Shown piece after piece: positions 1 to 64,000 of a DNA stretch of 64,000 nt. The stretch is from an uncultured Holophagales bacterium (GTDB lineage: Bacteria; Acidobacteriota; Thermoanaerobaculia; Multivoradales; UBA5704), in the NCBI GenBank assembly GCA_963842525.1, contig CAWJGT010000003.1:864001-928000 (forward strand). Reading direction: 5' to 3'. The notes beneath the pieces were generated by a model. The model was not told where the DNA came from. It made no database searches and saw only the letters and a program-made list of their open reading frames with translations. Position numbers and translations under genes: made by a program. Each line of letters opens with the position of its first letter. Positions within the stretch are counted from its first letter, which is position 1.

Positions 1-850
1 TGTTGACTCCTCCTTCGAGTAATTGGCGCAATGTCGGGTAAAAATTAGACCATTCGTGATCGGGTACCACGAACAGCCTCCGGATGTCTGCGCCTCGACG
101 CACGGCTTCAATATTCTTCTTTATGTATCTCCGCTGATCGCGATCATCGGTCCAGAACGCTGAAGAGAGAGTCGCTACTCCAATGACCTCACAGGGTGCA
201 ACTACTTTGTCTATCTCGTCATAAATTGCTTGGTAATACTGGCCGGGTGAGAGGGCAATCTGACCTCGTGAGGCCAGCTTGAGTATTGACACAAATGAAC
301 TCAAGACATAACGGTCTATTTCGGCGTGCCAGGAAGAAGGGACTGCTCGGAAGGTGCTACGAAGCGTGTCAAAGATGCGGGGAAGAGCCGGATATTCATC
401 CTCCATCTCCAGCCTCACACCGGCGAGCCAGATCGAAAGCTGCGTCTCATTACTGCTTGGGTTGCCTGCATCAAAGAGCATGGTTGTAATACCACGTAGA
501 TCGCTTGGCAGGACAGCGGACTTGTCGCCGGACTTTGCATGCAAGATGCCTGTTCAACGTTTGCCGAAATGAGAAAGGAACACTCCGAGTTCAAGTAGGA
601 CATTGTCGCGAGGCGACATGCGTTCGCCGCCGCGGTAGTTAGTCAGATCATCAGGCGTTGCAATTAGGAGTGCCGCATCTACTTCGGCACCGAGATTGAG
701 GAGTGCCTCGAGTGGGTAGTCACCCGGTCGGAAAATTTCGCGCCAGCCGACAACTGTTGCGCCGAGGGATTCCAACGCAGATCTGACCTGTCGGTCTATA
801 TCTGCGGCCTCACTGGAGGATCCAACGAACACTCTCGGCCTCGAACTCAT
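1..850 (-). pseudogene. TIR-like nucleotide-binding domain protein (PF10137-like) with C-terminal extension; one in-frame TGA at 554-556; runs off the left edge
   Basis: N-term RVFVGSSSEA...RDNVLLELGVF. Manual translation past the TGA stays in frame (TGILHAKSGDKSAVLPSDLRGIT...KKNIEAVRRGADIRRLFVV) with no further stop to base 1. LPSDLxGI is the family's C-terminal motif. Confidence 0.8.
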
Positions 851-1269
851 GATTGCCCTCGCTTCCCTCGTGGCTCTTCAGATCCGCCACTTAAATTAAG
901 CATCTATCCGGGAGCCTCCCGCGGCAGAGTTGCTTGCCAAAGGGCTCCTCCACAGCGATTTCGTTTCCACCATTCTACAGCAGAAACCGGGAAGGTGCGC
1001 AACACCCCCACGTTTTCAAGCTCTTTCCTCTGGCATTCTCTAAACTTTGTAACGAATTGACGGCACTTGTTATGTAGGCAGGACCTCCGTCGGCGGAGGA
1101 CGGGTATCAGGAACATGCGCCGGAGCTGGTCCCCCACCTGTGTCATGCCACAAACCCGAGGAGGAACGAGGCCTGTCCGGCGACGACCAGGATCTCAAAC
1201 GATCTCAAACAGGCGGTGGAGACAGGAGACTGGATCTTCGTCCTGTGGGGAGGCGGCGACAAGAGCCGC

Positions 1270-1384
1270 TCGGCACGAGGTCTTCAATCTGAGCGACACC
1301 GAGCCCGTGGTCGCCGCGGTGGCCCGCTCGGACGCCTCGGAGTGGGAGAACATCATCCTCTACGACCGGAGCCGCGGGGGATGA
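1270..1384 (+). pseudogene. Probable C-terminal remnant of a cupin protein
   Basis: HEVFNLSDTEPVVAAVARSDASEWENII resembles the second cupin motif; no coherent N-terminus. Confidence 0.4.
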
Positions 1385-1429
1385 GCCACTGAGGCTCTTC
1401 GCAGCGCCGTTCCCGTATAGAATCGGCCG

Positions 1430-2026
1430 ATGAAGCCAGCCCCGTTCGAGTACCTCGCGCCCGACTCTCTGGACGCTGCGCTGGACGCCATCGCCCAGCA
1501 TGGCGGCGATGCCAAGATCCTGGCCGGCGGGCAGAGCCTGATCCCGGTGATGAGCTTCCGGCTGGCTCAGCCCTCGATCCTCGTGGACCTCAACAAGATC
1601 TCCGAGCTCGGCTTCATCCGCCGTGGCGAGGACGGCGGCCTCTCGATCGGCGCCATGACCCGCCAGCGGCGGCTGGAGCGCGATCCTCTTGTGGCCGAGG
1701 CGCCGGCCCGCTCTTGCATCTTGCTGGCGGTCCAGGCGGACGGCCACGACCTCATGACGGTCGAGGCGCTCGCGCCGGGACCCGACCAGCTCCACCCCCA
1801 GCAGCAGGCCTTCTGGGAATGCCACGGCCTCCAGTGCGGCTTCTGCACCCCGGGCTTCCTCATGACCCTGGTGCCCTTTCTGGAGGAGAATTCCGACCCA
1901 TCCGAAGCCGAGATCCGCCAGGCCATTTCCGGCAATCTCTGCCGCTGCACGGGTTACCAGCACATCTTCGATGCGGTGAAGCTGGCCGCTGCACGGCGGC
2001 GATCTCTGGGAGTGGCCGGATGCAGG
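1430..2026 (+). pseudogene. In-frame deletion fusion of Mo-hydroxylase medium (FAD) subunit N-terminus and small [2Fe-2S] subunit C-terminus
   Basis: MKPAPFEY...AGGQSL...IGAMTRQ (CoxM/XdhB-like) joins at about 1700 to ARSCILLAVQADG...QCGFCTPG...GNLCRCTGY (CoxS-like). Reads through into the amidase. Confidence 0.8.
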
Positions 2027-3259
2027 ATGATCGACCTCGACCGCCTGGAGGCGCTCTTCGCCGAGCGCGAGCCCGAGGTCCGGGCCTTTCTCCCTGAGGA
2101 GGGGCGGTTCGAGCGCCTGCGCCGCGAGGCTGCGGCTCTCGAAGCCCGCTGGCCCGATCCGGAGCGCCGGCCCCCCCTCTTCGGAGTCCTCGTCGGCGTC
2201 AAGGACATCTTCCACGTGGACGGGTTCGAGACCGGCGGCGGCAGCCGGTTGCCGCCCGAGGTCCTTCGCGGCTCCGAAGCGGCGAGCGTGACGACGCTCC
2301 GGGAAGCCGGCGCCCTGATCCTGGGCAAGACCGTCTCCACCGAGTTCGCCTATTTCGCGCCCGGTCCGACCCGCAACCCCTGGAACCCGGAGCACACGCC
2401 GGGCGGATCGAGCAGCGGCTCGGCCGCCGCAGTGGGGGCGGGCCTCTGCCTCCTGGCGCTCGGCACCCAGACCCTCGGGTCGATCATCCGCCCCGCCGCA
2501 TTCTGCGGAGCCGTGGGGTACAAGCCCACCGGAGGACGGAGGATTCCGACGGACGGCGTGATCCCTCTGGCTCCCACGTTCGACCACGTCGGCCTCTTTG
2601 CGCCCGACGTTGCAGGTGTACGGCGCGCGGCGAGGTTGCTGTGCGAAGACTGGCGGCGGGATACGCCGAGCCGCACGCCCCGGCTGGCGGTGACGCAGGG
2701 ACCCTACATGTCCCGCGTCTCCGCGGAGGGTCTGGCCCATTTTCGCGCCGTCTGCGACCGGCTGGCTGCCGCCGGGTACGACCTGATACCCGTCCCCGCC
2801 ATGCCGGACTTCGAAGAGATCGTGGCGCGGCACTATCGGATCTTCGCGGCCGAGGCGGCGAGCGTCCACCGCGACTGGTTCGCGCGTTTCGGGGACCTCT
2901 ATGATCAACGGACCGCCGAGCTGATCCGTAGAGGACAGGGGATCTCGAACGCAGAGCTGGCGCGCGACCGCGCCGGCGTCGAGAGGCTCAAGGACGAGCT
3001 GACGGAGCTCATGGACGATTACCGCATCGACCTCTGGATCTCGCCGCCGGCCCTGGGGGCCGCCCCGCGCGGGCTCGACAGCACCGGCGATCCGGTGATG
3101 AATGTGCCCTGGACGCACGCCGGGATGCCCGCCATCGGCCTGCCGGCGGGCCGCAACAGCTCCGGCCTGCCGATGGGCCTCCAGGCCGCCGCGCGCTGGT
3201 GGGCCGACGAAGACCTGCTCGGGTGGGCGGAGGGGCTGGAGGCGGCGCTGCGCTCATGA
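2027..3259 (+). CDS. Amidase-signature family protein
   Basis: GVKDIF, GKTVSTEFA, TPGGSSSGSAAAV, GTQTLGSIIRPAAFCG; ATG at 2027 is in frame with the 1430 ORF. Confidence 0.9.
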   Translation: MIDLDRLEALFAEREPEVRAFLPEEGRFERLRREAAALEARWPDPERRPPLFGVLVGVKDIFHVDGFETGGGSRLPPEVLRGSEAASVTTLREAGALILGKTVSTEFAYFAPGPTRNPWNPEHTPGGSSSGSAAAVGAGLCLLALGTQTLGSIIRPAAFCGAVGYKPTGGRRIPTDGVIPLAPTFDHVGLFAPDVAGVRRAARLLCEDWRRDTPSRTPRLAVTQGPYMSRVSAEGLAHFRAVCDRLAAAGYDLIPVPAMPDFEEIVARHYRIFAAEAASVHRDWFARFGDLYDQRTAELIRRGQGISNAELARDRAGVERLKDELTELMDDYRIDLWISPPALGAAPRGLDSTGDPVMNVPWTHAGMPAIGLPAGRNSSGLPMGLQAAARWWADEDLLGWAEGLEAALRS

Positions 3260-4957
3260 GCCCGGAGCCCGTCACCCGCTGCACCGTCCGTCCGGGCGCT
3301 TATTACGATTCGATTGTCCTGATGCAGCTCCAGCGTGCTCTGGAGGCGTTGCCGGGCGTGCTCGACGCCGGGGTGGTCATGGCCACGCCCGCCAACCAGG
3401 ACATGCTGGCGGCGAGCGGATTGGCTCCGGGCGAGGAGGCCGCCGCCGGCCCGAACGACCTCCTGATCGCTGTGAAGGCGGAGAGCGAGGCGGCTGCCGG
3501 GGAGGCGCTGGCGCGCGTGGATGCCCTGCTCCAGGTCCGCCGCGGTGGGGGAGAGGAGGACTTCCGGCCGCGCAGCCTCGCGACCGCTCTCCGGCAGCTC
3601 CCCGAGGCCCGCTGGGTGCTCGTTTCGGTCCCCGGGCGTTATTCGGCGGGCGTGGCCCACGAGGCTCTCGACCTCGGCCGGAGTGTCTTCCTGTACAGCG
3701 ACAACGTGCCTCTGGCCGAGGAGGTCGCTCTCAAGCGCAAGGCCCGCGACCGGGGGCTCCTCGTCCTCGGGCCGGACTGCGGGACGGCGATCGTCGGAGG
3801 GACGGGGCTCGGGTTTGCCAACCGTGTGCGGCACGGCGGGGTCGGGATCGTCGCCGCCTCGGGCACCGGGCTGCAGGCGGTCGCGGCCCGCATCCACGAC
3901 CTGGGAGGAGGGATCTCGCAGGCGATCGGCACGGGAGGGCGGGACCTCTCGGAGGAGGTCGGCGGAACGACGGCGCGGCAGGCCCTCGACCTCCTGGGCC
4001 GCGATCCGGACACGCGGGCCATCGTCCTGGTCTCGAAGCCTCCCTCGCCTGCGGTCGCCGCGCGCCTTCTCCTCGCCGCTCAGCGTACGGGCAAGCCGGT
4101 CGTGGCGTGCTTCCTCGGCCTTCCCACGCCGCTGCGCCGGCTGGGCGGGATCAGCTTCGCGGTAAGCCTGAGCGAGGCGGCGGATCTGGCCGTGCGGCTG
4201 GAAGCCGAGGAGCCTGGAGGCGAGGCGCCGGCGGACGGAACGGGCGGATTCGTCCGTGGCCTCTTCTCCGGCGGCACGCTGGCGTACGAGACGCAGCTCG
4301 CCCTGGAGGCGTTCCTGACGCCGATCTGGTCGAACGCGCCGGCGGGAGATTCGCGGCATCCTCGCCGATCCCGTCCGCAGCCGGGACCACACGATCCTCG
4401 ACCTGGGAGCGGACGAATTCACGGTCGGCCGCCTGCACCCGATGATCGACCAGGACCTGCGCCTCCGGCGTTTGCGCCAGGAGGCGGCCGATCCCGCGGT
4501 CGGAATGATCCTGCTCGACGTGGTCCTCGGCGATGGGGCGCACGCCGACCCGGCCGGCGAGCTCGCGCCGGCGATCGAGCGGTCCCTCGCGGAGCGAGGC
4601 GACGCGCTGACGGTCGTTGTGCTGCTCGTTGGGACCGACGAGGACCCCCAGAACCGGGAAGAGCAGGCCACGACGCTCGCCTGGGCCGGTGCGCGGGTCT
4701 GCCGGACGGTGGAGGAGGCCGCGTGGCTCGTCTGGCGGCACGTGGCCGCTGCGGCGGACGGGGAGGACGGAGGCCCGCCGGTCTCCCTGGAAGAGGTCCG
4801 CGGTCCCGTGGCGGCCGTCAATATCGGCCTGGAATCGTTCTACGATAGCCTCGTCGCTCGCGGAGCCCAGGCCGTCCAGGTCGAATGGAAGCCTCCCGCT
4901 GGGGGGAACGAGAAGCTGGCCGGGATCCTGTCCAGGATGAAGAATGCCCGACATTGA
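3256..4957 (+). CDS. fdrA: FdrA-family acyl-CoA synthetase-like protein (frameshift near 4355)
   Basis: YYDSIVLM, MATPANQ, LGPDCGTAI, SQAIGTGGRDLS, RGLFSGGTLAYE; second frame gives ILDLGADEFTVGRLHPMID and WKPPAGG. Confidence 0.85.
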
Positions 4958-6188
4958 CCACGCCAACCGCACGGCCGTCGAGCGCATGACCGCGGCGCGG
5001 CCGATGCTGACCGGCGTCGCCGTGGCGCGGGACGTCATCCCCGGGATGCACGACGACCTGCTGCTCCACGCCGGTCCGCCGATCGAGTGGAGCCGGGCCT
5101 CGGGACCTCTGCGCGGCGCCGTGATCGGTGCGCTGCTCTTCGAAGGGCGTGCCCGCGACGAGGCCGCAGCGGTCGCCCTCGTCGAACGGGGAGACATCCG
5201 GCTGGAGCCCTGCCACCACCATGCCGCCGTCGGGCCGATGGCAGGCGTCACCTCCCCCTCGATGAAGGTCTACGTGGTCGAGGATGCCACCCACGGCCAC
5301 CGCACCTTCTCCAATCTGAACGAGGGGTACGGAAAAGTCCTGCGCTACGGTGCTTTCAGCGAAGAGGTCCTCGCGAAGCTGCGCTGGATGAACGACGTCC
5401 TGGGGCCGGTCCTCGGCGAGGCGATCGCCCTCTCCGGCGGGATCGATCTCCGGACCCTCCTCGCCGAGGCGCTGCACATGGGCGACGAGGGGCACAACCG
5501 CAACAAGGCGGGCTCGCTTCTCTTCCTGAAGCTCCTGGCGCCGCACATCGCCCGCGTCACGCCAGACGCCGCCGTCGAGTCGGAGATCCTGCGGTTCATC
5601 GGCGACACGCCCCTTTCCGTGCTCAACCCGGTGATGGCCGCGTGCAAGGCCATGGCGGACGCGGCGCACGGCGTCGAGGGGAGCACGATCGTCAGCGCCA
5701 TGGCGCGCAACGGCACGGACTTCGGCATCCAGGTGAGCGGCCTCGGCGACCGCTGGTTCACAGCTCCGGCACAGGTCCCGGACGGCCTCTATTTCCCGGG
5801 CTTTTCGAGCGCGGACGCCAACCCCGATATCGGCGACAGCACGATCACCGAGACAGCCGGGATCGGCGCCTTCGCCATGGCCGCCGCCCCGGCGATCGTC
5901 ACCTTTATCGGCGGGAGCCCCCGGGACGCGCAGAACGCGACGTTGGAGATGTACGAGATCACGGAGGCCGAGCACCCGCATTTCACGATCCCGACCCTCG
6001 GCTTCCGCGGCTCGCCGGTGGGGATCGATCTGCGCAAGGTGGTCGAGCTCGGGATCACACCGCGCGTCAACACCGGCATCGCCCACCGCGAGGCCGGCGT
6101 CGGCCAGGTCGGAGCCGGGCTGGTCCGTCCGCCCTTGGAGATCTTCGAAGAGGCGCTGGTCGCTTTCGCCGAAAGATATGAGATCTGA
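4944..6188 (+). CDS. DUF1116 (YlbE/YahG-like) protein
   Basis: LLHAGPPIEW, EPCHHHAAVGPMAG, MGDEGHNRN, NPDIGDSTITET, INTGIAH-like motifs; overlaps the end of fdrA. Confidence 0.88.
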   Translation: MPDIDHANRTAVERMTAARPMLTGVAVARDVIPGMHDDLLLHAGPPIEWSRASGPLRGAVIGALLFEGRARDEAAAVALVERGDIRLEPCHHHAAVGPMAGVTSPSMKVYVVEDATHGHRTFSNLNEGYGKVLRYGAFSEEVLAKLRWMNDVLGPVLGEAIALSGGIDLRTLLAEALHMGDEGHNRNKAGSLLFLKLLAPHIARVTPDAAVESEILRFIGDTPLSVLNPVMAACKAMADAAHGVEGSTIVSAMARNGTDFGIQVSGLGDRWFTAPAQVPDGLYFPGFSSADANPDIGDSTITETAGIGAFAMAAAPAIVTFIGGSPRDAQNATLEMYEITEAEHPHFTIPTLGFRGSPVGIDLRKVVELGITPRVNTGIAHREAGVGQVGAGLVRPPLEIFEEALVAFAERYEI

Positions 6189-6200
6189 AAGGAGGAGGCC

Positions 6201-7025
6201 GTGTACGTCCCTTATGACATGAGCAAAGTGAAGGTCCTGGACCTCTCACAGAACTTCAGCGCGGATTCGCCGTCGTTCGCCTTTTATGAAGGCCCGACGG
6301 TCAAGTGGGTGAAGCGCCTTGCGTTCGAGGGTGTGAACGCACAGTTCATCTCGACCACCAATCACATTGCGACCCACCTCGATTCGCCGATCCATTTCTA
6401 CGATCCCGGCCCGGACATCGCCGGCATCCCGATCGACAAGCTGGTCGGCCCGGCGTGCATCGTCGACATCTCGCAATTCGGCGTCGGCGATTATCAGATC
6501 TACGGGCCGGAGCACTTCGAGCAGTGGGAGCAGAAGACCGGCATCACGATCGAGCGCAACGACATCCTGGTGATCCACACCGGCTATCACCACTACTACA
6601 ACGAGGATTGGTACAAGGTTCACAACCAGGAGCAGGCGGACCTGCCGCGCGCCTTCCTGAAGCACCCCGGTCCTCGGAGCCTCTTCGTCGAGTGGGTGCT
6701 CGACCGCGGCATCCGCTGGCTGGCCTATGACTGCATCGCCGCGGACCATCCGTTCAACACCAACGTGCGCAAGGCGCGGCCGGACCTGATCCCGGAGGTG
6801 GAGAAGGTGATCGGCATGTCGATCGACGAGGCCTTCCCCTGGCCCGCGGACTACCAGTGCATGCACGTCAAGCTCTTCCCGCACGGCGTCTTCCACGCCG
6901 AGAACGTCGGCGGCCAGATCGACGAGGTGCTCGACCAGAGGGTCTGGCTCGGCTGCTTCCCCTTCCGCTTCCGGGGCGGCGAGGCCGCCTTCTCGCGGAT
7001 CGTGGCGTTCGTGGAGGAGCGCTGA
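6201..7025 (+). CDS. Cyclase family (kynurenine formamidase-like) metal-dependent hydrolase
   Basis: HIATHLDSPIH metal motif, HTGY, HAEN; strong RBS GGAGGAGG. Confidence 0.85.
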   Translation: MYVPYDMSKVKVLDLSQNFSADSPSFAFYEGPTVKWVKRLAFEGVNAQFISTTNHIATHLDSPIHFYDPGPDIAGIPIDKLVGPACIVDISQFGVGDYQIYGPEHFEQWEQKTGITIERNDILVIHTGYHHYYNEDWYKVHNQEQADLPRAFLKHPGPRSLFVEWVLDRGIRWLAYDCIAADHPFNTNVRKARPDLIPEVEKVIGMSIDEAFPWPADYQCMHVKLFPHGVFHAENVGGQIDEVLDQRVWLGCFPFRFRGGEAAFSRIVAFVEER

Positions 7026-7035
7026 GGCGGAACCC

Positions 7036-8886
7036 TTGATCCCTCTCTCTCCTCCGGCGGACGTCAAGGCTTTCCTGGCTTCGACCCGGCTGTTCGGCGG
7101 GTTGGAGGAGGCCGCGCTCGACGAGGTTGCGGGCCACCTGGAGTGGCTGCTCGTTCCGGGTGGAGAGACGCTCTGTCGGCAGGGAGAGGAGGAGGATGGT
7201 CTCTATCTCGTCTTCAGCGGCCGGCTGGCGGTGGTCCGCGAGTTCGCCGGCGAGGAGGCCCTCCTGGGCGAGGTGGGCCGGGGGGACAGCGTCGGCGAGA
7301 TCTCGGTCCTGACCGGGAAGCCGCGCTCGGCGACGGTGCGCGCCCTCCGCGACGTGGTCGTCGCCCGGCTGTCCCGCGCGAGCGCCGAGCTCCTCCTGGG
7401 GAAGTACCCCGGCGTCCTCCTGGCGATCGTTCGCACCCTGGCGGGCCGGCTGGCGCCGTCGGAGCGCCCCGCGCGGAGCCGGAGCTGTCTCGCGCTGGCC
7501 GTCGCTCCCGTAGGCGATCTGCCGATTGCGAAGCTCGTGAGTGGCCTGGTCGAGTCGTTGTCAGCGCTCGGGCCGACCCTGCACCTGAGCGCTCGGGAAA
7601 TCGACAGCCGTTTCGGCGCCGGTGCCCGCCACTGTGCCGAGGGGAGCGCCGAGCACGGCCGCATGGCGGCGTGGATCAACGAGCAGGAAGCCAGAACCCG
7701 CTTCCTGGTCTACGAGGCGGACGCGGCGGCCTCCGCCTGGACGCGCCGCTGCCTGCGCCAGGCGGACCGCATCCTGGTCGTCGCCTCCGGAGAGGGGGAG
7801 CCGTCCCTCGGTCCGCTCGGGCCCGAGCTCGCCCGGCTGGAAGAGGACCAGGGCAGGCAGCTCGAAGAGCTGGTCCTGCTGCATGAGGAGCCGGGCCGGC
7901 CCCCGCGCGATACGGCACGCTGGCTGGCGCTCCACCCGTTCCTGCGCCATCACCATTTCCGCTTCCGGCCCGCCGACTTCGCACGGCTGGCCCGGTTCCT
8001 CGACGGCAGCGCCGTCGGCCTGGTCCTCGGGGGAGGCGGCGCACGGGGTTTCGCCCACATGGGCGTCCTCCGCGCTCTTGAAGAGGCGGGCATCCCGATC
8101 GACCGGATCGGCGGCACGAGCATGGGAGCAGTGCTCGCCGCCATGTATGCCCGCGGCTTTGACTGCTCCACCATGATCGATCTCACCCGCTGGGGGTGGT
8201 GCGAGCTGCAGCCGCACAAGGTCTACACCCTTCCCCTGATCTCGATCTGCTCCATGGCCAAGGCCGAAAAGATGCTGGACCGGTGGTATGGCGAGGATCG
8301 GATCGAGGATCTGTCGACGGACTTCTTCTGCGTGTCGACCAACCTCACCCGCACGGAGGTGGTCGTCCACCGGCAGGGGAGCCTGCGCAGGGCGGTCAAC
8401 GCCAGCATGACAATCCCGGGGATCACGCCGCCCATGCTCGGATCCGAGGGAGACCTGCTGGTGGACGGCGGGGTCCTCAACAATCTGCCGACCGACGTGA
8501 TGCGGGACCTGGGAGAGGGGCCGGTCATCGCTGTGGACGTCTCCGCGAAGCTCGACCTGCGGGCGGACCCGAGCTACACCGACTCCCCCAACCCCTGGCA
8601 GCTCCTGAGGAGCCGCTTCCGCCGCGCCGCCGCGTCCCGGCCGTTCCCGAACATCCTGCGCCTCATCCACCGCTCCGCCCTACTCGCGAGCGATGTGTAC
8701 GCGAAGCAGGCCAAGGGCGAGGTCGAGCTCTACCTCGACCTGCCGATGGACGGGTTCGACATGTTCAACATGGAGGCGCTCGACGATCTTGTGGAGATCG
8801 GTTATCAGTTCACGCGCGAGACGCTCGAAAAAACGCCCTGGAGACCGGAGAGCGCGGCTCCCTATGAAACCGGAGGACGGCAGTGA
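7036..8886 (+). CDS. cNMP-binding patatin-like phospholipase (NTE/RssA family)
   Basis: cNMP domain (VGEISVLTGKPRSATVRA) plus GGGGARG, GTSMG and DGG patatin motifs. Confidence 0.9.
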   Translation: MIPLSPPADVKAFLASTRLFGGLEEAALDEVAGHLEWLLVPGGETLCRQGEEEDGLYLVFSGRLAVVREFAGEEALLGEVGRGDSVGEISVLTGKPRSATVRALRDVVVARLSRASAELLLGKYPGVLLAIVRTLAGRLAPSERPARSRSCLALAVAPVGDLPIAKLVSGLVESLSALGPTLHLSAREIDSRFGAGARHCAEGSAEHGRMAAWINEQEARTRFLVYEADAAASAWTRRCLRQADRILVVASGEGEPSLGPLGPELARLEEDQGRQLEELVLLHEEPGRPPRDTARWLALHPFLRHHHFRFRPADFARLARFLDGSAVGLVLGGGGARGFAHMGVLRALEEAGIPIDRIGGTSMGAVLAAMYARGFDCSTMIDLTRWGWCELQPHKVYTLPLISICSMAKAEKMLDRWYGEDRIEDLSTDFFCVSTNLTRTEVVVHRQGSLRRAVNASMTIPGITPPMLGSEGDLLVDGGVLNNLPTDVMRDLGEGPVIAVDVSAKLDLRADPSYTDSPNPWQLLRSRFRRAAASRPFPNILRLIHRSALLASDVYAKQAKGEVELYLDLPMDGFDMFNMEALDDLVEIGYQFTRETLEKTPWRPESAAPYETGGRQ

Positions 8887-11253
8887 CAGCACAGCCCCTT
8901 GGCGAACGCATCAAGCGCAATGAAGACCCGCGCCTCCTGACCGGCCGGGCCCAGTTCATCGACGACATCGAGCTGCCGGAGATGGCGCATGTCGCCTTCC
9001 TGCGCAGCCCGTACGCGCATGCCCGCATCCTCAGCATCGACACGTCGCGGGTGCTCCAGCGCGAGGGCGTGATCGCGGTCTTCACGGCCGAGGATCTGGG
9101 CGACTACTGGCAGCCGGGGCCGCTGCTGGTGCCGCCGCCGCCGGTCGAGGGGATGGTTTTCAACCAGCGGACGCAGGTCCCGCTGGCCAACGGCAAGGTG
9201 CGCCATGTCGGCGAGCCTGTGGCACTGGTCGTGGCCGTGTCCCGCTACGTGGCCGAGGACGCGCTGGAGGACATCTACGTCGACTACGAGGCGCTGCCGG
9301 CCGTGGTGGAGCTCGAGAAGGCCCTGGAGCCCGGGGTGGCGCTGGTGCACGAGGACGTGGGCTCGAATATCGCAGCGTATGTGCCCCAGAAGAAGGGGGA
9401 CTACGAGGCGGCGCGGGCGCAGGCCGACGTGGTGATCCGCCGCCGCTTCTCCTACGACCGCGGCGCCGCGGCGGCGATCGAGAACCGTGGCGTCGTGGCG
9501 CAGTGGGACGCAGGGGTCCAGAAGCTGACGATCTGGGACACGACCCAGGCGCCGATCCCGGTGCGCAACGGCCTCGCGGCCATGCTCGGGCTCTCCGAGC
9601 ACAAGGTGCGGCTCGTGACGCCCTTCATCGGCGGCGGCTTCGGCCCCAAGATCATGATGTTCTATCCCGAGGAGGTGCTGATCCCCTGGCTCGCCCTCCG
9701 GCTCGAGCAGCCGGTCAAATGGATCGAGGACCGTGCCGAGAACTTCTTCGCCACGACCCAGGAGCGCGGCCAGATCCACGACGCGGAGATCGCGTTGACG
9801 CGCGACGGCCGCATCCTCGGGGTCAAGGACTCGTTCCTGCACGACACCGGCGCCTACGATCCCTACGGCCTCACCGTGCCGCTCAACAGCCAGTGCACGC
9901 TGATGGGACCTTACCGGGTGCCCAATTATTCGAGCGAGTTCAAAGCGATCTTCACCAACAAGACGATCGTCACGCCGTACCGCGGCGCCGGCCGCCAGCA
10001 CGGGGTCTTCGTGATCGAGCGGCTGATGGACCTCGCCGCTCGCGAGCTCGGGATCGACCGGACCGAGATCCGCCGGCGCAACTATCTGCGGCCGGACGAG
10101 TTCCCGCACGACCACGTGATCATTTATCAGGATTTCGCGCCCCTCTATTACGACAGCGGCAACTATGAGCCGGTGCTCGACCAGACATTGGAGCGAATCG
10201 GATACGATCGCTTCCTGAAGGAGGAGCAGCCGCGGCTGCGCGCCGAGGGCCGGCAGGTGGGGATCGGCGTCGTCTCCTACGTCGAAGGGACCGGCATCGG
10301 CCCGTTCGAAGGCGCCCGGGTCCAGGTCCAGACGAACGGCAAGGTCACCGCGGTCACCGGCATCGGCACGCAGGGGCAGGGGCACTTCACGGTCCTCGCC
10401 CAGGTCGCCGCGCAGCAGCTCGGCGTGGAAGTGGACAGATGTGGATGTCGTGACCGGCGACAGCGATCAGTTCCACTGGGGGACCGGCACTTTCGCCAGC
10501 CGCGGCGCCGTGGTGGCCGGCAACGCCGTGCACGAGGCGGCCAAGCTGGTGCGCGGAAAGGCGATCCGGCTCGCCTCCGAGAAGCTCGGAGTCGGCGAGG
10601 ACCGGATCGAGCTGGCGGAAGGCCAGGCGCGCGTGATGGGCGAGCCGGAGAAGTCGATCTCGCTCGGCGAGCTCGCCCGCTTGGCCAATCCGATGCGCGG
10701 CGCGGTCAAGCCGGGCACCGAGCCGGGCCTGGAGGCCACGAGCTATTTCGGCCCCCACCGCGGCGCCACGGCGAGCGGCTGCCACGCAATGATTTTAGAG
10801 ATCGATCCGGAGACGATGCAGATCGAGATCAAGAAATACGTCGTGGTCCACGATTGCGGCCGTGTGCTCAACCCGCTGATCGTCGACGGGCAGGTCCACG
10901 GCGGCGTAGCCCAGGGGCTCGGCAATTGCTGGTTCGAGCAGCTCGTCTACGACGACAACGGCCAGCTCCTGAACGCCTCCTTCATGGACTTCCTCCTCCC
11001 CACGGCCCTCGACGTGCCGCGCGTCGAGGTGGGCCACGAGGAGACCGTCTCACCGCTCAACGAGCTGGGCACCAAGGGAGCGGGCGAAGCCGGCGCCATC
11101 CCGGTCGGAGCGCTCTTTGCCCAGGCGGTCGAGGACGCGCTGGCGATCCCCGGCCTGGAGATCCTGGAGATCCCCCTGAAGCCCAGCCGGCTGTGGGAGA
11201 TCGTGATGGCCCGAACCGCAGGGCCGCCAGCGGCCATCGCTGCCGATGTCTGA
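8883..11253 (+). CDS. Xanthine dehydrogenase-family molybdopterin-binding large subunit (frameshift near 10435)
   Basis: EDPRLLTG, GGGFGPK, PYRGAGR, QGQGH, GTFASR, GQVHGG, KGAGE across two frames; lacks the AYxCSFR motif of true CO dehydrogenase. Confidence 0.9.
11078..11203 (+). repeat. Direct repeat, copy 1 (126 bp; 3' end of the Mo-hydroxylase large-subunit gene)
   Basis: Identical to 14601-14726 apart from one synonymous GCG/GCC difference. Confidence 0.95.
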
Positions 11254-11254
11254 G

Positions 11255-11400
11255 CCACCTGCCCCGAGCCAGCGCCCGCTGCTGCCAACCCAGTGCTGAC
11301 TGCTGGCAACCCAGCACCCGCCGCTGCCAACCCAGCGGCCACCTGCGCCAATCCAGCGCTCACTGCTGGCAACCCAGCGGCCACCTGCACCGCGGCAGCA
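11255..11400 (+). repeat. Degenerate 21-bp tandem repeat (CTG(C/G)CAACCCAGC core)
   Basis: CAA(C/T)CCAG recurs at 21-bp spacing. Confidence 0.75.
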
Positions 11401-11418
11401 GAGCTCACGCAGAGCCCG

Positions 11419-11490
11419 CTGGGAGCGCCGGCATCCTGCCGGCCGAGTCACCAAAAGCGAAATAAGAAGCCGGCAGGGATGCCGGCGTCC
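11419..11490. repeat. REP-like inverted palindrome pair
   Basis: GCCGGCATCCTGCCGGC ... GCCGGCAGGGATGCCGGC. Confidence 0.7.
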
Positions 11491-11580
11491 GGCGAGCCGG
11501 CACAGCTCGCCATAGACCAGAGGCATGAGCTTTTCGAGAGCATCGAGAGCATGCTCGCCTTGACGCGGGACCGCAGACAT
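11490..11580 (-). pseudogene. N-terminal fragment of an ECF sigma factor (TIGR02999-like), truncated at the REP
   Basis: ALEKLMPLVYGELCRLA matches the L.PLVY.EL..LA motif of this ECF family. Confidence 0.6.
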
Positions 11581-11699
11581 GCTAAAAAGTTAAGCGAAAC
11601 CATTCTCGAAGAGGGCGTGCCATGCCTGGATCCTTGGTCCAAAAAGCTTGTGCCACATCGCTCTGTCTTCTCGCGGGAGCCACCAGCGCGGGTACGGCG

Positions 11700-14423
11700 A
11701 TGAGGTGTGCGGTGCTCCTCGGTGTTTCGGCGGCAGGGCTCTGGGCGGGGTGGCCTTCGCCCGGAGGGCCGGGCGACCTGGGGACGATCCGGGTGCAGCT
11801 GGCCGGAAACGTCCCAGGCGACCGATTCACGTCGGTGCGCTTCGAGAGCCTTCAGGGGACGACCGTCGTGGACAGCCGGATCGTCACGCCGAAACCCGTC
11901 ACCCTGCCGAGCGGAAGCACGGTCATGGAGGGCGACGCGCGCTTCGGGCTGCGCGCCGGTAAATACGCGGTCTCCGCCACGGCTATCGACGCAAACGGGC
12001 TTCCGGTGGCCGCCTGCATGTCGACGACGACCACGGCCAGCGTCGCCGCCGGTCGCACCACGGAGGTCACGCTAGGCGTTCTTTGCGTCGGAGCGGGCAG
12101 CGGCGCGACCACGAACCTGATCGAGGTCGTCCTTCCCCGCGAGAGTCCGCCGGTGATCACCGGCCTTTCGATCCAGCCGACGGGAACGATCGTGACGGGT
12201 CAGCCGGTCAACCTGGCGGTCTTCGCGGCAGCGTCGGCCGGAACCACTCCACTCGCGTATCGGTGGGCGGTGGCGGCGAGCCCGGCCCGCGTCCCGCCGA
12301 GCCTGACGCCGTACTCCGATCTGGCGAACTTCTCGGCGAGCGTGGCCGGTGACTACCGACTGACGGTCAGCGTCACGGACACCAGGGGGCAGATCGCCAC
12401 CGCGAATGTTCCCATTCACGTCACGCCTGGCCCCGAGCCGCCGCCGCCCCCGCTGGCGCTGTCCACCCAGCGCCCGTGCCACACGGGAAACGAAACGCTG
12501 GAAGAGTTCGCCGCGCGCTGCGACAAGGCGATGGGAGGCGTCAGCGTCCCAGAGTTCGATTGCGACGACTCCGACAACACCGAGCCGCCACGCCAGAAAG
12601 ACGGCCCCGGCAGCACGTGCAGCGCGCCGAACGTCCTGAACCACGAGTGCGATCACGGGAGCCACTTCCGCGTCCTTCACCGCAACGAGAGCAACGACGG
12701 CGTCTACATCGTCGCTCACTGTCGAAAGCGCGGACATTCGGGAAGCAACTACGGCGACATCGCCGTCATTCAGTACAACGCGAACAACGGCGCCACGTGC
12801 TACTATCAGGCGCTCGGGACTCTCCCCCACAAAGCGCCGGCGCCCAAGAACGGCACGGGCTCGTTCTGGCTGACCCCCGCAGGAACCGTCGCCGCCGATC
12901 CCTGTGTCTCGTGCCACGACAACGGCCCGTTCGTTCGCTCACCGTATCTCGCGCAGCTGGGCGAGGTGTGGCCGTTCTACGACGACGAGAACAATGGGTT
13001 GAACCCCAACAAGCCGAACCTGTCGGCGGCCGACAAAAACTACCTGCCGGGCACGCTGCAGGGCGACCTTTACGGCCCGTGGAACCAGTCCATGCCCTAC
13101 AGCTTCGTCGGGTTGAACTTCCAGGACTGGAAGGCGTACTCGATCAAGAGTCTCGACGGGACCTGCACCGCCTGTCACCGCATGGGAGCGAGCAAGTCGG
13201 CCGGCTTCTGGAACTCGGGCCGCGGCACCGCCATGGAGTTGGGGATCCTGGCGACCGCCACGACCCAGGCGAACAAGGTGGCGCACGGCACGCTCGACCC
13301 CGGGAACACCTCGCCCATCTGGATGACGCCCGGGCAGCTGAAGTTCAATCAGGCGGCGGCGGATTCGACGGACGCCATGCGGAAGTGTGCCGAGAGCATC
13401 GTGGCCGGCAAGCCGCTCGAGGGGTGCTCGGCTACGCTCCTCGCGCAGGGCGACACCTGTCCTCCGCCGCCCATCACGGTGAACGGCTCCACCGTCGCCA
13501 AGGATCCGACGAGCTGGCACGGTAGCGGCAAGACGCCGCTCGGCCAGCCGGACGGGCGCATTGGCTTCTACGCCTTCACCTCGCTTCACGGGCCGTTCTA
13601 CCAGAACTCGGCCTGGGAGGCGTACATGAACAAGCCCCCGGCGGTCGCCAACCCGGCCTGGGATCCGCCCAACCAGGCGCCCAACTTCAAAGGCACCTAC
13701 CTGCGCATCTACATCGAGCCGCCCGGTCAGTGGATGGTGGCGTGGGGGCTGGACGCGACCGACCTCCAGAACAACAACAACAACCCGCCGCCGCCGGGAG
13801 GGCCCGGGGGGGACATCGACGGCCTGGCGTTCGACGAGATCGACTCGGTCCCGGATCCCACCAAGTGCAACAACGGCTACACGTCGACCGGGGACATGAC
13901 CGGCACGGGCAGCCCCCTGAGCGCGACGATCGACAATCCGCAGGGAGTCCGCGCCGCCATCCTCACGGGCTTCATCGGCAACGTGTCCCGCCTCGGCGGC
14001 GCGGCGTCGGGAGGCGCGGCGGCGTCGGTCTTGCAGATCAAGGACACCGGCGGCGCGACGGTCCTCTCGCAGACGCACAACAACAGCCCCAATCCGGCGG
14101 TCAACCAGTGGTTCACGGCGGAATCGTGGGCGGGAGGGTGCACGGGCTGGCAGGCTTCCGCGCACTACGCCGTGCAACACAAGAAATCGACGAGCGACGT
14201 CGTGCTGGTGGACGCGGCCACGGCGCCGAACGTCTTCTGCTACATCGATGGCATCGCCGGCAACTGGGCGCAGTGGCAATCCGACGGAAAGGGCGGATCG
14301 ATCCAGCCCTACGCCCAGATCTACCAGGACGCCTCGACCGGCGTTCACTTGAAGGTGTGGCCGACCGGGTCGGAGTCGACCGGCGTGTCGGCCTATGCGA
14401 GCTGTCTCTACCTGAAGAAATGA
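11700..14423 (+). CDS. Large secreted Cys-rich protein with Ig/PKD-like region and two CxxCH heme-binding motifs
   Basis: Hydrophobic N-terminus; GDYRLTVSVTD PKD-like strand; CVSCH at about 12903 and CTACH at about 13164; uninterrupted ORF of about 900 aa. Confidence 0.75.
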   Translation: MRCAVLLGVSAAGLWAGWPSPGGPGDLGTIRVQLAGNVPGDRFTSVRFESLQGTTVVDSRIVTPKPVTLPSGSTVMEGDARFGLRAGKYAVSATAIDANGLPVAACMSTTTTASVAAGRTTEVTLGVLCVGAGSGATTNLIEVVLPRESPPVITGLSIQPTGTIVTGQPVNLAVFAAASAGTTPLAYRWAVAASPARVPPSLTPYSDLANFSASVAGDYRLTVSVTDTRGQIATANVPIHVTPGPEPPPPPLALSTQRPCHTGNETLEEFAARCDKAMGGVSVPEFDCDDSDNTEPPRQKDGPGSTCSAPNVLNHECDHGSHFRVLHRNESNDGVYIVAHCRKRGHSGSNYGDIAVIQYNANNGATCYYQALGTLPHKAPAPKNGTGSFWLTPAGTVAADPCVSCHDNGPFVRSPYLAQLGEVWPFYDDENNGLNPNKPNLSAADKNYLPGTLQGDLYGPWNQSMPYSFVGLNFQDWKAYSIKSLDGTCTACHRMGASKSAGFWNSGRGTAMELGILATATTQANKVAHGTLDPGNTSPIWMTPGQLKFNQAAADSTDAMRKCAESIVAGKPLEGCSATLLAQGDTCPPPPITVNGSTVAKDPTSWHGSGKTPLGQPDGRIGFYAFTSLHGPFYQNSAWEAYMNKPPAVANPAWDPPNQAPNFKGTYLRIYIEPPGQWMVAWGLDATDLQNNNNNPPPPGGPGGDIDGLAFDEIDSVPDPTKCNNGYTSTGDMTGTGSPLSATIDNPQGVRAAILTGFIGNVSRLGGAASGGAAASVLQIKDTGGATVLSQTHNNSPNPAVNQWFTAESWAGGCTGWQASAHYAVQHKKSTSDVVLVDAATAPNVFCYIDGIAGNWAQWQSDGKGGSIQPYAQIYQDASTGVHLKVWPTGSESTGVSAYASCLYLKK

Positions 14424-14444
14424 CCGTTCACCAACACGCGGATC

Positions 14445-14590
14445 GGGCCCGCCGCCGGCATGGCCCCGGGGTACAAACCCTGCGAGAGTGGTGGATTTCC
14501 TGCGTCCCTTCGGGACTTGGGGATGTTTGGGATGGCCTACCTGGGGTTGAAAACCCCAGGCTTCATGCCTGTGCCCCTTCGGGGCTCCGA
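14445..14590. repeat. REP-like palindromic cluster
   Basis: GTCCCTTCGGGAC, CCTGGGGTTGAAAACCCCAGG and GCCCCTTCGGGGC hairpins. Confidence 0.7.
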
Positions 14591-14600
14591 AGGCACCTTA

Positions 14601-14749
14601 GAGCGGGCGAAGCCGGCGCCATCCCGGTCGGAGCCCTCTTTGCCCAGGCGGTCGAGGACGCGCTGGCGATCCCCGGCCTGGAGATCCTGGAGATCCCCCT
14701 GAAGCCCAGCCGGCTGTGGGAGATCGCCGAGGCCGCGGCAGCGGATTGA
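14601..14749 (+). repeat. Direct repeat, copy 2: orphan 3' end of the large-subunit gene with a different tail (AEAAAAD*)
   Basis: 14601-14726 matches 11078-11203, then an alternative C-terminus and TGA. Confidence 0.92.
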
Positions 14750-14760
14750 AGGCCGTCGTA

Positions 14761-14789
14761 TTGATGGGCGGGCAGCGTTCAGATAGAAT
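14761..14789 (+). promoter_or_regulatory. Sigma70-type promoter of the RiPP locus
   Basis: TTGATG-N17-TAGAAT about 100 bp upstream of the precursor. Confidence 0.7.
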
Positions 14790-14890
14790 TCACTCATGAT
14801 AGCAATGCAGGCATGGCTTCTGGGAGAACGTGAGGGCTGCAAACCGGCGGTCCTGCCACGGCGCTCCGCCCCTTCTGAAAGGAGAACGCA

Positions 14891-15076
14891 GTGAAGAGAA
14901 AGGTTGGCAAGAAGCTGGGCCTGAGCAAGGAGACGCTCCGCACCCTGGACGAGCTGACTCTCCAGGCGGCGGCGGGCGGCGTCTTTACCGACCGCACCAA
15001 CGCGTGTTCGGTCTGTACCGCGTGCGCGAGCTGCTTCGACACCTGCATCGCGAACACCGAGGGGGTCTGCTGCTAG
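14891..15076 (+). CDS. lanA: Lanthipeptide-like RiPP precursor (30-aa leader + 31-aa Cys-rich core)
   Basis: RBS GAAAGGAGA + GTG start; leader LGLSKETLRTL (LxLxKx5L) ending AAAGG; core VFTDRTNACSVCTACASCFDTCIANTEGVCC; directly upstream of lanC genes. Confidence 0.88.
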   Translation: MKRKVGKKLGLSKETLRTLDELTLQAAAGGVFTDRTNACSVCTACASCFDTCIANTEGVCC

Positions 15077-15094
15077 CCAGCGCCCCGCATCTGT

Positions 15095-15128
15095 CCGGCC
15101 GCCAGACTGGAACCGCTCTGGCGGCCGG
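15095..15128 (+). terminator. 12-bp stem-loop after the precursor (attenuator or mRNA stabiliser)
   Basis: CCGGCCGCCAGA-N10-TCTGGCGGCCGG between precursor and lanC1. Confidence 0.65.
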
Positions 15129-15149
15129 GCTTCTAACCGCACACTGAAC

Positions 15150-16448
15150 ATGAGTCTGTGGCAGCCGCTTCTTTCCGCATCCCAGGCGGAGCAAGCCCTC
15201 GGGTTGGCGGAGGAGATCGCCCACGCCCTCGAAGCGCTTTCGCGCGACCGGCAGCAGCTCGCCGCAGACCCTGTCTCGCTGGCCAACGGCATGCCCGGCA
15301 GCATCCTCTTCTTCGCCTATCTTGACCAGGCGCGGCCGGAGGGCGGTTGGGGAGACCTGGCGGTCGAGGTCTTCGAGACGGCGATCGACGAGATGGCCGG
15401 CCTGCCGGCCGATCCGGGCCTCTATGCCGGATTCACGGGAATGGCCTGGGTTCACGAGCACCTGCAGGACTGGTTTCTCGATGGGAGCGACGACACAGGA
15501 GCGGACATTGCCGCTGCTGTGGAGAAGGCCCTGTCGGTTCCCTGGAGCGATTATGACCTCATCCAGGGCCTCGTCGGGATGGGCGTCTATGCTCTGGAGC
15601 GGCTGCCGCGGCCCGGGGCGGAACGGTGCCTGCGGCGCGTCGTGGCCCGCCTTTCCGAGCTGGCGGAGCTGCAGGCCGGCACTGCGGCCTGGCGGATCCC
15701 CGCCGACCTCGTCCCGCCGGACCGGCGCGACTGGTTTCCGCAAGGCTTCTTCTTCACGGGCGTCGCCCACGGGGCTGCCGGAGTGATCTCTCTGCTGTCC
15801 GCGGCACACGCCGCGGGGGTGGAGGCCCGGCCGCTGCTCGATGCGGCTGTCCGGTGGCTCCTCGCCCAGCGGTTGCCGCCGGGTGCAGGCTCGGCCTTTT
15901 CCTACGAGACCGCGCCCGAGGTCGTGCCGGGTGCGCCCTTCCCGCGTCCGACCCGTCTGGCTTGGTGCCACGGGGATCCTGGAATTTCGGCCGCTCTGCT
16001 CGGCGCCGCTCGGCGTGCCGGCGAGCCCGCCTGGGAGCGTGAGGCGCTCGGGCTGGCGCGAGCCGCCGCGGCGCGCAGCGGGTCCGAGAAGTCCATTGCC
16101 GACGCGGGCCTCTGCCACGGCAGCGGCGGGCTGCTTCACCTCTTCAACCGGATGTACCAGGCCACTGGAGACCCCGCTCTGGGGGACGCGGCCCGGTTCT
16201 GGTTCGACCGGACGCTCGCCCTGAGGCGCCCTGGCGAGGGGGTCGCCGGCTTCCTGTCCTGGGAGATCGACGCGCAGGGCAACTCCGGCGGCCTGGCCGC
16301 TCCGGGATTCCTCACGGGAGCCGCAGGCATCGGCCTCGCCCTCCTGGCCGCCGCGACGCCGGTCGAGCCGGCCTGGGACCGTGTGCTGCTGACCTCGATT
16401 CCGCCCCGGCAGGAGGCAGACCGCCCGTGCCCTCCTCAAGCCTCGTGA
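15150..16448 (+). CDS. lanC: LanC-like lanthionine cyclase 1
   Basis: YDLIQGLVG, GVAHGAAG, RLAWCHGDPG, GLCHGSGG, GFLTGAAG; Zn ligands and catalytic His present. Confidence 0.92.
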   Translation: MSLWQPLLSASQAEQALGLAEEIAHALEALSRDRQQLAADPVSLANGMPGSILFFAYLDQARPEGGWGDLAVEVFETAIDEMAGLPADPGLYAGFTGMAWVHEHLQDWFLDGSDDTGADIAAAVEKALSVPWSDYDLIQGLVGMGVYALERLPRPGAERCLRRVVARLSELAELQAGTAAWRIPADLVPPDRRDWFPQGFFFTGVAHGAAGVISLLSAAHAAGVEARPLLDAAVRWLLAQRLPPGAGSAFSYETAPEVVPGAPFPRPTRLAWCHGDPGISAALLGAARRAGEPAWEREALGLARAAAARSGSEKSIADAGLCHGSGGLLHLFNRMYQATGDPALGDAARFWFDRTLALRRPGEGVAGFLSWEIDAQGNSGGLAAPGFLTGAAGIGLALLAAATPVEPAWDRVLLTSIPPRQEADRPCPPQAS

Positions 16449-17761
16449 GCCAGGACCCTCCTGCTGCGGACTGGCGTCCCCTGCTCTCCGGCGACCTCGC
16501 GGAGCAGGCCCTCGCGGCAGTCGACCACATCGCCGCGGACCTCCGGCGCGCAGCCGTCTCCAGCGCTCCGCCTGAGCCTCTGCCGCTCAACCGGATGCGT
16601 TTCTCGCTGTCCGGCGGTCTGGCCGGCCAGGCGCTGTTTTTCGCCTACCTCGATCATGCCCGTCCCGGCGAGGGCCACGACGAGACCGCGGTGGAGCTGC
16701 TCGAGAAGGCTTTCGACGACCTGGGCGAGACCGAGGCGGCACCCGGGCTCTGCAGCGGTTTCACCGGGGTCGCCTGGACGGTCGAGCACCTCCGCGGCCG
16801 GCTGTTCGACGTCGACGGCGAGGATGCCGGCGCAGAGATTGCCGCCACCCATGCGCGCCTCCTCGACTGCACCCCCTGGCCGCTGGAATTCGATCTGATC
16901 AGTGGCCTCGTCGGCCATGGCATCTACGCCCTGGAGCGGATGCCGCGCCCGCTGGGACGCGAATGCCTCGAATTCACCCTGGCGCGGCTGGCGGAGAGCG
17001 CCGAGCGCGGACCCCGGGGCGCGGCGTGGTGGACGCCGCCGAGGCTGATGACGGGGCACAAACGAGACGAGGCACCTGAAGGTCTGTACGACCTGGGCAT
17101 CGCGCACGGCAACCCCGGGGTGATCGCCCTGCTCGGCGAGGCCTGCTCCCGCGGCGTGGCGGTGGAGGTGGCCCAGCCTCTGCTCGCGGAAGCGGTGGCC
17201 TGGCTGTTGGAGCAGCAGAATCCCCCGGGATCAGGTTCCCGCTTTCCTCGCTGGATCGCGCCTGGCGACGAGGCCGGGGAGACCCGCGTCGCCTGGTGCT
17301 ATGGCGATCTCGGGATCGCGGCGGCACTGCTGGGAGCTGCCCGCGGGGCGGGCGAGCCGGACTGGGAACGGACGGCTCGCGGTCTCGCCCGCGGCGCGGC
17401 GGCTCGCTCTTTCGAGAGCGCGGGTGCCATCGACGCGGGGCTCTGCCACGGCGCCGCCGGCAATGCCCACCTCTTCAACCGCCTGTTCCAGGCGACCGGT
17501 GATCCTCTTCTCGGCGAGGCCGCGCGGGCGTGGGCCGAGCGTGCGCTGAGCATGAGATGCCCAGGCGAGGGGATCGGTGGCTTCCTCAGTTGGGTCCCCA
17601 ATGCGCGCCTCGAGCGCGGGTGGCAGAGCGACCCCGGCTTTCTCACCGGCGCTGCGGGCATCGGGCTGGCCCTCCTCGCCGCCGCGACCCCCATCGAGCC
17701 TGCCTGGGACCGCGCGCTGCTGGTTTCGGTGCCGCCCCGGATCGTGATACGCAGCAGCTAG
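16427..17761 (+). CDS. lanC: LanC-like lanthionine cyclase 2
   Basis: FDLISGLVG, GIAHGNPG, RVAWCYGDLG, GLCHGAAG, GFLTGAAG. Confidence 0.92.
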   Translation: MPSSSLVSQDPPAADWRPLLSGDLAEQALAAVDHIAADLRRAAVSSAPPEPLPLNRMRFSLSGGLAGQALFFAYLDHARPGEGHDETAVELLEKAFDDLGETEAAPGLCSGFTGVAWTVEHLRGRLFDVDGEDAGAEIAATHARLLDCTPWPLEFDLISGLVGHGIYALERMPRPLGRECLEFTLARLAESAERGPRGAAWWTPPRLMTGHKRDEAPEGLYDLGIAHGNPGVIALLGEACSRGVAVEVAQPLLAEAVAWLLEQQNPPGSGSRFPRWIAPGDEAGETRVAWCYGDLGIAAALLGAARGAGEPDWERTARGLARGAAARSFESAGAIDAGLCHGAAGNAHLFNRLFQATGDPLLGEAARAWAERALSMRCPGEGIGGFLSWVPNARLERGWQSDPGFLTGAAGIGLALLAAATPIEPAWDRALLVSVPPRIVIRSS

Positions 17762-17920
17762 GCCGCGACCAGAATGCGTGCGACAGCCTCGTCGATGGCG
17801 TGTCCGGCCGCCTTCTGAAAGAAAGTGAAGCCGGGCGAAGGGTTCACCTCGAAGCAGTACCAGGTCCCCTCCGGGGTGCGGCGCAGGTCGATGCCGGCCA
17901 GGCTGACGCCCAGGGCGCGC
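17758..17920 (-). pseudogene. C-terminal remnant of a RimK-like ATP-grasp ligase
   Basis: Manual translation: RALGVSLAGIDLRRTPEGTWYCFEVNPSPGFTFFQKAAGHAIDEAVARILVAA*; upstream in-frame stop and no start codon. Confidence 0.75.
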
Positions 17921-17976
17921 CTGTTCCCATAGGCTCCGGGAAGGGAAATCTGTTACAACAATTGCGGCACGAGCCT

Positions 17977-19464
<1,488 letters not shown>

Positions 19465-19519
19465 GTCGGGGCCTATCTTAGCCGCACTGCGGAGCGTCTG
19501 GCGGCGTTACACTAGTCGC

Positions 19520-19917
19520 ATGGTGCAGATCGCCTTCGTGACACTGTTCCTCGGGCTGACGGTCGGATCGCAGCCCATCGAGCTGACGGTCTCCCGCCCG
19601 GTCGCCGCCGTGGAGCTGCTCCTGCTGGTGCTCGCCGGAGGGCCCGACGGGAGCCGCACCGATCCCGCACTGGTGCGCCACTACCTGGAGCAGATCCGTG
19701 TCCCGCTCTATGTCTGGTCCGCCGCCGGGAAGCTTCCCCGGCGGCGTGGAGCTCTGTCGAAGACGTCTCGACCCTCCCCAAGCTCACCAAGGCTTTCCAG
19801 AAGATCGAGGAGGACTTGAAGTCCCAGACCCTGATCTGGGTGGACGGCCGCCACCTGCCGCAATCGATCACGCTCTCCCCAGCCGCGGCCGAGGTGGTCG
19901 AGCTGCTGGGGCCCTGA
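19520..19917 (+). pseudogene. Internally deleted, diverged copy of the downstream gene
   Basis: MVQIAFVTLFLGL...VELLL fused directly to LVLAG...LVRHYL...VDGRHLPQSITLSPAAAEVVELLG. Confidence 0.8.
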
Positions 19918-19922
19918 GCGCG

Positions 19923-21287
19923 ATGGTCCAGATCGCGTTCCTTTCGCTCTTCCTCGGGCTGACGCTCGGACCGCAGCCGGTCGAGCTGACGGTCGGCGGC
20001 CCGGTCGCCGCGGTCGAGCTGCTGCTCGACGGCAAGCCGGCCGGCCGCCTTCAGGGGCCGCCCTGGACCGGGCAGATCGACTTCGGGCCTCATCTGGAGC
20101 CCCACGAGTTGGTGGCGCGGGCCCTCGACGACAAAGGCCAGGAGGTCGGGCGGGCGAGCCAGTGGATCAACCTGCCGCGTCCTCCTGCGGAGGTGGAGGT
20201 CCTGCTTGAACGCGGAAGCGATGGACGGGTGACCGCGGCACGTATCAAGTGGCAGAGCCTCACCGGCGAGAGCCCCTCGGGCTATGCCATCGACTTCGAC
20301 GACAAGCATCTGACCGCCGATTCCACCGGCCGCGTGCAGATCCCCGCCTACGATCCGGAGACCAGCCATGTCCTGAGCGTGGAGCTGCGGTTCCCGAAGG
20401 CGATGACGGCGCGCAAAGACCTGGCTTTCGGCGGGCGAGGCAGCGCCGAGATCTCGATGGAGCTCACCGGCGTGCCGGTGCGGCTCCGCAAGGGAAAACG
20501 GCTGCCGCCGCTCGACCGGCTCCAGGGCTGGTTTCTCGCCGGCGGACAGCCTCTCGCCGTGGCTGCGGTCGAGGACGGCCCGGCACAGCTCCTCGTCGTG
20601 CGCGACTTCAAGGCCGGCGAGCCGCTCGCCAGGCTGGGACGGCCGCGGAGCCGGGTGGCGAGGACGGAGGTCGAGAGGGCGCTGGCCGACCCGCAGGTCG
20701 CCCGTTCCCAGATGTCTCTCGGCCTCGAGGACGAGGTCCGCCTCGTCTGGCCCACGGCTACCTCCTATAGCGGCCCCGGCGCGGCAGTGTCCGGCGCGCG
20801 GGCCGATCTCTTCGACATTACCCGCGAGTACACGGCCAGGGACGGCGGCCTCCTCTGGATCCTCGCCCGGACACTGCCGCCCGCCGAGGCTCCGTCGTCC
20901 TCTCAGCGGCTGTCCGACGCCGTGTGCGTCGCCGGGTTGCGCGCTCTGGATGGACACCGGCGGAGGGCGGTCCTGCTGGTCCTGGCGGGGGAGCCGGCCG
21001 ACGGCAGCCAGTCGAGCCCCGCTCTGGTACGGCACTATCTGCAGAAGATCCGGGTCCCGCTCTTCGTCTGGTCCGTCGTGGACCCCGGGGACAAGCCGAC
21101 GCCCGGGCTTGCGGCCTGGGGCGAGGTCGAGGACGCCTCCTCGCTCAACAAGGTCAAGAAAGCGTTCGCGAAGCTGGAGGATGACCTCAAATCGCAGGTC
21201 CTGGTCTGGGTCGACGGCCGGCACCTGCCGCAGTCGATCACCCTGTCACCGGCCGCGGCCGAGGTCGTCGAGCTGCTCGGGCAGTAG
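19923..21287 (+). CDS. Hypothetical protein, N-terminal Ig-like domain and VWA-like C-terminus
   Basis: ATG at 19923; VELLLDG...HELVARALD beta-sandwich pattern; RRAVLLVL VWA-like strand. Confidence 0.6.
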   Translation: MVQIAFLSLFLGLTLGPQPVELTVGGPVAAVELLLDGKPAGRLQGPPWTGQIDFGPHLEPHELVARALDDKGQEVGRASQWINLPRPPAEVEVLLERGSDGRVTAARIKWQSLTGESPSGYAIDFDDKHLTADSTGRVQIPAYDPETSHVLSVELRFPKAMTARKDLAFGGRGSAEISMELTGVPVRLRKGKRLPPLDRLQGWFLAGGQPLAVAAVEDGPAQLLVVRDFKAGEPLARLGRPRSRVARTEVERALADPQVARSQMSLGLEDEVRLVWPTATSYSGPGAAVSGARADLFDITREYTARDGGLLWILARTLPPAEAPSSSQRLSDAVCVAGLRALDGHRRRAVLLVLAGEPADGSQSSPALVRHYLQKIRVPLFVWSVVDPGDKPTPGLAAWGEVEDASSLNKVKKAFAKLEDDLKSQVLVWVDGRHLPQSITLSPAAAEVVELLGQ

Positions 21288-21294
21288 GCCCTTC

Positions 21295-21497
21295 CTGCGG
21301 GCGAGCGTACCGCACCCCGCCGATCTGGGTGATCGCCTGGACGCGGCGGGACAGCTCTTCGCTCGTGAGCTGGCTTTCCGGCAACCCGTCGAAATAGGCG
21401 AGCGCCCGGTCGCCCAGGGAATCCTGGATCTCCAACCGGTCGACCGCTTCCAGCCGGATGCGGAGGTCGCCGAGCATGAAGCCGATCAGGCCCTCGT
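21295..21497 (-). pseudogene. Fragment of a TPR-region protein (kinase/TIR-associated type)
   Basis: EGLIGFMLGDLRIRLEAVDRLEI...ALAYF resembles the post-membrane helix of TPR kinases. Confidence 0.45.
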
Positions 21498-21628
21498 GAA
21501 TGGAGAGGGGGGTGGCCTTCCCTTCCTGAAGGCCCGGGCTAATTCCGACCGCCCCTGCGGGGCTGGCCTGCGGCAGTCCAGGGAGCCTGGGTGCTGGTAG
21601 GCCAGTCTGACAAAGTAGAATTAGGAAG

Positions 21629-21654
21629 GGGCCGGAGCCAGATGGCTCCGGCCC
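21629..21654 (-). terminator. Hairpin terminator of the CHAT/S8 operon
   Basis: GGGCCGGAGCCA-GA-TGGCTCCGGCCC perfect 12-bp stem just past the S8 stop. Confidence 0.65.
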
Positions 21655-21672
21655 AATGGGCTGTCGTTCAGG

Positions 21673-23137
21673 TCAGTGAACTGGGGGAGGAGTCGTCCCC
21701 CGCCGCGTGCTCCGGGGGTAGGGCGGCTGCGGATCGGCATCCGGCTGCGGACCGGCGTCTGGCTGCGGAGCCTCGCTCAGCTCTTTCAGCTTCTTCAGCG
21801 CCGCCTCGACATTGAGCCTGCCGGTGATCGCCGGGAGCGCCCGATGTGAAGGGGGTGGCCGAGTCGATCAGCGCCGTGCGGATCGTCAGGTTGTTCGTGG
21901 ACAAGCCATTGGCAATCGCGTAGGACTTCAGCAGAGCACAGGCTCCGGCGACGAGCGCAGCCGCCGGGGAGGTACCGCTATTCACCATATAGGGGACGCG
22001 CTCGTCGATCCGGGTCGGGATGGTGGAGTACACCGCCGTGCCCGGCGCGCTGATATGGACCTTGCGAATGTGCCCCCACGCAGGTACCGGCTGGCCGTCC
22101 GCGTCGGTCCCGCCCACGGAGATCACGTTGTCGATATCGAAGGAGGCGGGATAATGCAGCGTCTTCCCCTCGTGGTTTCCGGCCGATGCCACGACCAGGA
22201 CACCCTTTCTTCGAGGGCGTAGCGGATCGCCTTTTCGACGTCGCTGGTCCCGAACTCCTCGCGGATGGGGCTTCCCCAGGCGCAGAGGATGACGTCGGCG
22301 CCCTTGTCAACGGCGAATCGTATCGCCTTGGCGGCCAGGCTGCTCGTGCCGACGCCGCGGTCGCTGAAGGCCCGGATCGGCATCAGCTTGCACTTGGGGC
22401 AGATGCCGGTGATGCCGATCCCATCGTCTCCCTCGGCGCCGACCAGGCCCTGCGCCATAAGTGCCGTGCCAGTGGCGGTCGTCCGGATCGAGTGCGCCGT
22501 CATAGAGGTCCGTGCCGACCAACTGCCCATCCTGGCGGAAGATGTTGTCGTCCAGGTCAGGATGCCGATAGTCGACGCCGGTATCGATCACCGCCACGAT
22601 CACCGCTTCGCCGCCTTCGTGAATCTTCCAGGCCTCTTGGGCCCGGATCAGCTTCAGAGTCTCTTCCTGGCGGTCGAAATCCTGGTCCGCGGGCTGCCCG
22701 GGGAACGGATTGACTTCGATCACGTAGTCGGGCTCGGCGATCGCATTGTTGGGGGCAAGTGCTTCGTGGAGACCCGAAAGCAGGGTCAGCATCTTGCCCG
22801 AGGCACTGATCTGGCGAAATTCGCTGGTGGCCGGAGCGGGCTCGACCCGGAAGCTGAAGCTTGCAGGTGAGCTCCGGATCTGGACGTCCGCCCCTCCGGC
22901 CTTTTCCACGTCCCTTCTCGCCTTGTCCAGCAGGCCTTGGTCGCCGGCGCTCACGAAAAAGTGATTGGCAACGGTCCAGATCTCTTCGTCCTCGTTGGCC
23001 ACTGTTGTGCCGACCTCGATCCAACGGGCGAGAAGCGGATAGTGGAAATCGGCCTCGAAGATCTCAACGTTCCAATTCTTGCCGCCGACAGAGACGACGA
23101 TCTTATCGGTACTGATTTTTCTCGCGGGGAAGCGCAT
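21673..23137 (-). CDS. S8 subtilisin-like serine protease (3 frameshifts)
   Basis: RBS GAAGGAGG; VAVIDTG, HWHGT, SAGN, SGTSPA, GRLNVEAAL spread over successive frames. Confidence 0.85.
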
Positions 23138-23150
23138 AGGATTTCCTCCT

Positions 23151-24183
23151 TCAAACGTGAGTGCCCGGAGGGCAGAGGACACTGTTGGGTGTATCGAGAT
23201 GGTCATGGACTTCCGGGAGCCTGAATGAATCCGTGCCGCTCCGTGTGGCGAGGAGGTCGAAATACATTCTGAGATGCAGGGGTCGTTCAGACTCATTGAT
23301 CTCGCGATCGGGGAGGTTGGTGATGCTCGCGCGGACCACGTTCTGATCTCTCCTTTCCCGCGAGTCGGCGCGGGCCGGACCGAGCTCCACGAGCCCATCC
23401 GGGAAGTTGATCCGGACGGGGACTTCGAGGTTCTTCATGCGCAGCACGCTCATGCCGGCGAGGGCCTTCGACTGGTTCTTGTCGAAGCGTCCGGCACTGT
23501 CCTTGAAGTCCCAGATCAGATATCTGCCGCTCAGGCCGCGTGCCACGCGCGAGCCCTCCAGAGTGCCGTGCTCCAAGATCGATGCGGACTGCCGGGACAT
23601 TTTCGAAACTGCGGAGCCCGCTACCCCCTGTCACGAGGCGGATGTTGAGGAGCCAGTCGAGCCAGACCTCGTCGGCTTCGGTGCGCGGCTCCCGGATGTC
23701 GAGAGCGTCGAGCTCCGGCGGGCGCCAGGTTCCTTCCAGGCTGCCCTTGCCCTTCGCCAGGCCGATCGTGATCGGTCCTTCCAACCGCCGCCTACCGATG
23801 GGCAGGCCGTCCGGCCCGGGTATGAGATCGTGATTCTTCTGGGAACGCACCGTGAGGTTGCGGACCGGATAGGTGAGGTAGGGAATGTGGGGCGTGTGAG
23901 CTGTGCTGGCGGGGCGTCTGCCTTAGGGGCTTCGGGGATGGCGGTCCTCGCTGCTGTTGCCCTGGCTAGCGTGCTTGTGCTCATGGCCCTTGCTGGCGTG
24001 GCTCGATCCATTGGTCTTGTGCATGTGGCTCTCACTGCCATGGGCTTGGTGAGCAGGCTCGGCATGGTTGTGACCGTTGCTGCTGACCAGCAGGGCGGTG
24101 AGCTTGTCCGGCTTCCGCTTGTCCTTCCCTTGGAGGACGAAAAGGCAGAGGCCTGTGAACGACAGCTCGAAATCGAACGGCAT
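23151..24183 (-). CDS. Hypothetical protein with His-rich insert and C-terminal CPP (interrupted at about 23925 and 23575)
   Basis: RBS GAAAGGAG; MPFDFELSFTGLCLFV...HNHAEPAHQAHGSESHMHK...HTPHIPYL...LCPPGTHV* assembled across frames. Confidence 0.7.
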
Positions 24184-24278
24184 GTAGGTCTCCTTTCCTC
24201 GGACTTGTTGTGAGGCGCCCCCACCGGGCGCCTTTCCAGGTTGGCTGCAGCTTTCGAGTAAAGGAGACGGACCCGGCG

Positions 24279-27200
24279 CTAGTTTTCCGGGCCAAAGACG
24301 CCGCCGAAGGCCTCGAAGCCGGCCCAGGCCGATGGGGAGCGGAGGCGCTCGTCGGAATGGCCCAGGAGCTCGCGTTGCGCCGCGCGCAAAGCAACGGCCG
24401 GATCGCCACCGCCGCGGAGGGAGCGATAAAAAGCGAGCATGAGCTGCCGGGTCGCCTCGTCCTCGACCCGCCATAGGCTGGACACCACGACCGGCGGCCC
24501 GGCGGCCAGAAAGGCGGCGGCCAGGCCGACCAGGCTCTCGCGGCTGGCTGCCGCGCCATCGAGAGTCCGGCACGCGGAGAGGACGACGAGCTCCGTCCCT
24601 TCGAGCCGATAGCTCGCGAGGTCACGGGCATACAGAATCCCGGGGTCCTCTCCCTCCGGAGCGAAGACCAGCCGGGAGAGCTTCCGGCGAGGTGGGGTGC
24701 AGAAGGGCGTGGCCGGCAAAGTGCACGATGCGGTGGCCCGGCGCACCGGCCAGAAAGGCCCTACGGGTCGCCTCCGTCCCACGGAGGACGTCCGACCGAG
24801 GCAGGAGGGTCGCCACATCCGAGGCCTCGGCGTCGGCGGCGGGGAGGCGCCGGAGCCGCGGATTGAGATTCTGGTCGAACGCGGGATCTCCGATGACAAA
24901 CGCATCCGCCGGCGTAGGCTCGAGCCGGGATTTCCGTTCCAGGGCGGCGAGATACAGCGTGGCGCTGGGTGCGAGGGCGACCGGATGGTCCTCGACCAGA
25001 TAGCGGCGCCGGCCGGGATCGAAGAGCGCGGCGAACGGAACATGGACGAGGGAGCGGTCCGGCACGAAGACCAGCGGGGAGCCCTCCGGCAACAGTCCTT
25101 CCAGCGGGCGGACCAGCCTGGCGTGGAGAGCCGCTGCAGCTTGTTGGATCTCGGGGATCGATGCCCGGCGCTCCACGGCTGAGCGCAGGGCGGAGATGGC
25201 GCGCTCGAGCTCTTTTTGCGGGACCTCGGTCTGCACAAGCTCGACGGAACCCCGGCGGCCGACCCAGGCGAGCAACCGGTCGGGGAGCACCAGGTACTCA
25301 ACCAAGGTAACCCCTTCCGGAAGCTCCGCGAGAATGCGATCGGCCGGCAGCGCCTCGGGCAGGCGTTGCCCTCCGCCAGCCGTCTGAGAGGGGAGCGGGG
25401 ACGCCATGAGATCGAGCAGCAGCCGGCTGCGGGAGCGCTCGGCGAACGTCAGGGCTGCCTCAACGTCGTGGTGGGAGTCCACCTGGAGGCGGATCATCTC
25501 GTCGAACACCGTCTGGACCTGCCCGAAAGCCGTGAGGCGCAGCCCTTTGTCCCGCACGGTTTCACGGATGCGCTCGTGCTCCTCGATGGCGCGCCGCAGG
25601 TCGGCCTCTTCCCGGGGGATGTCGCCCAGATTCCGGTAGGCGCGCGCTCGCACGGCCAACAAGCTTGGGGTCAGGTAGAGAAAGCCATTTTCAACCCCGG
25701 AGGCGACAGCGCGTCCGGCCAGACGAGCGGCTTCCTCCGGCTCCCTGTCCACAAGCAGGTCGGCTTCGAACAGATCGAAATTGGAGAGGACGCGCTGGCG
25801 GGCCCCTGCGGTCAGGATACTGGCGGAGTCCTGGCGGCCGGAGAAAATCTCTTCCAAAGCTTCCGGAACGCGCCCGAGCCCTGCGAGTGCCTGGCCGCGT
25901 TGCAGCCTTGCCTCGGCCATCTCCTCGGGCATTTTCAAGGTTTCTGCACTGGCCAGCAGCTCCTCGGCGAAAGCCAGGGCTGGCCCGAGCTGCCCCTGTC
26001 CGAGAAGGTCTCCGGCCGTTTGCGAGAGCGCCGCGATGATGTGGCGCCGGTCGCCGGACCGGCGGAGCGCGGCGAGACCTGCCAGCCGTGCCTCCCAGGC
26101 GCTCTCGGGCTGGCCGAGGTTCTGGAACGCTGTGGCCAACTGAATGAACGGAATGGCGGAGGCCTGCGGACCTGAGCTCCGCTCCAGCCGGGCGACAGCC
26201 GAACGCGACCAGGTGAGGCTCTCCTCCGGACGGTTGCGGACCGCTGCGATGGTGCCGAGCATCCAATCGGCGCGCCCTGCCAGAGCGGGATAGCGGGATG
26301 CGATCGCGGGACGCACCAGACGCAGAAAACGCGGGTACGCCGCCATCGGATCACTGTAATAGTCACAGATGCCGATGTAGAGCTCCGTCCACGAGGCGAA
26401 GGGGCTGCCGCCGGCCGCCAGCGCCTTGCCTGCCGCAACCAGCAGGGGGCGGGCTTCTTGGAAGTCTCGATCGTTGTACCGTTGCAGCGCTTGGCGGAAG
26501 AGCAGGTGTCCGCGCTGCAAAGCCGGCAGGCGGCCTTGAGCCTTGCCAGCCCGCTCGATCGCCGCGACAGCGTCGAAAATCATTGCATCACCGGCTCGGT
26601 CGTGAAGGGCGGTCCCGATCTGGCGCGCCGCGGAGATGGGATCGAGGCCCCCGGGAAGGGATCGATCCTCCGCCCAGGCTGTCAGCAGCTCCTCTTCGGC
26701 CCAGAGGCGGGCGTGGTCGGGCAGCGCCGAGACGATCTCCTCCACGGTGTGCGGATCGGTGCGCGCCAGAGCCGCCTGGAGGCGGGGCTGCTCCCGCTCC
26801 CAGACCTCTGCGAGCGTGGGCTTCTTCAACTCGTCGATGTGGCTCTGGGCGTCGGCGGACCAGGCGGAGTGCGAATCGGCCTGGCGATAGGCCTCCCAGG
26901 CTTCGATCGCCTGGCCGGTGAGCTGCAGGTGGGTGAGGGCCTCGGCGCGGTTGAAGAGGGCCTCGGGCAGGCCCGGCGCCGCCTCCAACGCCCGTTCGGC
27001 GGCACTCAGGGCGAGGACGAAATCGAAGGGTCGCTTTTCGCTCTGCCCACGGGAGAGGTAGGCGGCGGCCAGGTCGCTCAGCGTGGCGGCCGTCGCAGGC
27101 TGCTGGAGGGTCAACCCTTCCAGGGTGAGGATGCTCCTCTGGAATTCGCCAGCGGCGAGGCGGCGGACGCCCAGCCTGTGCAGCGAATCCGGGCTCGGCT

Positions 27201-27402
27201 CCCCCCGCTCCAGCTCCCGGGTGTCCTGACGGGGCTCCGCTCCGACAGCTGTCCCGGCGAGCCCGCTCTCGCTCAGCCGCAGATGACGGAATACCGGGTG
27301 CGAGGGGACGCCCGGCCGTTTTTCAGACGGCGCATCGCCGCATCCATGGAACAGGCTGAGGACGGCCAGGAGACCGCTGATCCATAAAATCCGACGGGCC
27401 AT
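24279..27402 (-). CDS. TPR + CHAT (caspase-like) protease with lipoprotein-like signal (frameshift near 24690)
   Basis: N-term LLAVLSLFHGC; TPR helices; LVFVPD, IVHFAGHA (His), LVVLSAC (Cys), SLWRVED, WAGF. Confidence 0.88.
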
Positions 27403-27435
27403 GACATCTCTACGAACAGGCAGAGGCTAAAGTTG

Positions 27436-27819
27436 TCACCCCTCCGCCAGCCGGAAGTGCGGATTCTCGATGATCCCGAAGAAGTTCCCGAACGGGTCCT
27501 GGACGATGGCGACCTTGATGCCGCCTCCGACTTCCCGGACGCCGCTGTGCTCGCGGGCGCCTTGCCCGATCAGGTGGGCAAAGGTGGCTTCCGCATCGGC
27601 CACGCCCCAGTAGGCCACGGACCCGCCAGGTCCGGGTTTTCCGTCCTCGGTGTCCGGGTCGAGCCCCAACTCGTAGCCGCCGACGTTGAAGCCGACGTAG
27701 AACGGCTCGTCGAAGTACGGCTGGATGCCGAGGGCCGAGCTGTACCAAGCCTTTGCCTTGTCCAGGTCGTCCACCTTGTAGATGACGGTGCGCAGGCCGA
27801 GGAACGGTGGTTTGTCCAT
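27436..27819 (-). CDS. VOC/glyoxalase family protein
   Basis: LRTVIYKVDDLDKAKAWY...VAYWGVAD...DPFGNFFGIIEN. Confidence 0.88.
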   Translation of the reverse strand: MDKPPFLGLRTVIYKVDDLDKAKAWYSSALGIQPYFDEPFYVGFNVGGYELGLDPDTEDGKPGPGGSVAYWGVADAEATFAHLIGQGAREHSGVREVGGGIKVAIVQDPFGNFFGIIENPHFRLAEG

Positions 27820-28082
27820 GGACGATCTCCCCTTGATCTGAGGTTCTCTGTGTCGTTGCTCACCGTATACCACAGGGGGCGCCATGAGGTAGTCAGCACC
27901 CCGCAACGTCCCGTGTCGAGATTGCCTCTGCGTGAGGACAGCGCTGGTCCGCATGGGCAGTCGGGGGAGGCCTCCTGATCCGCCCTCGGTGCGCCTCCGC
28001 AGCCGCTGGAAACCCGCGATCAGGACCGCGTGCCGCGCCGGCTCCGGCCATGTCGGGGCATGTGGGCTCGCGAGCCCCCGGC

Positions 28083-28340
28083 GCGGACCCACGGCCCCTG
28101 TTGTACGGACCTGGGTCCCGGTCACCGGGACCGAAAAAAGCGACCCGTTTTCGCGGTCCGTGCCACAGGGACCGCGGAACCGGTAGCGCGGACCACGGGT
28201 CCTGTTCGCGCGATGCGTGGTCCGCGTTCCACGGACCGTCGAACCGGACGCCGGTTCCGTGGTCCCTGGGCAGGACCCAAGGTCCGCGTGACGCGTTCCG
28301 CGGTCCCGGTCGCGCGGACCGCGGGTCCTGCAAGCCGTCG
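28083..28340. repeat. Degenerate GGWCC-rich repeat tract with 7/21-bp periodicity
   Basis: GGACC/GGTCC at 28085, 28107, 28114, 28128, 28155, 28169, 28190 and onward. Confidence 0.55.
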
Positions 28341-28381
28341 ACCTCCTGGGCTCGGACGTTTCGTCGTCCGTTCAGAACCAT

Positions 28382-28454
28382 CCAGCTAGATGGACCGGCT
28401 GTCTCTGAGTATGGTAGAAGCCCGAGGATGCTCATTTCCATGCCCTCGAACCTC
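28382..28454 (+). repeat. Imperfect direct repeat of the promoter/start region of the 29042 gene (other copy 28982-29056)
   Basis: CCAGCTAGA.GGACCGGCT.TCTCTG.GTATGGTAGAAGCC...CATGC..TCGAACCTC present in both copies. Confidence 0.85.
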
Positions 28455-28464
28455 TTTTCCCTGG

Positions 28465-28632
28465 CTGCTCAACGCGCGGCCGGAAATCGCCCGCCGCGCC
28501 AAGGCGGTGATCCACATGGACATGGTCGGGGGCAATCCCGAGATCACCAAGGCGATCTTCCACGTCACCCGGTCACCGAAGAGCCTCCCGACCTTCGTCA
28601 ACGACGTGGGCGAGGCCTTTGGCCGCTTCGTG
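28465..28632 (+). pseudogene. Internal fragment of an M28 peptidase allele (matches 32489-32656)
   Basis: LLNARPEIARRAKAVIHMDMVGG...FGRFV; 12 mismatches in 168 nt by hand count. Confidence 0.9.
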
Positions 28633-28649
28633 GACGGCGTCTCCGCCCT

Positions 28650-28843
28650 GGCCGATGTACCGCCGGCCGCGCGCGGCCAGCACGGCGCCGATCTCGCCCG
28701 TGCCGGCCCCCAGCTCGAGCACGATCTCTCCGGGGGCCGGAGAGGCGAGCGCCAGCAGGGCCTCCGCGACCGCTCCGACCGCATCGGCCGGCAGCCCGGC
28801 GCGGCGGTCGAAGCGATCGGCCTGAAGGTCGAAGCGGTCGCGG
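28650..28843 (-). pseudogene. N-terminal fragment of a class I SAM methyltransferase
   Basis: FDLQADRFDRRAGL...VLELGAGTGEIG (motif I), truncated at the M28 fragment. Confidence 0.7.
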
Positions 28844-29041
28844 CTACGCAGCTCAGTGATGGCCCTGATGCTCGCTCTTCGTTCCCGGGGCGTGTACGGT
28901 TTGCAGGCCGGGAGCGGCTTGACCGTTGGAGTCTGGTCGCAGTTGTCGGTCAAAAGGCGGCCCGAGTGTAGCACGGGGCCCCCAGCTAGACGGACCGGCT
29001 TTCTCTGGGTATGGTAGAAGCCAGGGAGGACGCTCATTCCC

Positions 29042-29898
29042 ATGCTATCGAACCTCCATCGCCAGGCGCTGGGTCGTCTGTCCAAGGACGAAACGACCGC
29101 TCTCGGGCGTTTTACAGCTTGGCTGGAGGGCGATTCCGAAGGGGTACAGATCCTGGAGAACCTCCGCGCCGAGGCTCATCTGGTCGGGGACGGAGCGTTT
29201 GGTCATGCTGGCGAGCTGTCGGCCTTCCTGCGGCGCTGCGCTGCCCGCTTTGGTGGTGGGGCCGGCCCTTCCGGTTCGCCTCGTGCCTATGAAGATGTGT
29301 GCGAGGAATTCACCGGCCGCGGGCTGCGCATCCCTCGGGAGCACCTGCCGGACGCTCTTCTGCGATACAGCACGAGCCGTGCGCTCTTGGGACGGCTTAT
29401 CGAGCAGTTGTTGGGAGACCAGGTGCTCGCGGACTTCCAGCAGGATCTGCTGCCTCCGGAAAAGGCATGCGAGCTGCTGGCTGCCGGCTGGGACTCCTCT
29501 GAGCTCCAGGATGTCATGCTGGGCATCAAGCCAAAGGTCTTCGCCACATTCGAGCACGACCAGCCGGCGCCACGGGATGACGCCACGACTCTGAGCCGGG
29601 CTCTGGCCCTTCTCTTCTGGGGGCGCGTCCGCACGAGAGAGGAAATCCTCTTCGAGTCTCTCATATCCGACGGACTCCGTGACCGACCCGCGGTTCCCGA
29701 CTGTGGCAGAGGCCGGTTGGAGCTCCCCTCTTTCAGCCGGCGCAGGAGCAGAGCCCGGATCTCGGGAACCCTCGCACATGCTGCGGATGGACCCGCCCTC
29801 TGGGGCCTCATCCCGCGCAGCCCGAAATTGTGCATGACAACGTTCCGGTTACAATCGTAGAGACCCCGCTGCGTTGGGTCGGAAGGGTTCCTTTGTGA
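29042..29898 (+). CDS. Hypothetical protein (two +1 frameshifts at about 29657 and 29727), coupled to the TIR gene
   Basis: Corrected C-terminus RFPTVAEAGWS.LFQPA...CGWTRPLG...PEIVHD...VPL* ends in a GTGA overlap with the next start. Confidence 0.65.
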
Positions 29899-31163
29899 GC
29901 GAGACCGTATTTCAGCCACTCGTCCGAGAAGACGCCAGCCTCGACCCCGCCAGCTTCGAGCGGATGGGGGAGAGCTGGATCGAGAGCTGGCTGCGGGAGC
30001 GCTTGAGTGGTAGAGACCCTCACTTCCGCATCGATGTTCGAGCGGGCGAGGATCCGGAAGCCTTCGTTGTCGGCCTGCTGAGACAGGCAGGTCCCGCCCA
30101 TCCGGCGGCGCTCGCCATCGGCCGCTCGGTGTTGCGCCTGCTCGACGAGGCGCGGCGTCTCGCACCTCAGACACCTCCCTGGCTCAGCCCGCTTCTGCAG
30201 CTCTGTCAACAGGTGCGACTCGATCTCACTTTCTCGTGGTTCCGCGAAGAGCTTCAGGCGATCGCCAGTGCCCCGGACGCCGCGCGCGAGCGATGGGGTG
30301 ACCTCCGGACGGTCCGAGACATCCTGCTTGCGGCCGTTCTCCAAGCTCCGGGCAGATCTCCCTCCCCGGCCATGGAAGCCTGGCTGGCGCTCCTGAAAGC
30401 TGCGGATTTCTCCTCGCTGGCACTCGCGGGGCTGGGATCTTCCTTCGAGCAGAAGCTTCTGTATCTCTCTGAGTGGTGGAATCATTGTCCGCCAGACCGG
30501 AGGGGGCGAGAGCTCAAGTACCTGATCTATCGGGCCCTCGATCAGGAGGAGCCCATTCATACTCTCCTGACCCAGGCTCCCCCTTTTCCTGCCGAATTGC
30601 GAGAAGCCATCGACCAGGAATTGCAAGCGCAGGGTGCTCAACCCTACTTCATAGGAACACCAGCATCTCCTCCTTCTGAGGCCTGTGCTCCTGCGGTGTC
30701 CAGGCGACGGCTCAAAAAAAGGGTGTTTATTAGCTATATCCACGAAGATCAGAGGTGGAAGGACAGGTTGGCCGCCCACCTTAAAGCACTGGAGAATGTT
30801 GGCGAGTTGGAGGTATGGGACGACCGCAAGATTCACGCCGGTGCATCTTGGCACGAAGAGATGATGAGTGTAATAGACGAAGCCGGAGTCGCCGTAATGC
30901 TTATCTCGGCCAACTATCTTAGTTCGGAGTTTGTCGCCAGAAATGAAATTCCGCATCTACTCCGGAGGCGTCGGGCAGGGAGCTTAAAGATCATTCCAGT
31001 TCTACTCGGCCCTTGTGCCTGGCGTAGGATTCCCTGGCTTGGAGCTATGGGGGTGCGACCACGAGATGGGAAGCCCCTAGCACAGCACAGATTTTTGGAA
31101 ACAGAAGAACTTTTCAGCGAGATCACCGAAGAGATTTTCGATCTTGCAAGCAAAGATTCTTGA
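29895..31163 (+). CDS. Helical N-terminal domain + C-terminal TIR domain protein
   Basis: RVFISYIHED...VWDDRKIHAG..W...LISANYLSSEF...NE; the TIR part has low GC. Confidence 0.82.
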   Translation: MSETVFQPLVREDASLDPASFERMGESWIESWLRERLSGRDPHFRIDVRAGEDPEAFVVGLLRQAGPAHPAALAIGRSVLRLLDEARRLAPQTPPWLSPLLQLCQQVRLDLTFSWFREELQAIASAPDAARERWGDLRTVRDILLAAVLQAPGRSPSPAMEAWLALLKAADFSSLALAGLGSSFEQKLLYLSEWWNHCPPDRRGRELKYLIYRALDQEEPIHTLLTQAPPFPAELREAIDQELQAQGAQPYFIGTPASPPSEACAPAVSRRRLKKRVFISYIHEDQRWKDRLAAHLKALENVGELEVWDDRKIHAGASWHEEMMSVIDEAGVAVMLISANYLSSEFVARNEIPHLLRRRRAGSLKIIPVLLGPCAWRRIPWLGAMGVRPRDGKPLAQHRFLETEELFSEITEEIFDLASKDS

Positions 31164-31219
31164 GACGATGCACACTCGACATCATGAGCCAACCTTCGAG
31201 TCTGCCTCTCGGAGCCATA

Positions 31220-31429
31220 ATGACCCAGGAGTTCATGCACTTGAACAAAGGCGTAATACTTATGAAGAAAACATCTGTGCTTCTTCCGAAGCATGCAGAT
31301 CGTGAATCGTTGACTCTGATCACGAGAGATGTCTTTCTCGAGCTGATCGAGAAGGCCCGCGCCGAGATCAAGGCCGGCAAGAAGCTCTCGCTGGCAGACA
31401 TGAAGCGAGAGGCCTCGCTGTGGGACTGA
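31220..31429 (+). CDS. Small antitoxin-like hypothetical protein
   Basis: Tail IEKARAEIKAGKKLSLADMKRE resembles small addiction-module antitoxins; no toxin adjacent. Confidence 0.35.
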   Translation: MTQEFMHLNKGVILMKKTSVLLPKHADRESLTLITRDVFLELIEKARAEIKAGKKLSLADMKREASLWD

Positions 31430-31443
31430 CCGGAACGCGCACG

Positions 31444-33502
31444 ATGACGCTGAAAGGGGGTTTCCTGGCGACCGTTCTGTTGGCGTCGTCACTTGTCTCC
31501 CCCATACTCAACGCCCAACTCGCCCCTCCGCCTCTCCTTCCCGAGCCTAGTCGTCCGAGCCCTGGCCTCCGAGCTGTCGGGCACCGAGGCGCGGCGGACG
31601 GTGCAGGAGCTGACGCTCTTCCACCGGATGCGTGGCTCGCAAGGTTTCCGCGCTGCGGCCGAGAGCGTGCGCGACCGGCTGCGGCAATACGGCCTTCCGA
31701 ACGTCGAGCTCCTCGAGCTGCCTGCGGATGGAAAGATTTTCTACGGCACCCAGCGGTCGCGGCCGGCCTGGGATGCCGAATTCGCCGAGCTCTGGGAGCA
31801 GGCGCAGGGAGAGAACGGGACCTGGGCCGATGCGCGGCGCGTCGCCTCGTGGGATACACGGCCGGTCACCCTGGCGCAGGACAGCGCGAGCGGCGAGGCC
31901 GCGGCGGAGCTGTCGACGTCGGCGCCGGCACGACGGAAAAGGATTATGAAGGGAAGGACGTCCGGGGAAAGCTGGTCCTGACTTCGTCCCAGCCTGAAGC
32001 GGTGCGCGGGCTCGCGATCGACCGCTTCGGCGCGGCGGGCATCGTCTCCTACGCCCAGAACCAGGTGACCGGCTGGTGGAAGGAGGACGAAAACCTCGTC
32101 CGCTGGGGCCATTTCGGCACCTTCCCGCCGCCGCAGACGTTCGCCTTCATGGTCTCCCTGAAGCAGGCGCGGCCCTGGCAGGAGCGCCTCGGCCGCGGCG
32201 AGCCGGTCCGCTCTGCGGGCGAGCGTCCGGGCGGGGCAGCACCCCGGCAGCTACGACATTGCCACGGCGCTGATTCCCGGCGCCGATCCCGCGCTGCGCG
32301 ACCAGGAGATCGTCCTCTCCTGCCATCTCGACCATCTGCGGCCCGGTGCCAACGACAACGCGAGCGGCTGCGCCACGATCCTGGAGGTGGCCCGCACCCT
32401 CGCCAAGCTGATCCGGGAGGGCAAGCTCGCGCCGCCGCGGCGGACGATCCGCTTCGTCTGGCCGCCCGAGATCGAAGGGACGATCGCGCTCCTCAACGCC
32501 CGTCCGGAGATCGCCCGCCGCGCCAAGGCCGTGATCCACATGGACATGGTCGGGGGCGATCCCGAGATCACCAAGGCGATCTTCCATGTGACCCGTTCGC
32601 CGAAGAGCCTCCCGACCTTCGTCAACGACGTGGCCGAGGCCTTTGGCCGTTTCGTGAACGAGCAGTCCGACGGCTTCGCGAGCACCAACGCCGCCGCGTA
32701 TCCGCTGGTCGACGCCGAAGGGAGCAAGCGGGCGCTTCAGGCCGCCTTCGTCGACTTCACCGAAGGGAGCGATCACCAGGTCTGGACCGAGGGCTCCTGG
32801 CGCATCCCCGCCATCTATCTGAACGACTGGCCGGACCGCTATATCCACACGAGCGGCGACGAGGTCGCCAACATCGACGCGACGAAGCTCCTGCGCGCCG
32901 CGTTTCTGGGGAGTGCCAGCGCCTACTACCTTGCTAACCTCGACGCCTCCCAGGTGCCCGCGCTCTGGGAGGAGGTCCGTGGCCACGCTCTGGAGCGGAC
33001 CGCCGAGGCGCTGGCTCGCCGCGCTCAGCTCCGCGACAAGGCTGAGGCGGACAACCTGCTGCGCTTCCACTTCACCTACGAGCAGGGAGTGATCGATTCT
33101 CTGGCCGCCTTCGCCGAGGTGCCGGTGGAGGTCCGGCGCTCCTCCTCAACCTTCCTCGCGGGCCTCCGCGGGCTGGTGGGGGAGACCGCCGCGCCCGCGG
33201 CCTCCGGCGAGGCGGTCATCTATCGCCGTGCTCCGCAACCGAAAGGCCCCATGGGCGGCTTCGGCTACGACTACTTCGCGGACAAGACCGCCCAGCAGAA
33301 GATTCCCGCGCCCGCTCTGCTCCGCCATCAGGGGCTCTGGGGTGATGGATACGCCTATGAGGCCCTGAACCTGGTGGACGGCAAGAGGACCGTCCACCAG
33401 ATCCGCGACGACCTCGCGGCCATCTACGGCCCGGTGCCGCTCGCGGCCGTGGCCGAATACCTCCAGGCGCTGGCGAAGATCGGGGTGCTGGTCACGCCCT
33501 GA
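31444..33502 (+). CDS. Secreted M28 aminopeptidase with PA domain (DUF4910-like; 3 frameshifts)
   Basis: Signal peptide; DVRGKLVL (PA domain), CHLDH, GANDNASG, PEIEG, DMVGG, GSDH, YIHTSGD. Confidence 0.85.
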
Positions 33503-33508
33503 GCCTCG

Positions 33509-36046
33509 TCAGTGGTTGAAGCGGTAGTTGAGCCGGGCGAAGTAGTAGCCTCCGTTGATGCCGAACGGCAGCGTCTCCCAGCCGTAGACGAACCCGAGCT
33601 GGGGGAACGGGAAGGCCTGCACCGTATCCCAATTGTCCGGATATTCGTCGAAGATGTTGAGGCCGCCGACGGTCAGCTTCAGCTTGTCCGTCAGGTTGTA
33701 GCCGATCGAGAGGTCGGTGAGCCACTTGCCGCCCCACGTCTGCTTGAAGCCGGGCGTGAAGCCCTCTCCCGCGACCTCGCCGAAGTAGTTGAAGCGGAGA
33801 TTGGTCGTCAAGGGACCGCGGTAGTACGTGCCGCTCAGCACGTAGTGCTGTCTCGGCTGGCCTTCCTCGATCAGGGTCACCTGCGCCTGGTCGAACAACA
33901 CTGCCGGCGGCAGGATGTCGGAGGACGACCGGCGGTCGGTGACCTCCGTCTTGTTGAAGTGGAAGGCGCCTTCCAACAGCAGGACCGATTCGCTGCCGAG
34001 CTTCAAGTCGTACAGCGCGACGACGTCCAGGCCGGTGGTCTCGGTGTCGATGGCGTTGGTGAAGAAGAGGACCTGGCCCACACCCAGCGGATCGAGGATC
34101 GCCCGGATCGGGCAGCGGCTGGGGTTGAACGGGGTGCCGCAGCCGGACGCGTCCTCCGGCTGGATGTTGCTCGAGAAAACGATGCGGTCGTCGATGTTGA
34201 TCCGGTAGAGGTCAGCGGTGACACGGAAGGCCTCAGAAGGCTTGGCGACCATTCCGATCGAATAGTTGAGGGAGGTCTCTTCCTTGAGCGCCGGGATGCC
34301 GAAGGCGCGGGTCACGGCGCTGTCCTGGCGCGCCGTGAGCGTGTCGGTGAGCACGCCGGCGGCGTTCAGGTTGGTCGAGCGCTGGCTGTAGAAGGTCTGC
34401 TGGACGCCCGGCGCCCGGAAGCCCGTGGAGACCGTGCCGCGCAGCGAAAAGGCCTCGGTGAAATCGAAACGGCCCGACAGCTTGCCGGTGACGGTGCTGC
34501 CGAAATCCGAGTAGTCCTCGAAGCGCACGGCCGCTCCGGCCAGGAAGCGCGACGTCAGGTTGGATTCGAGGTCGACGTACACCGCGGCGTTCCGGCGGCC
34601 GTCGTCCACCGCCTCGAGGGGCGACCATCCCGGAAAGCCCTGGGCGCCCGGCTGCGCGATGGCGCCGGTCTGATCGAGGATGCGGATGTTGCGGTTGTTG
34701 GTGCGGCCATACTCGTAGGAGACCTCGTCCCCGGCCTCGATCTTGTAATTCTCGTCGCGCCACTCCGCGCCGGTGGCGACGAAGACCGATCCGATCTTGC
34801 CAGTGAAGTCCAGGGTGAAGCTGAGCTGGTCGAGGCTCAGGGTCCCGGTGTCCGCCGAGGTCGGCGACTCCTCGAACCGCGGACCTGAGGGGTTGTTGGG
34901 ATCGCGCGGCTCGTACCAGTAGCTGACGTTGACGGTGTTCTCCTCGCGGAACTTGAATTCGTTCCGGCCATAGTTGACCGCGACGTCGTAGTTCCAGCCG
35001 TTGCCGAAGCCGGCGCGGTAGCCCGCGACGAGGGAGGTGTCGGTCGGCTCGGTGATGATCGTCGGCAGGAAGCCGTTCGGATAGATGGCCGGCACGGTCC
35101 TGCCGTCGCCGCTCGTGCGGAAGAAGCCCGAGGAGTTGCCCTCGCGATTGGACCAGCCGCCGAAGGCGTAGAGCCTGCCGTTGCCGGCGGGGACCTCGGC
35201 ATTGAGCCAGACCGAGGCGTCTTTGGCGTCGGGGTCTCCGATGCGCTGCGTGACCTGGGGAGGGCTGACGCGCAGCGAATCCGGCCCGGCGCGGTTCGTC
35301 TCGCCGCGGTCCCTGTATTCGGCGGTGAGGTTGACAAAGCCGTCCGTGCCGAGGGCATAGCCGGTGTTGAGCCCGGTCATGAAGCTCGTGCCGTCTCCCT
35401 CGTAGGTCTGGCCTCCGTCGAGGGTGAGATCGGTGGCCGTCGTCTGCTTCTTGAGGATGATGTTGATCACGCCGGCAATGGCGTCGGAGCCATATTGGGC
35501 GGCGGCGCCGTCCCGTAGGACCTCGATGCGCTCGATGGACGAGACGGGAATGGAATTGATGTCGTAGCCCGCGGAGCCGCGGGCAATGGTCTGCTGGACG
35601 TTGAGCAGCGACTGCTGGTGCCGGCGCTTGCCGTTGACGAGGACCAGGACCTGGTCGGGGCCGAGGGCGCGCAGCGTGGCCGGCCGGATGATGTCGGTGC
35701 CGTCGCTGATGGTGGTGGAGGAGAAATTGAAGGAGGGCGCCAGCAGTTGGAGGACCCTGCCGGTCTCCGTGGCCCCGGTGCTCTCGATGGCCGCGGAGTC
35801 GATGATGTCCACGGGCGCCGGCGTGTCGGTCGCGCTCCGCCCTTCGACGCGCGTGCCGGTGACGGTGATCTCCTCCTCGAACTCCCTCTCCTCCGGCTGC
35901 GGCTCCTCGGCCGGCTGCTGCTCTTCCTCCTGGTCCGGCGGCGGCTGCGGCTCCTGCGCCCGCACCCCGGGCGGCTGAACCCACAGAGCTCCCGCCACGA
36001 CGGCGATGACGACCCACTTCCGGTGCAGAGAGTGATCGCTGATCAT
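33509..36046 (-). CDS. TonB-dependent receptor
   Basis: EEITVTGTR, PVDII, LVLVNGKR, IERIEVLRDGAAAQYGSDAIAGVINI plug; aromatic C-terminal strand. Confidence 0.93.
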   Translation of the reverse strand: MISDHSLHRKWVVIAVVAGALWVQPPGVRAQEPQPPPDQEEEQQPAEEPQPEEREFEEEITVTGTRVEGRSATDTPAPVDIIDSAAIESTGATETGRVLQLLAPSFNFSSTTISDGTDIIRPATLRALGPDQVLVLVNGKRRHQQSLLNVQQTIARGSAGYDINSIPVSSIERIEVLRDGAAAQYGSDAIAGVINIILKKQTTATDLTLDGGQTYEGDGTSFMTGLNTGYALGTDGFVNLTAEYRDRGETNRAGPDSLRVSPPQVTQRIGDPDAKDASVWLNAEVPAGNGRLYAFGGWSNREGNSSGFFRTSGDGRTVPAIYPNGFLPTIITEPTDTSLVAGYRAGFGNGWNYDVAVNYGRNEFKFREENTVNVSYWYEPRDPNNPSGPRFEESPTSADTGTLSLDQLSFTLDFTGKIGSVFVATGAEWRDENYKIEAGDEVSYEYGRTNNRNIRILDQTGAIAQPGAQGFPGWSPLEAVDDGRRNAAVYVDLESNLTSRFLAGAAVRFEDYSDFGSTVTGKLSGRFDFTEAFSLRGTVSTGFRAPGVQQTFYSQRSTNLNAAGVLTDTLTARQDSAVTRAFGIPALKEETSLNYSIGMVAKPSEAFRVTADLYRINIDDRIVFSSNIQPEDASGCGTPFNPSRCPIRAILDPLGVGQVLFFTNAIDTETTGLDVVALYDLKLGSESVLLLEGAFHFNKTEVTDRRSSSDILPPAVLFDQAQVTLIEEGQPRQHYVLSGTYYRGPLTTNLRFNYFGEVAGEGFTPGFKQTWGGKWLTDLSIGYNLTDKLKLTVGGLNIFDEYPDNWDTVQAFPFPQLGFVYGWETLPFGINGGYYFARLNYRFNH

Positions 36047-36119
36047 CGTCCTTGGTCCTCCAAGTGATTCAGCTAATGGCGCATCCCTTCTACACCCTCC
36101 GGGCGCTTCCGTCAACCGC

Positions 36120-36707
36120 TCACCACCGGTAGTGGCCGATGATTTTGAAGGAGAGGAGGATGTCTTCGTTCTGGGCGCCGGCGCCGATGTTGTGGATCAT
36201 CGAGTGGCGGTTGGTGCGGGGAACGCGGTCTTCGGCCACGATCCCGATGTGGTAGAGGTTGTTGGGCAGTTGCCAGGCGACCACGTCCCCGGGCTCGTAG
36301 GGGGCATCCAGAGGCAGATGCTTCCCCTTGCGCTGCAAGAAGCGCATGAGGTTGGGCACCCGGCGGTGGTCGATGTTGCGGTCCGGGCTCCGCAGCCCCC
36401 AATTGCGCGGGTAGGCCGAGAAATTCCTCTTCATGTCCTGGTGCAGCTCGACCTGCAGATCGACGCCGATCGTGCGGAAGGCCCGGACGACCACGTCCGC
36501 GCAGACGCCCGTGTCGAGGGGGACGTCGCCGTTCGGATAGCCAAGCCGCACGTAGGAGGGGTCGTACCGGGTCGTCACCCCCACCTGCCGGGCCGCGGCG
36601 GCGGCGAGAGCCCTCCCGGTCGGGGCACGTTCGCCTGCAGTCGGGCTCGCCAGCGCCGCGAGGAGCAGCAGCGCTCCGGCCGTCCTGGTCTTGTCCATGA
36701 CCTTCAT
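36120..36707 (-). CDS. DUF1287 (YijF-like) exported protein
   Basis: YDPSYVRLGYPNGDVP, GVCADVVVRA, NIDHRRVPNL, HIGIV, HNIGAG. Confidence 0.88.
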   Translation of the reverse strand: MKVMDKTRTAGALLLLAALASPTAGERAPTGRALAAAAARQVGVTTRYDPSYVRLGYPNGDVPLDTGVCADVVVRAFRTIGVDLQVELHQDMKRNFSAYPRNWGLRSPDRNIDHRRVPNLMRFLQRKGKHLPLDAPYEPGDVVAWQLPNNLYHIGIVAEDRVPRTNRHSMIHNIGAGAQNEDILLSFKIIGHYRW

Positions 36708-36805
36708 TCTATCTGCTTGGTACGTTCCTTGCTATAGACAGATGTGATGGGCCGGCGCTGGAGCCGGCTTCTGAAGATCTCGTGATTTCGAGAGAGGAAC
36801 ACAAC

Positions 36806-37327
36806 ATGAAACTGTCCAAGCTCATGGCTGTTCTGTTGATGACGATGCTTCCGCTCGCCTTCGCCTGCAAGACCCAGGAAGAGGCGGCGGTCGACGATGT
36901 GGACGATACCGCGTCGACGACGAGTGAGCAGGAGGTGGCAGGGGTGGACCAGCCGGGCGACCTGAACCCGGTCGAGGCCCAGGCGATGGTCGACGACGTG
37001 ACGATCGGCAAGAAGGTCGGCGCCGACGGCATGATCGCGACCGAGGACCAGGGCGACGACTTCGCTCCGGGCGATACCGTCTACGTCACCATGAACGTCG
37101 CGGATACGTCTGCGGGCTCGGCGGTGAAGGTGGCCTGGTATGGCCCCGGCGAGACCAAGATCAACGACGAGGAGAAGTCGGTTGCAACCGGCGACAAGTA
37201 CCTGACCTTCCAGGCTGATACGGCGAGCTGGGCGAAGGGCGACTACCGCGCCGAGGTCTGGATCGGAGACGAGAAGGTCAACACCCAGCAGTTCCAGATC
37301 GTGGACGCGGAAAACGCCGGCAAGTAA
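36806..37327 (+). CDS. Lipoprotein with Ig-like C-terminal domain
   Basis: Lipobox LAFAC; RBS GAGAGGA; GDYRAEVWI strand. Confidence 0.75.
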   Translation: MKLSKLMAVLLMTMLPLAFACKTQEEAAVDDVDDTASTTSEQEVAGVDQPGDLNPVEAQAMVDDVTIGKKVGADGMIATEDQGDDFAPGDTVYVTMNVADTSAGSAVKVAWYGPGETKINDEEKSVATGDKYLTFQADTASWAKGDYRAEVWIGDEKVNTQQFQIVDAENAGK

Positions 37328-37362
37328 CAGCCTGGAGCCCTTCCCTTTTCTCCCTGGACCAC

Positions 37363-37392
37363 GGCGGCGGATTGCGCCGCCTTTTTTATTTT
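37363..37392 (+). terminator. Intrinsic terminator
   Basis: GGCGGCG-GATTG-CGCCGCC followed by a T-run. Confidence 0.75.
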
Positions 37393-40300
37393 TGGACCAC
37401 GGAGCCGTACTCCCTGGCGAGGAGAGGGTTTGCCGCCAGGGCTTTTCTCAGCGAGGCAGCCGCCTCGTCGAGGCGGACACGGCGGCGGGAGGGGTCGGCC
37501 TCCAGTCCTGCGGCGAGGCGCTGGAGGAGCCCTTGGAGGGCCAGGGCGTTCGATTCGTCGGGATTGATGGCGAGGGCCTTGCCGGTGCGGGCGATGCCCT
37601 CCCGGAGATCGGCCTCGGGCCGGCCGCCCCGGGCGAGCGTCCCTTCGGCCCGATAGCGGCACACCTGCGCCTGGGCGAGGTAGATGTCTGGAGAGCCCGG
37701 GTTCAGGGCCGCTGCCTTCCGCAGGTCCTCTTCTGCCTCCTGGAACGCGCGGTCGGGGTCTCTCTTCTGCCCGAGGGCCCAGCGGGCGGCGACGAGATGG
37801 ATCCTGGCGCGCTCCAGAAATCCGTCGGCATCGTCGGGATTGAGCCCGATGTATCGGTCAACATGAGATTCGGCGGTGCGGACCTCCGCGCTCGGGTCCT
37901 CCCCCCGCGCGCGGAGCGCCTCTGCCAGAGACCGGTGGGTGTAGGCCAGGTTGTAGATTCCGACACCGTAGTCGGGAAAACGGTTGACGGCCTCCTGAAA
38001 GCTGTCCGCCGCCTTGCGGAGATCCGGCCGCGGATCGCCTCCTCTCGGTGTCAGGTACTCGGCCAGGATCAGATGGCTGTTCCCCAGGTTGTTGTAGGCC
38101 GAGGGGCGCTCGGGGTTGACCTGGAGGGCGTGCCCCAGGACCGAGACGGCGTTCCGGGTCGCCTCGGAAGGATCCAGGCCGTGGGCACTATGGTATTCGG
38201 CGATGTCGCTCCAGGCTGCTCCCTGGTTGCTGAGAGCCTGGAAATATCCAGGGCTCACCGCGAGGCTACGGTCCCAGGCTGCGATGGCCTGGCGGGTGAC
38301 AGGCCGGGGATCGAGGCCTCGCCGGTCCTGGTCGCGGGCAAGCCGGAGCCGTGTGAGGCCGAGCTCGTTGTAGTTCGGGGCAACCTCGGGCTCCAGCTCG
38401 ATGGTCTGCTGGGCCGCCGCGATAGAACGTTGGTAGGCGGGGACCGGATCGGCCCCATGGTCCGCCTCCCACTGCCCCTGGAGACGCCAGCAGGCGGCGA
38501 TCGTCTTGTGGGCTCGGGCGAGCCTCGGCTGGACCGCGAGAGCCCGCTCCGCCCGCCGCATGGCGTCCACCAGACCGGGCCGGGGGTCGGTCCCCGTCCG
38601 CTGCTTGCGGTCCGCACGCCCATACAGCAGCCAGGCCTGATAGCTGAGGGCGTCGGCCAGCTCGGGGTCGACCTCAAGCGCCTGGTCGCAGGCCGCCAGG
38701 GCGGAGTCCTCCTCGTCCAGTGAGAATCTGCCGAGATTGCTCAGCACCCCGATCCGCCGGATCTGGCGCCAGCATTCGCCGGCGTGCAGAGGCGCGTTGC
38801 TCGGGACAATCGAAAGGAGCTTGCCATAGATGCCTCCCGCGCGATCGAAGGAGAGGAGGGCCTCTTCGCTACGGCCCTCTGCGGCCAGATCGTCGGCGCG
38901 GGATGCCCAGGCCTCAGCCTCCAGTTGCACGGCTTCGTACAGCAGCGGGTCCCGGTGCGCCGCCTGGCTCGCCTTCCGGACAGCTTCCTCGTAGCGCCCT
39001 TTGTAAAAAGCGATCAGGGCCGCAATGTAGGGGGTCTGCTGGGATCTGTCCCGATAGGCCTCTTCCAGGCGAGCGAGGGCTGGCTGGCGATAGGTCCGCC
39101 CCATCTCCTGCCGCGCGTCCTTGCGGGCATCTCCCCGGCTGCTGCTGGCGTCGACCAGGGCCTTCTCGTAAACGAGGCCGAGGGCCCGGCCCAGGGCGGC
39201 GGCCACCTCGGGGTTGCGTTCGCCTGCGTTCCACGCCTTCTCCAGGTGAGACCGCGCGGGCTCGGGCTGGCCGAGGGCGAGGTACGCCTGGCCGAGCGCC
39301 CAATGGCCCGGTCCTACGGCGATCGGCCCCAGGTGCTCCATCTCGCGGCGGATCTCGTCGAGCTCGCTGCGGAGCGCCCGTTTCGAAGCGGTCACGTCGT
39401 GCTTGGGGAGGAGCGATTCGGCGCGCACCCGCCAGCCGATCTCGGTCACCCGTTGGCCGAAGCGTTGCGCGAGGGCGGCCCGCTCGCGGGCCTGCCAGCG
39501 GGTGCGGACGATGGCGGCGCCGAGGACGAGGAGGGCCACGATGGCGGTCGCCGTCACGACGGCCAGCGCGCGGTTCTTGCGCAGCCGCTTGCCGGCCCGG
39601 TACGACCAGCTCGCGGGCCGTGCCTCGATCGGCTCGCCGTCCAGCCAGCGGTCGAGGTCGTCGGCCAGGGCGCGCGCCGATTCGTAGCGCCGGTCCGGAT
39701 TCTTCTCGATGCACTTGTGGATGATGGTCCCGAGGTCGGCGGCGACCGCCGGGGCGAGCTTGCGCAGCGGGACCGGGTCCTCCTGGATCACCCGAACCAG
39801 GGTGCTGGCCGGGTTGGGTCCTGCGAAAGGAGGCGATCCGGCGAGGAGCTCGTAGAGGACGATGCCGAGGCTGTAGACGTCGGTCCGCCGGTCGAGGGAG
39901 AGGCCTTGCGCCTGCTCCGGCGAGAGGTAGGCCGGGGTGCCGGTGATCACCCCGGTGCGGGTCAGGGCCGCGTCCCCCTGGTCCTGCGCCAGGCCGAAGT
40001 CGACGACGTAGGGGTGGTGCTCCCCGGCCTCGCCGGTCGCCACCAGGATGTTGGCCGGCTTCAAGTCGCGGTGGATCAGGCCGGTCCTGTGGGCCGCATG
40101 GACCGCCCGCGCCACGTCGCGCACGAGGCGGACCGCGAGCTCGGGCGCGATCCTGCCGCGCAGCTCCGAGAGGCTCCGCCCCTCGATGTACTGCATGGCG
40201 ATGTACGGACGGCCCTCGACCTCGCCGACCTCGTGGACCTGGCACAGATGGGGGTGCTCGACGCGCGCCTGCGCCTGGGCCTCGCGCAGGAAGCGCTCGA

Positions 40301-40493
40301 CCTGGACCTCGTCGTTGCGGTGAAGGAATTTGAGCGCGACCCGGCGGTTGAGGGAGGGATCGAAGGCCCGGAACACGGTGCCCATGCCCCCGGTGCCGAG
40401 GAGGCGCTCGATCCGGTAGCGCGGCCAATTGGCGAGGAAACGGTAATCCGCGGGGAACAGAGGCCCGAGACGGCCCTCGGTGGGTGGCTCCAT
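37386..40493 (-). CDS. Hanks-type Ser/Thr protein kinase with TM helix and TPR region
   Basis: LGTGGMG, VALK, HRDLKPAN, DFG, GTPAYLSPEQ, TDVYSLG. Confidence 0.93.
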   Translation of the reverse strand: MEPPTEGRLGPLFPADYRFLANWPRYRIERLLGTGGMGTVFRAFDPSLNRRVALKFLHRNDEVQVERFLREAQAQARVEHPHLCQVHEVGEVEGRPYIAMQYIEGRSLSELRGRIAPELAVRLVRDVARAVHAAHRTGLIHRDLKPANILVATGEAGEHHPYVVDFGLAQDQGDAALTRTGVITGTPAYLSPEQAQGLSLDRRTDVYSLGIVLYELLAGSPPFAGPNPASTLVRVIQEDPVPLRKLAPAVAADLGTIIHKCIEKNPDRRYESARALADDLDRWLDGEPIEARPASWSYRAGKRLRKNRALAVVTATAIVALLVLGAAIVRTRWQARERAALAQRFGQRVTEIGWRVRAESLLPKHDVTASKRALRSELDEIRREMEHLGPIAVGPGHWALGQAYLALGQPEPARSHLEKAWNAGERNPEVAAALGRALGLVYEKALVDASSSRGDARKDARQEMGRTYRQPALARLEEAYRDRSQQTPYIAALIAFYKGRYEEAVRKASQAAHRDPLLYEAVQLEAEAWASRADDLAAEGRSEEALLSFDRAGGIYGKLLSIVPSNAPLHAGECWRQIRRIGVLSNLGRFSLDEEDSALAACDQALEVDPELADALSYQAWLLYGRADRKQRTGTDPRPGLVDAMRRAERALAVQPRLARAHKTIAACWRLQGQWEADHGADPVPAYQRSIAAAQQTIELEPEVAPNYNELGLTRLRLARDQDRRGLDPRPVTRQAIAAWDRSLAVSPGYFQALSNQGAAWSDIAEYHSAHGLDPSEATRNAVSVLGHALQVNPERPSAYNNLGNSHLILAEYLTPRGGDPRPDLRKAADSFQEAVNRFPDYGVGIYNLAYTHRSLAEALRARGEDPSAEVRTAESHVDRYIGLNPDDADGFLERARIHLVAARWALGQKRDPDRAFQEAEEDLRKAAALNPGSPDIYLAQAQVCRYRAEGTLARGGRPEADLREGIARTGKALAINPDESNALALQGLLQRLAAGLEADPSRRRVRLDEAAASLRKALAANPLLAREYGSVVQK

Positions 40494-40537
40494 GTGTAAA
40501 GGCTCAGGGGGAAAGGCTGCTCTGAGGAGCATAGCAG

Positions 40538-40743
40538 AACCTCACCCCCTGTCCCCCTCTCCCATCGCCCCCCCTTCCTCCGGGAGAGGGGGAACGTTGT
40601 TGGTGCTCTGAAGGGATAGCTGGCAGTTCCTTCTCAGAGGCTCTTTTTCTCAAGGCCTCGACCTTGCCTCCAAGCTCCCAGCTACGTCCCCCCTCTCCCG
40701 GTCGGTGGGGGGGCGATGGGAGAGGGGGACAGGGGGTGAGGTT
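40538..40743. repeat. Inverted pair of CCTCACCCCC..CCCCCTCTCCC palindromic repeats (REP/MITE-like)
   Basis: AACCTCACCCCCTGTCCCCCTCTCCCATCGCCCCCC at the left end and its reverse complement at the right end. Confidence 0.85.
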
Positions 40744-40809
40744 CCCGCCCGTGCACCCCCTGACTTTGACCGGCTCCTGCCTTTCTGACTGCGATACCAT
40801 CGTCCCGCC

Positions 40810-42432
40810 TTGAACCCCCCATCCCCCGACCTCCGGCTTCGCTGGACGGCCCTGGCCGTCGCGGTCACCACCGCCCTGATTCGCCTGCCGTTCGCGGCCC
40901 GCCGGATGTGGGACCACGACTCGGTCCAGTTCGCGCTCGGGGTGGAGCGCTTCGATCTCGCCGCCCACCATCCGCACCCACCCGGCTACCCGCTCTACAT
41001 CGGCATCCTGAAGCTGCTGGCCGCCGTAGGCGTCGACCCCCTGCATGGCATGGTCGCGCTCGCCATTCTGGGAGGGGGGCTCGGAGCCGGCTGCATCGTC
41101 CTGCTCACTGCCCGTCTCCTCCGCCCGATCGACGTTTCCCCTCTCCCGGCCGCTCTCTTCGCCGGCGCCCTCTACGCCACCAACCCGCTGCTCTGGTTCT
41201 ATGGCGAGCTGCCGCTGATCTACGCTCTCGAAGGAGGCATCACCGTCCTCCTCGCCTGGCTGGCTGTGCGCATGGAAGACGGGCGCCTCTCCTTCCTCCT
41301 CGCCTGCGCCGCCTTTGCTTTGGCCGGAGGGCTGCGGCAGTCGACGATGGTCCTGCTCGCGCCGCTCTTCCTCTTCGGACTGTGGCGGACCTGGCGGCGG
41401 GGGAGGCTGCCCCCGGGGCTCTTTTTCGGCGGAGCCGGTCTCGGAGCGGTGCTCGTGCTCGCCTGGCTGGTGCCGCTCTGCCGCGCCGCGGGCGGGTACG
41501 GAGCTTACCGCCGCATCGGCGCGGAGCACTTCGGGACCCTCCTGCCGGAGACCTCGATCCTCTACGGCGCCGGCTGGGGCGCGCTCGCGCACAATGTGGA
41601 GGTCCTGGTGAAGTGGGCGCTTCAGGGGGTCTTCCCCGGGGCGGTGGCGCTCGTCCTGCTCTGGATGACGGTTCCCGGCCGGATCGTTCCTGGGCTGAAG
41701 CTCCTCGCCTCCCGGCTCCCCTGGCTCCTCGCCTGGGCGCTTCCGCCGATCCTGTTCTTCGCCCTCTTCCACGTCACCAAGGCCGGGTACACCCTGATCC
41801 ATCTACCCGCCCTGCTGACGGCCCTGGCCCTGGCTGCGGCGCCGGCCTTGTCCGCGAGCCGGACCCGGACGGTGGCCGGGACGATCCTCGCCGCGGCGGT
41901 CGGCGCCGGGCTCTTCCTTTTCGGAGCCGACCGCCGTCCCGACCAGCCCCGGTGGTGGGCGGTGGTCCGCCACGAGCATAACCGCGGCGCGATCGCAGAC
42001 TTCGAGAGCGGCCTCGACCGGCTGCTGGCGGCGGTTCGGCGCTACCCGTCCGGCGAGACCGTTCTGGCGGCGGTCGAGCTGTCGGGGACCGGACCGTCCG
42101 GCGCAGACGGGTTCCTCTATCCCTGGCACCGGCATCTGCAGTGGTACCTCCCCGAGTATCCGGTCCTGCTGCTCGTCCCGGAAGAGCGCTTCGCTCTGAT
42201 GGGGGAGGGGCACCGGCCGCTCCAGCGCGAGGAGGGCCGGATCGAGGTGCCGCCGGCCACACGGCGCATCCTGTTCGTCCTCTCCGCTCCGACCGGCGCA
42301 CGGCTGCCTCTGCCACCCGGCTCCCTCGAACGCATGGGGGACGGCCTCTATCTACTCGCGGTACCTTTCCGCGGCAGCCTGCGGGCCGGGCCGCTCGTGC
42401 TCGTCCCTGCGCGGGCGCGTGACGCGGCATGA
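40810..42432 (+). CDS. GT-C fold membrane glycosyltransferase-like protein (DUF2723/ArnT-like)
   Basis: WDHDS acidic loop, HPHPPGYPLY, multiple TM helices. Confidence 0.7.
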   Translation: MNPPSPDLRLRWTALAVAVTTALIRLPFAARRMWDHDSVQFALGVERFDLAAHHPHPPGYPLYIGILKLLAAVGVDPLHGMVALAILGGGLGAGCIVLLTARLLRPIDVSPLPAALFAGALYATNPLLWFYGELPLIYALEGGITVLLAWLAVRMEDGRLSFLLACAAFALAGGLRQSTMVLLAPLFLFGLWRTWRRGRLPPGLFFGGAGLGAVLVLAWLVPLCRAAGGYGAYRRIGAEHFGTLLPETSILYGAGWGALAHNVEVLVKWALQGVFPGAVALVLLWMTVPGRIVPGLKLLASRLPWLLAWALPPILFFALFHVTKAGYTLIHLPALLTALALAAAPALSASRTRTVAGTILAAAVGAGLFLFGADRRPDQPRWWAVVRHEHNRGAIADFESGLDRLLAAVRRYPSGETVLAAVELSGTGPSGADGFLYPWHRHLQWYLPEYPVLLLVPEERFALMGEGHRPLQREEGRIEVPPATRRILFVLSAPTGARLPLPPGSLERMGDGLYLLAVPFRGSLRAGPLVLVPARARDAA

Positions 42433-42473
42433 GACAATCGGCTCCAGACAAGCAAGGAGGTGGAGGTCGTGCG

Positions 42474-43021
42474 ATGAGAAACCGGCTCCGTCTGGGTCTC
42501 GGCCGGACTCTCCTGGCTCTTCTCTCGGGGCTCTGCCTCGTGCCGGCGGCGGCCGACGAGCCAAGCCGTTGGCGCGACCGGATCACCGAGGAGCAGGGGA
42601 TCGACTACCGGGGTGGCGATTACCATTCGTTCCGCGCTCGCAATGTGAGCGCCTGCAGGTCCGCGTGCCGGCGGGACGACCGCTGCCGGGCCTACACGCA
42701 CAACCTGGAGACCGACACCTGCTACCTCAAGGACCGGCTCGGCAGCCCAGAGGGTCGGCGGAGCACGGTCAGCGGGGTCAAGGAGGAGCGGGGATGGTCC
42801 GGCGTCGGGCCTCACCGAGAAGACGGGGCGTCGATTACAGGGGCGGCGACTACGACTCCTTCCGCACGCGCAGCCTCTCTGCCTGCAATCGGCCTGTGGG
42901 CGGGACGGCCGGTGCCGGGCCTATACCCATAACGAAAAGACCGATACCTGCTACCTGAAAGGCCGGATCGGCGATTCCCAGAAACCGGCGTGAAACCACG
43001 AGCGGTGTCAAGACGCGGCGG
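42474..43021 (+). CDS. Secreted tandem PAN/apple-domain protein (frameshifted)
   Basis: Signal peptide; two copies of DYRGGDY.SFR...C...C....C.AYTHN..TDTCYLK. Confidence 0.7.
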
Positions 43022-44641
43022 TTGAGCCGGCCGGTCCCGCGGCTCCGGTTCGACGAGGCGAGCCGGCCGGGGACGCTCTCCGCGAGCTTTTCACGCGCGG
43101 TGTGGCGCGGTTTGCCCGCGGCATTGCTCGCCACGGTGGTCCTGGCCGTCTATGCACCCACCGTGCGCAACGGCTTCGTGTCGGACGACTACCTGTTCCT
43201 GCAGATGGCCGCCACCGGCCCGGGGAGCGTGCTGGCCTACCACGGCGGCTATCACTACTACCCGCTCGGCATGGGCCTGTTCTTCCTCCAGTACGAGCTC
43301 TGGGGGTTCGATCCGTCGTGGTTCCACGGGGTGGCGATCGCCCTCCATTTCGCGGCCTCGCTGCTGGTCGTCCGGCTCGGGCGCGCCCTCGGGCTGCCGG
43401 CCGCGGTGTCCTGGGCGGCCGCCTTCCTCTTCGCCACCAACGGCCTGATCCACGAAGTCCCCTTGTGGGCCATCGGGGTCCTGTATTCGCTGTCGACCTG
43501 CCTCTGCCTCGCCGCTCTCCTGGCCTGGCTCGATCACGTGCGGACCTCCCGGTGGCGGTCCCAGGCCGTCTTTCTGATGCTTTTCGCCGCGGCCCTGCTC
43601 GCGCACGAGCAGTCCATCACCCTCCTCGCGGTGTGCGGGCTCGCCGCGGCCCTGGTGGCGGGGCGGCCGGAGCCCCTCGCTCGGCGCGCCAGGGAGCTGC
43701 TCCCGGCAGCCGTCCTCGTCGCCGGCTACCTGGGGCTCAAGCTGGCGCTCAGCGACGGCACCGACCTCACGCCGGGCCTCGCGGAGGGCCTCGCGAGCCG
43801 GGCCGGCCCCTTTGCGCTGCACCTGCTGCGGGTCACGGTGCCGAACCTCCCCAAGGCGTGGGCCTGGCAGATCCTCAGCCCGCCGCTGCCGGCCTTGGCG
43901 GCAAACCTCTGCCGCGCGGCGCTGGTCGCCGCGGCCGTGCTGGCCTTCCTGCGCCTGGCGCCGCGCCTCCAGCTCCTGGCGCTGTGGACAGCCCTCCACG
44001 TGGGTGTGATGGTCCTCGCGATCGGCATGGCCTCCCGCCATTACTACCTGCCCCTGGCCCCGGCCTCTCTGCTCGTGGCGAGCCTCCTCGCCCTCCTGGC
44101 CGGGAAGCTCGCCGGGCGCCGCAGCGAGGGGCCCCGCCGGTGGATGCTGCCCCTGCTGGTTGCTCCTCTGGTGGTCGCCGGCCTGGCGACCCTGAGCTTC
44201 CGCAAGGAGGTCTGGGCCGAAGCCGCGGCCCTGGGCCAGGACCTCCTCCGCCAGGTGGCCGCGGCGCAACAGGAAGCCCCGGCGGCCAGGGCCCTCTACG
44301 TCGTCGACCTGCCGGACGGCCTGCCCCTGGGCGAATCGGATCCTGCCTATGTCTTCCGGATCGGGTTCGAAGCTGCGCTGCACCTGCGGCAGATCGGGCC
44401 TTTCCAGGCGATTACGCGCCTGCACGGAGATCCCCTGGCGCCCTGGACGGAGCCGTTCGGCAGGCCGGCCACGGACGGCGAGATCCAGGCGCTCGCGGCG
44501 GATCCGGCGAACCTCGTCCTGCGCTACGATGCCGCGATGCAGCGTTTCCGGCGCGTGACGGAGACCGGCTCGCTCGCACCCGGCTCGCCGCACTCATCTG
44601 ATAGGAGCCCCTTTGCTCCGAGGAGGAAGACGAATGCGTAG
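43022..44641 (+). CDS. GT-C fold membrane glycosyltransferase-like protein
   Basis: FVSDDY, Y.PL, HEV..W, HEQ pattern; many TM helices. Confidence 0.7.
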   Translation: MSRPVPRLRFDEASRPGTLSASFSRAVWRGLPAALLATVVLAVYAPTVRNGFVSDDYLFLQMAATGPGSVLAYHGGYHYYPLGMGLFFLQYELWGFDPSWFHGVAIALHFAASLLVVRLGRALGLPAAVSWAAAFLFATNGLIHEVPLWAIGVLYSLSTCLCLAALLAWLDHVRTSRWRSQAVFLMLFAAALLAHEQSITLLAVCGLAAALVAGRPEPLARRARELLPAAVLVAGYLGLKLALSDGTDLTPGLAEGLASRAGPFALHLLRVTVPNLPKAWAWQILSPPLPALAANLCRAALVAAAVLAFLRLAPRLQLLALWTALHVGVMVLAIGMASRHYYLPLAPASLLVASLLALLAGKLAGRRSEGPRRWMLPLLVAPLVVAGLATLSFRKEVWAEAAALGQDLLRQVAAAQQEAPAARALYVVDLPDGLPLGESDPAYVFRIGFEAALHLRQIGPFQAITRLHGDPLAPWTEPFGRPATDGEIQALAADPANLVLRYDAAMQRFRRVTETGSLAPGSPHSSDRSPFAPRRKTNA

Positions 44642-45614
44642 ATCTCTTGTGTCCCTGGCGCTGTTGGCAGTCCTCGGAGTCCTTCCCGCGGAGGCCAAGG
44701 TTACGCGCTACCTGACGGGCAATGCGGCGGACGTGGCGGTCTCGCTGGCCGGTCCGGCCCACGATTTCGGCGGCGGCAGCACGGACGTCGACGCGGCGCT
44801 CCAGTGGATCATCGACCAGGTGCGGGGCTGCACGAGCTGCTCGACCAAGATCGACGTCGTGATCCTGCGGTCGTCGGGGTCCAACGGATACAACGACTAC
44901 ATCTATGCCATGAACGGCGTGGACTCCGTCGAGACGCTGGTCATCACGAAAGCCAGCGACTCGAACACGGCCGCGGTCGAGACCACGGTCAAGAACGCCG
45001 AGGTGGTTTTCTTCGCCGGCGGCGACCAATGCGACTATGTAAAGTTCTTCAAGGGGACCAAGGTGGAGACCGCCGTCGAATCCGTCTATGCCAGAGGCGG
45101 CGGGGTCGGCGGCACCAGTGCTGGGACAGCGATCCTGGGCGACTTCAACTACGACGGCTGCAGCGGGAGCGCGGTCTCCAGCAACGCGCTGGCCAACCCC
45201 TACCACCGCACCGTCACCTTCACCTACGACTTCTTCCACTGGGCCAACCTGGAGCGGACCATCACCGACAGCCACTTTGCACAGCGCGACCGGATGGGCC
45301 GCACCCTCGCCTTCCTCGCCCGCCAGATCCAGGACGGCAAGGCGCCGACCGCGCTCTCGATCGCCGTCAACGAGGTGACCTCGGTGGTGGTGGACCGCAA
45401 CGGCCTTGCCACCGTGATGGGCGACGGCCCGGCCTATTTCATCCTGGCCGACCACGCGCCCGAGGTCTGCCAGTCCGGCGTGCCGCTGACCTATTCGAAC
45501 TACAAGATCTGGAGGGTCAACACCGGTGGCACCTTCGACCTGCGCAACCGGCCGACGACCGGCTATTACCTGCGCAGCGTCAACAACGGGGTGATCGACC
45601 AGAATCCGTATTGA
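44634..45614 (+). CDS. Secreted cyanophycinase-like S51 peptidase
   Basis: Signal peptide; FFAGGDQ, GGTSAG, TDSHFAQRDRMGR. Confidence 0.85.
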   Translation: MRRSLVSLALLAVLGVLPAEAKVTRYLTGNAADVAVSLAGPAHDFGGGSTDVDAALQWIIDQVRGCTSCSTKIDVVILRSSGSNGYNDYIYAMNGVDSVETLVITKASDSNTAAVETTVKNAEVVFFAGGDQCDYVKFFKGTKVETAVESVYARGGGVGGTSAGTAILGDFNYDGCSGSAVSSNALANPYHRTVTFTYDFFHWANLERTITDSHFAQRDRMGRTLAFLARQIQDGKAPTALSIAVNEVTSVVVDRNGLATVMGDGPAYFILADHAPEVCQSGVPLTYSNYKIWRVNTGGTFDLRNRPTTGYYLRSVNNGVIDQNPY

Positions 45615-45651
45615 AGCCGGAGGATTTCATATTGGGCGCGGGCGGGGGGCG

Positions 45652-45763
45652 CCTGGGACCGCGGGCGTCCCGCCCGCGCAGACTCTCATCGACCGCGGCA
45701 TTGCCGCCATTCCAACGTAGGCCCGAGCGTGGGGAGGGCGGGCGGGACGCCCGCGGTCCCAGG
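45652..45763. repeat. REP-like perfect 26-bp inverted repeat between convergent genes
   Basis: CCTGGGACCGCGGGCGTCCCGCCCGC (45652-45677) and its exact reverse complement (45738-45763). Confidence 0.88.
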
Positions 45764-45798
45764 GAGAACTGAGAGGCGGCCGGCGGCGTTCCGGCGGG

Positions 45799-46833
45799 TC
45801 ATCGCGGCTCCTGCCTCCGTAGCGCTGCGATCAGACTGGCCGCGGCCTCGGCGAGAGGTTGCTTTCCATCGACGTACGGGCGCCAGTTTTTCTCGAGCGC
45901 TTCGCGATAGCTCGCCCAGGTGTTGTTGCGGTCAAAAATCTCGTACACCATGGGTGTGTATCCCGGCTGACCGCGTTCGTCCAGGAGACGGCGCACGGCC
46001 TCGCCGGTGGTGTAGAACTGGACCACGTGCCACAGATCGTTCGGGAGCTGGAAATCGACGGCTTTCGCCGCGCTCTCGAGAGCCTCCCGTACAGGGTCTC
46101 CGCGATCCATGAGGATATGGGACGCCTCGTGAAAAATGAGCTCGAAGGCGGCAGCGCCTTGTGGCGAGCTTGAGATCAGGACGTCTCCCTGACCGGAATT
46201 CGACCAGGACGTGTTGGCTCCGCTCCAGTCCACGGTCTCCACGACGTCCACCAGGACCGGCAAGGTTTTCCATCGCTTCTGATAGAGCTCCTCGAGACGG
46301 AGAGCGATCCTCTCCTCATCCGCGGCCAATCTCGGTTGCAGCTCCGCGATCCAGCGCCGGTTCTTTTCGTCCTGCTCTGTCCAACGGCAGGCTTTGTACG
46401 CCGGCGTCGCCACTGCCCTGAAGCTCCGGGCCATTTCGACGAACTCCGTACCTCCAGCGGCTTGCCATTCGGCGTCGAAGCCGACGAGCTGCATCCGGAG
46501 CAGATACTGTTGGCGGTCATTCCATTCGACCGGTGAGATGATCTTCGCGTAGTAGTCGACCGCACCATCCCACGCGGCGCGCTTTGACGGAGCCAGTTTG
46601 TCGAAGCAGGACGCTTCGGCACCGGAGTGGAACAGCTCCGGCTTGCTGTTCTTGCGCGCCAGGCCTGCAGCGACCAACGCGTCATTCAGGTTGGTGTCGA
46701 AGTCACTGTACATGGCGAAATGAGGCGTCGTGACGACCGGCGTCCGCTGCTCCGTCTGGCCGGGGCCTGCATTGAGCAGTGAGAGCAGGATCCAGCACCC
46801 GAGGGTGACATGCGCGTTCAGGGGGCTTTTCAT
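45799..46833 (-). CDS. Exported hypothetical protein, possible Zn metallopeptidase
   Basis: Signal-like N-terminus; LIFHEASH (HExxH). Confidence 0.6.
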   Translation of the reverse strand: MKSPLNAHVTLGCWILLSLLNAGPGQTEQRTPVVTTPHFAMYSDFDTNLNDALVAAGLARKNSKPELFHSGAEASCFDKLAPSKRAAWDGAVDYYAKIISPVEWNDRQQYLLRMQLVGFDAEWQAAGGTEFVEMARSFRAVATPAYKACRWTEQDEKNRRWIAELQPRLAADEERIALRLEELYQKRWKTLPVLVDVVETVDWSGANTSWSNSGQGDVLISSSPQGAAAFELIFHEASHILMDRGDPVREALESAAKAVDFQLPNDLWHVVQFYTTGEAVRRLLDERGQPGYTPMVYEIFDRNNTWASYREALEKNWRPYVDGKQPLAEAAASLIAALRRQEPR

Positions 46834-47099
46834 TCTCGCATTCTCCGAAGTTGCTCGTTCCAGTCGGTCATGATAGCCGTTTGCAGGCGGCTGGAAAAAA
46901 CGGGCGTGGCTTGGGCGACCACGCCCGGAAAACACGCGGGGTGCCTCCTTGTCTTTGCTTCAATTTTCAAAGAACACGCCTCTCCCCCTGCTGTTTCCTC
47001 GAGAGGACGATGGATCATGGCATGCCTGGAACGCTGCGTCAATACCACGATGACTACATCGTGTCCTCCAGGGTGTCGAAAAGGCCGACCTGTACGCGT

Positions 47100-47430
47100 A
47101 TCGAGTGAGTTGGATGCTTATCGGGTGACCCGGGATCGATCCAGGTCCTTCCGGATGCGTCCGGTGGAACCGCGATCGTCCCAGACCGGTCCGAATGACG
47201 ATCGGGTGAGGCTGGATCGATCCAGGGAGCCCGGAGTGCCTGTCGGGTGAGCGCCGATCCATCCCGGCGGACCTGGATGCGTAGCAGACGGCCTGGATGC
47301 TTTTCGGAGACTGTGGGGCGATCCGGGACCTTCCGGATCGATCCACGGCGGCCTGAGGTCGATCGCGGCGGGGCTGAATGCCTATCGGGTATCTCTGTCT
47401 CGCTGCGGATGACTCTGGATCGATCCAGGT
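47100..47430. repeat. Degenerate array containing four GGATCGATCC palindromes
   Basis: Copies at 47133, 47214, 47335 and 47417. Confidence 0.65.
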
Positions 47431-49004
47431 GTCACCCAACGCAACGTAAACGGCCCGAGCTCGCGCGTCGTGCTCTCGACCGGGAACCTGCCTACCGTGG
47501 CCTGGACGCGCGAACGCTCGTAGCCCAGGCGGCGGAGGAACTTCCAGGGGTTCTTGTCGGGCGGCGTGTCATAGAGGTCGACAAGGGCGACCGGCCGGCC
47601 GGCGGTGAGGCAGGCCTCGATCTCCGTGGACAGGGCCTTCATCCCGTCATCGACCGGCAGGTCGACGGACAGGCTGGTGAGCGCGAGCCGCCGGACGCCC
47701 CGCTCTTCGAGAGCGGAGAGGGTCAGCAGCGACTGGAGGTCTTCGTAGCCGGGGTAGACCACCAGGCAGGCGCTGCCGAGCTCGCGGCGCAGAAGCGCGA
47801 CCCGTTCTTCGCGGGGATAGAAGATGCGGCGTGCGCCGAGGTCGTAGAGGTTCCAGAGCAGGGCGAGGCCGCTCAGCACGAGCATGGCCCGGGCTCTGCG
47901 TCCTTGGAGGGGGATGCGGGCGGCCAGGACTCCGAAGACCACCGCGAGCTGGATGTAGAACTGGTCATCTGAGTTATCCCACCAGAAGCCGAAGGCGAGG
48001 ACCGCGGTGAGCCAGGCGCCGGAGAGGATCGCTATGGTCCGGTCGCGCCGGCAGGTCCAGGCCGCCCAGAGCATGACCGTACTGGCGGCGGCAAAGGCGA
48101 GGAGACGTGGGATGACGGTCCACAGAGGCTGCCCGTCCCGGATCGCCGCCACCGCGGGAGACAGGTCCACCAGCGCGCTTGCGGCACCGTAGAGAGCTCG
48201 GGCCGCGGCCCATGCGATCCCGGTCAGGGTGGGCTCCAGGCCGTAGGCGATCGTGACGCGTGGAGATGGATCGCCGCCGCCGTAGCGGGTCATCCACTCC
48301 AGGAATCCCTGGGACGGCCGGGCGAGGAGCCAGGCGGCTGAGAAGAGGAGGCTTGCCGTCCCCGCCGCTCCGACCAGGAAGCCGGCGGCGGTCCGCGCCC
48401 GCTCCTGACTGCGCGGCAGGCCAAGGCCGCCCAAGGCCAACGCAAGGGCCGGGGCGAGGAGGAGGTTCGAGACGAAAAACGCGGACGCGAGAGCCACCGC
48501 GGCGCCCGCCGCCAGGGCGCGGGGGAACGTCGGGCGCTCCAGGCACCGCAGGGCGAGGAGGGCGGCCAGGATCACGGCGGGCATCTGGATGATGTGGATC
48601 TCGTCGGAGACCCAGAGCCGGGAGAATGCCGAGCTGAAGGCCAGCCAGGCGGTCGCATGGTTGGCGGCGAGGCGGCTCCGCGCCAGCCGGGGAGCCACGC
48701 CGCCGCGGAAGAGCGCTACGGCGAGGGCTCCCGCCAGGACGCTCAGCCGCTTGAGCTGGTCGACGGCCTGCTCCCGCGATGCGGGCCCCAGGGGCCCCTG
48801 CCACCAGGTGCCGAGCGGCTCGAAGACGAGATGGTTGGGGTTGAGGCGCCAGCTCCCGGCGGCGAACCGGGCGCTCTGCCCGATGCCGTCCGCCGAGACG
48901 TAGCCGATCGGCACCGCCGACAGGACGAGGATCGGGATGGCGAGCCAGAGCACGGCGTCCCGCAGGTCCGCGGTGAGGAGGTTCCGCAAGGGCCGCAGGG
49001 GCAT
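47382..49004 (-). CDS. Polytopic membrane protein (GT-C-like)
   Basis: SADG, NPNHL, many TM segments; coupled downstream of rex. Confidence 0.6.
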   Translation of the reverse strand: MPLRPLRNLLTADLRDAVLWLAIPILVLSAVPIGYVSADGIGQSARFAAGSWRLNPNHLVFEPLGTWWQGPLGPASREQAVDQLKRLSVLAGALAVALFRGGVAPRLARSRLAANHATAWLAFSSAFSRLWVSDEIHIIQMPAVILAALLALRCLERPTFPRALAAGAAVALASAFFVSNLLLAPALALALGGLGLPRSQERARTAAGFLVGAAGTASLLFSAAWLLARPSQGFLEWMTRYGGGDPSPRVTIAYGLEPTLTGIAWAAARALYGAASALVDLSPAVAAIRDGQPLWTVIPRLLAFAAASTVMLWAAWTCRRDRTIAILSGAWLTAVLAFGFWWDNSDDQFYIQLAVVFGVLAARIPLQGRRARAMLVLSGLALLWNLYDLGARRIFYPREERVALLRRELGSACLVVYPGYEDLQSLLTLSALEERGVRRLALTSLSVDLPVDDGMKALSTEIEACLTAGRPVALVDLYDTPPDKNPWKFLRRLGYERSRVQATVGRFPVESTTRELGPFTLRWVTPGSIQSHPQRDRDTR

Positions 49005-49006
49005 GG

Positions 49007-49633
49007 TCACCCCCGCAGGAAGAACGCCAGCTCCTCGAGATCGATGCGCAGGTCGACGTTCTTCAAGGGAACGCCAGCGCGGCGCTTGACGCGGACCGGG
49101 GCGAAGTTGAGAACCGCCCGGACGCCCGCCTGGGCCAGGGCGTCATAGTTCTCCTGGGCCGCTTCGGCGGGGATGGCGAGCACGCCGATCTCGACGCCGG
49201 ACTCGCGCACGATCGCCGGGAGGTCACCAGGCGGACGGATGGTGAGCTGGCCGACCTTGCGGCCGATCTTCGCGGGGTCGTTGTCCACGCCGGCCACGAC
49301 ATGGAAGGCCCCATAGTTGAAGCCGAGATACTGTGCGAGGGCGCTGCCCAGGTTGCCCATGCCGACGATGACCAGGGCGTGCGCCCGGTCGAGGCCGAGC
49401 AGCGCGTTCAGGTGGGCGGCCAGCTCTTCGACCTCGTAGCCGACCCCGCGGATGCCGAACTCGCCGAACTGCGCCAGGTCCTTGCGGATCTGTGTGGCCG
49501 AGAGGTGATACCGGTGTGCCATCTCCTGCGAGGAGACGCGCCGCACCCCCAGCTCCTGCAGGTGGCGCAGGCAGCGCAGGTAGAAGGAGAGCCGGTTCAG
49601 GGTGAGAGGAGAGACCTCCTCCGTGTCGGTCAC
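49007..49633 (-). CDS. rex: Redox-sensing transcriptional repressor Rex
   Basis: RLSFYLRCL, QIRKDLAQFGEFGIRGVGY, VGMGNLGSAL, LNFAP; GTG start overlaps the nuoN stop. Confidence 0.95.
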   Translation of the reverse strand: MTDTEEVSPLTLNRLSFYLRCLRHLQELGVRRVSSQEMAHRYHLSATQIRKDLAQFGEFGIRGVGYEVEELAAHLNALLGLDRAHALVIVGMGNLGSALAQYLGFNYGAFHVVAGVDNDPAKIGRKVGQLTIRPPGDLPAIVRESGVEIGVLAIPAEAAQENYDALAQAGVRAVLNFAPVRVKRRAGVPLKNVDLRIDLEELAFFLRG

Positions 49634-51102
49634 CGGGCTTTGGTCGTATCGAGAAGCCACTGCAGGATCCCGCTGGGCCAGATGCCGAGCACCAGGGTGC
49701 CCAGAGCCGCCAGCACGACGGCGGCACGGCCCCAGAAATCGATCAGCAAGCCTTCCGGCGTCCGCTCCTCCGGCTGCATGTACAGCACATAGACGATGCG
49801 CAGGTAGTAGAAGACACCGATCAGGCTGGCCAGCACGCCCAGCACGGCGAGGCCGATCAGCCCGTCGCCGACCGCGTCCAGGAAGACCACGTACTTGCCG
49901 ATGAACCCCATGGTCGGCGGGATGCCGCCGAGCGAGAGCATGCAGACCGCCAGGCCTGCGCTCAGCAGCGGGAAGCGATATCCCCATCCCGAGAGGTCGG
50001 AGATCAGGTGCTGCTCCCCGGGCCGGTTGTAGAGCATCGCCACCACCGCGAAGGCGCCGGCATTCATCAGCGTGTAGGCGATCAGATAGACGATGACCGG
50101 CGCCAGCGACTCCCGTTTGAGGACCACCAGGGCCAGCAGCAGGTAGCCCATGTGCGCGATGCCGGAGTAGGCGAGCATCCGCTTGATGTCCCGCTGCACC
50201 AGCGCCAGCAGGTTGCCGACCAGCATGGAGAGGACCGCGAGGAAGGCCACCACGCCCGACCACTTGACCGCGGCCCCGCTTGCCGGCGGCGCGCCGGAGA
50301 CCACGGCGTCGAGCACACGGTAGAGCACCAGCGCGCTCGCCACCTTGGGCGCCACCGAAAGGAAGGCGACAAACGGCGAGGGCGCCCCCTGGTAGGTGTC
50401 CGGCGACCAGGCGTGGAACGGCACCACGCTCATCTTGAAGCCGAAGCCGGCGACCAGCAGCAGGACCCCCAGGCTGAACGTCACCGGCACCTGCGACATC
50501 CCGGACAGCGCCTGGCCGATCTCCGCGAGCCGGGTGCTCCCGGTGGCGCCGAAGACCAGGGCGATGCCGTAGAGCACGAAGGCGCTCACGAACGCGCCCA
50601 TCAGGAAGTACTTGATCGCAGCCTCGGCCGCCACCGCGACCCGGCGGTGGAAGACGGCGAGCGAATAGAGGCAGAGCGACAGCAGCTCCAGCGACAGGAA
50701 GACCGTCAGCAGCTCGGTCGCCCGCAGCATCAGCAGGAGCCCGGTGGCGCACCAGAGGAGGAGCGCGTGGTATTCGCCGGCGAGGATCCCCTCGCGCCGC
50801 AGGTACCCTTGGGAGGCGAGCAGGCAGAGGCCGGTCGCCAGCAGGATCACGAGCGACAGCGCATAGGTGACGCCGCTCGTCTCGAGCAGGCCGTTGCAGG
50901 TCAAGGCGGTACCGGCGAGACCGCCGGGCACGACGCTCCAGGCGTACCAGGCCCCCCAGGCGGCGGCAGCGGTCACCAGGAGCCCGATCGCCGTGAACGC
51001 CCGCCGCAGGCCCGGCGCGACGGCCTCCGCCAGGAGCAGCAGGATGCCCCCGCCGGTGAGGATCATTTCCGGGAGGAGGCTGATGAGGTCCGCGCGGCTC
51101 AT
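49630..51102 (-). CDS. nuoN: NADH-quinone oxidoreductase subunit N
   Basis: EAAIKYF, FKMSVVPFHAWSPDTYQGAP, KRMLAYSGIAH. Confidence 0.95.
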   Translation of the reverse strand: MSRADLISLLPEMILTGGGILLLLAEAVAPGLRRAFTAIGLLVTAAAAWGAWYAWSVVPGGLAGTALTCNGLLETSGVTYALSLVILLATGLCLLASQGYLRREGILAGEYHALLLWCATGLLLMLRATELLTVFLSLELLSLCLYSLAVFHRRVAVAAEAAIKYFLMGAFVSAFVLYGIALVFGATGSTRLAEIGQALSGMSQVPVTFSLGVLLLVAGFGFKMSVVPFHAWSPDTYQGAPSPFVAFLSVAPKVASALVLYRVLDAVVSGAPPASGAAVKWSGVVAFLAVLSMLVGNLLALVQRDIKRMLAYSGIAHMGYLLLALVVLKRESLAPVIVYLIAYTLMNAGAFAVVAMLYNRPGEQHLISDLSGWGYRFPLLSAGLAVCMLSLGGIPPTMGFIGKYVVFLDAVGDGLIGLAVLGVLASLIGVFYYLRIVYVLYMQPEERTPEGLLIDFWGRAAVVLAALGTLVLGIWPSGILQWLLDTTKAR

Positions 51103-52760
51103 CGTCCCACCTCCGCCATCGCCAACTCAGGTTTTTCTCCCCCTCTCCCGGGGGAAGGGGGGGCGATGGGAGAGGGGGCCGGGGGGTGAGGGGCCGGCCG
51201 CAACGTCGCCTCGGCGACCGCCGTCCGCTTCAGCCCCTGCTGGAATTGCTGGAGCGTCGCCTCCAACGCCGGCAGGCTCGGCCGCAGGAAATGGTTCGGC
51301 GCGACGCCGATCCACAGCATGAAGACGCAGAGCGGGACGAGCGATGCCCACTCGCGCAGGTCGAGGTCGCGCAGGCCCCGGTTCTCCTCCTTGGTGAGCG
51401 GCCCCCACACGGTGAGCTCGATCATCTTGAGCAGGTAGACCGCGGCGAAGATGACGCCCACCGTCGCCAGGGCCGCCGGCCAGCCGAGCGCGCGATAGCT
51501 GCCGGCGAGGATCAGGAACTCGCCGACGAAGCCATTGAGCGCCGGCAGGCCCACCGAGGCCAGCGACGAGAAGATCAGGAAGAAGGCAAAAACGGGGATC
51601 ACCTTGGCCAAGCCGCCGAAGTCCTCGAACTTCTTCGTGTGCCGCCGGTCGTAGAGCATGCCGACGAGGAGGAACAGCGCGCCGGTCGACAGGCCGTGAT
51701 TGACCATCTGGAGGAGCGCTCCCTGCCAGGCGATGAGATCGAAGGCGAGGAGGCCGAGCATCACGAAGCCCAGGTGGGCGATCGAGGAGTAGGCGACCAG
51801 CTTCTTCATGTCCGTCTGGACCCAGGCCACGAACGCGCCGTAGAGAATGCCCACGATCGCGAGGCCGACGAGCAGCGGCTGGGCCGCCTCGCTCGCATGC
51901 GGGAAGAACGGCAGCGCGAACCGCAGGAAGCCGTAGGTGCCGAGCTTGAGCAGGATGCCGGCCAGGATCACCGAGCCGCCGGTGGGCGCCTCGACGTGCG
52001 CATCCGGCAGCCAGGTATGGACCGGGAACATGGGGACCTTGACCGCGAAGGCGAGGGCGAATGCCGCGAAGAGCCAGATCTGCTGCTGGATGGGGAAGTC
52101 GAGCCGCAGCATGTCGTCGTACGCGAAGCTCCAGATGTCATTGTTCAGGTTGTGGAACGTCCAGCCCATCCAGAGGATGGCGATCAGCATCAGCAGGCTG
52201 CCGCCCATGGTGAAGAGGAAGAACTTGACCGCCGCGTAGACCCGCCGTTCGCCGCCCCAGATCCCGATGATCAGATACATCGGGATCAGCATGACCTCCC
52301 AGAAAATGTAGAAGAGGAACAGATCCCAGGCGAGGAGCGTCCCCAGCACGCCGGTGGTCAGGACCAGGAACGCCGCGCCGAAGCCCGGCCAGTGGCGGTC
52401 GATGCCGCGCCAGGAGCCGAGGATCACGATCGGCAGCAGAAAGATGCCGAGCAGTGCCAGCGGCATGGAGATGCCGTCCATCGCCAGGTCGTAGCCGATG
52501 CCGAAGCGGGAGATCCACTCGATGCGTCCGCCGCCCGCTCCCAAATCATGGACCAGCGGGAAGGTGCCGTCCGGGCTCATGTGCGCGGCCGCGTACATCA
52601 CGCCCAGGGCGAGCTCGACGAGCGATACGAGCAGGACATAGACCTTGGTCGCCCGCTCGGCGCTGCGCGGGAAGAAGATCAGGGGCAGGGCCGCCAGCGT
52701 GGGAAAGAAAACCAGCCGGGTCAGCGTGTTGCCGAGGAGCAGGTTGAGGAGCGTGTCCAT
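51099..52760 (-). CDS. nuoM: NADH-quinone oxidoreductase subunit M
   Basis: FWEVMLIPMY, KVPMFPVHTWLPDAHVEAPT, KKLVAYSS, NGFVGEFL. Confidence 0.95.
   Translation of the reverse strand: MDTLLNLLLGNTLTRLVFFPTLAALPLIFFPRSAERATKVYVLLVSLVELALGVMYAAAHMSPDGTFPLVHDLGAGGGRIEWISRFGIGYDLAMDGISMPLALLGIFLLPIVILGSWRGIDRHWPGFGAAFLVLTTGVLGTLLAWDLFLFYIFWEVMLIPMYLIIGIWGGERRVYAAVKFFLFTMGGSLLMLIAILWMGWTFHNLNNDIWSFAYDDMLRLDFPIQQQIWLFAAFALAFAVKVPMFPVHTWLPDAHVEAPTGGSVILAGILLKLGTYGFLRFALPFFPHASEAAQPLLVGLAIVGILYGAFVAWVQTDMKKLVAYSSIAHLGFVMLGLLAFDLIAWQGALLQMVNHGLSTGALFLLVGMLYDRRHTKKFEDFGGLAKVIPVFAFFLIFSSLASVGLPALNGFVGEFLILAGSYRALGWPAALATVGVIFAAVYLLKMIELTVWGPLTKEENRGLRDLDLREWASLVPLCVFMLWIGVAPNHFLRPSLPALEATLQQFQQGLKRTAVAEATLRPAPHPPAPSPIAPPSPGRGGEKPELAMAEVGR
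51137..51193. repeat. Palindromic repeat (same family as 40538-40743) lying in frame in the nuoM 3' end
   Basis: CCCCTCTCCCG...GGGGGCGATGGGAGAGGGGG.C.GGGGGTGAGG; encodes PHPPAPSPIAPPSPGRG. Confidence 0.85.
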
Positions 52761-52779
52761 GGGTCGGTTCTCGGTCGCC

Positions 52780-54750
52780 TCAGTAGAGCAGCCACAGGGA
52801 GAGCAGGACCACGCCGGCGAAGAAGTAGAGCGCGTAGTTGCGGACGTTGCCGGTCGTGCTGAAGCGGCCCACCTCGCCGGCCATCTGGGTCATCCAGGCC
52901 GCGGTATGGATCGCGCCGTCGATCAGGAAGGTGTCGACTCCCTTCCAGAAGAACCGTGACAGGGCCGCGAGCGGCCGGACAATCAGCCGGTCGTAGACCT
53001 CGTCCACGTAATACTTGTTGACCAGCAGGCGGTGGACGCCGGGGAAGCGCGCGGCCAGCGTGCGCTCGGTCTCCAGGCTGCGATCGTCGCCGTAGAGCTT
53101 GCGGGCGACGAACAGGCCGCCGACGGCGGCGGCAATGGCAAGGACGAGCAGGACGAGTTGCAGCAGGATGCTCATCTCGTGCTCTTCCGGCTTGAGAAGG
53201 ACGATCGGCTCCAGCCAGTGGTGGAGCCAGTTGATGTCGCGGCCGGCCGAGAGGAGCTTGGGAATCCCGACGAAACCGGCGAGGACCGCGCCCGCCGCCA
53301 GGATCCAGAGCGGCAATGTCATGACCGGCGGCGACTCGTGCAGGTGATGCTCTTGATCACCATGCCCCGAGGCATGTTCCGATAGACCGCCGCGGAACTT
53401 GCCCGAGAACGTCATGTAGTGGGCGCGGAACATGTAAAAGGACGTCATCACCGCCGTGATCAGTCCGACGAGATAGAGCACCCACTGGTGCTCGGCCGCG
53501 GCGGCGTGGAGGATCTCGTCCTTGCTGAAGAAGCCGGCGAGCGGCGGGATGCCGGCGATCGCCAGGCAGCCGATCCAGAACTGTCTGCTCGTCTGCGGCA
53601 GGTGCTTGCCGAGCCCGCCCATCTTCTGCATGTCCTGCTCGCCGCCCATGGCATGGATCACCGAGCCGGAGCCGAGGAAGAGCAGGGCCTTGAAGAAGGC
53701 GTGCGTGCCGAGATGGAAGATCGCCGCCGTGTAGGCCCCCAGCCCCGCGGCCATGAACATGTAACCGAGCTGCGAGACGGTCGAATAGGCCAGCACCTTT
53801 TTGATATCGGTCTGCGTGAGCGCGATCGAGGCCGCGAAGATCGCCGTGGCCGCGCCGATCACCGCCACGAATTGCGAGACCCCGGGCGCGAGCTGATAGA
53901 TCACGTTGGTGCGGGCGATCATGTAGACGCCCGCGGTCACCATGGTCGCGGCATGGATCAGCGCCGACACCGGCGTCGGGCCGGCCATGGCGTCCGGCAG
54001 CCAGACATAGAGCGGGATCTGCGCGCTCTTGCCCATCGCGCCGATGAAGAAGCAGAGCGCGATGAAGCCGGCGAGCGACAGGCCCGCGAAGTATTCGCCC
54101 TGCACCAACGCCGGATTGCTCGCGATCCTTGGGAAGACCTCGCTGTATTTGAGCGATCCGAAGTGCGCGATCAGCGTGAACATGCCGATGAGGAATGCGG
54201 CGTCCCCGATGCGGTTGACGATGAACGCTTTCTTGCCGGCGAACGGCGGGAACGGCTGGTCGTAATAGAAACCGATCAGGAGGTACGAGCAGAGGCCGAC
54301 GCCCTCCCAGCCGACGAACATCACCAGGTAGTTGTCGCCCAGCACCAGCAGCAGCATCATCGCCATGAACAGGTTCAGATAGGCGAAGTAGCGCCGGTAT
54401 CCGGGGTCGTGCCCCATGTAGCCCACCGAATAGACGTGGATCAGAAAGCCCACGAAGGTGACGACGAAGAGCATCACCGCCGACAGCGCGTCGAGCTGGA
54501 ACGCGATGTCGATCTGCAGCGGGCCGGCGACCCAGGTGTAGAGGGTCTGCACGAAAGCCTGGGACGTGTCGCCTCCCGCATACTCGAAGAGACACCCGAG
54601 GGCGAGGAGCAGCGCCAGCAACGGCGCGCCGACGTTGATCACGGTGACCAGCGCCTTGGGCGGCTTGCGGCCGAGCAGGGCGTTGATCGTGGCGCCGGCG
54701 AACGGCAGGAGCGGGATCAGCCAGAGCAGGTCGAGCATGGCAACGTTCAC
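52780..54750 (-). CDS. nuoL: NADH-quinone oxidoreductase subunit L
   Basis: GWEGVG, GKSAQIPLYVWLPDAMAGPTPVSALIHAATM, HAFFKALLFL. Confidence 0.95.
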   Translation of the reverse strand: MNVAMLDLLWLIPLLPFAGATINALLGRKPPKALVTVINVGAPLLALLLALGCLFEYAGGDTSQAFVQTLYTWVAGPLQIDIAFQLDALSAVMLFVVTFVGFLIHVYSVGYMGHDPGYRRYFAYLNLFMAMMLLLVLGDNYLVMFVGWEGVGLCSYLLIGFYYDQPFPPFAGKKAFIVNRIGDAAFLIGMFTLIAHFGSLKYSEVFPRIASNPALVQGEYFAGLSLAGFIALCFFIGAMGKSAQIPLYVWLPDAMAGPTPVSALIHAATMVTAGVYMIARTNVIYQLAPGVSQFVAVIGAATAIFAASIALTQTDIKKVLAYSTVSQLGYMFMAAGLGAYTAAIFHLGTHAFFKALLFLGSGSVIHAMGGEQDMQKMGGLGKHLPQTSRQFWIGCLAIAGIPPLAGFFSKDEILHAAAAEHQWVLYLVGLITAVMTSFYMFRAHYMTFSGKFRGGLSEHASGHGDQEHHLHESPPVMTLPLWILAAGAVLAGFVGIPKLLSAGRDINWLHHWLEPIVLLKPEEHEMSILLQLVLLVLAIAAAVGGLFVARKLYGDDRSLETERTLAARFPGVHRLLVNKYYVDEVYDRLIVRPLAALSRFFWKGVDTFLIDGAIHTAAWMTQMAGEVGRFSTTGNVRNYALYFFAGVVLLSLWLLY

Positions 54751-55052
54751 CAGCGCATCAGGTTGATGCGGTTCAGGTCGATCGTGTGCCGCTGGCGGAA
54801 CACGGCGATGAAGAGGGCGAGCCCCACCGCGGCCTCTGCCGCGGCGACCGCCATCACGAACAGGACGACGATCTGCCCGGTGCGCACGTCGAGCTGGCGC
54901 GAATAGGCAATGAGAGTGAGATTGGCCGCGTTGAGCATCAGCTCGATCGACAGAAAGATGCTGATGCCGTTGCGCCGGGTGAGAGCGCCGACGGTGCCGA
55001 TGGCGAACAGCGCGGCGGCGAGCAGCAGATACCAGGAGACGGGGACGCTCAT
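54747..55052 (-). CDS. nuoK: NADH-quinone oxidoreductase subunit K
   Basis: SIELMLNA, VAAAEAAVGLA. Confidence 0.95.
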   Translation of the reverse strand: MSVPVSWYLLLAAALFAIGTVGALTRRNGISIFLSIELMLNAANLTLIAYSRQLDVRTGQIVVLFVMAVAAAEAAVGLALFIAVFRQRHTIDLNRINLMRW

Positions 55053-55582
55053 GTCCGGGGTTCCCTCTCGGTCGCGTCAGACTGCGGCGGACGCCGGGCC
55101 GCTACCGTGGCGCCGATCACGGCGACCAGGAGCAGGAGCCCGACGATCTCGAACGGGAGCAGGTATTGATCGAAGAGCTCCCGGGCCAGGCCCTTGAGCG
55201 AGACCATCTGCGGATCGAGCGGCGTTGCTGGCGGCATTGTGGCCTGATAGGCGCCCAGGGCGAGGATCAGCAGGCCGCCGAAGACCATGGCGGCGAGCAC
55301 GGCCGCGACGATCTGCGGCCGCTGGCCGGCCATCTGCGACTCTTCCTTACCAATATTGAGCAGCATGATGACGAACAGGAAGAGCACCAGGATCGCGCCG
55401 GTGTAGACCAGGACCTGGAGGACGCCGATGAACGGCGCGCCCAGCATCACGAACAGCACCGCCAGCGAGAACAGCGTCAGCACCAGGCTCATCGTGGAGT
55501 AGACCGGATTCTTGTGGATCACCACCACGAGCGCCGATCCCAGCGCCAGCACGGCGAAGATGACGAAGGTCAAGAGCTCCAT
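55049..55582 (-). CDS. nuoJ: NADH-quinone oxidoreductase subunit J
   Basis: NPVYS, QVLVYTGAILVLFLFVIMLL, YLLPFE. Confidence 0.95.
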   Translation of the reverse strand: MELLTFVIFAVLALGSALVVVIHKNPVYSTMSLVLTLFSLAVLFVMLGAPFIGVLQVLVYTGAILVLFLFVIMLLNIGKEESQMAGQRPQIVAAVLAAMVFGGLLILALGAYQATMPPATPLDPQMVSLKGLARELFDQYLLPFEIVGLLLLVAVIGATVAARRPPQSDATEREPRT

Positions 55583-55595
55583 GGCAACGCTCCCG

Positions 55596-56618
55596 TCACA
55601 GCCAGCCCGCCAGGGTCATCACGGCGACCAGGATCAGGTTGAAGATCGCGAGCGGCAGCAGGACCTTCCAGCCGAGCCGCATGAGCTGATCGTAGCGGAA
55701 GCGCGGGAAGGTCCAGCGCACCCAGACGAAGATCATCAGGCAGACCGCCACCTTGGCCATCAGGATCATCAGGCCCAGGGCCACGCCGAGCAGCCCGAGG
55801 CCTTCCAGCTCGATCCCCGGCAGGCTCCAGCCGCCGAAATAGAGCGTCACGCCGAGCGCCGAAAGAACGGCCATGTTCGTGTACTCGCCCATCATGAAGG
55901 CGGCGAAGCGCATGGCGCTGTATTCGGTGTGGAAGCCGGCGATCAGCTCCGACTCCGCCTCCGGCAGGTCGAAGGGGAGCCGGTTGGTCTCCGCGAACGC
56001 GGCGACCAGGAAGATCAGGAAACCGAGGATCTGGGGGATGAACATCCAGATGTGATCGCGCTGGTACTGCACCACGTCGCCGAGGTGGAACGAGCCCACC
56101 GGGATCACCGCGGCCAGCACAGCGAGCGCCATCGCCAACTCGTAGCTGATGAGCTGCGCCGAGGCGCGGATCGAGCCCATCAGCGAGAACTTGTTGTTCG
56201 ACGCGTACCCGGCGATCACCAGCGAATAGACGCTCAAGCTGGCGATGGCGAGGTAGAGGAGCACCCCGCTGTCGACGTTCGCGATCACCATCCGGTGGGT
56301 CTGGCCATTCGCTACGAGATCCGGGCCGAAAGGGATCACCACCAGGGTGGTGAAGGCCGGCAGCAGGGCGAGCACCGGCGCCATCAGGAAGAGCGGCTTG
56401 TCCGCCGCCGCCGGCATGACGTCCTCTTTGAAAAGGAATTTCAGGCCGTCCGCCAGCGTCTGGAACAGCCCCAGCGGCCCCACGCGGTTCGGGCCGAGGC
56501 GGTCCTGGATGAGGGCGCTGCCGCGCCGCTCCACCCAGTTCATGATGGGCGCCACGTTGAAGAAGACCAGGATGACCACCGCCATCTTGAGGACGGTCGC
56601 GGTGAGGTCGGCCGGCAT
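55596..56618 (-). CDS. nuoH: NADH-quinone oxidoreductase subunit H
   Basis: ERR...QDRLGPNRVGP, ISYE, ETNRLPFDLPEAESEL, PRFRYDQLM. Confidence 0.95.
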   Translation of the reverse strand: MPADLTATVLKMAVVILVFFNVAPIMNWVERRGSALIQDRLGPNRVGPLGLFQTLADGLKFLFKEDVMPAAADKPLFLMAPVLALLPAFTTLVVIPFGPDLVANGQTHRMVIANVDSGVLLYLAIASLSVYSLVIAGYASNNKFSLMGSIRASAQLISYELAMALAVLAAVIPVGSFHLGDVVQYQRDHIWMFIPQILGFLIFLVAAFAETNRLPFDLPEAESELIAGFHTEYSAMRFAAFMMGEYTNMAVLSALGVTLYFGGWSLPGIELEGLGLLGVALGLMILMAKVAVCLMIFVWVRWTFPRFRYDQLMRLGWKVLLPLAIFNLILVAVMTLAGWL

Positions 56619-56620
56619 CG

Positions 56621-58309
56621 TCAGACCTCCAGCGTCGTTGCCGCGGTCGTGGCGTCGACGGCAGCCCGGGCCTCGGGGACGTTCAGGGTGACGCCGACCG
56701 CCGGCAGTTCCTTCCAGCTCAGCCCGGCGAAGGCCGGGTGCCCGGCGGCGAGACGGTCGAAGACCTGGCCGGCCGTGAGCTTCGCCCACGACGGATCGAA
56801 GCGCGCCAGCAGCTCCACCAGCGGCTCGATGAGCGGCCGGCTCTGACCCGGGGCGGGGTAGGCCGCCACGAAGCGCTGCAGCCGCCATTCAACGTTGACG
56901 AATGTGCCGTCCTTCTCGGCGTGGTTGGCCACCGGCAGGGCGATGTCCGCGGCCTTGGCGAGCGGCGAGTCGGCCCAGCCGAAGACCACCAGGAGCTTCG
57001 CCCGGCGGAGGCGCTCGACCGTGTCCGGATCGTAGGCCGCGCGGCCACTATTGCCGCCAAGATCGCTGTCGAGCACGATCAGCACGGAGCAGCGGGACGC
57101 GCCGTCTCCGAGCAGCAGCTCGTCGGCATCGAGGATCCCGGTCGGCGAGGTGCCCGGCGTCAGGCCGGCCAGCTCGGAGCCGCGGCGGTTGGGCGCGGCC
57201 TCCGTGCCTGCGATACCGCCCTTCGTGTTCGGGATCGTCCAGGTCGGTCCGAGCTCGACCGGCACCGAACGGTGCGGCGAGCCCGCGGCGTCGGCCAGCT
57301 TCGCGGCAACATGGGCCTCCTCGACGGTGAGGAAGCCGGAGCCGAGGAAGGCAACCGGCCCGTCTGCCAACTGGATCCGCCGGTGGACCAGATCGAGGGC
57401 CTCCTTCCAGCCGCCGAGGAAGCCTCCGTTTCCGGTGGCCTCGGGCTTGACGCGGACCGCGGCCAGGCGCGGGGTCGAGACGTAGCGTTCGAACGTCGAG
57501 CGCCCGTAGTCGCACATCCAGTAGTCGTTGACCTCGGGATTGAAGCGCGGCTTGTAGCGCTTGATCTTGCCGCGCCGGTGCTCGATCGTGATGTTGCACC
57601 CCACCTCGCAGCCGGTGCAGAGCGACGGCTTCTTGTCGAGGTAGAAGACGCGCTCGGCGAAACGGAAGCGGGTCGAGGTCAGGGCTCCCACCGGGCAGAT
57701 GTCCACCACGCAGGTGGAGAGGTGGGTCTCCAGCGGCTTGCCCGGGAAGGTGCCGATCTCGGCCCGGGCGCCGCGGTTGAAGAAGCCGAGCTCGCCCGTC
57801 TGCGAGACCTCCTGCGTGAACCGCACGCAGCGGGTGCACTGGATGCACCGGTTCATGTTGAGGATCACATTCGAGCCCAGCGGGATGCGCTCGCGGCCCG
57901 GATAGGTCCGCTTGTCCTCGAAACGAAAGCGCGAGAAGGCGACCCCGTGCTTGAACGAGTAGTCCTGGAGACCGCACTCGCCGGCCTGGTCGCAGATCGG
58001 GCAGTCGAGCGGATGATTGATCAGGAAAAACTCCATCATCCCCTTCTGCGCCTCTTCGACCTCGGGCACGTCCGTGCGCACCACCATGCCGTCCTTCATC
58101 ACCTGGGTGGAGCAGCCGGCCTGGAGCTTGGGCATCTTCCGGCCGTTGTCCGTGATCTCCACGAGGCACATGCGGCACTGGCCGACGACCGACAGGCGCG
58201 GGTGATAGCAATAGTGGGGGATCATCACGCCGGCCTTGAGGCCGGCCTCGACGAGGTTCGTGCCGGCCTCCACCTCCACCGTGCGGTCGTTGATCGTGAC
58301 TTTAGGCAT
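56621..58309 (-). CDS. nuoG: NADH-quinone oxidoreductase subunit G (short form)
   Basis: CYH...CRMC, HPLDCPICDQAGEC, CIQCTRC, CPVGAL, CTGCEVGC. Confidence 0.93.
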   Translation of the reverse strand: MPKVTINDRTVEVEAGTNLVEAGLKAGVMIPHYCYHPRLSVVGQCRMCLVEITDNGRKMPKLQAGCSTQVMKDGMVVRTDVPEVEEAQKGMMEFFLINHPLDCPICDQAGECGLQDYSFKHGVAFSRFRFEDKRTYPGRERIPLGSNVILNMNRCIQCTRCVRFTQEVSQTGELGFFNRGARAEIGTFPGKPLETHLSTCVVDICPVGALTSTRFRFAERVFYLDKKPSLCTGCEVGCNITIEHRRGKIKRYKPRFNPEVNDYWMCDYGRSTFERYVSTPRLAAVRVKPEATGNGGFLGGWKEALDLVHRRIQLADGPVAFLGSGFLTVEEAHVAAKLADAAGSPHRSVPVELGPTWTIPNTKGGIAGTEAAPNRRGSELAGLTPGTSPTGILDADELLLGDGASRCSVLIVLDSDLGGNSGRAAYDPDTVERLRRAKLLVVFGWADSPLAKAADIALPVANHAEKDGTFVNVEWRLQRFVAAYPAPGQSRPLIEPLVELLARFDPSWAKLTAGQVFDRLAAGHPAFAGLSWKELPAVGVTLNVPEARAAVDATTAATTLEV

Positions 58310-59596
58310 TCAGGCTCCGTTCTGAAAGACCCGGCGCTTGGGGAACGGGCAGCGCCGCTCGCGCACGTGCTGCTCGATCTCGGGGAAAAAGCGATCGACC
58401 AGCGACTTGACCGGCCCGATGGCCGCGTCGCCGAGGGCGCAGAGCGAATTGCCGCCGATGTGGCCGCAGATCGAGAGGAGGAGCTGGCCGTCCGCCTCGC
58501 TCCCTTCGCCGTGCTCCAGCCGCTTGAGGAGCAGCTCCATCCAGTTCGTCCCCTCGCGGCACGGCGTGCACTGCCCGCACGATTCGTGATTGAAGAACTT
58601 GGCCAGGCGCGCCACCGAGCGGACCATGCAGGTCGTGTCGTCCATCACGATCACCGCCGCCGAGCCGAGCATCGAGCCGGCCTTGGCGACCGTGTCGAAA
58701 TCCATCTTGATGTCGATCAGCGACGCCGGCAGGATCGGCGCCGAGGCGCCGCCGGGAATGAACGCCTTGAGCGTGCCGCCCCGCCACATGCCGCCCGCGG
58801 CTTCGAGCATCTCGCGGAACGTGATGCCGATCGGGTGCTCGTACGTGCCGGGGCGCTCCACGTGGCCCGAAATGGCATAGAGCTTGGGGCCGGTGTTCTT
58901 CTCGTCCGTACCGATCGCCTTGAACCAGTCGGCGCCGCGCGTGAGGATGTGCGGCACGTTGCACAACGTCTCGACGTTGTTGATGACCGTCGGCTTGCCG
59001 AAGGCGCCTACCACGGCGGGGAAGGGCGGCTTGACGCGCGGCTGGCCGCGTTTGCCTTCGAGCGATTCGAGCATCCCCGTCTCTTCGCCGCAGATGTACG
59101 CTCCGGCGCCGCGGTGGACGTACATGTCCAGCTTGAAGCCCGAGCCCATGGCGTTGTCGCCGAGGATGCCCTCGTCATAGGCCTCGCGGATCGCCCGCTC
59201 CAGCATCACGGCCGACTTGGTGTACTCGCCGCGGATGTAGATGTAGCAGGTGTTGGCCTGGACCGCCCAGCAGCAGATGGCGCACCCCTCGATGAGCTGG
59301 TGCGGGTCGTTTTCCATCAGGAAGCGGTCCTTGAACGTGCCCGGCTCGGACTCGTCGGCGTTGCAGACGAGGTACTTGGGCGTGATGTTCTTGGGGATGA
59401 AGCTCCACTTGAGGCCGGCGGAGAAGCCGGCGCCGCCGCGCCCGCGGAGGCCGGACTTCTTGACCTCCTCGATGACCGCGTCGGGCTCCATCTTGACCGC
59501 CTTGGCCAGCCCCTCGTAGCCGCCGCCCTTGCGATACCCCTTGAGGGTGATGGCCTCGCGGCGGCCGGCGTTCCGGGTGAGCACCGGTTCGAACAT
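58310..59596 (-). CDS. nuoF: NADH-quinone oxidoreductase subunit F
   Basis: GRGGAGF, NADESEPGTFKD, GAGAYICGEET, ESCGQCTPCREG. Confidence 0.97.
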   Translation of the reverse strand: MFEPVLTRNAGRREAITLKGYRKGGGYEGLAKAVKMEPDAVIEEVKKSGLRGRGGAGFSAGLKWSFIPKNITPKYLVCNADESEPGTFKDRFLMENDPHQLIEGCAICCWAVQANTCYIYIRGEYTKSAVMLERAIREAYDEGILGDNAMGSGFKLDMYVHRGAGAYICGEETGMLESLEGKRGQPRVKPPFPAVVGAFGKPTVINNVETLCNVPHILTRGADWFKAIGTDEKNTGPKLYAISGHVERPGTYEHPIGITFREMLEAAGGMWRGGTLKAFIPGGASAPILPASLIDIKMDFDTVAKAGSMLGSAAVIVMDDTTCMVRSVARLAKFFNHESCGQCTPCREGTNWMELLLKRLEHGEGSEADGQLLLSICGHIGGNSLCALGDAAIGPVKSLVDRFFPEIEQHVRERRCPFPKRRVFQNGA

Positions 59597-60095
59597 TTAC
59601 TTCAGCCCTCGCACGATGTCGCGCGCCCGGCGCGGGGTGAGGTTCTCGTGATAGTCGTTGTCGACCATCATCATCGGCGCCGTGTCGCAGGAGCCGAGGC
59701 ATTCGAAATGGACATAGGTGCAGCGGCCGTCGGGCGTGATCTCGTCCTCTCCGACGCCGAGCTCCTCGTGCAGCGCCTCCATGATCTCCTCGGAGCCGCG
59801 GAGCTGGCACGACAGGTTCGTGCAGACGCGGATGCGGTGGCGTCCGACCGGTTTCTGGTGATAGAGGTCGTAGAAGGTGACGACGCCATACACCTTGGCC
59901 GGCGCGAGATCGAGCTCGGCGGCCACGGCCTGGATGGCCTCGTCGGGGAGCCAGCCGCCCCACAGGCGCTGAGCGATGTGGAGGGCCGGGAGCAGCGCCG
60001 CCTCGGTCGTGGGGTAGCGCGTGCGGATCTCGTCGAGCTCCCCTGCGCGCCTCGGGAGTGAACCCGGGAGCAACCTTCGGCTCGCTCACGCTCAT
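59597..60095 (-). CDS. nuoE: NADH-quinone oxidoreductase subunit E (frameshift in a G-run near 60042)
   Basis: CTNLSC...CLGSCDTAP; ATG at 60095 overlaps the nuoA stop. Confidence 0.92.
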
Positions 60096-60499
60096 GACAG
60101 CTCTCCAAAGCCCCTCGCGGTGTTCGCGGTGTTCCCGCGGCGGGGTCCGAGGTCGAGGCCGCCCTTGAGCCAGGCATAGGCGTACCCGACCAGGATGAGG
60201 AAGATGAACACCATCACCGCCCAGAACAGATCCCATCCCCCTTCGCGAAGGATGAGGGCCCACGGATAGAGGAAGGCGGCCTCGAGGTCGAAGACGATGA
60301 AGTCGATGGCGATCAGGAAGAAGGCGATCGACATGCGCTTGTGCGACCGATCGAGGAGCGGCATGCCCGACTCGATCGTCGACGTCTTGACGCGGCCGCC
60401 GCGCTGGTCGCCGAGCAGCCACGACAGGCTGAGGATCGCGATCCCGAGCAGGATGGCGAATCCCATCGTCAGCAGAACGGGGTAGTACTGCTCCGGCAA
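60092..60499 (-). CDS. nuoA: NADH-quinone oxidoreductase subunit A
   Basis: ESGM, FIVFDLEAAFLYPWA, YAWLKGGL. Confidence 0.93.
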   Translation of the reverse strand: MPEQYYPVLLTMGFAILLGIAILSLSWLLGDQRGGRVKTSTIESGMPLLDRSHKRMSIAFFLIAIDFIVFDLEAAFLYPWALILREGGWDLFWAVMVFIFLILVGYAYAWLKGGLDLGPRRGNTANTARGFGELS

Positions 60500-60539
60500 C
60501 GGTCAATCCTCCAGCAGCAGGTGACGCCCACTCCAGGGC

Positions 60540-60557
60540 ATGTGAAGGATGTCACAA
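60540..60557. promoter_or_regulatory. Rex operator
   Basis: ATGTGAA-GGAT-GTCACAA versus consensus TTGTGAA-N4-TTCACAA (2 mismatches), about 40 bp upstream of nuoA. Confidence 0.75.
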
Positions 60558-60627
60558 GCTCGGGGGCGGGGGCAAGGGTCCTCAGGGTCCGTTGAATGAG
60601 CGGGTGGGGGGCCCTGGGAGCGCCATC

Positions 60628-60740
60628 GCCAGCCCCGCCCGGCGATGAATCGCCGGGCTAGGAACGGCGCCCCATGAATGGGGCTTTGAAGCCGGGTTTA
60701 CCCGGCGCTGTTCCTAGCCCGGGCATTGATGCCCGGGCGG
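60628..60740. repeat. REP-like palindromic cluster
   Basis: GCCCGGCGATGAATCGCCGGGCTAGGAAC ... GTTCCTAGCCCGGGCATTGATGCCCGGGC. Confidence 0.75.
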
Positions 60741-60801
60741 CAAGACGTGCCAAAGTTAGAGCCTGTGCGCCGGCCCAGCCCAATTCAGGGAGAATAGGGG
60801 G

Positions 60802-63711
60802 ATGCCCGAGCCAGGCAAGCCCGACTTCTTCGTCAGCTACAACAAGGCCGACCGCGCCTGGGCGGAGTGGATCGCCTGGGACTTGGAGGAGACCGGCTAT
60901 TCGGCGGTCCTCCAGGCCTGGGATATCCAGCCGGGGCAGAACTTCGTCCTCCAGATGCAGCGCGCGACGACGGAGGCGGAGCGCACCCTGGCGGTCCTGT
61001 CGCCCGACTACCTGACCTCACTGTTCACCCAGCCCGAATGGGCCGCCGCCTTCGCTATAGACCCGACAGGTCAGGACGGCAAGCTGGTGCCGGTCCGGGT
61101 CCGGGAGTGCGCCCCTCGGGGCCTGCTGTCGCAGATTGTCTACATCGATCTGGTCGGCCTCGCCGAGGAGACAGCCAGGGAGACCCTCCGGGCCGGAGTG
61201 CAGAAGGGGAGGGCCAAGCCGCCGGTGCGTCCGTCGTTCCCGGAACGGGCTCGGGAAGCCCAAGCGCGCCCCAGCTTCCCCGACGAACCGTCGCCGGACA
61301 AGCCGCCCCTTTCTTATTTCTATAGGTCCATGGCCCCGCCCCGGGAGACCTTCGTCCACCGCAGTGAATACGACCGGGTCGTCGAGGCGCTCCTCGCTGG
61401 CCCCAAGGGCGAGCGGGCCGGAACGGTCGGCATCACTACGGCCCTGCGCGGCGCGGGCGGCTTCGGCAAGACGGCCCTGGCCATGGAGGTCTGCTGGGAC
61501 GAGCGGATCCAGCTCGCCTATCCCAACGGCATTCTATGGGCGACGATGGGCGAGACCATCGAAGCCTCCGGGCGGCTCATCCAGATCCGGGAGATTCTCC
61601 GCTGGTGGACCGGCAAGGAGCCACCCTCCTTTGAGACTGCGACCGCCGCCGGCGCCCGTCTCCGCGAGGTGCTGGCCGGCAAGCGGGTACTTCTGGTCGT
61701 CGACGACGTCTGGAAGCCCCAGGACGTCGAGCCCTTCCGCGGACTCGGCCCCGGCTCCGCCCTGCTCGTGACCATTCGCGACAGCCGCACCCTGCCGCCG
61801 GAGCGGACCGCCATTATTGAAGTGGACGCCATGGCCTCCCCCGAGGCCGTGGCCCTCCTCGGCGCGCGCCTGCCAGAGGACGACACGGCCCGGCTCGGTG
61901 CCTTGGCGGCCCGCCTCGGCAAGTGGCCCCTGCTCCTCAAGCTCGTCAACCGGCAGCTCCGGGAGTTGGTGGAGGAGGATGAGCTGCCGCTGCAACAGGC
62001 TCTCCGAGAGGTCGAAGAGGCCCTGGAGGCGGAGGGGGTGACGACATTCGATCAGGAAGATGCCGAGAGCTGCCGGTTGGCTGTGGCGCGGACCTTGGAG
62101 GTCAGCCTGAAGCGCTTGGCCGAGGCGGACCGCGAGCGTTACGGTACGCTCGCCATCTTCCCGAAGGACGAGAACATCCCGCAACCGATCCTCCAGCGGC
62201 TCTGGGGCTTGCCGCCGCGCGAGGTCCACAAGCTCTGCGGCCGGCTCCACCACCTCTCGCTCCTCCTGCGCTTCGATCATACGGCCAACACGGTCCGCCT
62301 CCACGACGTGTTCCGAGCCTGCCTGCTTAAGAGGCACGAGACCGAGATCCCGGCCTTCCATTGCCGCCTGCTCGACGGCAGCCGCCCCGCCTCAGGCCGG
62401 TGGGCGGACCTGCCGAAGACCGAGAGCTATCTGTGGTGGTCCCTGGCCTACCACCTGATCGGGAGCGGACAATCCGGAGTCTGCCGGGACCTCCTGCTGG
62501 ACTTTGATTTCCTCCAGGCGAAGCTCGCGGCGAGCACAATGGTCAAGTTGCTCGGCGACTACTCCTGGTTTCTGGAGCAAAGGGACGAAGAGCTACGGCT
62601 GGTTGAAGGCGCCTTGCGGCTCTCGGCCCAAGTGCTCGCGAAGGATCGGGATCAGCTCGCGCCTCAGCTCCTCGGCCGGCTGCTGGACCGGGAAGAGCCT
62701 GGGATCCAACGCTTGCTCCAGAGGGCTCGGGAAAGACATCCTGGAGCCTGGCTCCGGCCGACACGGGCGACCTTCGTACGTCCAGGGGGCGCCCCCTTGA
62801 TCCGTACCCTGGAAGAGCGCGCCAATGGAGTCACAGCGGTAGCCGTGGTAGACGGCCGCCGCGCGGTGTCCGGCTCAAATGACGGGACGCTGCGGGTCTG
62901 GGACCTGGAAAGTGGCGAGACCTTGCGCACCTTGGAAGGGCACGCCGCTGGGGTCACAGTGGTAGCCGTGGTAGACGGCCGCCGCGCGGTGTCCGGCTCA
63001 AATGACGGGACGTTGCGGGTCTGGGACCTGAAAAGCGGCGAGACCCTGCGCACCCTGCAAGGGCACGCCAATGAGGTCACAGCGGTAGCCGTGGTAGACA
63101 GCCGTCGCGCGGTGTCCGGCTCAAACGATGGGACGCTGCGGGTCTGGGACCTAGAAAGCGGCGAGACTCTGCGCACCCTGCAAGGGCACACCCATTGGGT
63201 TACGGCGGTGGTGATGGTAGACGGTCGACACGCGGTGTCCGGCTCGATCGATAGGACGCTTCGGTTGTGGAATCTCGACAGCGGTGAGACCCTCCGCATC
63301 CTGGAAGGGCACAGCGCTGGGGTCAAGGCGTTGGCCGTGGTGGACGGCCGTCGAGCGGTGTCCGCCTCGAACGACCGAACGCTGCGGTTGTGGGACCTCG
63401 CCAGCGGCGAGACCCTGCTTACCCTGGAAGGGCACACCTATTGGGTCACAGCAGTGGTGGTGGACGGCCGTCGCGCGGTGTCCGGCTCGGCCGACGGAAC
63501 GCTGCGGTTGTGGGACTTGGACAGCGGCAACGGGACGCTGCGGTTGTGGGGAAAAACCAAAAAAAATCTCGCTGTGTTGATCCTGGATACGCCTCCAACC
63601 GCTCTTGCCTTCTCCCCAGCGAGCAGTACGCTGGTTGTGGGAGATCAGGCGGGCCGGGTACACTTCTTTGCCATCGAATCCGAGTCCGAGGAACCGCCAC
63701 GCCTTTCCTGA
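60802..63711 (+). CDS. TIR - NB-ARC - APAF-1-like helical - WD40 STAND protein (NLR-like)
   Basis: DFFVSYN...EW TIR; GAGGFGKT (Walker A), LLVVDDVW (Walker B), LHD; six 41-aa WD40 units. Confidence 0.92.
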   Translation: MPEPGKPDFFVSYNKADRAWAEWIAWDLEETGYSAVLQAWDIQPGQNFVLQMQRATTEAERTLAVLSPDYLTSLFTQPEWAAAFAIDPTGQDGKLVPVRVRECAPRGLLSQIVYIDLVGLAEETARETLRAGVQKGRAKPPVRPSFPERAREAQARPSFPDEPSPDKPPLSYFYRSMAPPRETFVHRSEYDRVVEALLAGPKGERAGTVGITTALRGAGGFGKTALAMEVCWDERIQLAYPNGILWATMGETIEASGRLIQIREILRWWTGKEPPSFETATAAGARLREVLAGKRVLLVVDDVWKPQDVEPFRGLGPGSALLVTIRDSRTLPPERTAIIEVDAMASPEAVALLGARLPEDDTARLGALAARLGKWPLLLKLVNRQLRELVEEDELPLQQALREVEEALEAEGVTTFDQEDAESCRLAVARTLEVSLKRLAEADRERYGTLAIFPKDENIPQPILQRLWGLPPREVHKLCGRLHHLSLLLRFDHTANTVRLHDVFRACLLKRHETEIPAFHCRLLDGSRPASGRWADLPKTESYLWWSLAYHLIGSGQSGVCRDLLLDFDFLQAKLAASTMVKLLGDYSWFLEQRDEELRLVEGALRLSAQVLAKDRDQLAPQLLGRLLDREEPGIQRLLQRARERHPGAWLRPTRATFVRPGGAPLIRTLEERANGVTAVAVVDGRRAVSGSNDGTLRVWDLESGETLRTLEGHAAGVTVVAVVDGRRAVSGSNDGTLRVWDLKSGETLRTLQGHANEVTAVAVVDSRRAVSGSNDGTLRVWDLESGETLRTLQGHTHWVTAVVMVDGRHAVSGSIDRTLRLWNLDSGETLRILEGHSAGVKALAVVDGRRAVSASNDRTLRLWDLASGETLLTLEGHTYWVTAVVVDGRRAVSGSADGTLRLWDLDSGNGTLRLWGKTKKNLAVLILDTPPTALAFSPASSTLVVGDQAGRVHFFAIESESEEPPRLS
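62830..63560 (+). repeat. 123-bp tandem WD40-encoding repeats
   Basis: Unit starts at 62830, 62953, 63076, 63199, 63322 and 63445. Confidence 0.9.
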
Positions 63712-63761
63712 GACCCGGAGCGACTGCGCCCTGCTGAGAGGCTCCGCTTACACTACCCTGC

Positions 63762-64000
63762 ATGGCCAAGATTTTCCTGGACATCCCGGAAGACTCGTTT
63801 CTGGCCCTCAAGGTCTCAGCTGACGAGATGGGCGAGATGCTTAGAATGGCAGCGGCGGTCAAGCTCTATGAGTTGGAGAAGCTTTCGTCAGGAGCCGCCG
63901 CGCGACTTGCCGGCATCCCGAAGCCGCTCTTCCTGGTCCGTCTCGGTGACTACGGCGTCCCGACGTTCTGCCAGACCGAAGAGGAATTGCGGAGGGACCT
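63762..64000 (+). CDS. UPF0175 family protein (putative antitoxin), partial
   Basis: Manual translation MAKIFLDIPED...LRMAAAVKLYELEKLSSGAAARLAGIPK..FL.RL..YGVP; absent from the ORF track because it runs off the edge. Confidence 0.8.
   Translation, partial: MAKIFLDIPEDSFLALKVSADEMGEMLRMAAAVKLYELEKLSSGAAARLAGIPKPLFLVRLGDYGVPTFCQTEEELRRD

Follow-up and report, generated by a model that had tools for sequence, protein, structure and literature searches.

A lanA-lanC-lanC operon of an uncultured Holophagales bacterium is a probable satellite of a dispersed class I lanthipeptide system

The genome of an uncultured Holophagales bacterium (Acidobacteriota; Thermoanaerobaculia) contains a small operon that encodes one lanthipeptide precursor and two LanC cyclases. 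We regard this locus as a probable satellite whose parent, a class I lanthipeptide system dispersed over the genome, would supply LanB in trans. The gene from which LanB is most likely borrowed lies at a distance of half a megabase. The reading rests on gene content, catalytic residues, selection, the presence of a LanB orthologue and co-occurrence across the lineage, from which we infer all the steps of the mechanism given below.

The precursor would rely on its lineage-wide L1a leader (LxLxKx5L ... GG) for recognition by the single LanB of the genome, located on the same contig beside an RNase II gene. Up to seven Ser/Thr residues of the core would be glutamylated and then eliminated by LanB. 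The thiols of the seven Cys would be added to the dehydro residues by the two local, translationally coupled LanC paralogues, between which the rings are probably shared out. Finally, one of two unlinked C39-peptidase ABC transporters would cut off the GG leader and export the peptide.

Operon structure

The window is the whole 64-kb stretch of DNA that was analysed (C3:864001-928000). The earlier note on this DNA, made from the letters alone, had described a promoter, a ribosome binding site, a 61-aa precursor, a stem-loop and two overlapping LanC genes. All of these are present (Table 1). The promoter-like site, TTGATG-N17-TAGAAT, is the only one of its kind in positions 14400-18100, whereas shuffled sequences give 0.1 such sites on average. 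The two cyclase genes overlap by 22 nt. The hairpin between lanA and lanC1 has a minimum free energy of -34.5 kcal/mol in a folded stretch of 81 nt (z = -2.9), and none of 200 shuffles folded equally well. It has no T-run after it in the sequence and is likely an attenuator or a processing element.

Table 1. Features of the operon (window positions) and candidate dehydratase genes on contig C9
Feature	Position	Strand	Basis or remark
Sigma-70-like promoter site TTGATG-N17-TAGAAT (putative)	14761..14789	+	9/12 consensus matches; consensus match only
Shine-Dalgarno-like AGGAG	14877..14881	+	9 nt before the precursor GTG; read from sequence
lanA, 61-aa class I lanthipeptide precursor	14891..15076	+	ORF and NF038153 match
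Intergenic hairpin lanA/lanC1, 14-bp main stem	15093..15130	+	Folding against shuffles
lanC1, 432-aa LanC cyclase	15150..16448	+	PF05147, E = 1.2e-35
lanC2, 444-aa paralogous LanC cyclase	16427..17761	+	PF05147, E = 6.7e-37
Class II LanM (candidate)	C9:1008988-1011537		Appears intact
752-aa LanC-fusion (candidate)	C9:1264082		Appears intact
857-aa LanB-N-like protein (candidate)	C9:1525543-1528116		Appears intact

Whole-genome HMM searches with the LanB N-terminal (PF04738), LanB C-terminal (PF14028) and LanM dehydratase (PF13575) profiles gave no match in the window, in line with the statement of the note that the 64 kb hold no recognisable dehydratase. The note had also found no LanB, LanM, kinase/lyase, transporter or protease gene in the operon. 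Pfam annotation agrees: it ties no kinase/lyase, transporter or protease to the operon among the genes at 1.4-27.8 kb. The clustering of genes in one locus that is usual for class I systems is absent here, as the window contains no LanB, transporter or protease.

Precursor and cyclases

The leader of the precursor, KLGLSKETLRTL, fits the LxLxKx5L pattern and ends in GG. The class I type assigned to it from this pattern is supported by a match of the precursor to the NCBIfam model NF038153 (lant_leader_L1a; 25.4 bits against a cut-off of 22). The class I leader is joined to a core with seven Ser/Thr and seven Cys residues.

Both cyclases match LanC_like (PF05147) over its full length (profile positions 3-350 of 350) and above the gathering score, with 123.2 bits for LanC1 and 127.3 bits for LanC2 at a cut-off of 23.2. 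Aligned to the motifs of NisC, they retain the AHG His, the WC(H/Y)G Cys and the CHG Cys-His. In LanC1, His207, Cys273 and Cys322-His323 align with the catalytic and zinc residues of NisC; LanC2 keeps AHG, WCYG and CHG. Both are stand-alone LanC proteins that carry the catalytic His and the Cys, Cys and His zinc ligands expected in class I systems. Both reading frames are open, and the description of the pair as intact (GxAHG His, WCxG Cys, CHG ligands) holds. LanC2 is 53% identical to LanC1. It is plausible that each cyclase would close different rings. Duplicated lanC genes occur in some myxobacterial clusters, there together with lanB.

An orthologous locus, L018, allowed us to assess selection on the three genes by computing dN/dS against the G001 orthologues. 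LanC1 and LanC2 are each 69% identical to their counterparts there, with dN/dS of 0.28 and 0.29, respectively. The precursor is 63% identical, with dN/dS of 0.25; the core of its orthologue has six Ser/Thr and six Cys, and differs by a paired change of Thr to Pro and Cys to Asn. Purifying selection acts on both cyclases and the precursor (dN/dS 0.25-0.29), while the earlier note had named relaxed selection as a finding that would speak against its proposal.

We mapped 102 ORFs from G001 loci to the genome by tblastn. The flanks of L018 map to contig C19 and not to C3, which speaks against wider synteny of the window with L018 and indicates that the three-gene cassette is the conserved unit. 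No close orthologue of the cassette was found in the genomes of the same genus, where the best match is 51% identical; the lanA-lanC-lanC cassette is therefore accessory.

Dispersed genes in this genome and its relatives

The earlier note had proposed to look for lanB and for other LxLxKx5L precursors in the genome. The search returned one full-length LanB and 27 Cys-rich peptides that share the L1a leader. Seven of these peptides lie at most 1 kb from a LanC gene; the other 20 are at least 26 kb away or on contigs with no LanC. The genome encodes at least six intact standalone LanCs, and three further LanC genes are split across frames. Two Peptidase_C39 genes are present, both unlinked to the operon.

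A similar layout recurs in five relatives, each of which has 21-29 L1a matches, 10-15 LanC-like matches and 1-3 LanB matches. A LanB match above the Pfam cut-off was obtained in all 26 relatives' genomes tested. A survey of homologous loci, also proposed in the note, included 23 LanC loci with complete 10-kb flanks, of which 12 had no neighbouring LanB. Among 44 homologous loci, 17 contain a LanB in the fetched stretch, and in several of them it directly adjoins LanC genes. The dispersed arrangement appears to be common to related soil Acidobacteriota.

Co-occurrence was counted in genomes of the same order, 14 of them LanB-positive and 11 lacking a strong LanB match. LanC1-like genes (E <= 1e-30) are found in 12 of the 14 LanB-positive genomes and in none of the other 11, eight of which were screened at E <= 1e-40 only. 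For L1a leaders (E <= 1e-4) the counts are 10/14 and 0/11. The sampled genomes are related and not independent, so these counts overstate the support.

The LanB gene and its broken frame

The LanB orthologue with both domains (PF04738 and PF14028) is located at C3:1391749-1395047, about 510 kb downstream of the operon on the same contig. It is the one full-length LanB orthologue of the genome. It aligns with the intact LanB of G001 over 3323 nt at 75% identity, and it shares its RNB-LanB synteny with G001 and G005. LanB orthologues in relatives are intact and about 1100 aa long.

As assembled, this only LanB is unreadable: its coding sequence is spread over many frames, with at least seven frame changes by tblastn. 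We located frame switches across the assembly with a Viterbi frame model; a sliding-window count had been dropped as unspecific. The LanB region is among the most frame-switch-dense patches of the assembly, while the 3-kb genes that flank LanB each remain in a single frame. Essential genes are broken in other dense patches, where the domains of ATP synthase alpha/beta, gamma and delta and those of ParB, LptF/G, RapZ and HPr-kinase are all incomplete. The only ATP synthase gamma gene in the assembly is split and contains a TGA. Since equally indel-dense patches break this sole gene and housekeeping genes, the breaks in LanB are most likely assembly errors. We at first took LanB for a real pseudogene but dropped this view once the survey of patches showed housekeeping genes broken alike. 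Given such local indel-dense patches, pseudogene calls from this assembly are unsafe.

The dN/dS of LanB against G001 is 0.40-0.46, somewhat higher than the 0.30-0.33 between the two intact orthologues. The raised value fits errors and misalignment, and it also fits a recent relaxation.

Relative to G001, the gene has 21 insertions and three deletions, including about 20 single-base insertions. This strong bias towards insertions is a point against our reading.

Alternative explanations

If LanB were a genuine recent pseudogene, the precursor and the LanC pair would be unproductive and heading for decay. The many frame changes in LanB would agree with this, as would the single frameshift in the RNB gene upstream of it, its slightly raised dN/dS and the three other LanC genes split across frames. 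The lineage does lose LanB at times: G030, a genome of the same genus that is 99% complete, lacks any LanB match. We nevertheless consider this explanation unlikely. Indels of equal density hit the sole ATP synthase gamma gene and other housekeeping genes, and these cannot be true pseudogenes. The genome retains 27 open precursor frames and at least six intact standalone LanCs, and selection on both LanCs and the precursor of the operon is purifying. Moreover, where LanB was not found, LanC1-like genes and L1a leaders were absent too (0/11 in both cases).

The dehydro residues might instead be supplied by another dehydratase of the genome, for which three intact-looking candidates exist on C9: the LanM, the LanC-fusion and the LanB-N-like gene (Table 1). 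The last of these has no elimination domain and lies between a luciferase-like monooxygenase and an NRPS. These neighbours suggest a role in a non-ribosomal pathway, and we rejected it as a trans dehydratase. The LanM has a cyclase domain of its own, and enzymes of this class as a rule recognise the type of leader that belongs to them. The L1a leader, for its part, co-occurs with a conserved full-length LanB. On balance, a different dehydratase is very improbable. A further possibility is that the LanC pair needs no dehydratase, makes thioether or other Cys chemistry by itself or uses a non-LanB electrophile. Apart from the lack of a dehydratase in the operon and the window, the evidence runs against it, and we hold it to be extremely improbable. 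Among the sampled genomes, the LanC subfamily and the leader were confined to those with a strong LanB match, the leader matches a class I model, and the canonical set of LanC catalytic residues is present. LanB occurs within the stretch of 17 of the 44 homologous loci, in several directly beside LanC. The core Ser/Thr and Cys numbers co-vary, and these matched counts together with the co-occurrence of LanB disfavour such chemistry. The earlier note had left a choice between this chemistry and a satellite locus with LanB in trans; the distant LanB and the co-occurrence counts favour the satellite.

Comparison with known systems

The satellite reading invites comparison with four kinds of systems. 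Nisin-type lanA-lanB-lanC clusters share with our case a class I leader match, a Ser/Thr-Cys core, NisC-like zinc LanCs and a two-domain LanB in the genome. In contrast to them, LanB, the transporter and the protease are here unclustered with the precursor, two cyclases accompany one precursor, and the leader is of the LxLxKx5L/GG type and not FNLD.

Prochlorosins are class II peptides, and one ProcM serves many scattered ProcA precursors. The likeness lies in dozens of scattered precursors, alike in leader and hypervariable in core, that rely on a single dehydrating enzyme. The systems differ in that LanB and LanC are separate here and belong to class I, whereas prochlorosins have a fused LanM (ProcM); several dispersed LanC paralogues, some in tandem, stand here in place of one promiscuous enzyme. 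The one LanM of our genome is unlinked to the operon, and the leader is class I, so the resemblance is one of layout only.

We tentatively extend the satellite reading to Thermoanaerobaculia as a whole. One LanB, in a conserved setting beside RNase II, might there dehydrate 20-30 scattered hypervariable precursors with a common leader, with 5-9 dispersed LanC paralogues, each dedicated to particular substrates, setting the rings. It is possible, to the same degree, that translationally coupled tandem pairs, C1/C2 among them, divide up the rings of a single, heavily cross-linked peptide. If true, this network would be the class I counterpart of prochlorosins, with diversified cyclases, and would explain some of the loci with LanC alone that mining pipelines drop. 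These pipelines class LanC loci by a dehydratase within a few genes and drop the remainder.

In its passages on Bacteroidetes, the survey of Walker et al. 2020 (PMC7268733) describes class I lanthipeptides with LxLxKx5L ... GG leaders. Our locus shares their leader motif and the logic of a GG cleavage site, and C39-type processing would be expected in both. It differs from the systems treated in those passages in its host, which is an acidobacterium of Thermoanaerobaculia, and in that LanB and the C39 transporters are unlinked. The same survey, in its part on excluded clusters, threw out dehydratase-less LanC clusters as "unclassified". Such loci, as far as they are portrayed in the relevant parts of PMC7268733 and PMC11251773, resemble ours: a LanC is accompanied by a candidate peptide, and the scanned neighbourhood contains no dehydratase. 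In our case, unlike theirs, the missing partner can be named. The leader model and the genome-level co-occurrence with LanB tie the locus to class I chemistry, which points to a satellite role within a dispersed system for many LanC-only loci of Acidobacteriota. The literature searched contained no description of a dispersed class I system or of paired LanCs in Acidobacteriota. If confirmed, one LanB with interchangeable cyclases and a common leader would form a natural combinatorial platform for polycyclic peptides, and C1/C2 would offer a tractable example of how two cyclases share one substrate.

Public reads at the LanB region

No RNA run with sequence of the LanB region is listed among public runs. 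Reads from this region were found in one soil run, which contains 6% of the sampled words and gives short contigs that are mostly less than 95% alike. At four places these contigs have one letter fewer than G000.

The precursor and its two cyclases

The genome studied here (G000) comprises 9.95 Mb in 34 contigs, with 68% GC; the window corresponds to C3:864001-928000. The promoter, ribosome-binding site, 61-aa precursor, stem-loop and overlapping pair of LanC genes described in the earlier note were all found in place (see the table). The cyclase genes, lanC1 and lanC2, overlap by 22 nt. Their catalytic residues, previously reported as intact, are indeed present in both proteins: the AHG His, the WC(H/Y)G Cys and the CHG Cys-His align with the motifs of NisC (PDB 2G02). 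The precursor scores over the cut-off of the NCBIfam class I leader model NF038153 (lant_leader_L1a, hereafter L1a); its leader ends in GG and its core has seven Ser/Thr and seven Cys residues. The GG end implies a C39-type peptidase. Two Peptidase_C39 genes are present in the genome, neither of them linked to the locus; their open frames, on contigs C9 and C30, are 798 and 939 aa long.

Features of the locus and matches of the dehydratase search (positions without a contig are those of the window)
Feature	Position	Remarks
933-aa PKD-like protein	11622-14423	upstream of the operon; weak match; two CxxCH motifs in the translation
Promoter-like site TTGATG-N17-TAGAAT	14761-14789	sole such site in 14400-18100, 0.1 expected
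AGGAG motif		9 nt 5' of the GTG start of the precursor
Precursor ORF (lanA)	14891-15076	61 aa
Hairpin	15093-15130	14-bp main stem; MFE -34.5 kcal/mol (81-nt stretch folded), z = -2.9
lanC1	15150-16448	PF05147 match end to end, E = 1.2e-35
lanC2	16427-17761	PF05147 match end to end, E = 6.7e-37
NCS1 permease gene		downstream of the operon, convergent
PF04738 (LanB N-terminal)	C3:1392860-1394854 and C9:1526001-1527944	whole-genome HMM search
PF14028 (LanB C-terminal)	C3:1391806-1392583	whole-genome HMM search; sole match
PF13575 (LanM dehydratase domain)	C9:1010410-1011537	whole-genome HMM search; sole match

Dehydratase genes in the genome

Whole-genome HMM searches for the LanB N-terminal, LanB C-terminal and LanM dehydratase domains gave no match in the window, in agreement with the earlier claim that it holds no dehydratase. 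Elsewhere on the same contig, C3, approximately 510 kb downstream of the locus, lies the orthologue of a LanB gene that is conserved in relatives (approximately 1100 aa, both domains). An RNB (RNase II-type) gene precedes LanB in this genome (L066) and in the related genomes G001 (L062) and G005 (L064); the pairing is a conserved chromosomal setting of a natural-product gene in three genomes.

The LanB-like protein of contig C9 has 857 aa and is without the elimination domain. In its gene region (L067:4428-14001, i.e., G000:C9:1524427-1534000) there is a luciferase-like monooxygenase on one side and an NRPS exceeding 1900 aa on the other. This gene was ruled out as the partner of the locus because it lacks that domain and such a setting indicates another pathway; the protein may be an aminoacyl-tRNA-dependent tailoring enzyme of a non-ribosomal pathway.

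As assembled, the C3 LanB gene is unreadable. The tblastn alignment needs at least seven frame changes, and the DNA alignment with the G001 gene (3323 nt, 75% identity) contains 21 single-base insertions and three single-base deletions. We initially regarded it as a real pseudogene, which would fit the observations that orthologues in other parts of the genome align in a single frame and that the 3-kb genes flanking LanB each occupy one frame. The LanB dN/dS against G001 is 0.40-0.46, compared with 0.30-0.33 for two intact orthologues; recent relaxation would give such a rise, but it is also expected from errors and misalignment. The pseudogene reading was dropped, with some doubt remaining, after frame switches had been mapped over the whole genome using a Viterbi codon-position model. 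With 17 same-strand switches in 4 kb, the LanB region is just one of the most switch-dense patches of the assembly. In eight further patches, 47 of the 64 stop-free segments of at least 240 nt were searched against Pfam, which revealed pieces of ATP synthase delta, gamma and alpha/beta, ParB, a ParA-type AAA_31 ATPase domain, LptF/G, HPr kinase and PTS EIIA. RapZ is split across two frames, and the sole ATP synthase gamma gene of the genome is split and has an in-frame TGA. Essential genes broken in this way are impossible as pseudogenes in a free-living bacterium; thus the patches are local assembly errors, and pseudogene calls in this genome are unsafe. The breaks in LanB are most simply explained by the same assembly error.

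In the indel-dense patches the frame switches every 100-300 nt; they are G000:C11:22000-27700 (L070), G000:C34:50000-63000 (L069) and six more (L071-L076). Part of the remaining doubt about LanB is that a public run sharing words with its region yielded short contigs only, mostly less than 95% alike.

Association with LanB in the lineage

We surveyed 44 related LanC loci from other genomes, the closest of which are recorded as Acidobacteriota, mostly Thermoanaerobaculia. An L1a-type precursor is nearby in 19 loci, two or three tandem LanC genes occur in six, and LanB lies within the fetched stretch in 17. Of the 23 loci for which the 10-kb flanks are complete, LanB is present in 11 and absent from 12. 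The test for LanB covered the genomes of 26 of these 44 loci (short, partial or duplicate-genome loci, 18 in total, were left out). All 26 have a match over the Pfam cut-off, mostly full-length, with E of approximately 1e-160 to 1e-179.

A strong LanB match (E <= 1e-40) was obtained in 19 of 30 genomes sampled from the same order; the 11 without one include a member of the same genus that is 99% complete. Two of the 11 (G030 and G037) have no LanB match even at E <= 0.001, one (G043) has weak LanB-N-like matches only, and the other eight were screened at 1e-40 only. Co-occurrence was assessed in 14 of the 19 LanB-positive genomes and in all 11 negative ones, which are related genomes and not independent samples: a LanC1-like gene (E <= 1e-30) was found in 12/14 and 0/11, respectively, and an L1a leader (E <= 1e-4) in 10/14 and 0/11. 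The fact that neither was found without LanB argues against any LanB-independent role, and dehydratase-independent thiol chemistry, one of two readings offered in the earlier note, is therefore disfavoured. The other, a satellite locus using LanB in trans, is supported by the C3 orthologue and by the lineage-wide co-occurrence with LanB. In all likelihood, LanB in trans explains the missing dehydratase.

Dispersed precursors and cyclases

The search for lanB and further LxLxKx5L precursors proposed in the earlier note yielded, besides the C3 LanB, 27 L1a-type open frames (leader HMM built from the genome's own peptides, E <= 3e-4). All combine a MKKxxKKLxLx(R/K)ETLRxL...GG leader with a core that is hypervariable and rich in Cys. 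Seven have a LanC gene within 1 kb; the remaining 20 are at least 26 kb from any LanC or on LanC-free contigs. The 11 LanC-like loci of the genome are LanM, a 752-aa open frame (a possible fusion) and nine stand-alone genes, three of them split across frames in the assembly. Five of the 26 genomes tested for LanB each have 21-29 L1a matches across the chromosome, 10-15 LanC-like matches and 1-3 LanB matches, so the dispersed layout is a feature of the lineage and not an oddity of the window.

An orphan L1a paralogue with the same CFDTC core motif is located 26 kb upstream of the locus (L068:6170-6352, G000:C3:852169-852351). Its neighbours are a ferritin gene on one side and a convergent radical SAM gene on the other, and LanC is absent from its vicinity. 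Another satellite locus, on the minus strand at G000:C23:365098-367085, has two near-identical L1a precursors followed by one LanC.

Functionally, the layout resembles that of the prochlorosins; unlike that class II family, of which it is not a member, it has class I enzymes and several cyclases. In class I precursors of Bacteroidetes, the LxLxKx5L/GG leader was described by Walker et al. 2020 (PMC7268733), who also report 3052 LanC proteins without a dehydratase within seven genes, of which 1392 were unexplained, such clusters being discarded as unclassified. A 2026 Nature paper (PMC13083261) characterises clusters of classes II and III from Acidobacteriota, Thermoanaerobaculia among them; in its consulted sections the present arrangement is absent. 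Our literature searches, incomplete in coverage, turned up neither a dispersed class I system nor paired cyclases in Acidobacteriota. The notable remainder is the lineage-wide dispersed architecture together with the conserved cyclase pair.

Conservation of the cyclase pair

The closest locus, L018 of G001, has the same lanA-lanC1-lanC2 order with the genes abutting, and in L019 and L083 the contig ends after lanA and lanC1. The main LanB of G001 is on another contig than L018. As the flanks of L018 map to a different contig of our genome, the conserved unit is the three-gene cassette.

In a quick maximum-likelihood tree of LanC proteins, C1 groups with L018 and L019 (support 99) and C2 with L018 (support 100), both within a 12-row clade (support 96) that contains other tandem pairs. 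Each clade includes both genomes, so the duplication is older than their split. Amino-acid identity with G001 is 69% for C1, 69% for C2 and 63% for the precursor. The respective dN/dS values of 0.28, 0.29 and 0.25 give no sign of relaxed selection and indicate that selection maintains both LanC copies. In the orthologous core there are six Ser/Thr and six Cys residues, a Thr-to-Pro change being paired with a Cys-to-Asn one; this is expected if each Cys pairs with a dehydrated residue. C1 and C2 would each form a subset of the rings. In a tandem LanC paralogue of a relative (L024:11716-12834), AYG replaces the catalytic AHG His.

Neighbouring genes

The genes flanking the locus have no relation to peptide maturation. 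The gene for the PKD-like protein ends 340 bp before the operon promoter and is probably unrelated to the operon, given the lack of synteny with the orthologous cassette. More distant genes encode an amidase, AllG, a cyclase, a patatin, a molybdopterin enzyme and a CHAT-TPR protein. The molybdopterin-enzyme large-subunit gene (MoCoBD_2, 8868-11253) changes frame near 10430, its second piece beginning at profile position 93 of 283; a single assembly indel is the probable cause. A single 609-aa ORF (1430-3259) combines a partial FAD_binding_5 (profile 2-85 of 170), Fer2_2 and a full amidase, which points to either an unusual fusion or a collapse in the assembly.
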